A DNA stretch of 56,729 nt from Clostridia bacterium (lineage in GTDB: Bacteria > Bacillota > Clostridia > Christensenellales > UBA1242): the NCBI GenBank assembly GCA_017398655.1, contig JAFQFI010000016.1, positions 1 through 56,729 of the forward strand, read 5' to 3'. Position numbers and translations under genes: made by a program. Under the pieces are notes generated by a model. It searched no databases. It was not told the DNA's origin and saw only the letters and a program-made list of their open reading frames with translations. This document shows, one piece after another, positions 1 to 56,729 of this stretch (the stretch's first letter is position 1; the number at the start of each line of letters is the position of its first letter).

Positions 1-60
1 ATATTATAATAAGACAAAGCCAAGTTTAATTTTAAAATTTGGTGGTCAATTTTTTTGTAA

Positions 61-2013
<1,953 letters not shown>

Positions 2014-2036
2014 TTTTTAAATTAAAACTTTTTAAG

Positions 2037-2369
2037 GTGTTTAGTATGGTTGATTTAGATAAATTGCAAAAAGAAGTTTATCAAAACAAAATAGATAAAG
2101 GTTTTGATATTAGAGATAATAGAGAAAATATTTATAAGCAATTTAATTTTATTCAAGGCGAGGTTGCAGAAGCTTTTGAAGCATATCATAAAGGTATGGA
2201 TACTTTGGGCGAAGAACTTGCTGATGTTTGTTTATATATTTTAGGTCTTTGTGAAATTAAAGGTATAAGCTTAGAAAAAGAAATATTAAATAAATTGGAA
2301 ATAATTAAAAAGCGTAAATATATTAATGTAAATGGTGCAATGGTAAAACAATCAAAGGACGATAAATAA
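2037..2369 (+). CDS. MazG-like all-alpha NTP pyrophosphohydrolase
   Basis: GEVAEAFEA...LGEELADV acidic motif; start may be ATG 2046 rather than GTG 2037. Confidence 0.8.
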   Translation: MFSMVDLDKLQKEVYQNKIDKGFDIRDNRENIYKQFNFIQGEVAEAFEAYHKGMDTLGEELADVCLYILGLCEIKGISLEKEILNKLEIIKKRKYINVNGAMVKQSKDDK

Positions 2370-2370
2370 T

Positions 2371-2652
2371 ATGGATAGTTACTATTTAGATGCCTATAAA
2401 AAGTTTTTAGATAAATGGGGCTATGATGCTCAAAGTTTAATGTGTATTGAAGAAATGAGCGAACTTACAAAAGCCCTTTGCAAATATAAACGCTTTGGAA
2501 AAGAAGATTGTTTGCAAGAAATAAAAGATAATATTTTAGAAGAAATTGCAGATGTTTTAAACACCGTAGAGCAACTTAAGTATTATTTTGGCGAAGAAAA
2601 AATAGAAGAAATTCGCAAACAAAAAATAGAAAAAACACTTAAAAAACTTTAA
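2371..2652 (+). CDS. MazG-like NTP pyrophosphohydrolase (phage-type short form)
   Basis: IEEMSELTKAL...EEIADV motif; AAGGA RBS inside upstream gene. Confidence 0.8.
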   Translation: MDSYYLDAYKKFLDKWGYDAQSLMCIEEMSELTKALCKYKRFGKEDCLQEIKDNILEEIADVLNTVEQLKYYFGEEKIEEIRKQKIEKTLKKL

Positions 2653-2671
2653 GAAAAATTAAAGGAAAAAT

Positions 2672-3145
2672 ATGGAAGAAAAAGTTATAGTAGTTGCTAC
2701 TGACTTAGAAGAAAGTTTAGTAAAACCTTTAACAAAATTAAAAGTAATAAAAACCCAGCCGGGCAGTAGTAATGTAATAGAAACTTTAAAAAATTTAGAT
2801 AAAAAAACAAAAATAATAAATGTAGGATATGCCGGTAGTAATGTGCTACCAGTAGGAAGTATAGTAAAAATAAAAAACAGTCACTTATATCATCCAAATG
2901 TTACCTTTAAAGAAAAACCTTATAATTTGGGGGGAGAAGTTGATTGTTATACTTCAAATGATTTTGTTTTACAAACCACACTGCAACAACCTGTTGTTTT
3001 TGATATGGAATTAAATACAATATGTGCCTTAGGTTTTGATGTGGTTTCTTATAAAATAGTTAGCGATAATCTTTCCTTAAAGCAGTATGAGGAAGTTGAC
3101 TTAAATAAAAAATGGTTAGAATTATTTAAATTAATAGGGGAATAA
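2672..3145 (+). CDS. Compact MTA/SAH nucleosidase / purine nucleoside phosphorylase-fold protein
   Basis: IINVGYAGS, TSNDFV, FDME and KIVSD motifs of the PNP_UDP_1 fold; shorter than typical Pfs. Confidence 0.7.
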   Translation: MEEKVIVVATDLEESLVKPLTKLKVIKTQPGSSNVIETLKNLDKKTKIINVGYAGSNVLPVGSIVKIKNSHLYHPNVTFKEKPYNLGGEVDCYTSNDFVLQTTLQQPVVFDMELNTICALGFDVVSYKIVSDNLSLKQYEEVDLNKKWLELFKLIGE

Positions 3146-3151
3146 AATAAA

Positions 3152-5635
3152 ATGAAAAAACAAGATTATTCAAAAGAATTAGACCAAATTGTAGATAACA
3201 CAAGGTATGTAAAAGTACACCTTAATGAAGAAATGAAAAAATCTTTCATCTCTTACGCTATGGCTGTTAATGTAAGCCGTGCTATCCCAGATGTAAGAGA
3301 CGGTTTAAAGCCAGTTCATCGTCGTATTTTATACGCAATGGGAGAGTTAAACCTATCAAACGATAAGCCATTTAGAAAATGTGCCCGTATTGTTGGTGAT
3401 GTTTTAGGTAAATACCACCCACACGGTGACTCTGCTGTTTATGAAGCACTTGTAAGATTGGCACAAGATTTCTCTATAAACGAGCCACTTGTATCTGGTC
3501 AAGGTAACTTTGGTAGTATCGACGGTGATCCACCAGCTGCTCAGCGTTATACAGAAGCAAAGCTTTCTAAAATTGCTGGAGAAATGTTAAGAGAAATTGA
3601 CAAAGAAACTGTTGACTTCTATCCAAACTTTGATGGTACATTACAACAACCATCAGTTCTTCCATCACGCTTTCCAAACCTTTTGGTAAATGGTTCTGAT
3701 GGTATTGCTGTTGGTATGGCAACAAATATTCCCCCACACAATTTAGGCGAAGTAATTGACGGTGTTATTGCTCTTATTGATAACCCTGATATTGAAATTG
3801 ATGACCTTATTAAAATTATTCCTGCACCAGATTTTCCAACAAAAGGTATTATTATGGGCAGAGCAGGTATCAGAAATGCTTATAAAACAGGTAGAGGCAA
3901 CATTGTTTTAAGAGCAAGAACTGAAATTGAAGAAGAAGAAAAAAGAAGTCGTATTATTATTACAGAACTTCCTTATCAAGTTAACAAAGCAAAACTTATT
4001 GAACTTATTGCAACTCTTGTTAAAGATAAAAAAGTTGAAGGCATTAGTGATATTAAAGAAGAATCTGATAGAACAGGTATGCGTATTGTTATAGATATCA
4101 AAAGAGATGCAAACCCACAAGTTGTTTTAAATCTTTTATACAAACATACTCCACTTCAACAAGGTCAAGGCATTATTTTCTTAGCACTTGTTGATGGCGA
4201 ACCAAAAATCTTAAACTTAAAACAAATGCTTTATTATTATCTTGCTCACCAAAAAGAAATTATTACAAGAAGAACAAGATATGATCTTGAAAAAGCACAA
4301 GAAAGAGCACATATTTTAGAAGGTCTTGCAATAGCTCTTGCTAATGTTGACGAAGTTGTAAAAATTATTAAAAAGAGTGCTGACAAAGTTGACGCTTGTG
4401 AAAAATTGCGTCAAAAATTCTTGCTTAGCGATAAACAAGCAACAGCAATTCTTGAAATGCGTTTACAACGACTAACCAGTTTGGAAGTTCAAAAAATAAA
4501 AGAAGAACTTAGTGCACTTAACATACAAATAGCTGAATATAAGGCAATTTTGAAAAGCGAACAAAGGGTTTTAGATATTGTAAGAAATGAACTTACAGAA
4601 GTTAAAGAAAAATATGCAAGACCAAGACAAAGTGAAATAAGTGTAGATTTCAACGATATTGATGTTGAAGATTTAATTGAAAAAGAAGATGTTGTAATTT
4701 CTCTTACTCACTTCGGTTATGTTAAGCGTCAACCTGTTAACGAGTATAAAGCTCAAAAAAGAGGTGGCGTAGGCGTAAGTGGACATAAAACAAAAGAAGA
4801 AGATTTTGTTGAAAAAATGTTTATTGCAAACACCCACGATAACTTATTGTTCTTTACAAGTAAAGGTAGGGTATTCTGTCAAAAAGCATATACTATACCA
4901 GAAGCTCAAAAAGCAGCCAAAGGTAGAGCAATTATTAACTTGTTGCATTTAACTGATAATGAAACTGTTACAGAAATTATTAGATTTACAGATGATCTTA
5001 AAGGTTACTTAATTATGGCTACAAGAAATGGCTTAATTAAGAAAACTGCTATTGAAGAATTTAAACACATTAATAAAAATGGTAAAATAGCTATTAAACT
5101 TGTAGAAGATGATGTTTTAATTAGTGTTGATACTACAAATGGCAGAGATGAACTTATTGTAGCTACACACGAAGGTAAATGTATTAGATTTAGTGAAGAA
5201 GATGTAAGACCTATGGGCAGAAGTTCTCAAGGTGTAAAGAGCATAAGCTTAAATAAAAAAGATTATGTTGTAGATATGTCTGTTATGAAAAAAGGTTGTC
5301 AAATCTTAACTATTTCTGAAAATGGTTATGGAAAGAGAAGTGATGCAAATGACTATCGTTTGCAAATTCGTGGTGGTAAAGGCGTTAAAGCCGGCGAGTT
5401 TAATGCAAAAACAGGTAAACTTGTTAACTTAAAACAAATTAAGCCAGATCAAGATGTAATTTTAATCTCTGATAACGGAACAATTATTCGTCTTGTAGCA
5501 GACCAAATCAGTAAAATTGGTAGAAACACTCAAGGTGTTAAAATTATGCGTCTTAAAGATAAAAACTATAAAGTTGTTTGTGCTTCTGTAACAGAACACG
5601 AAGAATATGATGAGGAAGACGACCCACAAGAATAA
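3152..5635 (+). CDS. gyrA: DNA gyrase subunit A
   Basis: [16 protein letters not shown], catalytic AAQRYTE; GyrA-box QKRGGVG distinguishes it from ParC. Confidence 0.97.
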
Positions 5636-5653
5636 TTAAATATAAAAAACAAG

Positions 5654-5685
5654 AAGAACTTAGTTTGTGCTAAGTTCTTTTTTTT
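5654..5685 (+). terminator. Intrinsic terminator after gyrA
   Basis: AAGAACTTAG / CTAAGTTCTT stem followed by a T-run. Confidence 0.8.
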
Positions 5686-5796
5686 AATTTTTAAAATATC
5701 TTTTTAACAATATTTATGCATAATGTGGAAATTTTTAAAATAAAAATATTATATAAAATAAAGCGTTTATTTTATAAAAAAATTAAAGGGATTTAT

Positions 5797-6099
5797 ATGG
5801 AAATTGTTGAAACTTTAAAAAACGAAGAAGCACAAGAAAAAATCTTTTCCGAAAGCCAAGTTTCTTTGCAAAACAGAACAATATTAACAATAACGGGCGT
5901 AGAAAAAGTTTATGAAACAAACGAGGTGAAAGTTCAATTAAGGGTATCAAAATCAAATTTACTTATTACCGGAGAGGGTTTAAACATTTCTCGTCTTGAT
6001 GTAGAAACTGGTGTTATTCAAATTAACGGAACAATTAATGAATTAAAATATACAACAGCAGAAACAAAAGGAAATATATTTAAAAAGATTTTTAAATGA
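5797..6099 (+). CDS. yabP: Sporulation protein YabP family
   Basis: LQNRTILTITGVEKV...LLITGEGLNISRLDVETG.IQING.I..LKY...IFKKIFK signature; start moved to ATG 5797 after AAAGGG. Confidence 0.8.
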   Translation: MEIVETLKNEEAQEKIFSESQVSLQNRTILTITGVEKVYETNEVKVQLRVSKSNLLITGEGLNISRLDVETGVIQINGTINELKYTTAETKGNIFKKIFK

Positions 6100-6623
6100 T
6101 TTTATTTACAAGTTTTAATTACATAACAATATTCTTTCTGTTTGTATACTTAGGGCTTCTTTCTGGGTTAATTTTTAAAAGTTGTACTTTGTTTTTTAAT
6201 TATTTAACAATAAAAACAAAAAAGTGGCTTGAAAAAACGACTACAATTAGAAATAACCCCAAAACAAAGCAAATAGTAACAGAAATGTTAAACTACAAAA
6301 ATAGACCCCAAAAACAAAGAAAAAAACATATTTTTAAAAAATTTTTTGAAAAAGCAAAACAAAGCATAAAAAAAATATCAAATTATATTTTATATGTTTT
6401 TTATAAAAGCTTTCCAATATTAAGCTTTATAGCGTGTGTGTTTTTTACATATTTAATTAATTTATATTTAAACTTTGGACATTTGCGTTTAATTTATGTT
6501 TTAATTTGGGTTTTATTCTTTTTTGTAGGCAAAACACTTTGTAAATTGCTTGCCAATTATTTTTTGTGCTTTTATAATTATTTTATTAAAAGGATAAAAA
6601 AAGATGGAAGAGCAAAACAATAA
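6096..6623 (+). CDS. YabQ-like membrane protein (divergent)
   Basis: ATGA overlap with yabP; hydrophobic termini with LNFGHLRLIYVL resembling the YabQ N.G..R.Y motif; Lys-rich central insert. Confidence 0.55.
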   Translation: MILFTSFNYITIFFLFVYLGLLSGLIFKSCTLFFNYLTIKTKKWLEKTTTIRNNPKTKQIVTEMLNYKNRPQKQRKKHIFKKFFEKAKQSIKKISNYILYVFYKSFPILSFIACVFFTYLINLYLNFGHLRLIYVLIWVLFFFVGKTLCKLLANYFLCFYNYFIKRIKKDGRAKQ

Positions 6624-6798
6624 TAAAAGAAAGACAAAACTTTTAATGTTTACAATGATTGCTATTATTGCTATTTTGTTTGCAGGAATAATTTATCAAT
6701 TTGTAGTAATAAAATCTCTTCAAAAACAGGTTTCTGAAAACTCATCTGCATATGTTTATGTGCAAGAAATAAAAACAAAAGAAAATAATTTATATTAA
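6604..6798 (+). CDS. Small bitopic membrane protein in the DivIC/FtsL position
   Basis: Basic N-terminus, one TM segment, short amphipathic tail; follows yabP-yabQ; AAAGGA RBS. Confidence 0.5.
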   Translation: MEEQNNNKRKTKLLMFTMIAIIAILFAGIIYQFVVIKSLQKQVSENSSAYVYVQEIKTKENNLY

Positions 6799-6816
6799 AA
6801 AATTTTTATATAAAAC

Positions 6817-6845
6817 TTGACTAAATGCAGTAATATTTCTATAAT
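6817..6845 (+). promoter_or_regulatory. sigma-A promoter
   Basis: TTGACT-17 nt-TATAAT. Confidence 0.7.
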
Positions 6846-6881
6846 ATATACATATATTAATAATAAAAGGGGAAAATTAAT

Positions 6882-7103
6882 ATGGCAAAAAAATCTGATT
6901 ATTTTGGATTGGGATATATTGTTAGTGTTATCTTAGCTGTTATCCCATTTACAGCATGGATTTGCGGAGCAATCACAAGATTTATGGAAGGCAAAATTGT
7001 TGCTGGTTTGATTAGATTAATTTTTGGTTTCACAATTGTTTGGGTTGTTGACTTAGTTCTTATGCTTCTCAGCAAACACATTTGGAGACTTCTTAACATT
7101 TAA
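6882..7103 (+). CDS. Small membrane protein (weak TM2-domain resemblance)
   Basis: AAGGGG RBS, own promoter and terminator, two hydrophobic segments. Confidence 0.75.
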   Translation: MAKKSDYFGLGYIVSVILAVIPFTAWICGAITRFMEGKIVAGLIRLIFGFTIVWVVDLVLMLLSKHIWRLLNI

Positions 7104-7114
7104 TTGTTAAAAAG

Positions 7115-7147
7115 AAATAACTGGTTTTTATGCCAGTTATTTTTTTT
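7115..7147 (+). terminator. Intrinsic terminator
   Basis: AAATAACTGG / CCAGTTATTT stem plus T-run. Confidence 0.75.
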
Positions 7148-7162
7148 ATCCAAGCAAAATAT

Positions 7163-7200
7163 AAAAAAGGAACTTATTGGTTTTAAGTTCCTTTTATTTT
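7163..7200. terminator. Intrinsic terminator (probably serves the MFS gene)
   Basis: AAAAGGAACTTA / TAAGTTCCTTTT inverted repeat. Confidence 0.7.
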
Positions 7201-7223
7201 TTTATAAGCATTTTTATATTTAA

Positions 7224-8444
7224 TTAATACAATTTATTATTTTGTAAATAGTCAACTAACATTTCTCTTGTGTCTTCTTCGTTTTTAGGTATAAAGTATG
7301 CACAAGAAGCAAATATAATGCCTGTTGCAAAGAAAGCCGGAATAAACATTACAGGGTTTATTGCTGCAATGCCATATATTAAAATTTGTGACCATCTTGA
7401 TGCTTGAGCTCTGCCTTCTAAAGCCAAATTACTTACGCCCATAATTTTACACCTTGTCATCATTCTTGAATAACAGAAAATACTGATGTAAGAATATAAA
7501 AAACCAATAATACCAAATATAATTACTTCAAGCCAAATTAGGTTTGCAACAAAAGGTACAACGCAAACAAATATTCCTGATAAAACACAGAAGATTGATA
7601 CAATATTTGTTAAATCCATTTTGTCGTCCATCTTTCCTGCAATAAAACACCCCAAACCAAACATAGCATAAAAAGATGCTTGAATGTAAGAAGTAAAACT
7701 GTAACTTTCTGCACTAACCTTAAACAAGTATAAACTAAGTAGCTGCATTAAAGCATCATAAACGCAAAACGCAAAATAAATTAAAAAATATCTTACTAAC
7801 AATTTTTTTGTAATAACATTTTGTTGGCGTTTTTTAATTTTAATATTATTAAAACTTTCTACAGCATTTGAAGTTGCATCTTGGTTAAAAGTTGCAGATT
7901 TTCTTTGTTTAAAATAATAAATTAAAAGTGGAATAACACTTATTAAATAAGAGCCACATGCAACAACAATTGCTACCCATTTTGGCATATTATCTAAAAA
8001 CAAACCACCAATAATAATTGCAGAAATAACACCAATATACTCAAATAATCTTGAAAGACCATTAGAAGAAGAACCTTTATTTAGTGTTGAATAATTAAAT
8101 ATAAGTTCCATAGGAATATCTTTAAATGTAACAGCCAAAGAGTGAAATATAACAGACAAAGCAATGCCTAACCATTTAAGAGGTGTATCAAGCAACAAAA
8201 TAGATAAAGAATAAAATAGGAAAGGGAATAATCTTATGGCCAAAAAAACTTGAGGTTTTCGTTCCATAAACTTATAAAAGATGCGAGAAAATAAAATTCT
8301 TAATAACATATTAAGAACTAAAAACAAAAAAGCATAAGTAAAACTATTTGTGCTTTGATAAATAATTAAAGCAATAAAAGCACCAACAATGTTGGAGGCA
8401 AATTGAGATAAAATTTTATGAAAGTTTAATAGTTTTAGTTGCAT
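7224..8444 (-). CDS. MFS-type membrane transporter
   Basis: About 12 hydrophobic segments in two halves with a central hydrophilic loop; GKMDDK loop motif; AGAGG RBS. Confidence 0.65.
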   Translation of the reverse strand: MQLKLLNFHKILSQFASNIVGAFIALIIYQSTNSFTYAFLFLVLNMLLRILFSRIFYKFMERKPQVFLAIRLFPFLFYSLSILLLDTPLKWLGIALSVIFHSLAVTFKDIPMELIFNYSTLNKGSSSNGLSRLFEYIGVISAIIIGGLFLDNMPKWVAIVVACGSYLISVIPLLIYYFKQRKSATFNQDATSNAVESFNNIKIKKRQQNVITKKLLVRYFLIYFAFCVYDALMQLLSLYLFKVSAESYSFTSYIQASFYAMFGLGCFIAGKMDDKMDLTNIVSIFCVLSGIFVCVVPFVANLIWLEVIIFGIIGFLYSYISIFCYSRMMTRCKIMGVSNLALEGRAQASRWSQILIYGIAAINPVMFIPAFFATGIIFASCAYFIPKNEEDTREMLVDYLQNNKLY

Positions 8445-8554
8445 AAAAACCTCTTTTTAACAATAAAATTTTTAATAAAAAACTTTAATAAATTCAATAA
8501 AAATTTTACTAAAATATTGCTTGAAAATCAAACAAAAAGAGATATAATTTAAAT

Positions 8555-9100
8555 ATGGAAAAAAAGAAATTATTATTGCATAGTTGCTGTGGTCCTTGTA
8601 GTACAAGCGTAATAGAAAAATTGCAAAACGATTATGATTTAACTATTTTTTACTACAATCCAAATATTTATCCAGAAGATGAATATATAAAAAGATTATC
8701 AGAGCAAAAAAAATATATAGAGTTAACTCATAAAAAAATAAAGGTAATAGATGGCGAGTATGCTGACGCAGACAAGTTTATGCAAGCTTATACTGGTTTA
8801 GAAAATTGTTGTGAGGGAGGAGAAAGGTGCAAAACCTGTATCTATTTGCGTCTTAAAAAAACTGCTGAATTTGCCTCTAAAAACAAATATGATATCTTTG
8901 CAAGCACACTAAGTGTAAGTCCACATAAAAATGCTAAATTAATAAACGATTTAGGTCTTGAGTTATCAAAAGAAAACAATATAGAATATTTAATTTCTGA
9001 TTTTAAAAAACAAGACGGATATTTAAATAGTATTAAACTGTCAAAACAATATAATTTATATCGCCAAAACTATTGTGGCTGTAAGTATTCTATTTATTAA
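8555..9100 (+). CDS. queH: Epoxyqueuosine reductase QueH (DUF208)
   Basis: LLLHSCCGPCS, YYNPNIYP..EY, EGGERC..C, SPHKN, YRQNYCGC. Confidence 0.93.
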   Translation: MEKKKLLLHSCCGPCSTSVIEKLQNDYDLTIFYYNPNIYPEDEYIKRLSEQKKYIELTHKKIKVIDGEYADADKFMQAYTGLENCCEGGERCKTCIYLRLKKTAEFASKNKYDIFASTLSVSPHKNAKLINDLGLELSKENNIEYLISDFKKQDGYLNSIKLSKQYNLYRQNYCGCKYSIY

Positions 9101-9104
9101 AACA

Positions 9105-9135
9105 AAAAAACAACTATTTTTCATAGTTGTTTTTT
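9105..9135. terminator. Bidirectional terminator
   Basis: AAAAAACAACTAT / ATAGTTGTTTTTT between convergent genes. Confidence 0.75.
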
Positions 9136-9141
9136 CTTTGT

Positions 9142-11508
9142 TTAATTTTTCTTTTTGTTTAATAATTTTTGCATTTTTTTACTTTCAAAAAACATTTCAA
9201 ACAATTTTTTAAGCATAATATAAATAAAGTAAACAACAACTGTTGAAATTAAAACAAAAGCAAAGTTTTTTGCTGTTAACTCTGTATAATTGAAAAATTC
9301 TGGAGGTATTATAAAGAAAGCTAAAGCACAAATTAGTAATAAACCAAAAGAAATTATAGATCTAAATTTGTCAAGAGGTAAACATAAGTTGAGTAATACA
9401 GCAAAAGCACCAAAAGTTACACAATAAGAAACCATTGTTGCTAAAGATTCTATATTGCCAATAATGCTACAATATATATAGCATGCCATTGCAGATAAGA
9501 AAAGTGTTAAAGCTGCAGGCAATGCTTTTGAAGTTAAGCTTGCAATAAAGGTTCCTTTAATTCTGTCATTGTTAGGTTGAAGAGCTAAGAAGAAAGACGG
9601 AATTCCAATAAACAATGTTTCCCACAACAAAATTTGATTTGCTTGAAGAGGATAAGTGTAAGATGGAGCTATTAAAACAAAAATTGTTAAAAACATTGTA
9701 AAGAAGGTTTTTGTTAAAAACAAAGAAGACGCTTTAGAAATATTATTAATAACCCTTCTACCTTCCTCAACAATTTTTGGCATAGCAGAAAAGTTGTTTT
9801 CAAGCATAACCAAATTACTTGCACTTCTTGTTGCCTCGCTTCCACTTGCCATAGCAATAGAACAATCTGCTTCTTTTAAAGCCAAAATATCATTAACTCC
9901 ATCGCCTGTCATAGCAACCTTATTGCCAGCAGCTTTTAAAGCTTTAACAATAATGCATTTTTGTTCTGGGGTAACTCTTCCAAATATATTATATTCTAAG
10001 GCAGCTTTTTTTACTTCACGCTTATTCATACCTTCTAAACTAATGCATTTATCGGCATCTACAACACCAACTTTTTTAGCAATACTACTAACAGTGTCAA
10101 CATTATCACCAGAAATAATTTTTACAGCTACATCATTTTTGTTAAACCAGTCAATTGTTTCAATTGCATCTGGTCTAATATTATCTTGAATTGTAATAAT
10201 AGCAATCGGCTCGCTATCAATTTCAATTTCTTCTTTTTTAATTTTATGTTTGTTTTGGCACAACATAACAACCCTAAAGCCATCACTTGTAAAATCTTTT
10301 ACAGTTTGTTTAACTTCTTTAGATAGGTTTTTGCTTACAAATTCTGGAGCACCTAAAATAAAAGTTCCTGTTTCTTTTATTGTAACAGCAGAGTATTTTC
10401 TATCACTGCTGAAAGGTACAATACCATCAATTTCTGCTTTTCTTGTTCCAAAATATTCTTTCATTGCAAATTGAGTGTGATTACTAACAGTAATTGCACT
10501 CATATACATTTTCATTATATTAGTTATATCTTCTTGACTTGCGTTTATAGGAATAACATTTGTAACTGTCATTGTTCCATCTGTAATTGTTCCTGTTTTA
10601 TCTAAACACAAAACATTTGCTCTTGCCAAAGTTTCAATGCTGTATAGGTCTTGAACCAAAGTTTTTCTTTTTGCAAGTTTTAAAACACCAACAACCAAAG
10701 AAACGCTTGTTAATAAAAACATACCAACAGGCATCATACCTATAATAGAGCCAGATGTTTTTATAATGCTATCTGTTAAATTAAGTGTTTTGTATGCATC
10801 TATAAAGGTAAGAATACCAAGAGGAATAAGTAAAATACCAATAGTTTTAATAATAAAGTTTAATGTTTTTAAAATGTCACTTTGATTAGATTTAAACTCT
10901 CTTGCTTTTTTGATAAGTGTTGAAGAATATGTTTCTAAACCAACTTTAATTGCTTGAGCTTTGCAATTTCCACTAACCACAAAACTTCCACCAAGCAAAG
11001 TGTCTCCGGGAAGTTTTTTAACCGGGTGGCTTTCTCCTGTAATTAAACTTTCGTTTGCTTCAATAATTCCATCAATTACAACACAATCGGCACAAATTTG
11101 TTGACCAGATTCAAAAAAAACAATGTCGTCTACAACAATTTGATTTGTATCTATTAATGTTTCTTCGCCATTTCTTATAGTTTTTATTTTTGCTTCAAAC
11201 ATTACAGATATTTTATCAACCATACGCTTTGCTCTAATTTCTTGAATTAAACCAATAAGAAGGTTTGCTCCAAAAATTAAAAGAAAAGCCAAGTTGTTAA
11301 AGCTATTAACTGCAATAAGCATACCTGCAATTATAAAACATATAAGATTAAACCAAGTACATATATTGCCTATAAAAATTTGAGTATAAGTTTTAGAAGT
11401 TTTTGTAAGAGTGGTATTAATTTTACCTTCTTTTTTTCTTTCTTCTACTTGCTCTAAATTTAAACCTTTTTCAAAATCAATTTCGTTATTAAGTGTTAAG
11501 TTTTCCAT
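9142..11508 (-). CDS. P-type ATPase, CtpE-like subfamily
   Basis: TGES, DKTGTIT, SGDN, GDGVND motifs; TM4 reads MPVGM. Confidence 0.9.
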   Translation of the reverse strand: MENLTLNNEIDFEKGLNLEQVEERKKEGKINTTLTKTSKTYTQIFIGNICTWFNLICFIIAGMLIAVNSFNNLAFLLIFGANLLIGLIQEIRAKRMVDKISVMFEAKIKTIRNGEETLIDTNQIVVDDIVFFESGQQICADCVVIDGIIEANESLITGESHPVKKLPGDTLLGGSFVVSGNCKAQAIKVGLETYSSTLIKKAREFKSNQSDILKTLNFIIKTIGILLIPLGILTFIDAYKTLNLTDSIIKTSGSIIGMMPVGMFLLTSVSLVVGVLKLAKRKTLVQDLYSIETLARANVLCLDKTGTITDGTMTVTNVIPINASQEDITNIMKMYMSAITVSNHTQFAMKEYFGTRKAEIDGIVPFSSDRKYSAVTIKETGTFILGAPEFVSKNLSKEVKQTVKDFTSDGFRVVMLCQNKHKIKKEEIEIDSEPIAIITIQDNIRPDAIETIDWFNKNDVAVKIISGDNVDTVSSIAKKVGVVDADKCISLEGMNKREVKKAALEYNIFGRVTPEQKCIIVKALKAAGNKVAMTGDGVNDILALKEADCSIAMASGSEATRSASNLVMLENNFSAMPKIVEEGRRVINNISKASSLFLTKTFFTMFLTIFVLIAPSYTYPLQANQILLWETLFIGIPSFFLALQPNNDRIKGTFIASLTSKALPAALTLFLSAMACYIYCSIIGNIESLATMVSYCVTFGAFAVLLNLCLPLDKFRSIISFGLLLICALAFFIIPPEFFNYTELTAKNFAFVLISTVVVYFIYIMLKKLFEMFFESKKMQKLLNKKKN

Positions 11509-11607
11509 AAATTATATTTTATCAAATTGAATAAAAAATCAAAACCCTTTATACATATTTTTAAAAAAAACTTTAAAATATTACATATTTAAGTATAATA
11601 TAGTTAT

Positions 11608-12480
11608 ATGGAAACTTTAGAAGAATATAAGCAAATTGAAAGAAGCATTATAAAAAGGTTTAGAAAAGAAATTTTTGGACCTTTTGTTAGAGCTATAAAA
11701 AAATATGAAATGATTGAACCCAACGATAAAATTGCTGTGTGTATTTCTGGTGGAAAAGATTCTATGTTGCTTGCAAAATGTATGCAAGAGATATTAAGGC
11801 ATGGAAAGATGCCTTTTGAACTTGTCTTTTTAGTAATGAACCCGGGATACAATAAAGAAAATCACGAAAAGATATTGCAAAATGCAGAAAAATTGAATAT
11901 ACCAATAACAATTTTTGAAACACAAATTTTTGATGCTGTAAAAGAAATTAAAGATTCTCCTTGCTACTTATGTGCAAGAATGCGTAGAGGGTATTTATAT
12001 TCAAAAGCAAAAGAATTGGGTTGCAACAAAATTGCTCTTGGTCATCATTTTGATGATGTTATAGAAACCATTTTAATGAGCATATTGTATGGTGCAGAAA
12101 TGAAAACAATGATGCCTAAAGTTATAAGTCAAAATTTTGAAAATATGGAACTTATTAGACCCCTTTATTTTGTTAAAGAAGAGCACATTATAAAATGGGC
12201 AAAATATAATAATTTAGATTTTATAAGATGTGCTTGTAGATTTACAGAAAACTTAGAAAACGACGATATGGCTTCAAAACGCTTAGAAATGAAAAAACTT
12301 ATTAACGAACTTAGAAAAGTTTATGAAAATGTAGATATCAACATAATGCAAAGTGCCCACAATGTAAACTTAGATACTTTAATAGGTTATAAAAAAGACG
12401 GCGTTGAGTATGATTTTTTAGATTTGTACAACAAAAGAAAACAAGAAAAAATAAAAAAAGATAAAAAAGAGGATAAATAA
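11608..12480 (+). CDS. ttcA: TtcA-family tRNA thiolation PP-loop protein
   Basis: SGGKDS PP-loop, PCYLCARMRRG, ALGHHFDD, IRPL. Confidence 0.85.
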   Translation: METLEEYKQIERSIIKRFRKEIFGPFVRAIKKYEMIEPNDKIAVCISGGKDSMLLAKCMQEILRHGKMPFELVFLVMNPGYNKENHEKILQNAEKLNIPITIFETQIFDAVKEIKDSPCYLCARMRRGYLYSKAKELGCNKIALGHHFDDVIETILMSILYGAEMKTMMPKVISQNFENMELIRPLYFVKEEHIIKWAKYNNLDFIRCACRFTENLENDDMASKRLEMKKLINELRKVYENVDINIMQSAHNVNLDTLIGYKKDGVEYDFLDLYNKRKQEKIKKDKKEDK

Positions 12481-12482
12481 AA

Positions 12483-13460
12483 ATGAGTACAAGACCTTTT
12501 AATATTTTTGAATTTGGTGCAAGCAGTGGCAATGATGCAGAGTATGTAGTAAAGTTAATAAATTCTAAAACCAGCAATTTTCATTATACTGGTGTAGAGC
12601 ACCCAGATTCTTTTCCAAATAGTAAAATAGAAATTCCACAAAGATTATTAGCTCAAGGTATTTCTGAAAGCAAATTTGAAATAAAACCACAACTATTTGA
12701 AGAGTTTACACCATTACAACAAAAAGCAGATTTAATAGTTGCTTCAAGATGTTTATCATTTTGCGAAAGTGGCAAATTTGAAACCTTTATGTCAAATATT
12801 GCAAAATCGGTAAATGACGGGGGTGTATTTTTAGGTGATATTTATTTAAGTGCTATGGGGCACTCTTTTACAGATTATACAATTGATAGAGTCACATCTT
12901 TGTTTGATGGAACAGCTAAAATTGCAACACCAGAAAAAGAAATTCCTATTTTTGATGGATTTAATGTTAAAATTCAATTAACTTCAAACCAACAAATGAT
13001 TCATTTTGTAGCACAAAAAACTGGTTGCGAAGGTGTGGATTTTAGCACAGCTACATTAATAGACAAATCAAACCCTAATGTTATTGCAAGTCAAATTGCA
13101 TATGGAGATATATCTAAAAGCGAAAGAGCAAGAGCCGACAGGGGGGACTGGAATAAATACATTGATTTATATAAAGGTGTTAATTTGGGCCGACCACTTA
13201 TTACAAGTTATTTTGAAAGTGAAGAGGGGCTATCTTTTTTAGACAATCAAATAAAAGCAATACAAGGCGAAGAAACAGCAGATTTTATCACTGAAGTAAA
13301 AACCGAACAAACAGCCGAAACAGGAGAAACAGAAGGATTATCTCCAGAAGCAATGAGGGACTTAGAGGTTTTTAAAAAGTGTGAGGAATATAAAACACCT
13401 GAAGCCCACGAACAAGATAATGCTCCTGTTTTAACAATTACAAATACAGATATAGAATAG
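12483..13460 (+). CDS. Orphan protein with N-terminal class I SAM-methyltransferase-like domain and acidic tail
   Basis: IFEFGASSGND (motif I), GVE, DLIVASRCLSFC, VNDGGVFLG; AGAGGA RBS. Confidence 0.6.
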   Translation: MSTRPFNIFEFGASSGNDAEYVVKLINSKTSNFHYTGVEHPDSFPNSKIEIPQRLLAQGISESKFEIKPQLFEEFTPLQQKADLIVASRCLSFCESGKFETFMSNIAKSVNDGGVFLGDIYLSAMGHSFTDYTIDRVTSLFDGTAKIATPEKEIPIFDGFNVKIQLTSNQQMIHFVAQKTGCEGVDFSTATLIDKSNPNVIASQIAYGDISKSERARADRGDWNKYIDLYKGVNLGRPLITSYFESEEGLSFLDNQIKAIQGEETADFITEVKTEQTAETGETEGLSPEAMRDLEVFKKCEEYKTPEAHEQDNAPVLTITNTDIE

Positions 13461-13468
13461 ACAATAAA

Positions 13469-13516
13469 AAAACATATCAACATTTTCTAAACTTTTGTTG
13501 ATATGTTTTATTTTTT
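13469..13516. terminator. Bidirectional terminator
   Basis: AAAACATATCAACA / TGTTGATATGTTTT. Confidence 0.75.
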
Positions 13517-13527
13517 TAATTAATAAA

Positions 13528-14115
13528 TTAGTTAAGTTGTTTTACAACACAAGCACAAAGGTCATCAATTAACAACTTTGCATCTTCACTTTCATAGTCA
13601 TAATCGCCGTCAACTTCTTCTGTTAAAGTACCAATTACACCATTATAAGCAAAACCAATGGAAATATCATCAATTTTAAATAATGTACCTTCTTCTTCAC
13701 CCTTTTCACAAATGTGAGTAAATAATGCCATAATAACTTCTTTAGATTTATAAAGCATTTCTGTAATTGTGTCTGCGTCTTCTTCTGTTAAGAAAGGTGC
13801 ATAGTTATCTAAGAAGGTCCAAGGCATTACCATCCAGAAGTTCGCTTTCATTGTAATGATAATTGCTTTAATGAAAGTTTTTAAACTTGCTCTAAAGGTT
13901 GTGACTTTAAATCCGTTGGCAAAGAATTTAATCATACGATTAAGATAAAAGATGATACTGTTAAAAACCATTTCATCTTTACTTGAAAAATATTCATAAA
14001 TTGTGCTTTTGCCCATACCACATCTTTTAGCAACTTCTGATAAAGTTATTGATTTGTAGTCCACACGGTCGTTAAGCATTCCAAGAACTTCTTCGTAAAT
14101 TAATTCTTTTTTCAT
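13528..14115 (-). CDS. TetR/AcrR-family transcriptional regulator
   Basis: ITLSEVAKRCGMGKSTIYEYFSSKDEM helix-turn-helix; AAGGAG RBS. Confidence 0.9.
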   Translation of the reverse strand: MKKELIYEEVLGMLNDRVDYKSITLSEVAKRCGMGKSTIYEYFSSKDEMVFNSIIFYLNRMIKFFANGFKVTTFRASLKTFIKAIIITMKANFWMVMPWTFLDNYAPFLTEEDADTITEMLYKSKEVIMALFTHICEKGEEEGTLFKIDDISIGFAYNGVIGTLTEEVDGDYDYESEDAKLLIDDLCACVVKQLN

Positions 14116-14290
14116 TATAAACTCCTTAATTACATAAAATTATATATAAAAAAAATATATTTGTAAAACAAAAAACTCAAAATCTGTGAAAAATAAAGGA
14201 TTTTATAAAAAATTATTCTAAAAAAAGTAGATAATTATTTTAAAAAAATATATAATAAAAGTATCAATTTATAGAAGGATATTGTGTATT

Positions 14291-15700
14291 ATGAGAAAAA
14301 CAAAAATGGTTTGTACAATTGGACCATCGACCGATGGGTACAATAATATTGTTAAACTTTTAAAAAACGGTATGAATGTTGCAAGGTTAAATATGAGCCA
14401 TGGCAATTTAGAAAGTCACCAAAAAACTTTAGACGCTGTTAAGCAAGCAAGAAAAGATTTAGGTGTGCCTTGTGCAATAATGGTTGATACTTGTGGTCCT
14501 GAGTTAAGAATAGGAACTTTTGCCGACCATCAAGTCACATTAACAAAAGGGCAATTATTTGTATTTTCTACAACAGAAGTAGTAGGTACAGCAAATGAAG
14601 TTTACTGTGGCTATCCTGCGCTACTTGATAGATTAAAGCCAAAACAAAAACTATATGCAAATAATGGTTTGTTAGAGTTTACAATTCAAAGAGTAGAAAA
14701 TGGCAAGATTGTTTGTAAGGTTGATGTTGGTGGAGATCTTAGCAACCACAAGAGTATTTCTATACCAAGAATTAGATTGCCTCTTCCTTTTATTAGTGAA
14801 AAAGATGAAAAGAATATTGAGTTTGCTGCAAAAAATGATGTTGAGTTTATATCAGCTTCATTTGTAAGTACTCCAGAAGATGTTAAAGAAATGAGAGAGT
14901 GCATTAAAAAATATGGTGGCAGACAAGAAATCATTTCTAAAATAGAAAGTGCTGAAGGTATTGCTAACCTTGAAAAAATTATTGATGTTAGTGATGGAAT
15001 TATGGTTGCTCGTGGCGATATGGGTACAGAAATTCCTATTGAACAAATTCCAGCAGTTCAAAAGAATATGATTGATAGAGTAATTCAAAAAGGCAAAAGA
15101 GTTATTGTTGCTACAGAAATGCTTGAATCTATGATTTATAAAAGAAGACCAACAAGGGCAGAAACTACTGATGTTGCTCAAGCTATTTATGACGGAACAA
15201 CAGCAACAATGTTGTCTGGAGAAACTGCATCTGGTCAATTCCCATTTGAAGCAGCTTCAACAATGGCAAAAATCATAACAGCAACAGAAAAGGTTATTGC
15301 TTATGATAAAGAAAAACCTACAATGAAGCACGAACATAAAAACTTAGATGCAATTTCATATTCTGCATGTGCTGCAGCAAAATCACTTAATGCAAAAGCT
15401 ATTGTTTGCTTTACAGACAAAGGCAAAACAGCAAAAATGATTTCAAGATTTAATCCTAAAGCAACAATTGTTGCAATTACTCACAACGAATTTGTTTATA
15501 ATGATTTAGGTCTTGCTTGGGGTGTTTGCCCAGTTATGACAAACGAATTAAATTCTTTAGAAGAAATGCTTGAAACAGCAGAAAAAGTTGTAAAAGATTT
15601 AAAACTTGCAAAAGCAGGAGATACAATTGTTGTTACTCTTGGCGTCCCTGCAAGTGAAAAAGGTACAACAAATGCAATAAAAATTACACAAATATCTTAA
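14291..15700 (+). CDS. pyk: Pyruvate kinase (no C-terminal PEP-utiliser domain)
   Basis: RKTKMVCTIGP, ARLNMSHG, KIES, MVARGDMG, PTRAE, MLSGETA; start at ATG 14291 or TTG 14282. Confidence 0.95.
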   Translation: MRKTKMVCTIGPSTDGYNNIVKLLKNGMNVARLNMSHGNLESHQKTLDAVKQARKDLGVPCAIMVDTCGPELRIGTFADHQVTLTKGQLFVFSTTEVVGTANEVYCGYPALLDRLKPKQKLYANNGLLEFTIQRVENGKIVCKVDVGGDLSNHKSISIPRIRLPLPFISEKDEKNIEFAAKNDVEFISASFVSTPEDVKEMRECIKKYGGRQEIISKIESAEGIANLEKIIDVSDGIMVARGDMGTEIPIEQIPAVQKNMIDRVIQKGKRVIVATEMLESMIYKRRPTRAETTDVAQAIYDGTTATMLSGETASGQFPFEAASTMAKIITATEKVIAYDKEKPTMKHEHKNLDAISYSACAAAKSLNAKAIVCFTDKGKTAKMISRFNPKATIVAITHNEFVYNDLGLAWGVCPVMTNELNSLEEMLETAEKVVKDLKLAKAGDTIVVTLGVPASEKGTTNAIKITQIS

Positions 15701-15706
15701 AAATAA

Positions 15707-15739
15707 AAAAGCCATATTTTTATGGCTTTTATTTTTTTT
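15707..15739 (+). terminator. Terminator after pyk
   Basis: AAAAGCCATA / TATGGCTTTT plus T-run. Confidence 0.7.
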
Positions 15740-15832
15740 ATAAACCGTTATTTATTTGCAAAAAAAGTGAAAGTGTTTTTACACCTTCGCTTTTTATTTT
15801 AAATTAATTTACGCATTTTTAATATATAAAAA

Positions 15833-16330
15833 TTATTTATTATCTGCAATTAAAGCAAAAACTCCAGATAAAGCGTATCCAATTGGAATAACTAAATATT
15901 CAGATAAATTAACAAAATCAATTTTTGTTATAGTTCCTGCAATTTCTACAGAATGATTGTTCATAAATAACAAAGAGAAAACAACAAATAAAATTGATAG
16001 TAAAAACATAAATAAACCAATTATCTTTTTTAGCCCAGTATTTTTTGCTTTTTTACCTTTAAACAAATCAACAAGAGATAAAAGTATTATTGCTGCTGTA
16101 AATGCAATTAAAAAACCTGCAATAATAGCACAAACAATTTTTAGAGTTGGACTATAATTTAATAAAGCAACAGATGTTTTGTTTGCTTCTGTAAATAAAC
16201 TAAATTTTGTATTATACCAAATAGTTGTGTCACCAATAGTTTTTGTTACATCAAAAATAGGTAAAAAGCAAATTACGCTTGCTGTCACACCCAAAGCAAT
16301 AGAACAAAGATTACATATTAATTTTTTCAT
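15833..16330 (-). CDS. Hypothetical 4-TM membrane protein
   Basis: Four hydrophobic segments; upstream TTGACA-17-TAAAAT promoter and AAGGG RBS on minus strand. Confidence 0.7.
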   Translation of the reverse strand: MKKLICNLCSIALGVTASVICFLPIFDVTKTIGDTTIWYNTKFSLFTEANKTSVALLNYSPTLKIVCAIIAGFLIAFTAAIILLSLVDLFKGKKAKNTGLKKIIGLFMFLLSILFVVFSLLFMNNHSVEIAGTITKIDFVNLSEYLVIPIGYALSGVFALIADNK

Positions 16331-16540
16331 AATTTTATACCCTTAAAAATTTTTCTTGCTTCTATTTTACTAATAAAACAAAATTATGTCAAAAAAAATT
16401 AAAAAATCTGCAAGTTATGCACTTTTTTATATTAAATGTGTATAAATTAAAAAACATATTATTTTATAAACCATTAAAATTTGACAAAAATTTTTTACTA
16501 TCATAAAATTATTTTGTTAATTTAATTTAGGAGAGATAAA

Positions 16541-17368
16541 ATGAATTGGTCTTCACTAATAGTATTTTTTGTTCTTGGAGTACTTGGATTATGGGTTGCC
16601 TATAGTTTTTTAAACAGAAAAGGTTTATATATCTTTTCTCTTTTAGCAATTGTTTGTTCTGCAATTATTTATCCGGCAGAAATGTTTTCTCAACCAATTG
16701 TTATGGGTACTGTTTTATTACCACTTGCATATTTGGCAATTCTTACTTGTTACAATAAATACGGAAAACAAGAAGCAATAAAACTTTTTGTTTCTGCTGT
16801 TATTGTGCAAGTAACCTTGTTTGTAGTTTATTTTTTACAAAACGCATATTTAGATGTTTCTTTTAAAACTCAAGTTTATTTAACTTGGGAAGGTTTGGGT
16901 TCAAGAATATTTAGCATTGTGGGTTTTGTTGTTGCTTGTGTTGTTTCAATTTTCTTTATGGAAAAAGTTGAACTTAAAACAGATAATCAAGCTGTAAAAA
17001 ATGCAGTATATCTTGCAATTGCTTCTGCAATAGATACAGTTATTTTTGTTTTATTTACTTACATTGGCTTACTATCTTTTGGCTCTATCTTACTTGTTTT
17101 ATTAATAAGAATAATACTTCAAACTTTAATTTGTGCAGGTCTTGGATATTTTGAAAAATTTTTAAATAGACAATTTGCTGTTAAAGTTGTTGACAATACA
17201 AAAGCAAAAACAGAAGAGAATAAAGAAGAAAACAAAACAGAAACTAAAACAGAAACTAAAACAAAAGATAAAGAAGAAGTTAAAGAAGAAAAATTAGAAA
17301 ACCCTGTAAAGCAAGAAACAAAAAAAGCAAAAGAAAATAATAAAAGTGAACATGAAGAAAAAGAATAA
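16541..17368 (+). CDS. VUT/YhhQ-like (queuosine precursor transporter family) membrane protein with charged tail
   Basis: KYGKQEAIKL and IASAIDTVIFVLFTYIG resemble YhhQ motifs; TTGACA-17-TAAAAT promoter, AGGAG RBS. Confidence 0.6.
   Translation: MNWSSLIVFFVLGVLGLWVAYSFLNRKGLYIFSLLAIVCSAIIYPAEMFSQPIVMGTVLLPLAYLAILTCYNKYGKQEAIKLFVSAVIVQVTLFVVYFLQNAYLDVSFKTQVYLTWEGLGSRIFSIVGFVVACVVSIFFMEKVELKTDNQAVKNAVYLAIASAIDTVIFVLFTYIGLLSFGSILLVLLIRIILQTLICAGLGYFEKFLNRQFAVKVVDNTKAKTEENKEENKTETKTETKTKDKEEVKEEKLENPVKQETKKAKENNKSEHEEKE
17234..17263 (+). repeat. In-frame 12-bp tandem repeat (2.5 copies)
   Basis: AAAACAGAAACT x2 + AAAACA encoding KTETKTETKT. Confidence 0.85.
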
Positions 17369-17468
17369 ACTATCTTTTAAAAAATTTTTCACTTGACAAT
17401 AAAAAAATAAATTGTATTATTAAATAGAAAAATTTAGGTAAAGTATTAAAGAACTTTGCCTAAAATAT

Positions 17469-17544
17469 GGGCAATTAACTCAGTTGGTAGAGTGTCACTT
17501 TGACGTAGTGAAAGTCAGCAGTTCGAGTCTGTTATTGCCCACCA
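17469..17544 (+). tRNA. tRNA-Val(GAC)
   Basis: GGGCAAT/ATTGCCC acceptor stem, TCACT-TTGACGT-AGTGA anticodon arm, GTTCGAGT T-loop, encoded CCA. Confidence 0.95.
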
Positions 17545-17549
17545 AATAA

Positions 17550-17587
17550 AAAACCTAAACTTTAATCAGTTTAGGTTTTATTTTTTA
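17550..17587. terminator. Bidirectional terminator shared by tRNA-Val and the convergent operon
   Basis: AAAACCTAAACT / AGTTTAGGTTTT. Confidence 0.8.
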
Positions 17588-17615
17588 TTAAAAAATTTTA
17601 TAATACAATTTTTAA

Positions 17616-18575
17616 CTATTTAATTTTATTTATACTTTTTAAATATTCTTTTGTTTTTAAAACAATTTGTTCTATTGTCATATCTGTTACAGTAAAGCCA
17701 GCTTCTTTTTTGTGTCCACCACCACCAAAGTTGAAAGCAATTTTATCTGCTATTTCGCATTTATTGCTCATAGTTTTTGTAGTTATTATATTGCCATTTT
17801 TAATAAAAAGTAAGAAAATGTCAATTTCTTCAATTTTTCTTAATTCTTCTGCAATAACTTTTACAATTGAATTGTGAGAAAGTTTAGTAAATTCTTGTTT
17901 TTGTTGGTCTACTACAACATAATGAAAACCATCAAACTTTATTTCGCCTATAAGTTTAGATAATGCTTTAAACTCATACATACTTCGTTTAGAAAATGTT
18001 TCTTTAATTATTTCCACATAATTTACACCAGAGTTAATAAGTTTTTGTGCAATTGTTAAAGTTCTGTTTGATAATCTTCTTGTAAAGCAATTTGTGTCTG
18101 CCATCATACCAGCATATAGGCAGTTGCAAATTTTTAAATTTAAATTTTCTTTTTTACCAATTAGTTTAAAAATCAATTCACATGTAGAACTTTTTCCCGG
18201 TTCTGATAAAGTATAATTGGCTTCATATTTGTTATTTTGATGATGGTCAATATTAAATTTTATTATGGCATTGTCAAAATCTTTTTCGTATTCTCCAAGA
18301 CGAGATTTTTCGTTAACATCTAAAGCAATAAAATTATACTTGTTATCGTTAACATTATTTACAATTAAAGAGTTGTCTTTAAGCCAATCAATAATACTTT
18401 CGTCTTTTTTATTTAATAAAACTTTTACATTTTTACCAAGGTTTTTTAAATATTCTGCCAAAGCAATGCAAGAGCATACTGAATCTTGGTCTGGTTTTAT
18501 ATGTCCTGCCAAATAAATAGGTAAGTTGTTTGGCAGGTTAATTAATTGTTCTCTTATGTTTTTATAATTTATCAA
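17616..18575 (-). CDS. DHH/DHHA1 phosphoesterase (NrnA-like)
   Basis: GHIKPDQDS, ALDV, NIDHHQ, GMMADTNCF, GGGGHKKEAGF; TTG start overlaps upstream TGA stop; GGGAG RBS. Confidence 0.9.
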   Translation of the reverse strand: MINYKNIREQLINLPNNLPIYLAGHIKPDQDSVCSCIALAEYLKNLGKNVKVLLNKKDESIIDWLKDNSLIVNNVNDNKYNFIALDVNEKSRLGEYEKDFDNAIIKFNIDHHQNNKYEANYTLSEPGKSSTCELIFKLIGKKENLNLKICNCLYAGMMADTNCFTRRLSNRTLTIAQKLINSGVNYVEIIKETFSKRSMYEFKALSKLIGEIKFDGFHYVVVDQQKQEFTKLSHNSIVKVIAEELRKIEEIDIFLLFIKNGNIITTKTMSNKCEIADKIAFNFGGGGHKKEAGFTVTDMTIEQIVLKTKEYLKSINKIK

Positions 18576-20401
18576 TTTTGTTCTCCCATAAAAAACACAT
18601 TACTATGGTTAATTGTTGTGCTTACATCTACATCTTTTGCCCTTGTTTTGTAAGCAGTTGTAGAAACAGTTTGTTCATCTTTTTGACTTCTTGGAACTGT
18701 ATCAAATTGAATAAAAGGATAATTTTCTTTTATAAATTCTAATTCTGCAAGACTTTGCTCTCCCTTTTTTTCTGGGTGGTTAATCCAGTCAGAACCAACA
18801 TAAATTGCGCATGTACCACCAAGGTCGCTAACTTCTTTCATTCTTTGTAAAACTTCAGGAGGAGGAAGAATATCGTCATCTGTTGCATAAGCTTGGGTTA
18901 CCTCTCTAAATGCAGCAACAGTAGGAAGACGGTCTTTTAAAGGTGAGAAAGGAGATTTGCCTTTTCTTTGAATAGAGTATTCATCAGATTTAACACCAAT
19001 AAGTTTTTCTCTTGCACTAACAGATTCTATATATTTCATATGTCCATCGTGGAACATGTCATATACACCCGGAACATATGCTACATCATATTTTGTTGGT
19101 TGTGGTGTAAGTAGAGTAAAACCATCAATATCAATAATAGGTTCTGCAAGAGGGTTTCTAACATTTTTTGGAACCTCAACTTTACCAGATGTGTCTATAA
19201 TAAAAGCCCCTGATACCCCTTTTAAACTTTCTGCCCTGTGAAGTCGGAAAGATTCTGGGAAGATAGGAGGGTGGTCAGAAACAGTTTCTGCAAAATCATC
19301 AGATAAAACACCAACATATACTTCTTTATGATTTCTAAGTAAATGTTCAATAGCAACAATGTCTTTTTCTCTTAAAACATCCATAATACCAGATAAAACA
19401 ACTACGCCTTGACGGAAACTACCTGCTGTTTCTTGGTTTAATTGTTCAAATTGTTCATAAGGCATATCAACAATAGCAGAAATTGTTGCGTTAAAAGCAT
19501 CGTGTTTTCTATAATTTGGATGGCTCATTGTTATTTTTTTATTTAAATATCTAAATACCCTACCAATATCGCCTTCTATAAGTTTTGTTTGCAATACAGA
19601 ATCTCTAAATGTTGCATCTGCAAATAGTTCTTGATGATGTTTATAAATAAAACAGTAAGAAGCAAAAGTTTGGCATGCATTGTTAAAAACTTCTGGGTAT
19701 TGTTCAAAAACTTCATGGTTTCTAATATATATAGACCTAATGTCTGCAACAACAGCAGCTTTTTCGTCATTAGTCATATTTTCTTTATTTAATTGATAGT
19801 ATGCTAAAGCATCAAAATAAGGGTACATTTTATCAGAAACAAATCTTCTTAATGCTTTTGTTTCTTCAGGAGTTTCCCTTTTTAATTCTGGGGCTTTATA
19901 AATAGGGTCATGAGTTGCTTCGTGTGCAACAAATTGGTTTTTTGTTTTTACTTGAATTTCAATAGGAATACCATTATCAATAATATGAATTCTGCAGTTT
20001 TTGTAACCATCTTCTATGCTGTATCCTTTTTCTGGTACAGGGTCAAAAGCAGTATTAATAGTTGCTGGATTAGAGTGAGGGTTTTGTTTGTGACCGAGCG
20101 TTGAAAAAAGTACTTCTGCTAATGCTATACCTTGCTCTGTATTTTCTACAATACTCATAAAGCCCAAGTAATCTTTTAAAGTATCTGGAGAAGAAGTATA
20201 ATCCTTTTTCTCGTCGGTAGATGTTATTTTTGTTACAGCAGAAATTACTGACTTTAATCTTGCCAAGGTTAAAGTAACATCACCCATATTTTCAAGTTTT
20301 GATTTGTAGTTAATAACCATGTGTTGAAAAATTTCGCTTCCTGTGTGTCTTGTAATGTTTTGTAATATTTGTTTGTGAACAGAATGTTCTATTTTAGCCA
20401 T
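18572..20401 (-). CDS. RelA/SpoT synthetase-like domain fused to two cytidylyltransferase-like (TagD-type Rossmann) domains
   Basis: Synthetase motifs ARLKSVISAVTKI, KDYLGF, DGYKNCRIH, EIQVKT, HEATHDPIYK; degenerate CT domain (VLSGIMDVL...YVGVLSDDF); intact CT domain (PGVYDMFHDGH, IGVKSDEY, VGSDW, PR...VSTT). Confidence 0.75.
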   Translation of the reverse strand: MAKIEHSVHKQILQNITRHTGSEIFQHMVINYKSKLENMGDVTLTLARLKSVISAVTKITSTDEKKDYTSSPDTLKDYLGFMSIVENTEQGIALAEVLFSTLGHKQNPHSNPATINTAFDPVPEKGYSIEDGYKNCRIHIIDNGIPIEIQVKTKNQFVAHEATHDPIYKAPELKRETPEETKALRRFVSDKMYPYFDALAYYQLNKENMTNDEKAAVVADIRSIYIRNHEVFEQYPEVFNNACQTFASYCFIYKHHQELFADATFRDSVLQTKLIEGDIGRVFRYLNKKITMSHPNYRKHDAFNATISAIVDMPYEQFEQLNQETAGSFRQGVVVLSGIMDVLREKDIVAIEHLLRNHKEVYVGVLSDDFAETVSDHPPIFPESFRLHRAESLKGVSGAFIIDTSGKVEVPKNVRNPLAEPIIDIDGFTLLTPQPTKYDVAYVPGVYDMFHDGHMKYIESVSAREKLIGVKSDEYSIQRKGKSPFSPLKDRLPTVAAFREVTQAYATDDDILPPPEVLQRMKEVSDLGGTCAIYVGSDWINHPEKKGEQSLAELEFIKENYPFIQFDTVPRSQKDEQTVSTTAYKTRAKDVDVSTTINHSNVFFMGEQN

Positions 20402-20424
20402 AATTTTTTACCCTACTTTTTTGT

Positions 20425-20979
20425 TTAATTAAAATCTTTTAGTGTTTGTTTTAATAAAGTCATTAAACCCCTGTGTGTTTTTCCGTCATATGTTTTTATT
20501 ACATACTCAACAAGTTTTTTCTTTCTTGTTTTTTCAACAATATCTTTGCTATTTGACAATTTATTTAAACTTGCAATATATTCAGCCAACTTTATTTTGT
20601 TTAAATATGCAAAATCATCGTTTGCAAATGTATTTTTTAAATAATCTGGATTTTCTCTATCTAATAAAAGTTTGACACCTTCATAAGTATATTTGTCATA
20701 TTTTTTTTCTAACGAAAAAATATCATATCCAGTTTTCTTTACCAATAAATATAAAACGGCTGTATTTAAAACCATGTCCTCATAAGCGTTTCCGTCGTGG
20801 ACAAGGTGGTAAAGTACAGCCTTAATATCATCAACTATGTGTGATGCTAATTTTTTATTAAAATTATCTTTTATATGATTTTTTGCAAAATAGTAAGTTT
20901 CTTTCCAATTTCCTGTAAAAGGCATAGAAAGCCAACTATCGTCGTATGACACTGCGTTGGATAGAGCTTTTTCTTCCAT
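20425..20979 (-). CDS. Degenerate RelA/SpoT-type HD (Mesh1/SAH-like) pseudo-hydrolase
   Basis: Spacing matches the SpoT HD domain: YYFAKNH, TAVLYLLVKKTGY (AALLHDVVEDT), EGVKLL, KIKLAEYIASL (IKLADRLHNL); catalytic HD/ED residues absent. Confidence 0.55.
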   Translation of the reverse strand: MEEKALSNAVSYDDSWLSMPFTGNWKETYYFAKNHIKDNFNKKLASHIVDDIKAVLYHLVHDGNAYEDMVLNTAVLYLLVKKTGYDIFSLEKKYDKYTYEGVKLLLDRENPDYLKNTFANDDFAYLNKIKLAEYIASLNKLSNSKDIVEKTRKKKLVEYVIKTYDGKTHRGLMTLLKQTLKDFN

Positions 20980-21004
20980 AATATCCCTCTTTTAATTCAC
21001 TTTG

Positions 21005-21033
21005 ATTATATATCCTTTTAAAAAACAAGTCAA
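21005..21033 (-). promoter_or_regulatory. sigma-A promoter of the pseudo-HD / synthetase / DHH operon
   Basis: TTGACT-17 nt-TATAAT on minus strand. Confidence 0.7.
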
Positions 21034-21243
21034 TATGGCAAGTTGCCGAATAAATTTAAAACTAATTTTAAAAGGAAATTAATTATATAATAAACTTTAA
21101 ACTAAAACAAGAAAATTAAAGAAGGATGAGTATAAAAAAAGATTTTAAAAACAATAAAAATAATTGTAAAATACAACTATTTTGTTGATATAAATATTTT
21201 GTAGTGATAAACTAATAAAGCAATCTTATTTTTAGGTGATAAA

Positions 21244-22020
21244 ATGAAGAATAAAAGTACAGAAGAAAAAATTGTAAAAAAAGAACGCAAACTATGGTTT
21301 AGATGTTTAAAAAACATAATGAAAATGAGATATAAAAAACCACAGTTTATTTTTTTGGGCGAAGAGTTTAAAACAGGTGGAATTATATTAAGTAATCACG
21401 AAGGTACAGATGCTCCAATGTCACTTGAGATTTGGAATAATGCTCCTATTAGAATGTGGGGTGCACATGAAATGAACTCTGGTTTAATTAAAATGTATAA
21501 ATATCAATCAAGAGTTTATTATCACGAAAAAAAGCATTGGAATTTACATTTGGCACGCCTATTTTGTTTAATTGCAAGTCCTCTCACAAATATGTTTTAT
21601 AAAGGGCTTAATTTAATTTCTACTTATCGTGATACTCGTCTTATGAGAACTATAAAAGAAAGTATTAAGGCAATAGAAGAAGGTCAAAATATTGTTATAT
21701 ATCCAGAAAATTCTGAAGATGGATATCTTGCAGAGTTAAAAGGTTTTCATGCAGGTTTTGTTTTGCTTGCAGATACTTGTTTGAAAAAGGGAATAGATGT
21801 TCCAGTTTATGTTACATATTATAAGAAAAAAGAAAATCAGTATGTAATTGATGCTCCTGTTAACTATTCTGAAATTGTTAAAAAGTATAAAACTAAGGAA
21901 GAAATTACAAAAGCTTTATGTCAAAGATGCAATGAACTTGGAAAAATGCAATTTGAAAAAGAAATAAAAACTAAAAAAGAAAAAGCAAAAGAAGAACCTA
22001 AAAAAGAAATTACTAAGTAA
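21244..22020 (+). CDS. PlsC-family phospholipid/glycerol acyltransferase
   Basis: LSNHEGTD (NHxxxxD-like) and IVIYPEN motifs. Confidence 0.75.
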   Translation: MKNKSTEEKIVKKERKLWFRCLKNIMKMRYKKPQFIFLGEEFKTGGIILSNHEGTDAPMSLEIWNNAPIRMWGAHEMNSGLIKMYKYQSRVYYHEKKHWNLHLARLFCLIASPLTNMFYKGLNLISTYRDTRLMRTIKESIKAIEEGQNIVIYPENSEDGYLAELKGFHAGFVLLADTCLKKGIDVPVYVTYYKKKENQYVIDAPVNYSEIVKKYKTKEEITKALCQRCNELGKMQFEKEIKTKKEKAKEEPKKEITK

Positions 22021-22104
22021 TAAAATATAAAAAATTAAAGCCGTTAGATTGTTTCTAATGGCTTGTTTTTTATGATATAATTTTTACAAAAAGAGGAGTA
22101 TGTT

Positions 22105-22626
22105 TTGATATATATTGTAAGGCACGGAGAAACACAATGGAATACATTGGGTAAAATACAGGGTAGGCAAGATATAGAATTAAATGAAAACGGAAAAAAT
22201 CAAGCCCTATTGTTAAAAGAAAGATTTAAAGATGTTAAATTTGATAAAGTTTTTTCAAGCCCATTAAAAAGGGCTTTGCAAACAGCGCAAATAATTACAA
22301 AAAACAAAATTATTGTTGATGAAAGATTAATAGAAAGAGATAATGGATTATTAGAGGGTAAGATAAAAAAGGAAATAAAAATATTACCAAATTTTAATGA
22401 TGACAACGATACAAAATATGGGGTAGAAAGTTTAAAAAGCATAAAGTTTAGATTAGATTCTTTTTATACCGAAATACTACAAAAGTATCCAAAGAAAAAT
22501 ATTTTGGTTGTAACGCATGCAGGAGTAGGAATTTACACAAAGTGTTATTTTGTGGGAGAACCAAAAGATGGCGATTATACAAATTATAAACTAAAAAACG
22601 GAGAAGTTTGGATTTTTGAAAATTAA
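22105..22626 (+). CDS. Histidine phosphatase (phosphoglycerate mutase) family protein
   Basis: RHGET, SSPLKRALQTA, VTHAG; TTG start with GAGGAG RBS. Confidence 0.9.
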   Translation: MIYIVRHGETQWNTLGKIQGRQDIELNENGKNQALLLKERFKDVKFDKVFSSPLKRALQTAQIITKNKIIVDERLIERDNGLLEGKIKKEIKILPNFNDDNDTKYGVESLKSIKFRLDSFYTEILQKYPKKNILVVTHAGVGIYTKCYFVGEPKDGDYTNYKLKNGEVWIFEN

Positions 22627-22656
22627 AAAAATACGAGAAAAACTCTCGTATTTTTT
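22626..22656. terminator. Bidirectional terminator
   Basis: AAAAAATACGAGA / TCTCGTATTTTTT. Confidence 0.75.
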
Positions 22657-24319
22657 ATTCTTCTGGTAATAAAACACTTAAATCTTCTTCAGGTGTTTTT
22701 ATTTTGTTTATCATTCTTGTGGTTTCGTTAAAACTTGCATTATCTTCCATAAAAACATCTAATGCTGCTTCGTTATGAGGCAATCCACACCAGTTATCAA
22801 AAAAAGCTTCTAACTGTTCGTTTGTTACTTGTTGTTCTAAATTAAAGTTTACTGCAATATCAAAATGACCTGCATTCTTTGAGGTTATATTTACAACTTT
22901 ATCAAACAAATTATATCCGTGTATGTGTGTATTTGTTTCAAGCATTTCTCCACTTGTTTGTCTATGTACTGAAGCTTTGCCATGAAAGTAAGGTTTAACT
23001 TTATCTATTCTACAAATTTGTGAAGCAAGCGATATTCCCGGCCCAGATATAGCGTATAAAGCAATCTCTGCTGTGTTTTTATCTTCATTTGATGTAAGTG
23101 ATTTTACAAAAAGAGGGAAAGAACATTCTTTTAAATCACTTTCTTGTTGTATTAATTGTGTTGTATAAAGAGTTAATTCTTTAACTTGACCCTCTTCGCT
23201 TGGAAGTGAAATTTTTGTAATTGGATATTTTTTTTCTTTTAACAAACTTTGCACATAATCTTCGTTATATGCAAGTATTGATTGATTTTCTCTGTTAAGT
23301 TCTGGCAATTGTCTAACAACCCTTGTTGCGTTTGTTGAAGAAAAAGGAAATTTAGGGTAATTAGGGTTTTGACAAATAAATTGAGTTCCGTTAAAGAAAA
23401 TGTCGTTAGAAAGTAACCCGGTTTGCATACAAACAATTAAGTTGTTTATGTTTTGTAACAAACTTAAATCTTGGTCAAATTTTGAAGTGTCTATTTTTTT
23501 ATCTACTAATATTGTAAGCAAAGAATCGGGCTCTTTTAAAAGGTTTTGGTTTCGCATAAACATAAAAGTAGAATCTTCCAAACTTACATTTTGATAATAA
23601 GATAAAATTCCTCTTAAATATTCAATACTGATATCAAGCCCGGGATTTTTTATTGCTATTTTTTTTACTTCAAGTTCTTTTATTGCATTTGTATAATGTT
23701 GTGTTTTATCGTCAATATTTTGTTTTAAGGTGCTTATAAAACTTTTTACCTTAGATAAACTACAAGTAGATAGTTCTTGATGTGCAACACTAAACATAAA
23801 ACCATAAGTTTGGTCATTTATATTTGCAGGGTCTGCAAATTGAGATAAAAGTTTGCTTCTGCAAGATTCTAAATAAGCAGATTCTTCAGGTGAAAAACTT
23901 TCCGTATCTTCTGTTGCAGATTCTGCAACTTTTGAAACTTTTGATTTTACTCTATCTCCAATATGCAAACTTAAACCAATAAATAAATCTAATTCTGTTT
24001 CAAATCCGTTTTCTTTACCATAGTTGTTATAAAAATTAGAAACTGCATTGGTTAATATTTTACCTTGTGCTTTTTTAGAAGCATAAGTTGATGTATATCT
24101 AAGTGATGGACTTGTTAAAAATTCAAAAAGAGAGCGTAAATCATCTTCAACAACTGTGCCTTTTTCTTTTAACAAAGCCCTTGTTAAATTTCTTCTTGTA
24201 TCGTTATTCATACTTGAAGAATAAAGTTGTTGAGGTGAATTGCTTTTTGATTGAGTTGTTAAAGATTTTAATCCATTAATAATGTTTTTTATTAAAGGAT
24301 TTTTCAAAAAATTATCCAT
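22655..24319 (-). CDS. Orphan protein with C-terminal DUF6978-like His-rich domain
   Basis: QSLLKEKKYPITKISLPS...ICRID...H...GE....THIHGY...FFDNWCGL pattern; long helical N-terminus unrecognised. Confidence 0.5.
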   Translation of the reverse strand: MDNFLKNPLIKNIINGLKSLTTQSKSNSPQQLYSSSMNNDTRRNLTRALLKEKGTVVEDDLRSLFEFLTSPSLRYTSTYASKKAQGKILTNAVSNFYNNYGKENGFETELDLFIGLSLHIGDRVKSKVSKVAESATEDTESFSPEESAYLESCRSKLLSQFADPANINDQTYGFMFSVAHQELSTCSLSKVKSFISTLKQNIDDKTQHYTNAIKELEVKKIAIKNPGLDISIEYLRGILSYYQNVSLEDSTFMFMRNQNLLKEPDSLLTILVDKKIDTSKFDQDLSLLQNINNLIVCMQTGLLSNDIFFNGTQFICQNPNYPKFPFSSTNATRVVRQLPELNRENQSILAYNEDYVQSLLKEKKYPITKISLPSEEGQVKELTLYTTQLIQQESDLKECSFPLFVKSLTSNEDKNTAEIALYAISGPGISLASQICRIDKVKPYFHGKASVHRQTSGEMLETNTHIHGYNLFDKVVNITSKNAGHFDIAVNFNLEQQVTNEQLEAFFDNWCGLPHNEAALDVFMEDNASFNETTRMINKIKTPEEDLSVLLPEE

Positions 24320-24446
24320 ACTTAATTATACTATAAAATTAAAAACAAAGTCAAATTTTGCTTGTTTTATTGGGCAAAGTGCAAAAAAGAAAAACCCTAA
24401 CAAAAGTTAGGATTTTTTGTTCAATTTTATTATTAATTTTTTTATT

Positions 24447-25691
24447 TTATTCATATAATGGATATTTTTTGCAAAGAGCATTAACTCTTGTAATAACTTC
24501 ATTTTTATTGTTTTCAAAATCTTTTAGGGCAAGAGAAATAAGTTTTCCAACTTCTTTCATATCTTCTTCTTTAAAGCCCCTTGTTGTAACGGCAGCAGTT
24601 CCAACCCTAATACCACTTGTAACAAATGGTTTTTGTGTGTCAAAAGGTATTGCATTTTTGTTAACAGTAATGCCAACTTCATCTAATAAATGCTCTGCTT
24701 CTTTACCAGTATCAACTTTCATACCTGTAAGATTAAGGCACATTAAATGATTGTCTGTACCGTTTGAAACAAGTTTAAAACCTTCTTGTAAAAGTGTATC
24801 AGCAAGAGCTTTAGCGTTTTTAACAATTTGGTTTGCATATTCTGTAAACTCTGGTTTTAATGCTTCGCCAAAACAAACAGCTTTTGCTGCAATTGTATGC
24901 ATTAAAGGTCCACCTTGAATGCCCGGGAAAATTGCTTTATTTATTTTTTTAATAATTTCTTCGTCATTTGTTAAAATTAAACCACCTCTTGGTCCACGAA
25001 GAGTTTTGTGTGTTGTTGTAGTTACTACATCTGCATATGGTACTGGGCTTGGGTGAGCTCCACCACAAACAAGACCTGCAATGTGTGCCATATCAACCAT
25101 CAAATAAGCCCCAACTTCTTTTGCAATTTCACCAAACTTTTTAAAATCTATAATTCTTGGATAAGCAGATGCTCCGGCAAGAATAAGTTTTGGTTTATGT
25201 TCAAGAGCCAAGCGTCTTACTTCTTCATAATCAATAGTATTATCAGTTTCTGTTACGCCATAAGGAACAATGTTCCAATATTTACCAGACATATTAACAG
25301 GTGAGCCGTGGCTTAAATGTCCACCGTGAGCCAAGTTCATAGATAAAACTGTGTCGCCCGGCTCAAGCAATGCAAAGAAAACAGCCATATTTGCTTGTGC
25401 GCCAGAGTGTGGTTGAACATTTGCATATTGAGCGCCAAACAATTTTTTTGCTCTTTCAATGGCAAGTGTTTCTACAGTGTCAACATGTTCGCAACCACCA
25501 TAATATCTTTTAGAAGGGTACCCCTCTGCGTATTTATTTGTTAAAATTGTTCCGTTTGCTTCCATTACGGTTTCCGAAACAAAATTTTCCGATGCAATTA
25601 ATTCAATTTTGTTTTTTTGACGAGCTTCTTCTGCAACTATTGCATTATAAAGTTCTTCGTCATTTTTTTGTAATAGTTCGTAAGTTTTCAT
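24447..25691 (-). CDS. glyA: Serine hydroxymethyltransferase
   Basis: [44 protein letters not shown]. Confidence 0.98.
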
Positions 25692-25835
25692 AAATCTCCT
25701 CCATAAAATTGAACAAAGTTATTTTACCATTTTTATTTATGATAAAACAAATAAAAAATATAAAAAAATAAAAAAAGAACAACCTTTAATTATGGTTGTT
25801 CGCTTAAAAACCTTTTATTTATTTCTAAGTTAAAC

Positions 25836-26486
25836 TTATTTTTTGTTAATCACTTCATCATAAATGCCAGAAATATATGATAAGCAAATATCTTTGTTAT
25901 CTAAAAGTTGCCAAACTTCGTTTTGCGCTTTTGTTGTTTGGGGTAAGTTTAACCAATATTTTACATAACCATTTCTGCCAAACTTCTCGTTTACAAAATT
26001 ATAAACTCGTTCAATATGCTCTTGTTTGGTTGAGTTTTTTTCGTGTTTTAAACCATATTTTATTGGTCTTGAAAAAACAAGGTAAACACTATTGTTTCTA
26101 TCTGCATCGGCAACAATTTTTCCATAAATGTTTCGGGGTTCGTAGGTAAGATGAGAAGAGTGGTCTTCAACTGCTTGTGCAATTGTTTCGATTGTATCTT
26201 CATTAAAAAAAGTTTTTAATTTTTTATCTTTTCTAACATATTCGCCAGAACTTTTTGCGTGATTTTCTCTTCCAAAAATTAAACCAACATCATGATAAGC
26301 ACCAACCACAAATGCAATCTCTAAATTAATATTAAAACCCTGTTTTATAAGTTCTTTAGAATATTCTAAACAATTATTGGTTACAAATTTGTAGTGAGAT
26401 AAATTGTGTGCTTTATCAAATGCTTTGTATAAAGGTTTTATTTCTTTATTAATAAACAACTTTAAATCTTTTCGCATAAAACTCAT
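25836..26486 (-). CDS. HD-domain metal-dependent phosphohydrolase
   Basis: DKAHNLSH, AYHDVG, ENHA, EDHS, GKIVADAD; start re-assigned to ATG 26486 (or 26477). Confidence 0.85.
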   Translation of the reverse strand: MSFMRKDLKLFINKEIKPLYKAFDKAHNLSHYKFVTNNCLEYSKELIKQGFNINLEIAFVVGAYHDVGLIFGRENHAKSSGEYVRKDKKLKTFFNEDTIETIAQAVEDHSSHLTYEPRNIYGKIVADADRNNSVYLVFSRPIKYGLKHEKNSTKQEHIERVYNFVNEKFGRNGYVKYWLNLPQTTKAQNEVWQLLDNKDICLSYISGIYDEVINKK

Positions 26487-26607
26487 ATAAAATAAATTTA
26501 TCACAATAAAAAACAATTGTTAAATAAAAATTGTACTGTTAAAGTTGATTATTTTGTTTGTTAAATTGTAAACAAATTTTGTATATTATTTAAAAGGGGA
26601 TAAAAAA

Positions 26608-27204
26608 ATGAAAGCACTTTATAATATTCCATACGGACTATATGTTTTAACTGCAAAGGGAGAAAAGTTAAACGGTTGCGTTATAAACACATTACAACAA
26701 GTTACATCAAATCCAGAAAGAATTTCAATTACAGTAAATAAAGATAATTACACAACATCTTTAATTGAAAAATCAGGAGAATTTAATATTTCTATCTTAG
26801 ATATAAACACTAATTTTGAAACAATAAAAAACTTTGGTTTTTCAAGTGGAAGAGATGTTGATAAATTTGAAAAATTTAAAGATTTTAAATTATCAAAAAA
26901 TGGATTGCCATATATAACAAAAAATACAAACTCATATCTATCTGCAAAAGTTGTATCAAAAACTGATGTAGGTACACATATTACTTTTGTTGCAGATGTT
27001 ACAGAAGATGTTGTTTTGTCTGAGGTAGAATCTATTACATATTCATACTACTTAAAAAATGTAAAACCAAAACCAGAAGCAAAAAACAAAAACAAATATG
27101 TATGCACTGTTTGTGGATATGTTTATGAAGGCGAAACTTTGCCAAAAGATTTTATTTGCCCAATTTGTAAACACGGCGCAGAAGTTTTTGTGTTACAAAA
27201 ATAA
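26608..27204 (+). CDS. Flavin reductase-like domain with C-terminal rubredoxin
   Basis: YGLYVLT, NGCVINT, FGFSSGRDVDKF, GTH; CTVCGYVYEG...CPICK. Confidence 0.9.
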   Translation: MKALYNIPYGLYVLTAKGEKLNGCVINTLQQVTSNPERISITVNKDNYTTSLIEKSGEFNISILDINTNFETIKNFGFSSGRDVDKFEKFKDFKLSKNGLPYITKNTNSYLSAKVVSKTDVGTHITFVADVTEDVVLSEVESITYSYYLKNVKPKPEAKNKNKYVCTVCGYVYEGETLPKDFICPICKHGAEVFVLQK

Positions 27205-27291
27205 TTTAGATACTTTATGCTGAAAGAGAGAGAAGATAATCTTAAGGTTTTAACGAAACTTAAGACGGATATAAAAGTAAAAGGATAAAAT

Positions 27292-28227
27292 ATGGAAAGG
27301 ATAGAATTGAATTGTACCAAATGTGGCGGAAAATTAAATAAAATTGAAAAACAAAAAGACACTTATATTTGTTTACATTGTGGAAATAAAGAAATTATAA
27401 AAGAAGAGACAACTTCAAATAATTATTATGTCAGCCAAAACATAACAAAAAATATATATGGAACTGAAAAACTATCTGAAGAAGATTATTATAAACTTAT
27501 CACCAATGCAGAAAAATTTATTAAAATTAAGGATTATAAAAAAGCGATAAGTTTGGCAGAGCAAGCAAAAAAGATTGACGAAGGCAATTATTTGGCTTGG
27601 TGGATTTCAACCAAAGCAAAACTTTTATATGATATAGAAAAAAAGGAAACAGATAAAAGGACTATTTATTTTTCAATAAAGAGCATTGAAGATGATTATA
27701 AAAAGGCATATTCTTTTGCTGAAGATAATGTTAAAAATGAAATTGAAGAAGAGTACAAAGATCTTTATAAAAGATTTAGTGTTTTATTTGAAAATGCAAC
27801 TACATATGTTGAAGCAAACTTTGAAGAAAAAGACATTAATAATAAAATTAAAGCCATGACAATTTCAGGATATATAGTTTTAGCAATTGCTGTTTTTTGT
27901 GGAATATTTATGCTTGCAAAACAAATTGACGACTTGCTCGCTGTTATGGTTATATTCTTTTTCGTTGGGATTATTTTATTATTTTCAACACGAACTACTA
28001 AGGATAGTAAAAAAATTATAGAGTTTATCAAAAAAAATGAAAAAGTAAGTTTTGATGAATTATTAAGTTTTTGTGAAAAATCTCTAAAATCATTTAATAG
28101 AGTTTCTATGATTGAGAAAAAAGTTCTTATTGAAGCTTTAAATAAGAGAATTTCTGATATGATTAGAGAAGGGTTTTTAACAGGTTACAAAATTGAAAAT
28201 TATTTTATTATAAAAGTAGAAAAATAA
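27292..28227 (+). CDS. Zinc-ribbon / TPR-like / 2-TM membrane protein
   Basis: CTKCGG...CLHCG; TPR-like AEKFIKIKDYKKAISLAEQAKKID; two TM segments; C-terminal helical domain. Confidence 0.7.
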   Translation: MERIELNCTKCGGKLNKIEKQKDTYICLHCGNKEIIKEETTSNNYYVSQNITKNIYGTEKLSEEDYYKLITNAEKFIKIKDYKKAISLAEQAKKIDEGNYLAWWISTKAKLLYDIEKKETDKRTIYFSIKSIEDDYKKAYSFAEDNVKNEIEEEYKDLYKRFSVLFENATTYVEANFEEKDINNKIKAMTISGYIVLAIAVFCGIFMLAKQIDDLLAVMVIFFFVGIILLFSTRTTKDSKKIIEFIKKNEKVSFDELLSFCEKSLKSFNRVSMIEKKVLIEALNKRISDMIREGFLTGYKIENYFIIKVEK

Positions 28228-28247
28228 TTTAAAATAAATTAAATAAG

Positions 28248-28284
28248 AAAAGCAAATCATACAAACTTATGATTTGCTTTTTTT
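28248..28284. terminator. Bidirectional terminator at the tRNA-Ser 3' end
   Basis: AAAAGCAAATCATA / TATGATTTGCTTTT. Confidence 0.8.
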
Positions 28285-28285
28285 C

Positions 28286-28373
28286 TGGCGGAGAGGACAA
28301 GATTCGAACTTGCGGTGGGTTGCCCCACACGCGCTTTCCAAGCGCGCACTTTAGACCACTCGGACACCTCTCC
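28286..28373 (-). tRNA. tRNA-Ser(GGA)
   Basis: GGAGAGG acceptor, CGCGC-TTGGAAA-GCGCG anticodon arm, long variable arm, GCCA end. Confidence 0.95.
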
Positions 28374-28622
28374 ATACTATAAAAATTACTACACTTTTAT
28401 TTCTTTTAAACTTAAGTAGAATAAAGTGCAGATAGTAAAAAATAATTTACTAAGCGTTATTATAAACAATAAAAGAATTTTTGGCAACAATTAATTTGTT
28501 TGTCTGTTTATATTTATTAAAAGTTGTTATAACAAAAACTTATTATAAAAAATTTGATAAAAATTTTTGTAAGTGTTAATCTTTTATCAATAAGTTTTTA
28601 TTTTAAAAAGGGAAGTAAAAAA

Positions 28623-28946
28623 ATGGAAGAATTAGGTTTTAATGATTATCAAGTTTTGGCAAGCAAAACAAGAAAAGAATTTGATGAAATTAAAGATATG
28701 CAAGCTGATGTTGGCTTGGGTTTGGCAGGAGAAGCAGGTGAAGTTGCAGATATTATAAAAAAACATTTAGCCGGAGCAAAGTTAATTGACTTTGAACATT
28801 TAAAAGAAGAGTTGGGTGATGTTTTATGGTACATTGCTGAAGCTTGCGATTGTTTTGGTTTTTCTATGCAAGAAGTTGCTCAAAAAAACATAGAAAAACT
28901 TAAAAAAAGACACCCAAATGGTTTTGGTGGTTATGGTATAAGATAA
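28623..28946 (+). CDS. MazG-like nucleotide pyrophosphohydrolase
   Basis: LGLAGEAGEVADIIKK...EELGDVLWY...NIEKLKKRHP; start moved to ATG 28623 after AAGGGA. Confidence 0.9.
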   Translation: MEELGFNDYQVLASKTRKEFDEIKDMQADVGLGLAGEAGEVADIIKKHLAGAKLIDFEHLKEELGDVLWYIAEACDCFGFSMQEVAQKNIEKLKKRHPNGFGGYGIR

Positions 28947-28998
28947 TCCCGAAATTTGGCTTATAAACAAAAAGCATAACAATCAAAGGAGAAATTAG

Positions 28999-29499
28999 AT
29001 GAAAGTAATTTCAAAACAAACAAATAGCAAAATGTGTCTTATTTGTGGATTAGAAAACAATTTAGGTCTCAAAGCAGATTTTTATAATATGGAAGATAAT
29101 TCTGTTGGGGTAATTTTTACTTTTAAAGATGTTCACCAAAGTTATCCGGGTAGGGTTCACGGTGGTATGATTTCTGCTTTATTAGATGAACTTGCTGGCA
29201 GGGTAATATGGGTGACAGATCCAGAACTTTTTGGAGTAACAGCAACTATGACTGTTAAGTTTAGAAAGCCAGTACCATATAATCAAAAATTGTTTGGTCA
29301 AGGTGAGATGGTAAAGAGAAGTGGCAGATTGTTTACAGCAAAAGCAAAAGTAATGGACGAAAATAAAAATACTCTTGCAGAACTTGAAGGAACATATATG
29401 ATTTTGCCAACAGAAAAAATTACTGGTGGGGAAGATTTTTCAAAGGAAGAAGATGTTAATTTTGTTGTACCAGATAATATAACAGAAATTGATTTGTAA
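28999..29499 (+). CDS. PaaI/hotdog-fold thioesterase
   Basis: CLICGLENNLGL, HQSYPGRVHGGMISALLDE, FRKPVP. Confidence 0.9.
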   Translation: MKVISKQTNSKMCLICGLENNLGLKADFYNMEDNSVGVIFTFKDVHQSYPGRVHGGMISALLDELAGRVIWVTDPELFGVTATMTVKFRKPVPYNQKLFGQGEMVKRSGRLFTAKAKVMDENKNTLAELEGTYMILPTEKITGGEDFSKEEDVNFVVPDNITEIDL

Positions 29500-29551
29500 A
29501 AAGTTATAAAAAAAAGAGCAGTTTTTTTAAATTGCTCTTTTTTATTTTTTA

Positions 29552-30073
29552 TTATAAGTGAAATTTTATAACTGTGCCATTACTACATTGAAGCCATTGT
29601 ATTTGATTATCTTTTGGTATGCCGTTTAAGTAGGCATTAATTGCATATAGTGTAGAACTATGTGCACACAATAAAATGGTTGAGTTTTTTTCTGCTTTAC
29701 TTAAAATTTTTTCAAGTCCTATAAAACATCTATCAATAAAATCTTTACAAGTTTCAAATTTGTCATTTTCGTAAGCATAGTTTAAGTAATTATTGTTAAA
29801 GTCATCACCATATAAAAGGCGTTCTGCAGAGTTTAAAATTTGACGCTCGTTAAGTTCTTTTATAATAAACAAAGGTACATTAAATTTGTTGTTTATAATA
29901 TTTGCTGTTTGTAAAGTTCTTGTTCTTGGAGAACAAAAAATGGCTTTTATTTCTTCGTCTTTTATATATCTTAATGATTCTTTAATTTGTTTTGTTCCAC
30001 GCATTGTAAGTTTTCCGGTGTTTACATTTGTGTCGCCATGTCTTATAAAAATTAGCTTTATATTTTTTTTCAT
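29552..30073 (-). CDS. Histidine phosphatase family protein
   Basis: IRHGDT, SPRTRTLQTA, LNER, CAHS; start ATG 30073 after GGAG. Confidence 0.85.
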   Translation of the reverse strand: MKKNIKLIFIRHGDTNVNTGKLTMRGTKQIKESLRYIKDEEIKAIFCSPRTRTLQTANIINNKFNVPLFIIKELNERQILNSAERLLYGDDFNNNYLNYAYENDKFETCKDFIDRCFIGLEKILSKAEKNSTILLCAHSSTLYAINAYLNGIPKDNQIQWLQCSNGTVIKFHL

Positions 30074-30094
30074 TATATTCTCCAAAATTAATGT

Positions 30095-30832
30095 TTAAAT
30101 AAAATAGATAAAAGCAGCAATAATTATTTGGGCTGCATAATATAGCAAGTGATTTGCAAAAGTTAAAGGTTTGCTTTCTTGTTTTCCTCCAAAATATTGC
30201 ATTGAAAGAATAAGGTCGGAAGCCAAAAATAAAACAAAGCCAATTGCCAAAATAATAACAGGTGCTGTTAAACCAATAAATGATAGATAAACAGATAATG
30301 CAGTTGTTAACAATAAAATAAATGTGTAAAGGTTAACAATAGGAGTAAATTTTTCAAAATCAAATTTTAAAACCTTAACGGAAATTATCCATATAATAAA
30401 GGTTAGTATTAAACAACCTAAAGCAATTATTCCTAAGGTTAAAAGGCGAGAAGATGCAAATATATCAACTTGTTCTAAAGCAAGCAATAACAAGCCAAAT
30501 ATATTAAAAATATGTCCAATACTAAAAGCTGTCATACCACCTAAAAGGTATTGTTTTTTATGAAAAGGATATATAACTTTTAAATCAAGTAAAATATCAC
30601 CAATTAAACCACAAACAAGGCCTACTATTAAACAAGTTATTGTGTATCCACCATAATAACCAGTGCTATTTTTAGAAGTGCTTAAAAATAAAGCAAAAAT
30701 AACAAAGCAAAAAGAGGCAATTGTTTTGGTTAAAACGCCAACAACTCCACCTTTAGATAATCTAAAATGTAAAAATATACCTGTAGTTAATGCACATAAG
30801 CATAAACCAATTATGAGAATATATAAAGCCAT
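30095..30832 (-). CDS. YhhN / lysoplasmalogenase family membrane protein
   Basis: KTIASF, GLIGDILL, GMTAFSIGH, LFLASDLIL, LYYAAQ; start ATG 30832 after AGGGGG. Confidence 0.85.
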   Translation of the reverse strand: MALYILIIGLCLCALTTGIFLHFRLSKGGVVGVLTKTIASFCFVIFALFLSTSKNSTGYYGGYTITCLIVGLVCGLIGDILLDLKVIYPFHKKQYLLGGMTAFSIGHIFNIFGLLLLALEQVDIFASSRLLTLGIIALGCLILTFIIWIISVKVLKFDFEKFTPIVNLYTFILLLTTALSVYLSFIGLTAPVIILAIGFVLFLASDLILSMQYFGGKQESKPLTFANHLLYYAAQIIIAAFIYFI

Positions 30833-31052
30833 TATATTTCCCCCTAAATTAATACTTAAATTAATTATATATTTAAAAAATTTTTTTAGCAAATAAACAC
30901 AACTACTTTTTATTTTGGCAAATAATTACTTTTAACAAATACAAAATTGCTAAAATGTAACAGATAAAAGGCAAATAATCATTTTATAAATAAAAAAATT
31001 CTTTACATATTACAACTTTTTTTTTAAAATAAACAATAGGAGATGATTTATA

Positions 31053-32030
31053 ATGAAAAAAATAAATGTAGGCATAGTAGGTTATGGTAATTTAGGTAAA
31101 GGCGTTGAAAGCGCAATTAATCACAGTGAATATTTTAATCTTGTAAAAATATTTTCTAATCGTACAGGATTAACAAGTCCATTTAATAGCAGTTTTGAAG
31201 AAACTAAAAACCTTGAAAAATATTCTGGCAAAATTGACATTTTATTTTTGTGTGGTGGCAGTTATAGTGATATTGAAAAAATTGGACCAAGAGCAATAAA
31301 ATTATTTAACACAGTAGATAGTTTTGATACTCACGCAAAACTTGAAAAATACATAAACTCACTTGATAAAATGGCAAAAAATGCACAAAAAGTTGCAGTT
31401 AGTGCAGCTGGTTGGGACCCGGGTTTAATGAGTATGATGAGAATTATTTTCAATAGTGTTTCTCCAGTTCATACACCAGCAAATGCTTTTTGGGGTATGG
31501 GCGTAAGCCAAGGTCATAGTGACGCAATAAGAAGAGTTAATGGTGTTAAAAATGCTATTCAATATACAGTTCCAAACCAAAAAATTGTAAAGAGATGCGA
31601 AACAGAATTTGATTATGTTCCACAAGGTACAGAAAAACACAGCCGTCTTTGCTATGTTGTTTTAGAAGAAGATGCAGATAAAGAAGCAGTTAAAAACGAA
31701 ATTATTAATATGCCAAATTACTTCTTGGGTTATAACACAACAGTTAAATTTGTAAACGAAGAAAAATTAAAAAAGATGCAAGAAAAAATGTTCCATAAAG
31801 GTCTTGTTGTTAAAAACTTTAAGTGTAGTGACAAACACGCAACACAACTCAAATTTACTTTAGATGTAGAAAGCAATCCTTTCTTTACAGCAGAAGTTAT
31901 GGTTACTCTTGCTTGTGCTGTATACAAACTTAATAAAGAAAAGAAATTTGGTGCATATTCAGTTTTTGATATTCCACTTTCATATTTTTCTATGCAAGAT
32001 AGAAACACCTTAGTAAAAACACTTTTATAA
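31053..32030 (+). CDS. ddh: meso-diaminopimelate D-dehydrogenase
   Basis: GYGNLGKG, DSFDTHA, GWDPGL, FWGMGVSQGHSDAIRR, NPFFTA. Confidence 0.92.
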   Translation: MKKINVGIVGYGNLGKGVESAINHSEYFNLVKIFSNRTGLTSPFNSSFEETKNLEKYSGKIDILFLCGGSYSDIEKIGPRAIKLFNTVDSFDTHAKLEKYINSLDKMAKNAQKVAVSAAGWDPGLMSMMRIIFNSVSPVHTPANAFWGMGVSQGHSDAIRRVNGVKNAIQYTVPNQKIVKRCETEFDYVPQGTEKHSRLCYVVLEEDADKEAVKNEIINMPNYFLGYNTTVKFVNEEKLKKMQEKMFHKGLVVKNFKCSDKHATQLKFTLDVESNPFFTAEVMVTLACAVYKLNKEKKFGAYSVFDIPLSYFSMQDRNTLVKTLL

Positions 32031-32179
32031 AAAATCTAAAAAAACAAAACAAGAAAGGTTGAAAATAAACTTTTCTTGTTTTTTTGTGTTTTTTAAACCA
32101 AAAATAGCCAAATAACAGGCGTTTTTCATTTTAAAAAAATAAAAGTATGTGTTATTATTGATTAAGGGTACTTTTATTT

Positions 32180-33631
32180 ATGAATAAAAAATATGACTTA
32201 ATTATTGTTGGTATGGGACCAAGTGGTGTTTTTTGTGCATACGAGTTAATTCAAAAAAATAAACACAAAAACATTTTACTTATAGAGCAAGGCAGAAGTA
32301 TTGAAAAGCGTGGTTGTCCAATTGAAAAAACCGGCAAGTGTATGAAGTGTAAGCCATTTTGTAGCATCACTTGTGGTTTTTCTGGTGCAGGTGCTTTTTC
32401 TGACGGAAAAGTTAACTCATACCATATGGCAACTGGCGTAGCAGATAATTTATATATGGGTGGTAATGATGGTCCTTCTTTTAGGGCTGCTTTAAGCATA
32501 GAAGAAATTAAAAATTTATTTGCTTATACAGATGATATCTACCTTAAATTTGGTGGTAGCAAAGAACTAACTGGTTTAAACTATGCAAAAGAAATTAAAC
32601 AAATGCAAGATAAAGCACAAAAAGAAAATCTTGATTTAATTTACTTTCCAATTAGACACTTAGGCACAGAAAAAGCTCATTTGTTATATGGAAAATTACA
32701 AAAATATCTTGAAGACCATGGCGTAGAAATGATTTTTGACACAATTGTAAGCGATTTGATTATTGAAAACAACGAAGTTAAAGGTGTTAAAACAATTTCT
32801 TCATACACAAAAGATAACGAACAAACTTATTATGCAGACAATGTTTGTTTGGCTGTTGGCAGAAAGGGTGCTGATTGGCTTTCAAATATGTGCAGAAAAT
32901 ATAACATTGAAAATCGTTCTGGTGCAGTTGATATTGGTGTTAGATATGAACTTCCAGACGAAGTTATGAAAGATGTAAATAAATATTTCTATGAAGCAAA
33001 ATTTATTGGTCGTCCTTCACCTTTCTGTGATAAGGTTAGGGCTTTCTGTCAAAACCCAAGTGGCTTTGTTGCAACAGAAGTTTATGATAATGCTTTAACA
33101 TTGGTTAACGGCCATAGTTATAAAGATAAAAAAAGCACAAACACAAACTTAGCAATTCTTGTTTCTCACAAATTTACACACCCATTTGATAAACCAATAC
33201 AATATGGTATAAATGTTGCAGAAAACTTAAACCAATTAGGCGAAGGCAATATTGTTGTTCAAAGATTGGGCGATATTTATAGGGGAAAAAGAACTTGGCA
33301 ACACGAACTTGAAAATAATAAAGTAGAGCCAACTTTAAAATCTGCTGTTGCAGGTGATATTACATACGCTTTGGGCTACAGAACAATGACAAACATTTTA
33401 CAATTTATCAGAAGCGTAGATAAGGTTGTTGAAGGTTTTGCTAACCCAGAAAACTTATTGTATGGACCAGAAATAAAATTCTACAGCAACGAAATTTTGC
33501 TTGATAAAGAATTTCAAACAAGTGTTAAAAACTTGTATGCTATAGGCGATGGACCGGGACAAACAACTGGTCTTATTATGTCAAGTGCTGCAGGCGTACA
33601 ACTTGCAAGATTTTTAGATAAAAAGTTTTAA
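32180..33631 (+). CDS. FAD/NAD(P)-dependent oxidoreductase with Cys cluster (COG2509-like)
   Basis: IVGMGPSG, CP...CMKCKPFC, GAGAFSDGK, FCQNPSG, VNGHS, YAIGDG. Confidence 0.85.
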   Translation: MNKKYDLIIVGMGPSGVFCAYELIQKNKHKNILLIEQGRSIEKRGCPIEKTGKCMKCKPFCSITCGFSGAGAFSDGKVNSYHMATGVADNLYMGGNDGPSFRAALSIEEIKNLFAYTDDIYLKFGGSKELTGLNYAKEIKQMQDKAQKENLDLIYFPIRHLGTEKAHLLYGKLQKYLEDHGVEMIFDTIVSDLIIENNEVKGVKTISSYTKDNEQTYYADNVCLAVGRKGADWLSNMCRKYNIENRSGAVDIGVRYELPDEVMKDVNKYFYEAKFIGRPSPFCDKVRAFCQNPSGFVATEVYDNALTLVNGHSYKDKKSTNTNLAILVSHKFTHPFDKPIQYGINVAENLNQLGEGNIVVQRLGDIYRGKRTWQHELENNKVEPTLKSAVAGDITYALGYRTMTNILQFIRSVDKVVEGFANPENLLYGPEIKFYSNEILLDKEFQTSVKNLYAIGDGPGQTTGLIMSSAAGVQLARFLDKKF

Positions 33632-33657
33632 TAAAAAAAACAAAAGGTAAACAAAAA

Positions 33658-35025
33658 ATGATTAAACTAAATTATTTCAACTGTTTAAAAGATGAATATT
33701 TAAAAGACGGATTAAAAGAAAATCAAATTTTAAATAATAAGTATGAAAAAGAACTTAAAAAAGTTATTACAAATAAATCTCGTGCTATGATGGATTGGCT
33801 TGACCTTCCTTATCAAGACAAAAAGACAATTGATGAAATTCAACTTTTTGGTAAAAAGATTCCCAGATTGTATGAAAATTTTGTAGTTCTTGGTATAGGT
33901 GGTTCTGCACTTGGCGCAAAAGCTGTAAAACAAGCATTATATTCAACAACTCCTGATGAAAAAGAAGGAAAGAAAATAAAAATTAAAGTTGTTGATAATG
34001 TTGATGCAGAAAGTTTTAACAAACTTTTAAACAAAGTTAATCTTAAAAAGACAATGTTTAATGTTGTTACAAAAAGTGGAACAACTGTTGAAATTCTTAC
34101 TATGTTTGCAGTTGTTTTAGAAAAACTTCAAAAAGAACTTGGCGACGATTATTTTGTTAACCTTGTTGTTACAACAGAAAGAGACAATGTTTTATGGAAG
34201 TTCTGTCAAGAAAGAAACATTAAAACTTATGAAGTTCCAAAAGGTGTAGGTGGCAGATATAGTGTATTATGTCCAGTAGGATTACTCCCTTGCGCTGTAA
34301 TGGGCTTAGATTTACACAAAATGTTGCTTGGTGCTAAACAAGTATTAGAAAACTTCAAACAACAAGAAGGCAAACAAAACCTTTGTTATGTTTCTGCTTT
34401 AATTAATTACACTTATATTACAAATGGTAAAAAGGAGATTGTATTACTTCCTTATTCAAATCGACTTAACAGAATGACCGATTTTTATATTCAATTATTA
34501 AGTGAAAGTTTGGGCAAAGAAAAATCTTTATCAGGTAAAGCAAATAAAATTTTCTTTACACCAAGTAAAGCAGAAGGTGTTACTTACCAACATAGTTTGC
34601 TTCAAATGTATCAAGAAGGTTCAAAGGATAGATTGTTCTGCTTTATTAACTTAACAAAGCACAACGAAGATATAAAAATCCCTAAATTTAAAGATGCAAA
34701 CTTAGATAAATATTTACCAAAAACAATGGTTAATTTAATGAAAGAAGAACAAATTGGTTCTTCACTTGCATACAAAAAAGCAGGACACCCAAGTTATGAA
34801 CTTGTAGTTCCTGTATTAAATGAAGAAAATATCGGTGCATTGTTATTCTATTTTGAATTAACAACAGCACTTATGGCAGAAATGATGGGTATTAACGCTT
34901 ACGACCAACAAGGCGTAGAAATGCAAAAGAAATATACTAAAGCTTTAATTGGTACAAAAGGTTTTGAATCTGTTCAAGACGAACTTACTAAACTTCTTAA
35001 TAATAAAGAAAATTATGAATTATAA
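33658..35025 (+). CDS. pgi: Glucose-6-phosphate isomerase
   Basis: LGIGGSALG, TKSGTT, VGGRYSV, QLLSESLGK, QHS, DQQGVE. Confidence 0.92.
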   Translation: MIKLNYFNCLKDEYLKDGLKENQILNNKYEKELKKVITNKSRAMMDWLDLPYQDKKTIDEIQLFGKKIPRLYENFVVLGIGGSALGAKAVKQALYSTTPDEKEGKKIKIKVVDNVDAESFNKLLNKVNLKKTMFNVVTKSGTTVEILTMFAVVLEKLQKELGDDYFVNLVVTTERDNVLWKFCQERNIKTYEVPKGVGGRYSVLCPVGLLPCAVMGLDLHKMLLGAKQVLENFKQQEGKQNLCYVSALINYTYITNGKKEIVLLPYSNRLNRMTDFYIQLLSESLGKEKSLSGKANKIFFTPSKAEGVTYQHSLLQMYQEGSKDRLFCFINLTKHNEDIKIPKFKDANLDKYLPKTMVNLMKEEQIGSSLAYKKAGHPSYELVVPVLNEENIGALLFYFELTTALMAEMMGINAYDQQGVEMQKKYTKALIGTKGFESVQDELTKLLNNKENYEL

Positions 35026-35133
35026 TTTTTAAATTTTAAAGAAAAATTTATTATAAAAATTAATTTATAAAAACAAAAAAAAAGACCAAATTATTTTGGT
35101 CTTTTTATTTTTATTAAATTTTTGTTTTTTTAA

Positions 35134-37833
35134 TTAAACTTCATCGTTGTTTTCTGCGTTAATAACAACTTGTGATTTTCTTTGGTCTTTTTTCTTTTGG
35201 CCAAATTTTACAAGTTCTACAATAGGAACAATTAACAAAGAGCAACCAAAAACTACTAACCATTGAACTAAACTTAATTGAGTTAAGTTTAAAATTCCTG
35301 CAACAGGTGGGATAAGAGCAACAAGTAAAATAATTGCAAGTTCACCAACAAAAGCAGCATTTAAGAGTTTATTTGTAAATGGATTTGAAGCAAATATACT
35401 ATGATTTGTTCTTACAGAATACATATGGAATAATTGAACAATGTTAATTGTTAAGAAAGCCATAGTTGTTGCTGCTGCAGGAGAACCAAAACCGAAAAGT
35501 CCAATCATATAAACTGCTAAAACGATAAGTGCTTGTGTACAACCTTGGTAAATAATGTTAAATCCGACTCTACCACCAATAATATATTGTTTAGGGTCTC
35601 GAGGTGGCTGTTTCATTAAATCACTTTCTGCTTCGTTGCAACCAAGGGCAATAGAAGGGAAGGTATCTGTAACTAAGTTTGTAAACAATATTTGAACGGC
35701 TGTAAATAATGTATATTGTGGGAATAATAATGTAATAGCAAAAATTGATAAAACTTCAGCAATGTTTGTTCCAAGTAAAAATTGAATGGTTTTTTGAATA
35801 TTTCCAAAAATCTTTCTGCCTTCTTCAACAGCTAAAACGATTGTTGCAAAGTTATCATCTGTTAAAATCATATCAGCAACATCTTTTGTTACTTCTGTAC
35901 CAACATTGCCCATACCAATACCAATGTTTGCAGATTTAATACTTGGGGCATCGTTAACGCCATCACCAGTCATAGCAACAACTTTACCATTGGCTTGTAA
36001 TGCTTTAACAATTCTTACTTTATGTTCTGGACTAACACGAGTGAAAACTCTAAATTTATTAATTTCTTTTACAAGTTGTTCGTCTGTAAATTGATCAAGG
36101 TGACTGCCATTAACAACTTCTTTTTCGCTTTTAACCATACCAAGTTCTTTTGCAATTGCATAAGCTGTATCTTTATGGTCGCCAGTAATCATAATAGCTT
36201 TCATACCAGCTTGACGACATTTAATTAATGCATCAAAAACTTCTTCTCTTGGTGGGTCAATCATACCACTAAGACCTACAAAAACAAGATCTTTTTCTTT
36301 TATTTTTTCAGATTTAACTTCGCCGTCAACCAAGGTTGCTGGGTCTAATTCTTTTGTTGCATAAGCAAGAACTCTTAATGCTTTTGCACCCATTGCTTTG
36401 TTTGCTTCTTTAATTAAATCTAAATCTTTTACAGTAATTTTTCTTACTTTGCCATCTTGCATAATATGTGTGCAAAGTTTTAATAATTCGTCAACAGCAC
36501 CTTTTGTATATTGTACAAGTTTACCATCTTCAAGGTTTACTGTAGACATAAGTTTTCTTACGCTATCAAAAGGAATTTCTCCAACTCTGTTAAATTTATT
36601 TTCAAGAGATTTTTTGTTAAATTTAAATCTTTCTGCAAATTGAACTAAAGCAATTTCTGTTGGATCACCTAAGTAACCATCTTTTTGTTTTTTAGCATCA
36701 TTACATAATGCCATACATTTAAGTAATGTATTTGATTCTGGGTTGTTAAGTTCTGGGTCTGAGTTATATGAAGTTTGGTTAAAGAAAACTTCTCTAACAG
36801 TCATTTTATTTTGAGTAATTGTTCCAGTTTTGTCAGAGCAAATTACTTGGCAACAGCCCAATGTTTCTACTGCATGTAACTTTTTAATAATTGTATTTTT
36901 CTTAGCAAGTTTTGTAACACCAATTGATAAAATAATTGTAACAACGGCAGGTAAACTTTCTGGAATAGCCGCAACAGCAATAGCAACAGCAGTTAAGAAA
37001 GAATCCATCCAACCTTGACCTGTAAATAAAAGGTCTACCAAGAAAATAACAAGGGCAATACCTAAAACGATAAAGGTGATAATTTCGCCAAGTTTTGCCA
37101 AACTTTTTTGAAGAGGGGTAACTTCTTTTTTCTCTTGAGAAAGCATTGAAGCAATTTTACCCATTTCTGCATCAGAACCAGTTGCAACTACAACGCCTTC
37201 ACCTCTACCATAAACAACAGTTGTAGAAGAAAAACACATATTTTTTCTATCGCCCAAACTTGTTTTGTCTGGTAAAACAATTCCTGCAGTTTTTTCAACA
37301 GGTAAACTTTCGCCTGTAAGGGAAGCTTCATCACATTTTAAACTTGCACTTTCTAAAAGCAAAAGGTCTGCCGGAACAACATCACCAGCTTCAAGTAAAA
37401 CAATATCGCCAACAACAAGTTCACTTGTCTTAACCTTTTTTTCTTCGCCATTTCTAATAACAGTTGTGTATGGCTGAGACATTTTTCTTAAAGCGTCCAG
37501 TGCGTTTTCGGCTTTTAACTCCTGCGTAAAACCAAGGGTTGCATTAATAAGAACAATTACAAAAATAATTATAGAGTCAATTAATTCTGTACTACTTTTT
37601 TCAATTATTGCAAAAACAAGAGAAATAATTGCTGCAACAATCAAAATTAAAACCATAATGTCTTTAAACTGTGCTAAAAATTTTAAAAAATAATTGGTTT
37701 TCTTTTTATGTTCTAAACTATTTTCACCGTTTTCAGATAATCTTTTTGCTGCTTCAACATCTGTTAAACCATCTTGAGATGTGTTAAGTTCTTTTAATGT
37801 TTGACTAACCGATTTGTTGTAAAAACTTTTCAT
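35134..37833 (-). CDS. P2A-type Ca2+/Mn2+-transporting ATPase (YoaB/YloB-like)
   Basis: TGES, AVAAIPESLP, CSDKTGT, KGA, DPPR, TGD, GDGVND, NLVTD; under a yybP-ykoY riboswitch. Confidence 0.92.
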   Translation of the reverse strand: MKSFYNKSVSQTLKELNTSQDGLTDVEAAKRLSENGENSLEHKKKTNYFLKFLAQFKDIMVLILIVAAIISLVFAIIEKSSTELIDSIIIFVIVLINATLGFTQELKAENALDALRKMSQPYTTVIRNGEEKKVKTSELVVGDIVLLEAGDVVPADLLLLESASLKCDEASLTGESLPVEKTAGIVLPDKTSLGDRKNMCFSSTTVVYGRGEGVVVATGSDAEMGKIASMLSQEKKEVTPLQKSLAKLGEIITFIVLGIALVIFLVDLLFTGQGWMDSFLTAVAIAVAAIPESLPAVVTIILSIGVTKLAKKNTIIKKLHAVETLGCCQVICSDKTGTITQNKMTVREVFFNQTSYNSDPELNNPESNTLLKCMALCNDAKKQKDGYLGDPTEIALVQFAERFKFNKKSLENKFNRVGEIPFDSVRKLMSTVNLEDGKLVQYTKGAVDELLKLCTHIMQDGKVRKITVKDLDLIKEANKAMGAKALRVLAYATKELDPATLVDGEVKSEKIKEKDLVFVGLSGMIDPPREEVFDALIKCRQAGMKAIMITGDHKDTAYAIAKELGMVKSEKEVVNGSHLDQFTDEQLVKEINKFRVFTRVSPEHKVRIVKALQANGKVVAMTGDGVNDAPSIKSANIGIGMGNVGTEVTKDVADMILTDDNFATIVLAVEEGRKIFGNIQKTIQFLLGTNIAEVLSIFAITLLFPQYTLFTAVQILFTNLVTDTFPSIALGCNEAESDLMKQPPRDPKQYIIGGRVGFNIIYQGCTQALIVLAVYMIGLFGFGSPAAATTMAFLTINIVQLFHMYSVRTNHSIFASNPFTNKLLNAAFVGELAIILLVALIPPVAGILNLTQLSLVQWLVVFGCSLLIVPIVELVKFGQKKKDQRKSQVVINAENNDEV

Positions 37834-37892
37834 CTTTTTCTCCTTATAAATTATAGCGTAAATTTGAGTAATTAATATATTATATTGTAATT

Positions 37893-37963
37893 AAAAAAGA
37901 CCTATGCTACATAATTACACAATGCAAAATGTTAGCATCATATAAATATTTAAGCATAAGTCT
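37893..37963 (-). terminator. Riboswitch-controlled intrinsic terminator
   Basis: Minus strand AGACTTATGCT...AGCATAGGTCT followed by a T-run; its 5' arm overlaps the aptamer P1 3' strand. Confidence 0.7.
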
Positions 37964-38046
37964 GGTTAATTAAGATTGAACCTGATAATAATTATCTTGC
38001 TGTAGGTCAATCACTTCTATTTTAAAGAAGCTAACTACTCCCTTAT
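37956..38046 (-). ncRNA. yybP-ykoY (Mn2+) riboswitch
   Basis: ATAAG-GGAGTAG-TTA...TAACC-AGA-CTTAT P1/L1; P2 CTTCT/AGAAG; P3 GATTGACCT/AGGTTCAATC with A-rich ACAGCAA loop; P4 GATAAT/ATTATC; upstream of a P-type ATPase. Confidence 0.82.
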
Positions 38047-38115
38047 TACAAATAAGATAATATCATATAAAACCATTAAAAATCAAATTAAATTTAAATT
38101 TTATTAATATATATG

Positions 38116-39816
38116 TTACATTTTTTCTAAAGCGTCAATACCAAGTAATTTTAAGCCATTTGCTAAAACTATTTTTGTTGCATTAACTAAAGCCAATCTT
38201 GTTTGATTAATTTTATCATTTTCCACAACCCTGTTGGTATTGTAATATTTGTTAAATGCTTTACTTATATCAATAAGAATTCTGCTTACATAGCAAGGTT
38301 CAAATTTTTCGCAAGCACTTTTAACAACTTCTGGAAATCTGTTTAAAGTTTTAATAAGCTCATAACTGGATTCATTTTCAATTTGAGTGTAATCCATATC
38401 ATAAATATAATCTTCACTTGTTTTAGATTTTTTCATTATACTGCAACATCTTGCGTGTGTATATTGTATATAAGGACTGGTTTCTCCATTAAAATCAAGA
38501 GCTTCGTCAATATCAAAAACAACATCTTTTATTTTTTCATTTTTAACGGCACTAAATACAACAGCACCAACACCAACAGAAGTACTTATTTTTGTTTTTT
38601 CTTCTTCCGTTAAAGTTTTGCTTTCGTTTACAATGTTGCGTGTTTTATTTATAGAATAACTTAAAATATCTTTTAAAATTGCTTGTTTGCCCTTTCTGCT
38701 TGCAATTTTTCCATCTGGCAAACTAAATCTGCCATAAAAAATGTGGTGTAGGTTGCAAGCATAATCTCTACCAAGTAAATCTAATACTTTAAAAAATTGA
38801 CTAAAGTGAAGTTTTTGCGAAACATCTGTTACATATAAACTTTTGTAGAAATTATAATTTTTATATCTATCATCACAAGCAGCCAAATCTCTTGTGGCAT
38901 ATAAACTTGAGCCGTCTGTTTTTCTAATTAAACAAGCACCTAAATTGTATTCTGACAAATCAACAATTTTAGCTCCATTACTATCTTGCAATAAACCTTT
39001 TTGTTCTAATTCTTTAACAACAGGTTCCATTTTATCGCTATAGTAACTTTCGCCACGCCAACTATCAAATTTAATGTTTAATAAACTATAAATTTTTTGT
39101 GTTTCGTCAATAGAAATTTTAATAAACTTCTCGTATATAGGATAAACTTCTGGGTCTTTCTTTTCTATTTTTGCAAAGCAAATTCTTGCTTGTTCGTTAA
39201 GGTCATCATTTTCTTCAGCTTCTTGACAAAATTTTATGTAAAGGTCTTGAATATAATCAACACCCTTTGCGTTTAAATCTTGTTCGTTTCCCCACAACTT
39301 ATAAGCAGTAATCATTTTGCCAAAAGGAGTGCCATAATCGCCAACATAGTTAATAGCAACGGTGTTGTATCCTAAAAAGTTGAAAATATTTCTTAAACAA
39401 TTACCAATAACAGTTGTGCTTAGGTGACCAATATGCATATATTTTGCAAGGTTAACAGAAGAAAAATCTAAGCATACTGTTTTGTTTAAACCTTCATCAC
39501 TTTTTCCAAAACTATCTTTGCTTGCCAAAATTTCTGCTAAAACATTTAAACTAACAATCTTTTTGTTTAAAAAGAAATTTAAATATCCACCAACAACTTG
39601 TGTCTTTTCAACAATGCTTGTGTAATCAAAATCTTTAGTTAAATCCTCTGCAACTTGAACTGGTGATTTTTTTAATGCTTTAACCCAAGTAAAGCAAGGC
39701 ATACAAAAATCTCCCATTGCTGTGTTTGGTGGAACAGAAATATTTTCTGGCAATAAATTAAAATTTTCTCTTACTTGTTTACTAAAGCAATTAATAATAA
39801 GTTTTTTAATATCCAT
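38116..39816 (-). CDS. argS: Arginine--tRNA ligase
   Basis: DFSSVNLAKYMHIGH, NYVGDYG, GESYY, YATRDLA, IASRKG, GETSPYIQYTHAR; start moved to ATG 39816. Confidence 0.95.
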   Translation of the reverse strand: MDIKKLIINCFSKQVRENFNLLPENISVPPNTAMGDFCMPCFTWVKALKKSPVQVAEDLTKDFDYTSIVEKTQVVGGYLNFFLNKKIVSLNVLAEILASKDSFGKSDEGLNKTVCLDFSSVNLAKYMHIGHLSTTVIGNCLRNIFNFLGYNTVAINYVGDYGTPFGKMITAYKLWGNEQDLNAKGVDYIQDLYIKFCQEAEENDDLNEQARICFAKIEKKDPEVYPIYEKFIKISIDETQKIYSLLNIKFDSWRGESYYSDKMEPVVKELEQKGLLQDSNGAKIVDLSEYNLGACLIRKTDGSSLYATRDLAACDDRYKNYNFYKSLYVTDVSQKLHFSQFFKVLDLLGRDYACNLHHIFYGRFSLPDGKIASRKGKQAILKDILSYSINKTRNIVNESKTLTEEEKTKISTSVGVGAVVFSAVKNEKIKDVVFDIDEALDFNGETSPYIQYTHARCCSIMKKSKTSEDYIYDMDYTQIENESSYELIKTLNRFPEVVKSACEKFEPCYVSRILIDISKAFNKYYNTNRVVENDKINQTRLALVNATKIVLANGLKLLGIDALEKM

Positions 39817-39993
39817 ATCGTTAGATTTTACCTTTTTTAAATTATAAAAATGCAAAAGTATTTTAACACATAAAAAGCATTAAATAAAGTAAAAATTAAA
39901 ATATATCATTAATTAATATATACATAAAACAAATTGTTTGACATTATGTTTGCAAAAATTTTAAACTAAAAAAAACAAATAAAAGAGGCAATT

Positions 39994-41019
39994 ATGCAAA
40001 AGTTTGAAAAAATAAAAAGTGGTGACATTATAGGTGTTTGTGCTCCATCAATGGGCTGTAGTGAAGATGGATACTACAAAAAAAGATGTGATAACGCTGT
40101 AAAAACTTTTAAAAAATTAGGGCACGAAATAATGTTTACAGAACATTGTTTTGGCAATTTACAAGCAAGAAGTAGTGATGCAAAAACAAGAGCAGAAGAG
40201 TTTGAAAAACTATTTTTTGACGATAATGTTAAAGGAATAATCTCTATGGCAGGTGGAGAGTTTGAAATGGAAATTTTGCCATATATAAACTTTAACAAAT
40301 TAAAAAAAGCAAAAAACAAATTTTTTCAAGGTTTTTCTGATAATACTTGCATATCTTTTTTATTGGCAACATTATGCGATAAAACTTCTGTGTATGGTAG
40401 CAATTTCTGTAATTTTGGTATGAAAAAATGGCATAAAAGTTTAAAAGATAATTACGACTATTTATGTGGAAAAAAAATAGAACAAGTTTCATATAAAAAA
40501 TATGAAGTAGAAAGCAATAGAAAAGAAGAAGGAAATGAGTTAAACGGATATAACTTAACTCAAAAAACTTGTCCTAAAATATTAACAGGAGAAAAAGAAG
40601 TTAATGTATCTGGCAGAGTTATAGGTGGATGTTTAGATATTTTATCAACCATTTGTGGAACAAAGTTTGATAAGGTTAAAGAATATGTAAAAAAACACAA
40701 AGAAGAAGGTTTAATTTGGTTTATTGAAAGTTGTGATTTGTCTGTTTTAGACCAACAAAGAGTAATTTGGAAATTAAAAAATGCTGGTTGGTTTGATGGC
40801 GCAAAAGCTGTTTTAATTGGCAGGCCATTAAAAAAAGAAGTTATATTTGATGTTGATTACTTAACTGCCAATTTAACAGAGTTAAAAAATTTAAATTGTC
40901 CTGTTGTAATTGATTTGGATATAGGCCATACTGCTCCAAATTGGTTTATAATAAACGGAGAAAATGCTCAGTTTTTTGCAAATAAGAAACAAGCAAAAAT
41001 TGTTTTTGAAAATTTATAA
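39994..41019 (+). CDS. S66 peptidase (LD-carboxypeptidase / MccF-like)
   Basis: APS, GFSDNT (Ser), GGCLD, FIES (Glu), DIGHT (His). Confidence 0.9.
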   Translation: MQKFEKIKSGDIIGVCAPSMGCSEDGYYKKRCDNAVKTFKKLGHEIMFTEHCFGNLQARSSDAKTRAEEFEKLFFDDNVKGIISMAGGEFEMEILPYINFNKLKKAKNKFFQGFSDNTCISFLLATLCDKTSVYGSNFCNFGMKKWHKSLKDNYDYLCGKKIEQVSYKKYEVESNRKEEGNELNGYNLTQKTCPKILTGEKEVNVSGRVIGGCLDILSTICGTKFDKVKEYVKKHKEEGLIWFIESCDLSVLDQQRVIWKLKNAGWFDGAKAVLIGRPLKKEVIFDVDYLTANLTELKNLNCPVVIDLDIGHTAPNWFIINGENAQFFANKKQAKIVFENL

Positions 41020-41116
41020 AAAAGAAAAAACACCTTATAAAAAAGGTGTTTTTATATTGCCATAATATTTTTTTAAAAATGTATCATTTTTGTTTGTGGT
41101 AGATAAATTGTTTAAT

Positions 41117-41671
41117 TTATTTTTTAAAAGGTAGATATTCAATATCCATAGTAATAAAAGCTAAATATTGTTTTGTTTTTATACGCAAGGCCCTTGTTCT
41201 AAAACAAAAAATATCAACAGCTTCCCATACAAAAACCCATGCAATAATATCTATAATTTCTGCCCAAAAAGAAATAGACGCTTTATATTCAAGTAAAAAA
41301 GCCAAAGCCAAAACAAAAACGCCTGCAAGCATTAATAAAACTGCAATTAAATTGTTTTTATTTATTTCTGTTTTATTAGCAAAACATTGTTCTCTGTAGT
41401 ATTCTTTTATTGCTCTTTTATATATTAGTTTTTCATTATCATCAATACAATCACTTTTTATTTTTAAAGTTATTTTTGTATTTGGTGGAATTGCTTTTGC
41501 GCTTGTTTCAATAAAATCTGCAACTTCGTTACTAATAACGGGTGTTTCCGTTTCTGAGAAAACTGACAAAAAGTTTTCGTCATCTTTTACAACCATATTA
41601 ATAATTGCTTCTTTTTGTTTTTTATCTACAGTACTTATGTTTTCTTTTATATTTGTTTTATATTTTGTCAT
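41117..41671 (-). CDS. Hypothetical 2-TM membrane protein
   Basis: Soluble N-terminus, two TM segments, IIAWVFVWEAVD motif; AGAGGA RBS. Confidence 0.75.
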   Translation of the reverse strand: MTKYKTNIKENISTVDKKQKEAIINMVVKDDENFLSVFSETETPVISNEVADFIETSAKAIPPNTKITLKIKSDCIDDNEKLIYKRAIKEYYREQCFANKTEINKNNLIAVLLMLAGVFVLALAFLLEYKASISFWAEIIDIIAWVFVWEAVDIFCFRTRALRIKTKQYLAFITMDIEYLPFKK

Positions 41672-41688
41672 ATTTTCCTCTAAGATTA

Positions 41689-42132
41689 TTAATCATTAAT
41701 ATCGTCAACTATAATTTCGTTTAAAATATTACCTTCAAAAGAATCTTCTTCTAAAACATCTTCAATGCCACAACTTTTTTTATAATCTCTAATAATCTGT
41801 TCAATTACTTTTGTTAAATTATCCTCAGTATATTCATAAAAATTTTCGGTTATAAATTTAAGCGAAAAAGAATATTCTTTGCCTTTTTTATATATACAAT
41901 AAATTGGCTTATTAACGGTGCTTGCCCAACCAATTTCAATGCCTGTTCCGGTTGATGGATAACTTACATCAGCAATCATTATATCGCAAGATTTAATAAC
42001 ATCTCTTGTGTTTTTAACCCTGTCTTCAGGAAAGAAAAAATTGTGTTTTCTTAATCTAAAACTTTTTTTAATTGGTTCATAAAGTTCTTTTTCAAAATCA
42101 AAACTTGTAGAATGCGAAATAGAAATATTCAA
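41689..42132 (-). CDS. Nucleoside 2-deoxyribosyltransferase-like protein
   Basis: CDIMIADVSYPSTGTGIEIGWA motif; TTG start with AAGGAG RBS. Confidence 0.75.
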   Translation of the reverse strand: MNISISHSTSFDFEKELYEPIKKSFRLRKHNFFFPEDRVKNTRDVIKSCDIMIADVSYPSTGTGIEIGWASTVNKPIYCIYKKGKEYSFSLKFITENFYEYTEDNLTKVIEQIIRDYKKSCGIEDVLEEDSFEGNILNEIIVDDIND

Positions 42133-42245
42133 AACAAAACTCCTTATTAAAATAATTCTAACTTTAGTTTAAAATTTTTTAATGTTTTTGTAAATAAAAT
42201 ATTAAATAGATTTTAAAATATGTTATAATAAAATTGGAGAAACAA

Positions 42246-43220
42246 ATGGATAATTTTTTATATCAAGCACAATTAATTGAAGAAATTATATCTAAACAAA
42301 AACTAACCAAAATAAAAAAAGATTATACAGACATAAGTTTAAAATACAGAAAGGAAGATATTAATTCTGTATCAGTTATTTCAAACAACAATCAAGCACT
42401 AAGTTATGTAATAAGTAGAATGCCAGAAACTTCTGTTATAATAGATGATGTACTTTGTAAATTAAATAAAATAGTAAATTTAAAAAACAAAATAACTTCT
42501 GTTTTAGATTTGGGCAGTGGTACAGGTTCTGCTTTATGGGCTTTAGAAAATTATGTAAATAATATTGATATTTATGCAGTAGAAAAACAAGAAGCAATGA
42601 TAAAATATTCCAAAGAATTGTCAAATAAACTTAATTTGAATATTAACTACTTAAAAGAAGATGTTCTATCAGAAAAAGTTAAAAACTTGCCCAAAACAGA
42701 TATTGTTTTAGAATCTTTTATGCTAAACGAAATGAATAAAACAGATAGAATAAAAACTTTAGATTTGATGATAGAAAAATCAAAAAATTATGTTGTTTTA
42801 ATAGAACCCGGAACACCAATTTCCTATAAAAAAATGATGGAAGATAGGCAATATTTGTTATCAAAAAATTTAAACTTAATATTACCATGCACACATAGTG
42901 GTATTTGTCCTTTAAAAGAAGATTATTGTAATTTTACAGTAAGAATAAGCAGAACTAAAACTTTAAGACAAATTAAAAATGGTTTTTTAGGATATGAAGA
43001 TGAAAAATATTTCTTTTTAATTTTTAGCAAAGAAGATGTTTCAAAAGATTTTAATTCTGTTGTTATAAGAAAACCAATTTATCGCAAAAGTTGTGTAGAT
43101 TTAAAATTATGCAATAAAGATAAAACCATTAAAAACATAACAATTACAAAAAACAACAAAAAAAATTATGTTATATCCAAAAACTTAAAACATGGAGATT
43201 TTTTTAATTTTGAAAACTAA
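42246..43220 (+). CDS. Rsm22/METTL17-family SAM-dependent methyltransferase
   Basis: YVISRMPET, VLDLGSGTG, IEPGTP, PCTHSGICPL..DYCNF, GYEDEKY; start ATG 42246 after GGAG. Confidence 0.88.
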   Translation: MDNFLYQAQLIEEIISKQKLTKIKKDYTDISLKYRKEDINSVSVISNNNQALSYVISRMPETSVIIDDVLCKLNKIVNLKNKITSVLDLGSGTGSALWALENYVNNIDIYAVEKQEAMIKYSKELSNKLNLNINYLKEDVLSEKVKNLPKTDIVLESFMLNEMNKTDRIKTLDLMIEKSKNYVVLIEPGTPISYKKMMEDRQYLLSKNLNLILPCTHSGICPLKEDYCNFTVRISRTKTLRQIKNGFLGYEDEKYFFLIFSKEDVSKDFNSVVIRKPIYRKSCVDLKLCNKDKTIKNITITKNNKKNYVISKNLKHGDFFNFEN

Positions 43221-43225
43221 AAAAT

Positions 43226-43261
43226 AAAAAACCAAACAAATAAATTTTGTTTGGTTTTTTT
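43226..43261. terminator. Bidirectional terminator at the tRNA-Leu 3' end
   Basis: AAAAAACCAAACAAA / TTTGTTTGGTTTTTT. Confidence 0.8.
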
Positions 43262-43264
43262 GTA

Positions 43265-43347
43265 TGGTGCGGATGGTGGGACTCGAACCCACAAGGTCGC
43301 CCACACGCCCCTTAAACGTGCGCGTTTACCGGTTTCGCCACATCCGC
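43265..43347 (-). tRNA. tRNA-Leu(AAG)
   Basis: GCGGATG/CATCCGC acceptor, CACGT-TTAAGGG-GCGTG anticodon arm (AAG at 34-36, G37), variable arm, ACCA end; TTGCAA-17-TACAAT promoter. Confidence 0.92.
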
Positions 43348-43636
43348 ATATAATTTAAAGCGAGTATATTGTAGCAAATGTGTTTTAATTTTGCAATCAC
43401 TTTTTTTATTTTAATGTAAAAAATTTAAAAATACTTATTAAAAATTATTAATAAACAAAAAATATCAACAATTATTAATCTTTTTGTGGATAAATTTTAT
43501 TTAATAAAATATAAAACATTTATTTTTTTGGTTAGTTTAAATAAAAAAACAAAAAAAGCAAAATTATTAAAAATTCAATATTGATTTGTTATATAAATTG
43601 TTGTAATATATAAAAAATTTGTAGGAGGGGTATTTT

Positions 43637-44332
43637 ATGGATTTTTATAATTATAAAATACATGTATATGCAAAAAACAAATCCGATTTGCCTATGGAAG
43701 AAAGAATGTTTTCTGCAAAGTTATATGCAGAGGAACAAGCGCAAAACGAGTATGATAATATAAAAGAATTATACACTCGCACACTATCGGCTGCCCCTAT
43801 TTCAGGACATATGAGTGTATCGTCTGGCAGAATGGCCGCAGCAATATATCAAGATATGCTTGTTGATGCTTCAAATAAACTTGCAAGAATTCAAGGACAA
43901 AGTGTTGTTGAATATTTTGAATACTTAGAAAAGCAAGAAACAATTGCTATTGAAAATTACACAGAAAATAAAATTGCAGAATATGCAGAAACCTCAAGAG
44001 AATTAACAAGGTTAAATAAAAATAAAGGTATTTCTGCAAAACTTACAAACTTTTTTGGTCAAGGAGAGCAAAGAGTTGCAGAATTAAGTCAAGAAATGGA
44101 TGTTTTGTGCGAACAATATTCTGTAGCACAAGATTCTACTGAAAGTTGGTCATATATGACACAAAATGAAAGAATGGAATATTTGCTTGGAAGAAGTGAA
44201 GTTGATAAAATTACATCTTTTGATCAAAATGGCATCGATACTTTAGGCAAAAGTTTATCTTTAATGCGTAGACAAGGTGAGTTTGCTCAAGATGTGTCTA
44301 TGGCAGTAACAACAATTAGTTTTGAAGAATAA
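43637..44332 (+). CDS. Acidic helical orphan protein
   Basis: Strong AGGAGGGG RBS, own terminator; no recognisable motif. Confidence 0.75.
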   Translation: MDFYNYKIHVYAKNKSDLPMEERMFSAKLYAEEQAQNEYDNIKELYTRTLSAAPISGHMSVSSGRMAAAIYQDMLVDASNKLARIQGQSVVEYFEYLEKQETIAIENYTENKIAEYAETSRELTRLNKNKGISAKLTNFFGQGEQRVAELSQEMDVLCEQYSVAQDSTESWSYMTQNERMEYLLGRSEVDKITSFDQNGIDTLGKSLSLMRRQGEFAQDVSMAVTTISFEE

Positions 44333-44337
44333 TTTTT

Positions 44338-44370
44338 AAAAACCATAACTAAACAAGTTATGGTTTTTTT
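44338..44370 (+). terminator. Intrinsic terminator
   Basis: AAAAACCATAACT / AGTTATGGTTTTT. Confidence 0.75.
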
Positions 44371-44479
44371 ATTTAAACAAAAGAAAATTAAAAATATATA
44401 TTAATTTGCACAAGTTTTCTTTTTTTATCTTGTTTTTTTTATTTGCTTTGATATAATCACACTGAGAGGTAAAAAATTA

Positions 44480-45478
44480 ATGAGAAAGGAAGTTCCTTAT
44501 AGTATTGGCAAAAGAGATTTGTCTTGCCAAAATAACTGGAAACAACTTAATACACGCTCATATAAGATAGACAAACCAACTATCTTTTGTTTTGGTGGAA
44601 ACGCTACAAAAACAGAAGAAATTGCAAATGGTATGTGTAAAGTTGCTGCCTCATTAATTGGTTTAAAACAAAAAAAAGTTGACGAAGGTGCAACATACGA
44701 CGAAGTTGATGTTGTAGGTGTAAGTTATGGCGAAACCTTTAAAGATTCGCCAGAATTTGCTTCTTTTATTAAGCAATCTGAATTATTAGAACTTGTAGAT
44801 AATGTTTTTGTTCCACTTGCTGTTGATGAAAATTTTTCAAGGTTAAGTACAGAACAAGCACAAAAGAATTTTAATCAAATAACATTTTTTTCTCATTGTT
44901 ATGGGGCTGTTGTTGTTAATCAACTTGTAAGTTTTTTATTTTCAAGAATGCAAGCTTTTGGTTATTCAAACCAAGAAATTTTAGACATACAAAAACAAAT
45001 TACCAGCATAAGTTATGCTCCTATGGAAGAAATTTGTAATGTTTCAAGCATATATGCAATATCTGCACACGATAGGGTTGTAGAAGTGCCAAAATATGCT
45101 TCAGAGGGCTTTAAAGAAGTTTATAATGGATATCGTGAAGGCGATATTGTTTTTGATGGAAATTATTTATTTCAAGAAGACGAAAATACTGTTGTTTTAT
45201 TTACTTCTAATATGAATAAGGGTCCTGTTAGTGAACATGCATTGTCTTTGCTTGAAAGAAATGAAGATTGGAGATATACAACTCTTAATGATGACAATGC
45301 AAATGCTGTTTCTCAAGTTTTAGGTTATGCTATGGCACAATCTGTTGCTTGTGGCTTGCAAAATAAAGATTCACAAACATTTATCCCCAAGCCCACTTTG
45401 TCAGAAACACTTGAAAGTTGCCAAAGTATTTTAAGTGATTTTAAACAAAGTGATTTAGGTATTAGTTTAGTTAAATAA
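44480..45478 (+). CDS. Orphan alpha/beta-hydrolase-like protein with putative Cys nucleophile
   Basis: IFCFGGN, FFSHCYGA elbow, ISYAP, SAHD, EH; GAGAGG RBS; extended -10 TGATATAAT. Confidence 0.55.
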   Translation: MRKEVPYSIGKRDLSCQNNWKQLNTRSYKIDKPTIFCFGGNATKTEEIANGMCKVAASLIGLKQKKVDEGATYDEVDVVGVSYGETFKDSPEFASFIKQSELLELVDNVFVPLAVDENFSRLSTEQAQKNFNQITFFSHCYGAVVVNQLVSFLFSRMQAFGYSNQEILDIQKQITSISYAPMEEICNVSSIYAISAHDRVVEVPKYASEGFKEVYNGYREGDIVFDGNYLFQEDENTVVLFTSNMNKGPVSEHALSLLERNEDWRYTTLNDDNANAVSQVLGYAMAQSVACGLQNKDSQTFIPKPTLSETLESCQSILSDFKQSDLGISLVK

Positions 45479-45673
45479 TTTGTTTTAAATTCATTATATA
45501 TTTATTGATAATTTTAATAGTTTTTTATGACAAAAAAAGATTTTTATAAAACAAAAACCTTTTGGTTTTTTGTTGTTTTTTTGCATTTAAAAATTTAATT
45601 AAAACAAATTATTTTTTCTACTGCTTTATTTTATAGATAGTAATTTAATTTTTAATTTTTTAGGGGATAAAAT

Positions 45674-46468
45674 ATGAGAATAGTAATTAAAATAGGAACA
45701 TCTACCTTAACACATAGTACTGGTAGATTAAATATAAAAAGAACAAATGAAATATGTCAGACAATAAGCGACCTTAAAAATGAAGGGCACGAAATAATTT
45801 TAGTTTCTTCTGGTGCTATTGCAATGGGGGTTGGAAAACTTTCTTTAAGCGAAAAACCAAAAGACATTCCAACAAAACAAGCAGCAGCTGCTGTTGGTCA
45901 ATGCGAACTTATGTACACATATGATAGAATTTTTAATAGTTTTAATCATACTGTTGCACAAATGCTTATTACAAAATCAGATTTAGATAGTTTAGAAAGA
46001 CACAAAAACATAAGCAATACATTATTTAAATTGCTTCAACTTAATGTTTTGCCAATTATAAACGAAAACGATACTATAGCAACAGAAGAGATTAAAGTGG
46101 GAGATAATGATACTTTATCAGCCCTTGTTGCAACAAGTGCAAAAGCAGATTTATTAATTATATTATCTGATATTGATGGGTTGTATACTGCCGACCCAAG
46201 AAAAGACAAAAATGCAAAATTAATTAAAAAGGTCAATGGTATAACAGAAAAGATTTTTGCCCTTGCAGGTGGAGAAGGAAGTAAATTGGGTACTGGTGGT
46301 ATGATAACAAAATTAAACGCTGCAAAAATTTGTAATGACAGTGGTTGCGATATGGTTATAGCTAATGGGCAAAATGTTAAAATTTTGTATGATATAATTA
46401 ATAATAAAAAAAGAAATTATACAAGGTTTTTTGCAAGCAAAAATTTAAAAGAGGGGGGAAATAAATAA
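45674..46468 (+). CDS. proB: Glutamate 5-kinase (no PUA domain)
   Basis: RIVIKIGTS, VSSGAI, KQAAAAVGQ, INENDT, GDNDTLSA, GTGGMITK. Confidence 0.96.
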   Translation: MRIVIKIGTSTLTHSTGRLNIKRTNEICQTISDLKNEGHEIILVSSGAIAMGVGKLSLSEKPKDIPTKQAAAAVGQCELMYTYDRIFNSFNHTVAQMLITKSDLDSLERHKNISNTLFKLLQLNVLPIINENDTIATEEIKVGDNDTLSALVATSAKADLLIILSDIDGLYTADPRKDKNAKLIKKVNGITEKIFALAGGEGSKLGTGGMITKLNAAKICNDSGCDMVIANGQNVKILYDIINNKKRNYTRFFASKNLKEGGNK

Positions 46469-47728
46469 ATGCAAACAACACAGCAAATATTACAAAATGC
46501 AAAAAAAGCTAAAATGCAGTTATCTATAATGACAAAGGAAGTTAAAAATAAAGTATTAGTAAAAATTTCTGAAAATATTTTAAAAAACAAAGAAGACATA
46601 TTAAAAGCAAATAAAATAGATGTAGAAAAAGCACAAGATACTTTAAGTGAAGTTATGATTGACAGATTGCTTTTAAACGAAGACAGAATAAAAAAAATGG
46701 CAGATAGTGTTTTAGATGTTGCTTTGTTAGAAGATCCTGTTGGAAAAATATTGGAAAGAGATACTTTAAGAAATGGATTAGAAGTTAAAAAAGTTTCAGT
46801 ACCTATTGGGGTTATAGGTATTATATATGAAAGCAGACCAAATGTTACTTTAGATGCTGGCGTATTGTGTTTTAAAAGTGGAAATGTTTGTGTGTTAAGA
46901 GGTGGCAAAGAAGCTTTTAATACATCTTATGTAATAGTTCAAATTATGAGAAAAACATTAAAAGAATTGGGTATAAATGAAAATTGCATATCTTTAATAG
47001 AAGATACTTCAAGGCAAAGTTCTTATGATCTTATGACGGCTGTTGGTTTTATAGATGCATTAATACCTCGTGGTGGGGCAAGTTTAATTAAAGCTTGTGT
47101 AGAAAACGCTAAGGTTCCTTGTATACAAACCGGTACAGGTATTTGTCACATATATGTTGACGAATTTGCAGATTTAAATAAAGCTTTAAGTATAATAGAA
47201 AATGCAAAAACCTCTCGTCCTTCTGTATGTAATGCATGTGAAGTTTGTCTGGTAAATGCTAATATAGCAAAAACATTTTTGCCTATGCTAAAACAAAAAT
47301 TAGTAACAGAAAGAAAAAATAAAAATCTACAAATAGTAGAATTTAGATGTGATGAACAATCTTTAAATATTTTAGGTGGAACTTTGGCAAAAGAAGAAGA
47401 TTTTGATACAGAGTTTTTAGATTATATTCTTGCAGTAAAAATAGTTGAAAATGTAGAGGAAGCAATTGAACATATTTCTCAACATTCAACACAACATAGT
47501 GATTGTATTATAAGTGAAAACAATTTAAATTGCGAAAATTTTACAAAGTGTGTAGATAGTTCTGCAGTATATGTAAATGCCTCTACTCGTTTTACAGATG
47601 GTGGTGAATTTGGCAAGGGTTGTGAAATTGGAATTTCAACTCAAAAACTTCATGCAAGAGGTCCAATGGGATTAAAAGAACTTTGTTCTTATAAATATAT
47701 TTTAAACGGAAACGGTCAAATAAGATAA
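46469..47728 (+). CDS. proA: Glutamate-5-semialdehyde dehydrogenase
   Basis: IYESRPNVT, IPRGG, SVCNACE, NASTRFTDG, ISTQKLHARGPMG. Confidence 0.97.
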   Translation: MQTTQQILQNAKKAKMQLSIMTKEVKNKVLVKISENILKNKEDILKANKIDVEKAQDTLSEVMIDRLLLNEDRIKKMADSVLDVALLEDPVGKILERDTLRNGLEVKKVSVPIGVIGIIYESRPNVTLDAGVLCFKSGNVCVLRGGKEAFNTSYVIVQIMRKTLKELGINENCISLIEDTSRQSSYDLMTAVGFIDALIPRGGASLIKACVENAKVPCIQTGTGICHIYVDEFADLNKALSIIENAKTSRPSVCNACEVCLVNANIAKTFLPMLKQKLVTERKNKNLQIVEFRCDEQSLNILGGTLAKEEDFDTEFLDYILAVKIVENVEEAIEHISQHSTQHSDCIISENNLNCENFTKCVDSSAVYVNASTRFTDGGEFGKGCEIGISTQKLHARGPMGLKELCSYKYILNGNGQIR

Positions 47729-47744
47729 AAGGAGAAAATAAAAG

Positions 47745-48548
47745 ATGAAATATAAGTTTGGTTTTATAGGTTGTGGCAATATGGGTGGTGCGTTAGTTAC
47801 TTCTGTTGTAAAAGTTGTTAACGCTAATGATATTGCTATATGTGATTTTGATAAAAACAAAGTTGAAAATTATGTTAATAAATATGGTGTTAGGTATGCA
47901 TCTTCAAAAGAGATTGCTTCTAATTGCAAATTTGTTGTTATTGGGGTTAAACCACAAGTTATGCAAGAAACTATAAAGGAGATTTCAGAAGAGTTAAAAA
48001 ATAGAGAAGATGTTGTTATTATTTCTATGGCCGCAGGCGTAGAAATTAAAACAATTTTAAGTTATATTGGCAAAGATTTGCCTGTGATAAGAATAATGCC
48101 AAATACTCCAGTTTCTGTAGGGGAAGGTATGATTTTATATACTTGTAAAAATGTTTTAGTTGAAGACGAAAATGAATTTTTAGCAAGTTTTAATAAAGCC
48201 GGAAAAATTGATAAATTAACTGAAGATAAAATTGATGCTGGTTGTGCTTTATCTGGCTGTGGACCTGCTTTTGCCTATATGTTTATAGAAGCATTGGCTG
48301 ATGCCGGAGTAGAGTGTGGTTTATCAAGAGATAAGGCAATTATGTATGCTTCTCAAACATTATTTGGTAGTGCAAAAATGGTGTTGCAAGGCAATCACCC
48401 AGCTGTTTTAAAAGATGCTGTTTGTTCTCCTAACGGAACAACAATTGCAGGGGTTCACGCTTTAGAAAAGGGTTGTTTTAGAGGCACAACAATGAACGCT
48501 GTTTTATCTGCATATGAAAAAACATTATCTTTAAAAAATAAAAAATAA
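47745..48548 (+). CDS. proC: Pyrroline-5-carboxylate reductase
   Basis: GFIGCGNMG, VKPQ, RIMPNTP, SGCGPA, VCSPNGTTI. Confidence 0.96.
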   Translation: MKYKFGFIGCGNMGGALVTSVVKVVNANDIAICDFDKNKVENYVNKYGVRYASSKEIASNCKFVVIGVKPQVMQETIKEISEELKNREDVVIISMAAGVEIKTILSYIGKDLPVIRIMPNTPVSVGEGMILYTCKNVLVEDENEFLASFNKAGKIDKLTEDKIDAGCALSGCGPAFAYMFIEALADAGVECGLSRDKAIMYASQTLFGSAKMVLQGNHPAVLKDAVCSPNGTTIAGVHALEKGCFRGTTMNAVLSAYEKTLSLKNKK

Positions 48549-48549
48549 A

Positions 48550-48584
48550 AAAAAGACCTAACATCAACAAAGTTAGGTCTTTTT
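48550..48584. terminator. Bidirectional terminator
   Basis: AAAAAGACCTAAC / GTTAGGTCTTTTT. Confidence 0.78.
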
Positions 48585-48604
48585 ATTTTGTGTTAAAGTT
48601 TTTA

Positions 48605-48922
48605 TTATTCTATGCAAACATATAAGCCATTATCATATAAAGGTAATTGTGCTATTTTAAAAAGTTTTTCAAATTCGTTGTCTTCCTTGCTTATTTGTGC
48701 TTGTTTATAAATATCTGTACCTTCATCAGGAATCATATCGTCTAAACTAACAGGAAGGTCTTTTTCTATAAAGTTTTTATCTACCCCATATAACATTATT
48801 GGGTATTTTTCTTGGTATGCTTTGTTTATGTTTTCTTCAAAAACTTTATAAACAAATAAACCTTTACTATATTTTAATTCGCCTAATGCAAGGTCTTTAT
48901 ATTTTACTATTAATCTTTCCAT
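48605..48922 (-). CDS. HipA N-terminal domain (HipS-like) protein
   Basis: LIVKY...LGEL....GLFVYK...LPVSLDDMIP...DNEFEKL pattern; 12 nt after the kinase gene, AAGGGG RBS. Confidence 0.6.
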   Translation of the reverse strand: MERLIVKYKDLALGELKYSKGLFVYKVFEENINKAYQEKYPIMLYGVDKNFIEKDLPVSLDDMIPDEGTDIYKQAQISKEDNEFEKLFKIAQLPLYDNGLYVCIE

Positions 48923-48934
48923 AATTTCCCCTTA

Positions 48935-50386
48935 TTATTGTTGTGGTGGTAATTCTTTAACTAAAGTAAGTGTAGGTTGTTCTGCTACTTGTTCCATAGG
49001 TTGACCTTGTTCTGGTAAAAAGTTAAGCGTTTCAAGTGTTGCTTGGTCTACTGGAATGTTTGCTTGGTTTGCCAATTTCATAAATTCTTGTACATAACCA
49101 TCAACGCTTTCTTGCAAAGGCAAAGCTCTCATTTGTTGCTGTAAAGCAACATATAATTCATTAGGTTGTTCAAGATTTACCTCGCCAATACAACTTGTAT
49201 ATGCTGTATGAAAGAAGCAATCTGCCATTACTTGTGAAATAACGCTTGTCTTATATCCGTTGCAGGCGTTCATTGCTTCCAAATAAAAGTCAGGCCATCT
49301 AAGTCCATAATCTTTTGACATTGATCTTGCTGCTTCAGCCACATTAAAGTTTTGTTCTATTTGATATATAGAAGAATATATTTCTGGGTTTGCTAAAGCG
49401 TATGCTGCAACATCATATTCATACTCCATAGGTTTGGTACCTAAAGATTTTGGGTGTCCATATATGTCGCCTGCACCAAGTTTAAAAGCAGTGTGTTCTA
49501 TAAACCTATTTTCTGTAAAAACAGTTTGTGCTGCCTGTTCTGTGGTAACTTGACTTGTACCCAATTCTTTTTGAAACATTCTTTCGTAAATACTTGTTTG
49601 AGAATTGTTTATAAAGTATGTCAAACTTGAGTCATAAGCGCCACCATTATCAATTAAGGTGCTTACTTTTATATAAGGCGTTCCGTCAGGTCCTTTTGTT
49701 TGCACAAAAGTAATATTGTTTCTGTGGTTATCTGTATTTCCAACCTTCCAGCAAAAATAACTGTTAACAATTAAATCTCTTTGAAGGTTAGGGTCTATAG
49801 CTAAACCAATGGTATCTGCATAACTTTGTATTGCTCTAAGATAGTTTGGTAAGTTGCTTCCAATATTACCTTCGTTTAAAAATTTTAATAAAAAGTCACC
49901 TTGAATAAGGTTGTCGTTTTCCCCTAAAATATTTCTTGATAAGCAACCTCTTTGAAGAATGCCTTCTTTGTCTTTATATTCTGCAAGTTGGTATTCTGCA
50001 ACATCAACAACAGGGGCATCATATTGTCTGCCATAAATGTCTGTTTTTTTAGTTGTTCCTAAACCTTTTGAAACTGTATAGCAAAAAACTTCTGCAACAT
50101 CTTCTAAACAACCTTTTAGTTCGTTATAAACAAAATGGTGTTGGCTAAATGGTGTTGGAGTGTCAAAACTTCCCATAGAGTGAAAGTATTGTACAATAGA
50201 ACTTCTATTGTTGGTTTGCATAGAGTCAGCACCATAGTTTCCGTCTTGTTGTTTGCGTTTAAAAAACCAATCTTGTGATATTTGGTAAATTGATGAGTGG
50301 CCTTTGTTTACTGATATAGATTTAGGGTAACCAGATTTATATATCTTTTCCCAATCAATAAGTACTCTTCGTGAAGCAATATCCAT
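48935..50386 (-). CDS. HipA/CtkA-like Ser/Thr kinase
   Basis: WFFK lysine, AEVFC helix-C Glu, GCLSRN, catalytic loop GNTDNHRNNI, Mg-binding LIDNG. Confidence 0.72.
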   Translation of the reverse strand: MDIASRRVLIDWEKIYKSGYPKSISVNKGHSSIYQISQDWFFKRKQQDGNYGADSMQTNNRSSIVQYFHSMGSFDTPTPFSQHHFVYNELKGCLEDVAEVFCYTVSKGLGTTKKTDIYGRQYDAPVVDVAEYQLAEYKDKEGILQRGCLSRNILGENDNLIQGDFLLKFLNEGNIGSNLPNYLRAIQSYADTIGLAIDPNLQRDLIVNSYFCWKVGNTDNHRNNITFVQTKGPDGTPYIKVSTLIDNGGAYDSSLTYFINNSQTSIYERMFQKELGTSQVTTEQAAQTVFTENRFIEHTAFKLGAGDIYGHPKSLGTKPMEYEYDVAAYALANPEIYSSIYQIEQNFNVAEAARSMSKDYGLRWPDFYLEAMNACNGYKTSVISQVMADCFFHTAYTSCIGEVNLEQPNELYVALQQQMRALPLQESVDGYVQEFMKLANQANIPVDQATLETLNFLPEQGQPMEQVAEQPTLTLVKELPPQQ

Positions 50387-50404
50387 AATTAATCTCCTAA
50401 TATA

Positions 50405-50433
50405 ATTTTACTTTTAGGTTATCTTTTTGTCAA
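50405..50433 (-). promoter_or_regulatory. sigma-A promoter of the kinase operon
   Basis: TTGACA-17 nt-TAAAAT, then AGGAG RBS. Confidence 0.72.
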
Positions 50434-50539
50434 GATGTGATAGGTGTGGCAATATATATAAAAAAATAAAAAAGAGAAGATAAATTTAAATGTTTTATTA
50501 AACTCTTCTCTTTTTTTAAACGGGGCTAAAATTTAAGTT

Positions 50540-50800
50540 TTAAGCGTTTTTAGTTTTTTCGTAAGCTTCTCTTACGGCAAGTGCCAATTGGTCAGCACAA
50601 GATGTGTTTTTAAAGCCACAAGTGTTGCCTTTAACTTTGTTTTCAATTTGTTCTACTGTCCAACCATCAAGTATTTTAGAAATTGCTTTTAAATTTCCAT
50701 TACAACCACCAAAAAATTGAATATTTGTAATAACATCTTTGTTAATATCAAATTTAATTTGACTTGCACAAACGCCCTTTGTTTTATAAATATATTCCAT
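50540..50800 (-). CDS. TIGR03905-family TSCPD domain protein
   Basis: YKTKGVCA, FFGGCNGNLKAI, CGFKNTSCADQLA. Confidence 0.92.
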   Translation of the reverse strand: MEYIYKTKGVCASQIKFDINKDVITNIQFFGGCNGNLKAISKILDGWTVEQIENKVKGNTCGFKNTSCADQLALAVREAYEKTKNA

Positions 50801-50939
50801 AATAAATATCCTTTTTTTATTATCTTAATTATTAATGTTAAAAGTTTTTCTGTCAACAATTTTATTTTTTATTGCAAAGTTGTTAAATCAATTTTATTGT
50901 GGTATATTACAAAAAAGATATTTTATTTATGGAGAAGAA

Positions 50940-52562
50940 ATGAAGGCAACAAATATGTATTTAACTTTGGGTACAGAAGTTATATATGATGACGCATCTT
51001 TTCAATTAAATAAATTAGATAAAGTAGGGGTAGTTGGCGTTAATGGTGCAGGAAAAACTACTCTTTTTAAGGTTATTTTAAAACAATTAGAATTGGACTA
51101 TGGTTCAATTAATATTGGCAAAGGAAGAATAGGGTTTTTACCTCAAGAAGTTAAGTTTGACAACCCAAACTTAACGGTATGGGATTATCTTTTAGAAGCC
51201 CGTCCAATACAAAAAATAAATTTACGACTTGAAGAAATTTATACACAATTATCTTCTGCAAATGAAGAAGAACAAAACAAACTTTTAAAAGAAATGGCTT
51301 CTTTACAAGAAGAGTTAGAACTATTAGATTGTTATAACGCAGAAAATGCCCTTCTTCAGATTATAGAAGAAATGAAAATTGATGACACACTTTTATATAG
51401 CAAAGTTGGCGAACTTTCTGGTGGACAAAAATCAAAAGTTGCATTTGCTGGAATTTTGTATGGAAAACCAGATTTATTATTGTTAGATGAACCAACAAAT
51501 CACTTAGATGTATCTACAAAAGATTTTATTGTTTCTTACTTAAAAAATTATAAAGGAACAATTTTGGTTATTAGTCACGATATTGATTTTTTAAATAAAA
51601 TAATAAATAAAGTAATGCATATAAACAAAATAAATCATAAAATTAAAATTTATGACGGAAATTATACAAGTTTTAAGAAAAAATTGTTAGAAGAAAGTAA
51701 ATTAAAAGAACTTCGTATAACTCAGCAAGAAAAAGAAATAAAAAGGTTAGAAGATTTTGTTTTTAAAGCAAAACAAGCAAGTAGAACTAACCACAATTTA
51801 AAGCGTATGGGGCAGGATAGAGAAGTTAAACTTGAAAAGAAAAAAGCCGAACTTGAAAGACGAGATAAAGAATATAAAAAAGTTAGTATGAATATAGAGC
51901 CAAATAGAGAGGGCTCAAAAGTTCCTTTAAAAATAGAAGATTTAACTTTTAGATACGAAGGTAAAAATAATTTGTATCAAAAATTATCTTTTTATTTATC
52001 TCAAGGCGAAAGGTTTTTGGTTGTTGGTGAAAACGGTGTAGGCAAATCAACTTTATTAAAATTAATTATGGGACAGTTAAAACCAATAAAAGGAGAAATA
52101 AGTTTTGGTACAAAAACAGATATTGCTTATTACGCTCAAGAGTTGGAACTTTTAGACGAAAACAAATCTATTTTTGAAAATGTTCAAAGCGAATATTTTA
52201 CCGATTTAAAAATAAGAAACATTTTAGGCAATTTCTTGTTTTTTGATAAACAAGTTTTTAAAAAAATAAAAATATTATCTCCGGGTGAAAAAGCAAGGGT
52301 TTCTTTATGTAAATTGTTATTACAAAAAGCAAACTTTTTAATTTTGGACGAGCCAACAAACCACTTAGACCCAGACACGCAAGCAGTTATTGGTGAAAAT
52401 TTTAAAGAATATACTGGTACAATTTTATTGGTTAGTCATAACCCAAGTTTTGTAGAACAAATAGGTATAACTCGTATGCTTATTTTGCCAGAAGGTAAAA
52501 TAGTAGATTATTCAAAAGAGTTATTAGAGTATTACTACTTAGTAAACAACTTAGAAAAATAA
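50940..52562 (+). CDS. ABC-F family ribosome-associated ATPase
   Basis: Two ABC domains (GVNGAGKTT/LSGGQ/LLDEPTNHLD; GENGVGKST/LSPGE/ILDEPTNHLD), no TM segments; start ATG 50940 after GGAG. Confidence 0.92.
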   Translation: MKATNMYLTLGTEVIYDDASFQLNKLDKVGVVGVNGAGKTTLFKVILKQLELDYGSINIGKGRIGFLPQEVKFDNPNLTVWDYLLEARPIQKINLRLEEIYTQLSSANEEEQNKLLKEMASLQEELELLDCYNAENALLQIIEEMKIDDTLLYSKVGELSGGQKSKVAFAGILYGKPDLLLLDEPTNHLDVSTKDFIVSYLKNYKGTILVISHDIDFLNKIINKVMHINKINHKIKIYDGNYTSFKKKLLEESKLKELRITQQEKEIKRLEDFVFKAKQASRTNHNLKRMGQDREVKLEKKKAELERRDKEYKKVSMNIEPNREGSKVPLKIEDLTFRYEGKNNLYQKLSFYLSQGERFLVVGENGVGKSTLLKLIMGQLKPIKGEISFGTKTDIAYYAQELELLDENKSIFENVQSEYFTDLKIRNILGNFLFFDKQVFKKIKILSPGEKARVSLCKLLLQKANFLILDEPTNHLDPDTQAVIGENFKEYTGTILLVSHNPSFVEQIGITRMLILPEGKIVDYSKELLEYYYLVNNLEK

Positions 52563-52591
52563 AAAAGTCGTCTAATTTTGGCGACTTTTTT
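52561..52591. terminator. Bidirectional terminator at the tRNA-Arg 3' end
   Basis: AAAAAAGTCGTC / GGCGACTTTTTT. Confidence 0.75.
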
Positions 52592-52665
52592 GGTGCTTCT
52601 GCCAAGAGTTGAACTTAGATTAACGGCTCCGGAAACCGTTGTGTTATCCATTACACTACAGAAGC
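52591..52665 (-). tRNA. tRNA-Arg(CCG)
   Basis: GCTTCTG/CAGAAGC acceptor, ACGGT-TTCCGGA-GCCGT anticodon arm, ACCA end. Confidence 0.93.
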
Positions 52666-52895
52666 AAAAGATTTACACAATTTCTTACAATTTGTTTATA
52701 ACCTTAATTTTAATTATATATTAACAAATATGTAAAAATTTTCAAATAATTAAAATAAAGTTATTGTAATATGGTAATTATAATACAAAATACAAAAATT
52801 AATTTGTTTGCTTTTATAATAATTTTATATATAATAATTTTATTAGAGATATTACAATATAACCTAATAAATAAAAGTAAAAAAAGAGACAAATT

Positions 52896-53069
52896 GTGTT
52901 TATATTAAATCAAGTTATAAAAACAAAAAAGCCCCATGCTTGTGGTTGCAACGAGTGGACTATTGTAAGAATAGGTGCAGATTATAAAATAAAATGTAAT
53001 AATTGTGAAAGAATTATTTTAGTAGATTCCACTAAACTAAATAAAATTGTTAAAAAACAAAGTCAATAA
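52896..53069 (+). CDS. DUF951 family protein (57 aa, not in the supplied ORF track)
   Basis: Manual translation from GTG: MFILNQVIKTKKPHACGCNEWTIVRIGADYKIKCNNCERIILVDSTKLNKIVKKQSQ. Confidence 0.88.
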   Translation: MFILNQVIKTKKPHACGCNEWTIVRIGADYKIKCNNCERIILVDSTKLNKIVKKQSQ

Positions 53070-53107
53070 AAATTATAAAAAACAATATAAAAATTAAAAG
53101 GTTAAAA

Positions 53108-53815
53108 ATGAAATTTTCAGATATTTCTTTACAAGATGTAAATAAAAAATATTCAAATAAAAAACCCATTATATTAAAGATAATAGATGTGGTTTTTGCT
53201 TTGTATATTTTATTATGCGTGGCTTATTTAGTTTTTTGTGTTGTTTTTATAAAAGCCGAGGTTATTGGTGTTTCAATGCAACCCACATACAATAAAAACT
53301 TAAGTTTAAGTGAAGATTATGAAAAATCTATATATAAAGATATTGTTTTTGCAAATCGTTTTGAAAAGGGAACAAACGGAGACATTGTCTTGGCTCAAGT
53401 AGAAAACGAACTTGTTATAAAAAGAATAATAGCAACAGAAGGTCAAAAACTTACTTTGCAATTAGAGTCAGACGGTTATTACTATTACTATTTAACAAAC
53501 GCCGATGGTAAAACAAAAAAATTAAATGAAGATTACATTGCAAACAACAGATACGCAATGAACTTTGAATATTACCTAATGTTTAGAGAAGCAAACAAAG
53601 ATATTGTTGTAGATGAGGGATATCCAAACAGAACAACAATATTAATACCAAAAGATAGGGTTTTTATTCTTGGTGATAATAGAGGTCATAGTAATGATAG
53701 TTCAAGTTATGGTGCAATAAAAAAAGATAATATTGAAGGCAAAGTAAGTTTTTCTTACGAATATAACCAAAATTTCTTATCTTTTTTATGGAAAGAGTTT
53801 TGTAGTATATTTTAA
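53108..53815 (+). CDS. lepB: Signal peptidase I
   Basis: One TM segment, GVSMQPT (Ser), GDIV, VIKRII (Lys), LGDNRGHSNDS. Confidence 0.92.
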   Translation: MKFSDISLQDVNKKYSNKKPIILKIIDVVFALYILLCVAYLVFCVVFIKAEVIGVSMQPTYNKNLSLSEDYEKSIYKDIVFANRFEKGTNGDIVLAQVENELVIKRIIATEGQKLTLQLESDGYYYYYLTNADGKTKKLNEDYIANNRYAMNFEYYLMFREANKDIVVDEGYPNRTTILIPKDRVFILGDNRGHSNDSSSYGAIKKDNIEGKVSFSYEYNQNFLSFLWKEFCSIF

Positions 53816-53820
53816 AAAAT

Positions 53821-53853
53821 AAAGGGGATTATACAATGTGTATATCCCCTTTT
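53821..53853. terminator. Bidirectional terminator
   Basis: AAAGGGGAT(T)ATAC / GTATATCCCCTTT. Confidence 0.7.
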
Positions 53854-53878
53854 AAATTATTAAAATATTGTATGTTAT

Positions 53879-54691
53879 TTAAGATTTTACAATTTTATTG
53901 TTATTATCTTTTGTACTATGATATATAAAACCTTTATCAAATAACATATTCATTTTAAGTTTGTTAAAACTTTCTGTTTTTAAATCAGAGCCCAAAAGTT
54001 TGTTTTCAAAAAAACTAAAATAACCATCAGGTGATAATATAATGTGGTCGCATAACCTTATTGATAAAGAGTCGAACAACTCGCACAAGTTCATTGTAAA
54101 ATCAATATCTTCTTCGCTTGGTACAGGTGCTCCATTTGGGTGTGTATGACAAAGAACAATTGTATGTGTTGGGTATTTTAAAATTTGTTGAACAAGTTCT
54201 CTGTTGTTAACATAAAGTTGAGTTATAGAGCCCGTTCCCATCTTTTTAAAACACAAAACATCACCTTTTGTACTAAGACAAATATAATAAAATTTTTCAA
54301 CAGAAGTAAATTCAATAACACTTCTTAAAAAATCTATAATTTGTGCAGGGGTATTTAACTTACGCTTAAAATTTGCTTTACTATGTTTATAAATTTCTGG
54401 AAGTTTAGAGCAAAAACTTAAAAAGCTCGCAACAACATCACCAACCCCTTTGATTCTTTTTAAACTATCAGGCGAAGCTTCTAAAACATTGGTCAAACAA
54501 CCAAATTCGTTTAATAGTTCGTGTGCCAAAGGGTTTACATCTTTTTGTGGCAAAATAAAAGAAAGCATCAATTCAAGTACTTGATGTTCTGGCATAGTAA
54601 CTACATCTGTATTATTAAAAGCATTTCGCAATCTGTGTCTGTGACCCTTATGGGTGTTTTTGTCGTTTAATACATCTTTTTTAGGTTCCAT
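53879..54691 (-). CDS. radC: RadC / JAB domain protein
   Basis: HKGHRHRLR, HhH IKGVG, CHTHPNG..PSEED, LCDHII. Confidence 0.92.
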   Translation of the reverse strand: MEPKKDVLNDKNTHKGHRHRLRNAFNNTDVVTMPEHQVLELMLSFILPQKDVNPLAHELLNEFGCLTNVLEASPDSLKRIKGVGDVVASFLSFCSKLPEIYKHSKANFKRKLNTPAQIIDFLRSVIEFTSVEKFYYICLSTKGDVLCFKKMGTGSITQLYVNNRELVQQILKYPTHTIVLCHTHPNGAPVPSEEDIDFTMNLCELFDSLSIRLCDHIILSPDGYFSFFENKLLGSDLKTESFNKLKMNMLFDKGFIYHSTKDNNNKIVKS

Positions 54692-54791
54692 AGATCTTGA
54701 TTATAACATAATATAAAAAAATGTGGCAATAAATTGACAAAAAAATAATCAAAACTTAAAATATATATGTTAAATAAAAGGAAAAACGCTT

Positions 54792-55655
54792 ATGAAAATA
54801 AAAATAACAGCAGATAGTACAATAGATTTAACAGAAGAACTTATTAAAAAATATGATATTGCAGTACTTCCATTAGTAGTAAACTTGGGCGAAAATTCTT
54901 TGTATGATGGGGTAAATGTATTTCCAGACGATATATATAAATATGTAGAAGAAACTGGAGATTTGCCAAAAACTGGTGCAAGAAGTCCAGAAGATTTTAA
55001 AGAATTTTTCAAACCTTTATTAGATGAAGGATATGAAATTGTTCACTTAGGCATTGGCTCAGATTTTTCTTGTTGCTTTCAAAACTTAAATATTGCTATA
55101 CAAGAATTAACTGGTGTTTATCCGGTTGACTCTCAATCACTTTCAACAGGAACGGGGTTACTTGTTTTATATGCTTGTGATCTTGCTAAAACAGGAAAGT
55201 ATACTGCAAAAGAAATTGCTGAAAAAGTTCAAAATAGAGTTAAAGATGTTCAGGCATCATTTGTTATAGAAAAATTAAAATTTTTATACAAAGGTGGCAG
55301 GTGCAGTATGTTAAGTATGCTTGGTGCAAACTTGCTTAAAATTAAACCAAGTATACAAGTTGTAGATGGTAGAAATGTTGTTGGTAAAAAATATTTTGGA
55401 AATATGGTAAGTTGTGTAAAAAAATATACAGAAGATACTTTAGAAAAATACAACAATCCAGACCATACAAGAGTTTTTATAACATACTCTACAGCAACAC
55501 CAGAAATGATTGAATCGGCAAAAGAAGTATTAAACAACTATGGCAAATTTAAAGAAATTATTGTTACCCAAGCGGGCAGTGTAATTAATTGTCATTGTGG
55601 AAAAAATACCCTTGGTGTTTTATACTTAAATGATGGTGACGAAGGTCACATTTAG
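54792..55655 (+). CDS. DegV family fatty-acid-binding protein
   Basis: ITADSTIDL, PKTGA, VDSQSLSTG, LYKGGR, SVINCHCG. Confidence 0.93.
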   Translation: MKIKITADSTIDLTEELIKKYDIAVLPLVVNLGENSLYDGVNVFPDDIYKYVEETGDLPKTGARSPEDFKEFFKPLLDEGYEIVHLGIGSDFSCCFQNLNIAIQELTGVYPVDSQSLSTGTGLLVLYACDLAKTGKYTAKEIAEKVQNRVKDVQASFVIEKLKFLYKGGRCSMLSMLGANLLKIKPSIQVVDGRNVVGKKYFGNMVSCVKKYTEDTLEKYNNPDHTRVFITYSTATPEMIESAKEVLNNYGKFKEIIVTQAGSVINCHCGKNTLGVLYLNDGDEGHI

Positions 55656-55778
55656 TTTTGTAATTAAAGAATTGTATTTAAAGGTACAATTCTTTTTTTT
55701 TGTAAATGATTATAGAAAATAAAAAAAGAAAGCAAAAGAAATATAAAAAAAGACACAATTTTTTTTGTTGTGTCTTTT

Positions 55779-56126
55779 TTATTGCAAAAATATAATTGTA
55801 ATACCGGGATTTTGGTTTTGTAAGTCGCTATCTAATATAAGCTCTGGGTATAACTTTGTAAAATGTTGATACTTTGCGTTTTGCGTGGTAAATTTTTCGT
55901 TTTGGATATAATCCAAAATTTTACCTTGGCTTAAATATCTTTTTAATAAGAAGTTAAGTTCTTGTTTTATCTTTCCTCCAACACCCTTTGAGCCATACCC
56001 ATGTATAACTTTTAATACTTTTGTTTCTTTACTAATAGCCAAAGTTTCAAGCTCCATTTCTACTTTAGAAAGGGCTTCGTCAACAGCCAAAGGCATTTCT
56101 TTTGTGCTTAAACATAAAATTTTCAT
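55779..56126 (-). CDS. Smr/MutS2 domain protein
   Basis: LKVIHGYGSKGVGG, NPGITII. Confidence 0.85.
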   Translation of the reverse strand: MKILCLSTKEMPLAVDEALSKVEMELETLAISKETKVLKVIHGYGSKGVGGKIKQELNFLLKRYLSQGKILDYIQNEKFTTQNAKYQHFTKLYPELILDSDLQNQNPGITIIFLQ

Positions 56127-56266
56127 ATAAAAAATGTTATATTTTTTTTAAAAAAAGTCAATAAAAAAAGATAAAATGCTTTATTTTAGTAGGATATATC
56201 ATTTTTTTATGATATAATCGGGTTATCCAGATTAGGAAAATTTAAAAAAGAAAAGGAGAAATTTTT

Positions 56267-56539
56267 ATGAATAAAGGAGATGTAGTAAGTTCTATTGCTA
56301 ACAAAGCAGGTTTCACACTTAAAGATGCTGACGAAGCATACAAAGCATTTGTTGAAACTGTTGCAGAAGCTTTAAAGAAAGGCGAAGATGTTGCTCTTGC
56401 AGGTTTTGGTACATTTAAAGTAAAAGAAAAAGCAGCAAGACAAGGTATCAACCCACAAACTAAAGAAGCTATCACAATTCCAGCAACAAAAGCTCCAAGC
56501 TTTAAATTTGGAAAAAGCTTTAAAGAACTTATTAAATAA
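56267..56539 (+). CDS. hup: DNA-binding protein HU
   Basis: MNKGDVV, GFGTFKVKEKAARQGINPQT, PSFKFGK. Confidence 0.97.
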   Translation: MNKGDVVSSIANKAGFTLKDADEAYKAFVETVAEALKKGEDVALAGFGTFKVKEKAARQGINPQTKEAITIPATKAPSFKFGKSFKELIK

Positions 56540-56562
56540 TTTTTAATAAAAATTTTGATTAT

Positions 56563-56598
56563 AAAAAAGATGACTACTTTAAGTAGCCATCTTTTTTT
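56563..56598 (+). terminator. Terminator after hup
   Basis: AAAAAAGATGACTACTT / AAGTAGCCATCTTTTTT. Confidence 0.75.
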
Positions 56599-56729
56599 AT
56601 TTGTTTTTAAACTTTTTATAAATTAATTATTAAAAAGTAAAAATTAAATAAAAGATATTAAAAAACTGTTTATTTATTATTATTAATTATTTTAATTAAT
56701 TTTATTTAAAATATTAAAAATAATTAAAA

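Follow-up and report, generated by a model that had tools for sequence, protein, structure and literature searches.

A window of 56,729 nucleotides from a Clostridia bacterium, the whole stretch of DNA analyzed here, carries three tightly linked genes of a small gut bacterium. They encode a predicted small-alarmone-hydrolase-fold protein (A184), a fusion of a small alarmone synthetase (SAS) domain to a tandem cytidylyltransferase unit (B609), and a DHH/DHHA1 protein (C319). That the genes are real is shown by their homologues, by an order kept in other genomes, and by intact variants in other animal-gut samples. We tentatively propose that the trio is an accessory writer/regulator/eraser module for a signaling nucleotide, built around the SAS-type enzyme.

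Layout of the locus

The co-oriented arrangement that the initial annotation described at 17616-20979 was reproduced, with all three genes on the minus strand, a gap of 23 nt between A184 and B609, and a B609 stop that overlaps the C319 start as TTGA. The sequence GGGAGAA lies 5' of the C319 TTG. The features are as follows:

17469-17544, plus strand: tRNA-Val, convergent with the trio
17550-17579, both strands: bidirectional terminator-like hairpin of 12 bp with T runs on both strands
17616-18575, minus strand: C319 open reading frame, 319 amino acids, TTG start
18572-20401, minus strand: B609 open reading frame, 609 amino acids
18572-19111, minus strand: B609 residues 431-609, CCT/ECT/TagD-type cytidylyltransferase domain, motifs intact
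19112-19411, minus strand: B609 residues 331-430, first Rossmann domain, cytidylyltransferase-like but degenerate, no HxGH
19412-19762, minus strand: B609 residues 214-330, conserved helical linker (helices at 178-324 in the model)
19763-20401, minus strand: B609 residues 1-213, small-alarmone-synthetase (RelA/SpoT) domain, from profile, motifs, and fold
20425-20979, minus strand: A184 open reading frame, 184 amino acids
21005-21033, minus strand: promoter-like site TTGACT-17-TATAAT, 11 of 12 consensus positions matched, about 25 nt 5' of the A184 ATG (20979)

The hairpin sits between tRNA-Val and the end of C319 and agrees with the terminator that had been proposed to be common to both. A consensus promoter had also been claimed; the site is present, but 28 promoter-like matches were found in this AT-rich region versus 29.5 expected from shuffles. 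As such sites occur at chance frequency, only its position supports the candidate upstream of A184.

An alarmone synthetase domain with a conserved helical linker

The RelA_SpoT profile matches B609 residues 48-170 weakly, at 20.7 bits against a cutoff of 27. We nevertheless accept the call because PF04607 is carried by 21 of the 23 B609 homologues, because the synthetase motifs are invariant, and because of the fold. The motifs RxKxxxSxxxK, DxxG, GY, and EIQxKT are found without exception in the 23 relatives (R48, K50, S54, K58, D77, G80, Y133, E148, and Q150 in B609), and HMMER aligns them with the motifs of RelSeq; after DxxG, B609 has a methionine in place of the usual arginine. The profile of the domain finds RelSeq as its best sequence match (E = 4.2e-5), ahead of RelP and RelQ, and the model of the domain matches RelQ (5ded) with a Z score of 9.8 over 172 aligned residues. 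By fold, small alarmone synthetases are the closest among the chains listed. The RelA/SpoT synthetase fold first read from the sequence for this N-terminal domain is thus borne out by both motifs and model.

In the linker, D220, R227, N228, and R281 are invariant, and residues 257-274 are part of the predicted interface with A184 (see below). Stand-alone relatives (331 to 376 amino acids) share the helical extension and match profile positions 143-331. The first two genes had been likened to a split N-terminal half of Rel. This stands as a resemblance, namely, a hydrolase fold followed by a synthetase; however, among the chains listed the nearest folds to the synthetase domain are those of small alarmone synthetases, and stand-alone relatives with the same extension exist, so the evidence does not show descent from a long Rel.

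A tandem cytidylyltransferase unit with intact catalytic motifs in its second half

The recognition of B609 as a fusion of a synthetase with tandem Rossmann nucleotidyltransferase domains held, and the tandem proved to be ECT-like with a degenerate first half. ECT (4xsv) aligns to residues 331-590 (Z score of 15.3, 219 aligned), and among solved relatives the C-terminal unit matches ECT best (4.7e-22), followed by CCT (4.5e-11) and TagD (4.3e-8). The profile CTP_transf_like (PF01467) covers residues 442-587 (E = 1.7e-13; 51.4 bits against a cutoff of 21), and both Rossmann halves are matched weakly by PPAT, the first at residues 337-413. Where HxGH is expected, the first half has SG..D.LR.KD. 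In the second half HxGH is intact in 20 of the 23 relatives, the window copy included, and K471 occurs together with the GSDW and (R/V)S(S/T)T motifs; two of the three exceptions lack the other motifs as well. Given that the cytidylyltransferase motifs are lost in two to three of the 23 relatives and the synthetase motifs in none, the synthetase appears to be the constant activity of the family.

The kept motifs and the proximity to ECT, CCT, and TagD could indicate a mainly metabolic enzyme whose C-terminal domain supplies lipid or wall-polymer synthesis with a CDP-alcohol (CDP-glycerol, CDP-choline, or CDP-ethanolamine), while the synthetase-like domain regulates this step and the DHH enzyme recycles by-products. 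We regard this as quite improbable. While 6 of the 10 fusion genomes encode a TagF-type glycerophosphotransferase and one more encodes LicD, neither is found in G201 and G277, nor in the incomplete 0.7-Mb G204, and a TagD-like protein distinct from the fusion is encoded in the window's own genome. The loss of cytidylyltransferase motifs in family members that all keep the synthetase motifs also argues against it, and the linked hydrolase-fold protein and the dedicated DHH enzyme would be left unexplained.

The weak PPAT matches bear on an alternative set of CoA end steps, in which the Rossmann domain would be a PPAT, the synthetase would phosphorylate the 3'-OH of dephospho-CoA, and the DHH enzyme would trim the product. 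No CoaE match occurs in the window's own genome, where the only CoaD-like proteins are the fusion and one TagD-like protein. However, CoaE scores above the cutoff in only 2 of 31 sampled family genomes, at least 28 of which have no full-length fusion (G000, the window's own genome, and G277 are the only carriers among the listed family genomes); CoaE is present in three fusion-bearing genomes, and the domain is far nearer to ECT, CCT, and TagD than to PPAT. The distribution of CoaE relative to that of the fusion disfavors this reading, which we consider very improbable.

Against the writer/regulator/eraser scheme itself speaks that it leaves the mostly intact cytidylyltransferase motifs without an assigned role.

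A184 and its predicted complex with B609

A184 has no Pfam match at E values up to 1 (HD_4 included) and no NCBIfam match, and none of the 42 clusters of its family carries a Pfam family. Its AF2 model (pLDDT of 87.9) is best matched by the small alarmone hydrolase (SAH) 6z3n (Z score of 16.8, 160 aligned), Mesh1 (16.1), SpoT (15.0), and Rel (14.6). In a fold search of 48,161 chains, run independently of Foldseek, the top nine matches are all RSH hydrolases (Z scores of 12.5 to 16.8), and the first match that is not an HD-domain protein has a Z score of 8.1; the top Foldseek matches agree on the RSH hydrolase fold. According to the family alignment, the HD metal dyad is retained in 10 of 43 members, among them the window copy, and lost in 33, and a histidine at position 35 is found in 4; the window's A184 carries H35, H61, and D62. 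G63, E67, and K128 are conserved in 42 or 43 of the 43 members (E67 in all of them), and E67 and K128 fall inside the predicted B609 interface. Together, model and alignment indicate that A184 is an SAH-fold protein whose metal site is degenerate in most family members. The label “pseudo-HD” given to it initially describes the family at large and may not hold for the window copy, which, having kept H61-D62, could still hydrolyze and not only bind.

Multimer modeling of A184 with B609, a check that had been suggested for the gene pairs, gave ipSAE values of 0.82, 0.83, and 0.78 in three runs, versus 0.00 for the best of three controls; of 80 solved complexes, 58 attain the mark applied to this score, as do 2 of 110 mismatched pairs. 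The runs share at least 59% of their contacts, with a partner pLDDT of at least 83, and A184 is predicted to touch the strand of B609 at residues 40-49, which contains R48. The modeling supports binding of A184 to the synthetase domain. The prediction was built on our own alignments, and solved Rel N-terminal structures pair the same two folds, so that the score may reflect likeness to, or memory of, these structures.

C319, a DHH enzyme apart from housekeeping NrnA

The assignment of the third gene to the DHH phosphoesterases was confirmed by a Pfam DHH match (E = 3.5e-22), accompanied by DHHA1 at 25.2 bits against a cutoff of 25.9, and by its best solved relatives, TmPDE (3.6e-33) and NrnA (1.4e-31). 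The catalytic motifs DxD, D, DHH, and GGGH are present in all 10 trio-linked DHH copies. These same 10 copies have K-x-M-(S/T)-N, whereas the arginine is kept in 12 of 12 housekeeping paralogues. The RxRxR motif of the NrnA DHHA1 domain is described as binding substrate phosphates (PMC9779919); since the altered site belongs to this motif, the methionine of C319 replaces a substrate-binding arginine. RR and KK are gained at other positions.

Against the NCBIfam NrnA equivalog, C319 scores 84.9 bits, far under the cutoff of 350, and it is 31% identical to the housekeeping NrnA paralogue. A separate NrnA-like paralogue (27 to 32% identical) and a RecJ-like protein are found in all 11 genomes checked, and a same-genus genome without the fusion has no C319-type DHH either. 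From its sequence and occurrence, C319 is a DHH paralogue dedicated to the module and distinct from housekeeping NrnA.

Conserved linkage and patchy distribution

The initial annotation had named conserved linkage among homologues as a check, and the neighborhoods bear it out. In all 8 loci of other genomes, and likewise in G277 (9 of 9), the gene immediately 3' of the fusion encodes a DHH protein; the orthologues are 53 to 65% identical in the 8 loci and 40 to 44% identical in G277. Starting from the DHH side, the fusion is found upstream in all three informative loci. A184 lies upstream of the fusion in seven of the eight loci (seven of nine with G277). It is absent from 2 of the 10 loci, L003 and G277, and is thus not obligatory. 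The distance between the second and third genes is -7 to +2 nt in 9 of 10 loci and that between the first and second is 2 to 32 nt. Pairwise identities covary (r = 0.95 for A184 and B609; r = 0.76 for B609 and C319), and the genes flanking the trio vary from locus to locus. Among listed strain variants in other samples (40 of 53 differences), 25 of 28 are synonymous in the fusion and 6 of 8 are nonsynonymous in C319, a small sample in which strong constraint is not apparent.

The module is rare and patchy, among housekeeping neighbors. Sampling of 201 genomes from the order turned up one full-length fusion, that of G000 itself, and among 101 genomes sampled from the family two carry it, G000 and G277. 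In one genus, two species have fusion copies that are only 32% identical and lie at different loci, and a third species has none.

Such patchiness would also suit a toxin-antitoxin or antiphage module, with B609 as a toxic SAS, A184 as a protein (type II-like) antitoxin, and C319 as an enzymatic (type IV-like) antitoxin; B609 would then arrest growth, be it through synthesis of (p)ppGpp or (pp)pApp or through pyrophosphorylation of the CCA ends of tRNA. This is possible, although we lean against it. Tight or overlapping genes are also seen in toxSAS loci, among which FaRel, according to PMC7229694, is a three-gene locus with the SAH upstream. CapRel ranks third among Foldseek matches of the fusion (E = 3.8e-6), and the predicted contact of A184 with the strand holding R48 fits an antitoxin. 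However, PADLOC (2023 library) matched neither B609 nor C319 and gave A184 a single hit at noise level, no relative turned up in the viral contigs searched, and the inspected neighborhoods were all housekeeping, with no integrases or defense genes, whereas the genome's other SAS is located in a defense-like cluster. Nor would one expect a toxin to carry a cytidylyltransferase unit of 280 residues that is mostly intact catalytically. Neither pZFD nor Tis1, antitoxin domains with solved structures (PMC11782079), is seen in the trio, and 2 of the 10 loci do without A184.

The occurrence of Rel raises another reading, that of a housekeeping (p)ppGpp system after loss of the long Rel, in which the fusion synthesizes, the DHH enzyme replaces the hydrolase, and A184 is a remnant of the Rel hydrolase domain. 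In this sense, G000, G201, G202, G203, G208, and G277 have no HD_4 domain, the fusion is the sole RelA_SpoT match in G201, G202, G203, and G277, and by sequence the synthetase domain matches a long Rel best. Moreover, A184 retains the HD dyad in three copies from genomes with no Rel (the window, L001, and L002) and has lost it in four from genomes with Rel (L004 to L007). All the same, we hold this reading to be unlikely: one or two long Rel genes are present in four of the eight fusion-bearing genomes, and the same-genus G227 has neither any RSH nor the trio, which argues that the module is dispensable. The absence of the full-length fusion from 99 of 100 other family genomes sampled and the divergent copies within one genus likewise speak against a housekeeping role.

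A proposed writer, regulator, and eraser

In the accessory signaling module that we tentatively favor, the activities and the product inferred for the three proteins would be as follows. B609 would be the writer, most likely transferring the beta-gamma pyrophosphate of ATP to the 3'-OH of a nucleotide acceptor. Its ECT-like pseudo-dimer, presumably catalytic only in the second half, might carry out a second nucleotidyl transfer or bind CTP or a CDP-alcohol and so control the synthetase. A184 would be the regulator, its former active-site cleft clamping the synthetase domain at its first strand and N-terminal helix in a manner reminiscent of the inactive hydrolase domain of RelA, or of a protein antitoxin. 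C319, NrnA-like with a putatively remodeled substrate pocket, would be the eraser and hydrolyze the B609 product or a 3'-phosphorylated by-product. Alternatively, the DHH enzyme could serve to clear by-products of a general kind, for example pAp or short oligonucleotides.

More speculatively, and with rather low probability in our view, the two halves of B609 would act sequentially on one molecule, adding a 3'-pyrophosphate and, on a phosphate, a CMP cap, in either order. If so, the resulting hybrid nucleotide would be new to biology; certain targets would read it, C319 would be devoted to erasing it, and a hydrolase-fold protein turned regulatory subunit would gate it. Gut Clostridia would then have an alarmone or second-messenger system of a new kind.

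Comparison with known systems

A full-text literature search found no description of this architecture, in line with what had been presumed at the outset. The three-gene set is apparently new to the literature searched.

The trio has the conserved, tight two- or three-gene arrangement that characterizes toxSAS modules. According to PMC7229694, the FaRel operon consists of the SAH antitoxin ATfaRel upstream, the FaRel SAS, and the neutralizing AT2faRel downstream, so that both loci place an SAH-fold gene 5' and a third gene 3' of the SAS gene with tight spacing. The SAH of FaRel is an active hydrolase, whereas the A184 family has lost the metal dyad in most members, and the SAS domain of B609 bears the additional cytidylyltransferase unit. 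The third gene also differs, being a DHH/DHHA1 enzyme rather than an antitoxin of the Tis1 or pZFD type (PMC11782079).

With the N-terminal region of long RSH proteins such as RelA, the trio shares the pairing of a hydrolase fold with a synthetase, A184 matching SpoT and Rel with Z scores of 14.6 to 15.0. The hydrolase domain of RelA is inactive. Unlike in long RSH proteins, the two parts are separate genes, TGS, ZFD, and ACT are missing from the trio, and the C terminus is a cytidylyltransferase pseudo-dimer. CapRel, a fused toxSAS-antitoxin that acts as a tRNA pyrophosphokinase, likewise extends an SAS domain at its C terminus within a single chain, but B609 superposes poorly on it (TM score of 0.20 to 0.22, root mean square deviation of about 13 Å) and has no pseudo-zinc-finger domain and no phage or defense context.

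As in ethanolamine-phosphate cytidylyltransferase (ECT/Pcyt2), which it matches better than CCT and TagD, B609 combines cytidylyltransferase folds in tandem in one chain, with HxGH and the Ser/Thr-rich motif in the second repeat; in contrast to ECT, its first repeat lacks HxGH and the unit is fused to an alarmone synthetase domain. C319, finally, has the two-domain DHH/DHHA1 architecture and all catalytic motifs of NrnA, Pde2, Rv2837c, and TmPDE, from which it departs by the arginine-to-methionine change in the RxRxR region and the gained RR and KK, and a canonical NrnA coexists with it in every genome checked. A precedent for a DHH eraser is NrN, a DHH enzyme that removes SAM-AMP, the signal molecule in some type III CRISPR systems.

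Operon layout and variation among gut samples

The three genes lie co-oriented on the minus strand, separated by a spacer of 23 nt between the 184-aa (A184) and 609-aa (B609, the fusion) reading frames and joined by a TTGA overlap of the B609 stop with the TTG start of the 319-aa DHH gene (C319), so that the layout in the initial annotation holds. The start of C319 is preceded by a good ribosome-binding site.

Features of the operon (window positions)
20425-20979, minus strand: A184, ORF call
18572-20401, minus strand: B609, ORF call
17616-18575, minus strand: C319, ORF call with TTG start
17550-17579, both directions: terminator-like 12-bp hairpin between C319 and the convergent tRNA-Val

The hairpin agrees with the proposal of a terminator common to the operon and tRNA-Val. 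The proposed consensus promoter fared less well: a TTGACT-17-TATAAT match is indeed present about 25 nt 5' of the A184 ATG, but promoter-like matches are no commoner in the region (28 found) than shuffling predicts (29.5 expected), which leaves only its position in favor of this site. A riboswitch or other RNA element was not detected at ten loci, where Rfam gave tRNAs only. One RNA-library run contained two small contigs over the operon (20125-20300 and 20371-20469), which do not show expression because DNA can occur in such libraries.

The host genome (1.27 Mb, 28% G+C, 97% complete) is related to records of gut “Clostridia bacterium” MAGs, and near-identical DNA was found in animal-gut metagenomes, with at least half of the sampled words present in eight runs from six studies, one run of which may be the window's source. 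A further study yielded a contig covering 17481-21100, which shows 45 differences and one 1-nt insertion, located in the A-B spacer; a 1-nt insertion (T) at 20416 in this spacer was seen in two independent gut samples, with all three reading frames intact. Among the 40 of 53 differences listed, synonymous and nonsynonymous changes numbered 25 and 3 in the fusion, 3 and 1 in A184, and 2 and 6 in C319. Two ORFs beside the operon, one of 554 aa (22655-24319, minus strand) and one of 258 aa (21244-22020, plus strand), had no Pfam match at E 0.001; the latter is 80% identical to a gene at locus L003 of another genome.

The fusion joins a synthetase-like domain to a cytidylyltransferase unit

Pfam assigned residues 442-587 of B609 to CTP_transf_like (E 1.7e-13) and residues 48-170 to RelA_SpoT, the latter below threshold (20.7 bits versus a cut-off of 27). 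The weak RelA_SpoT call is nevertheless real, since PF04607 occurs together with PF01467 in 21 of 23 B609 homologues, the synthetase motifs are invariant in all 23 (R48-x-K50-xxx-S54-xxx-K58, D77-xx-G80, G132-Y133, and E148-I-Q150-x-K-T), and a profile of the N-terminal 215 residues retrieved RelSeq (E 4.2e-5), another GTP pyrophosphokinase, RelP, and RelQ, with FaRel2 matched weakly. The AF2 model (pLDDT 84.8) points the same way: residues 14-213 align to RelQ (Z 9.8, 172 aligned), in line with the RelA/SpoT synthetase fold anticipated for the N terminus, while residues 331-590 align to human ECT, a tandem cytidylyltransferase (Z 15.3, 219 aligned), and residues 437-590 to TagD and CCT (Z 10.3-12.3). 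Foldseek ranked ECT first and second and CapRel next. The anticipated fusion of a synthetase to tandem Rossmann nucleotidyltransferase domains is thus supported, with a degenerate first Rossmann domain, which reads SG..D.LR.KD at the expected HxGH position. The second is nearest by sequence to ECT (4.7e-22), CCT (4.5e-11), and TagD (4.3e-8) and retains HxGH in 20 of 23 members; of the three that have lost it, two lack the other motifs as well. On these patterns, the synthetase is the constant activity of the family, and the cytidylyltransferase is mostly, though not always, intact.

Between the two parts lies a conserved helical stretch, residues 214-330. The synthetase domain and this helical region recur together in stand-alone proteins of 331-376 aa, and the tandem cytidylyltransferase likewise occurs on its own, in proteins of about 270 aa. 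Five unnamed small alarmone synthetases (SAS) of the former kind (P0200, P0219, P0220, P0231, and P0266) carry a G-x-M variant of DxxGxR and the helical extension of the fusion, and may represent its free-standing parent family.

The three genes are linked and co-vary

Linkage of the genes proved to be conserved among homologues. In the eight fusion loci found in one-genome-per-species contigs, a DHH orthologue (53-65% identical) always lies directly downstream of the fusion, and an A184 homologue lies directly upstream in seven, L003 being the exception. A ninth genome, G277, of the same genus as the window's genome (G000), has the fusion-DHH pair without A184. Searching metagenomes from the DHH side returned only four loci, one a 20-residue fragment; the fusion was upstream in all three informative ones, one of which is apparently G277 again. 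B-C gaps range from -7 to +2 nt in nine of ten loci (an extended ORF call accounts for the tenth value) and A-B gaps from 2 to 32 nt; the three proteins vary together in pairwise identity (r 0.95 for A-B, 0.76 for B-C).

Full-length fusions are scarce. Among 201 genomes sampled from the order, only G000 has one, the other 12 genomes with a hit matching the cytidylyltransferase part alone, and among 101 sampled from the family only G000 and G277 do. These two same-genus copies are 32% identical and occupy different loci. In the same-genus genome G227, the pyk-tRNA-Val synteny is kept without the trio, a trio-type DHH, or any domain of the RelA/SpoT homologue superfamily (RSH). The best 150 of 11,838 matches, from 1.84 billion proteins clustered at 50% identity, included about 20 full-length representatives, all of at most 666 aa and none fused to A184 or DHH. 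One Atlas cluster, with 83 members, carries the label “hypothetical protein” only, and cluster look-ups gave no name for eight proteins, the other labels being only “hypothetical protein” and “DHH family phosphoesterase.”

This patchy distribution, like the gene overlap, would fit a true toxin-antitoxin or defense role of the trio. However, the flanking genes, although they vary by locus, are all housekeeping (DnaX, a sigma factor, SpoU methylase, a small RNase III-domain protein, TrkAH, GreA, pyruvate formate-lyase, and histidine phosphatase) and offer no defense context, the viral contigs searched contained no relative, and PADLOC gave no meaningful match; we regard such a role as unlikely. 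At the loci of the L004-L007 clade, a gene of about 220 aa (L004:7876-8526, L006:7849-8514, L007:5394-6068) comes after the trio, followed by a 167-aa ORF and, in L004 and L006, by a 749-aa ORF. In L006, a scan assigned these three to Phage_30_3 (T4 gp30.3-like, E 3.4e-25), GreA, and pyruvate formate-lyase; the copies at the other loci were judged by size and position.

Relation to Rel and to other synthetases

HD_4, the domain of long Rel, is absent from G000, G201, G202, G203, G208, and G277, whereas G204-G207 have one or two long Rel genes each (about 700 aa). The fusion is the sole RelA_SpoT match in G201, G202, G203, and G277; G000 has one further, unrelated RelA_SpoT protein, a 357-aa SAS (65 bits). 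Its gene lies outside the window, in a co-oriented series (contig C65, L079:1907-6609) of HTH_3, Peptidase_M78 (ImmA/IrrE-like), a 260-aa unknown, the SAS, and a 449-aa Mrr_cat protein, surroundings that look like a defense or toxin-antitoxin island, unlike the context of the trio. The module thus stands beside Rel in some genomes, is the only RSH in others, and is missing from close relatives, a distribution that speaks against its being a simple substitute for Rel. For lineages lacking Rel, a housekeeping (p)ppGpp role explains fewer of the observations, and we consider it improbable.

A role in CDP-alcohol metabolism, which likewise leaves more of the observations unexplained, seems to us less probable still. 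Searches for TagF and LicD revealed no clear pattern that would link the module to wall polymers. Salvage of CoA, an idea prompted by the lack of a CoaE match in G000, was set aside: most of the family lacks CoaE regardless of the fusion (above cut-off in 2 of 31 genomes sampled, all 0.8-1.3 Mb), and three fusion genomes have it. Elsewhere in G000, C38:217-882 encodes a stand-alone 221-aa cytidylyltransferase-like protein whose amino-acid composition departs from that of the rest of this AT-rich genome; a 438-aa ORF about 1.7 kb away reads by eye as a tyrosine-recombinase-type integrase, and the protein may be foreign or a binning contaminant.

A184 has an RSH hydrolase fold and is predicted to bind the fusion

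A184 had no Pfam or NCBIfam match. Aligning its AF2 model (pLDDT 87.9) to 48,161 representative chains, without Foldseek, placed RSH-type hydrolases in all nine top ranks, including the small alarmone hydrolase (SAH) of P. aeruginosa (Z 16.8, 160 aligned), Mesh1 (16.1), SpoT (15.0), and Rel (14.6); hydrolases from elsewhere in the HD superfamily followed at ranks 10-13 (Z 10.8-11.8), and the best match without an HD domain scored Z 8.1. Foldseek agreed. The description of A184 as a pseudo-HD protein suits the family, where the metal site is mostly lost (HD dyad in 10 of 43 members, His at position 35 in 4), better than the window's own copy, which has H35, H61, and D62 and may thus retain residual activity. 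Conversely, G63 and E67 are kept in all 43 members, D68 in 39, and K128 in 42, a pattern characteristic of an enzyme fold retained for something besides metal catalysis.

A184 was also predicted to form a complex with full-length B609. The three runs reached ipSAE values of 0.82, 0.83, and 0.78 (best of three controls, 0.00), with at least 59% of contacts in agreement and partner pLDDT of at least 83; by the mark applied, 58 of 80 solved complexes pass, as do 2 of 110 mismatched pairs. On A184, the interface comprises residues 57-70 and 121-128, the former active-site region including E67 and K128; on B609, it comprises residues 23-49 (strand 1, which holds R48, and the helix preceding it), M82, and residues 257-274. 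Since solved Rel structures pair both folds and the alignments were built in this analysis, this pass shows likeness and supports, rather than demonstrates, binding.

C319 differs from the housekeeping enzyme

C319 has DHH and DHHA1 domains, and its best solved relatives are TmPDE (3.6e-33), NrnA, and Rv2837c. Besides a RecJ-like gene, G000 carries another stand-alone DHH/DHHA1 gene, located between infB and truB (C39:5861-6823, outside the window), which is NrnA-like, 31% identical to C319, and retains the substrate-motif Arg that C319 lacks. Judged by these comparisons, C319 is distinct from the housekeeping enzyme. Across ten loci, the trio-linked DHH copies keep all catalytic motifs, read A-K-x-M-(S/T)-N where all 12 housekeeping paralogues have Arg, and show T-R-R following the DTN motif and K-K following GGGH. 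As a review describes the RxRxR motif of NrnA as contacting substrate phosphates, including the 5' phosphate (PMC9779919), it is reasonable to infer a changed substrate for C319.

A possible writer, regulator, and eraser module

We tentatively favor, at somewhat under even odds, a module composed of a writer, a regulator, and an eraser. B609 would be an active SAS-type pyrophosphokinase, whose cytidylyltransferase unit could serve as a second catalyst or a ligand sensor; A184 would be a hydrolase-fold subunit that binds it; and C319 would be a dedicated DHH enzyme removing the B609 product.

RelA/SpoT-type synthetases are known from the stringent response, from phage defense, where they act as effectors, and from toxin-antitoxin and secretion systems, where they act as toxins. 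Full-text literature searches that paired SAS or RelA/SpoT proteins with cytidylyltransferases, alarmone synthetases with DHH enzymes and NrnA, and toxic SAS with SAH and DHH found no paper describing this architecture. Term searches of two RSH surveys (PMC3153485, PMC7229694) turned up no such fusion, although the family may be listed without comment, under a subfamily name, in their supplementary tables; those of PMC7229694 cover 30 SAS subfamilies with their neighborhoods. The module is centered on an SAS, and its chemistry as such has a modest chance of being new. A new product would widen the chemistry of bacterial signaling nucleotides, whereas (p)ppGpp or (p)ppApp would imply a novel means of controlling and removing these nucleotides in very small genomes; half of these genomes lack another RSH hydrolase domain. 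Being short and free of accessory genes, the operon is directly testable in laboratory strains. Relative to the literature searched, three features set it apart from known systems: the permanent union of a synthetase with a cytidylyltransferase unit, a protein of hydrolase fold seemingly turned from an enzyme into a predicted binding partner, and a dedicated DHH phosphoesterase where other systems have an alarmone hydrolase.
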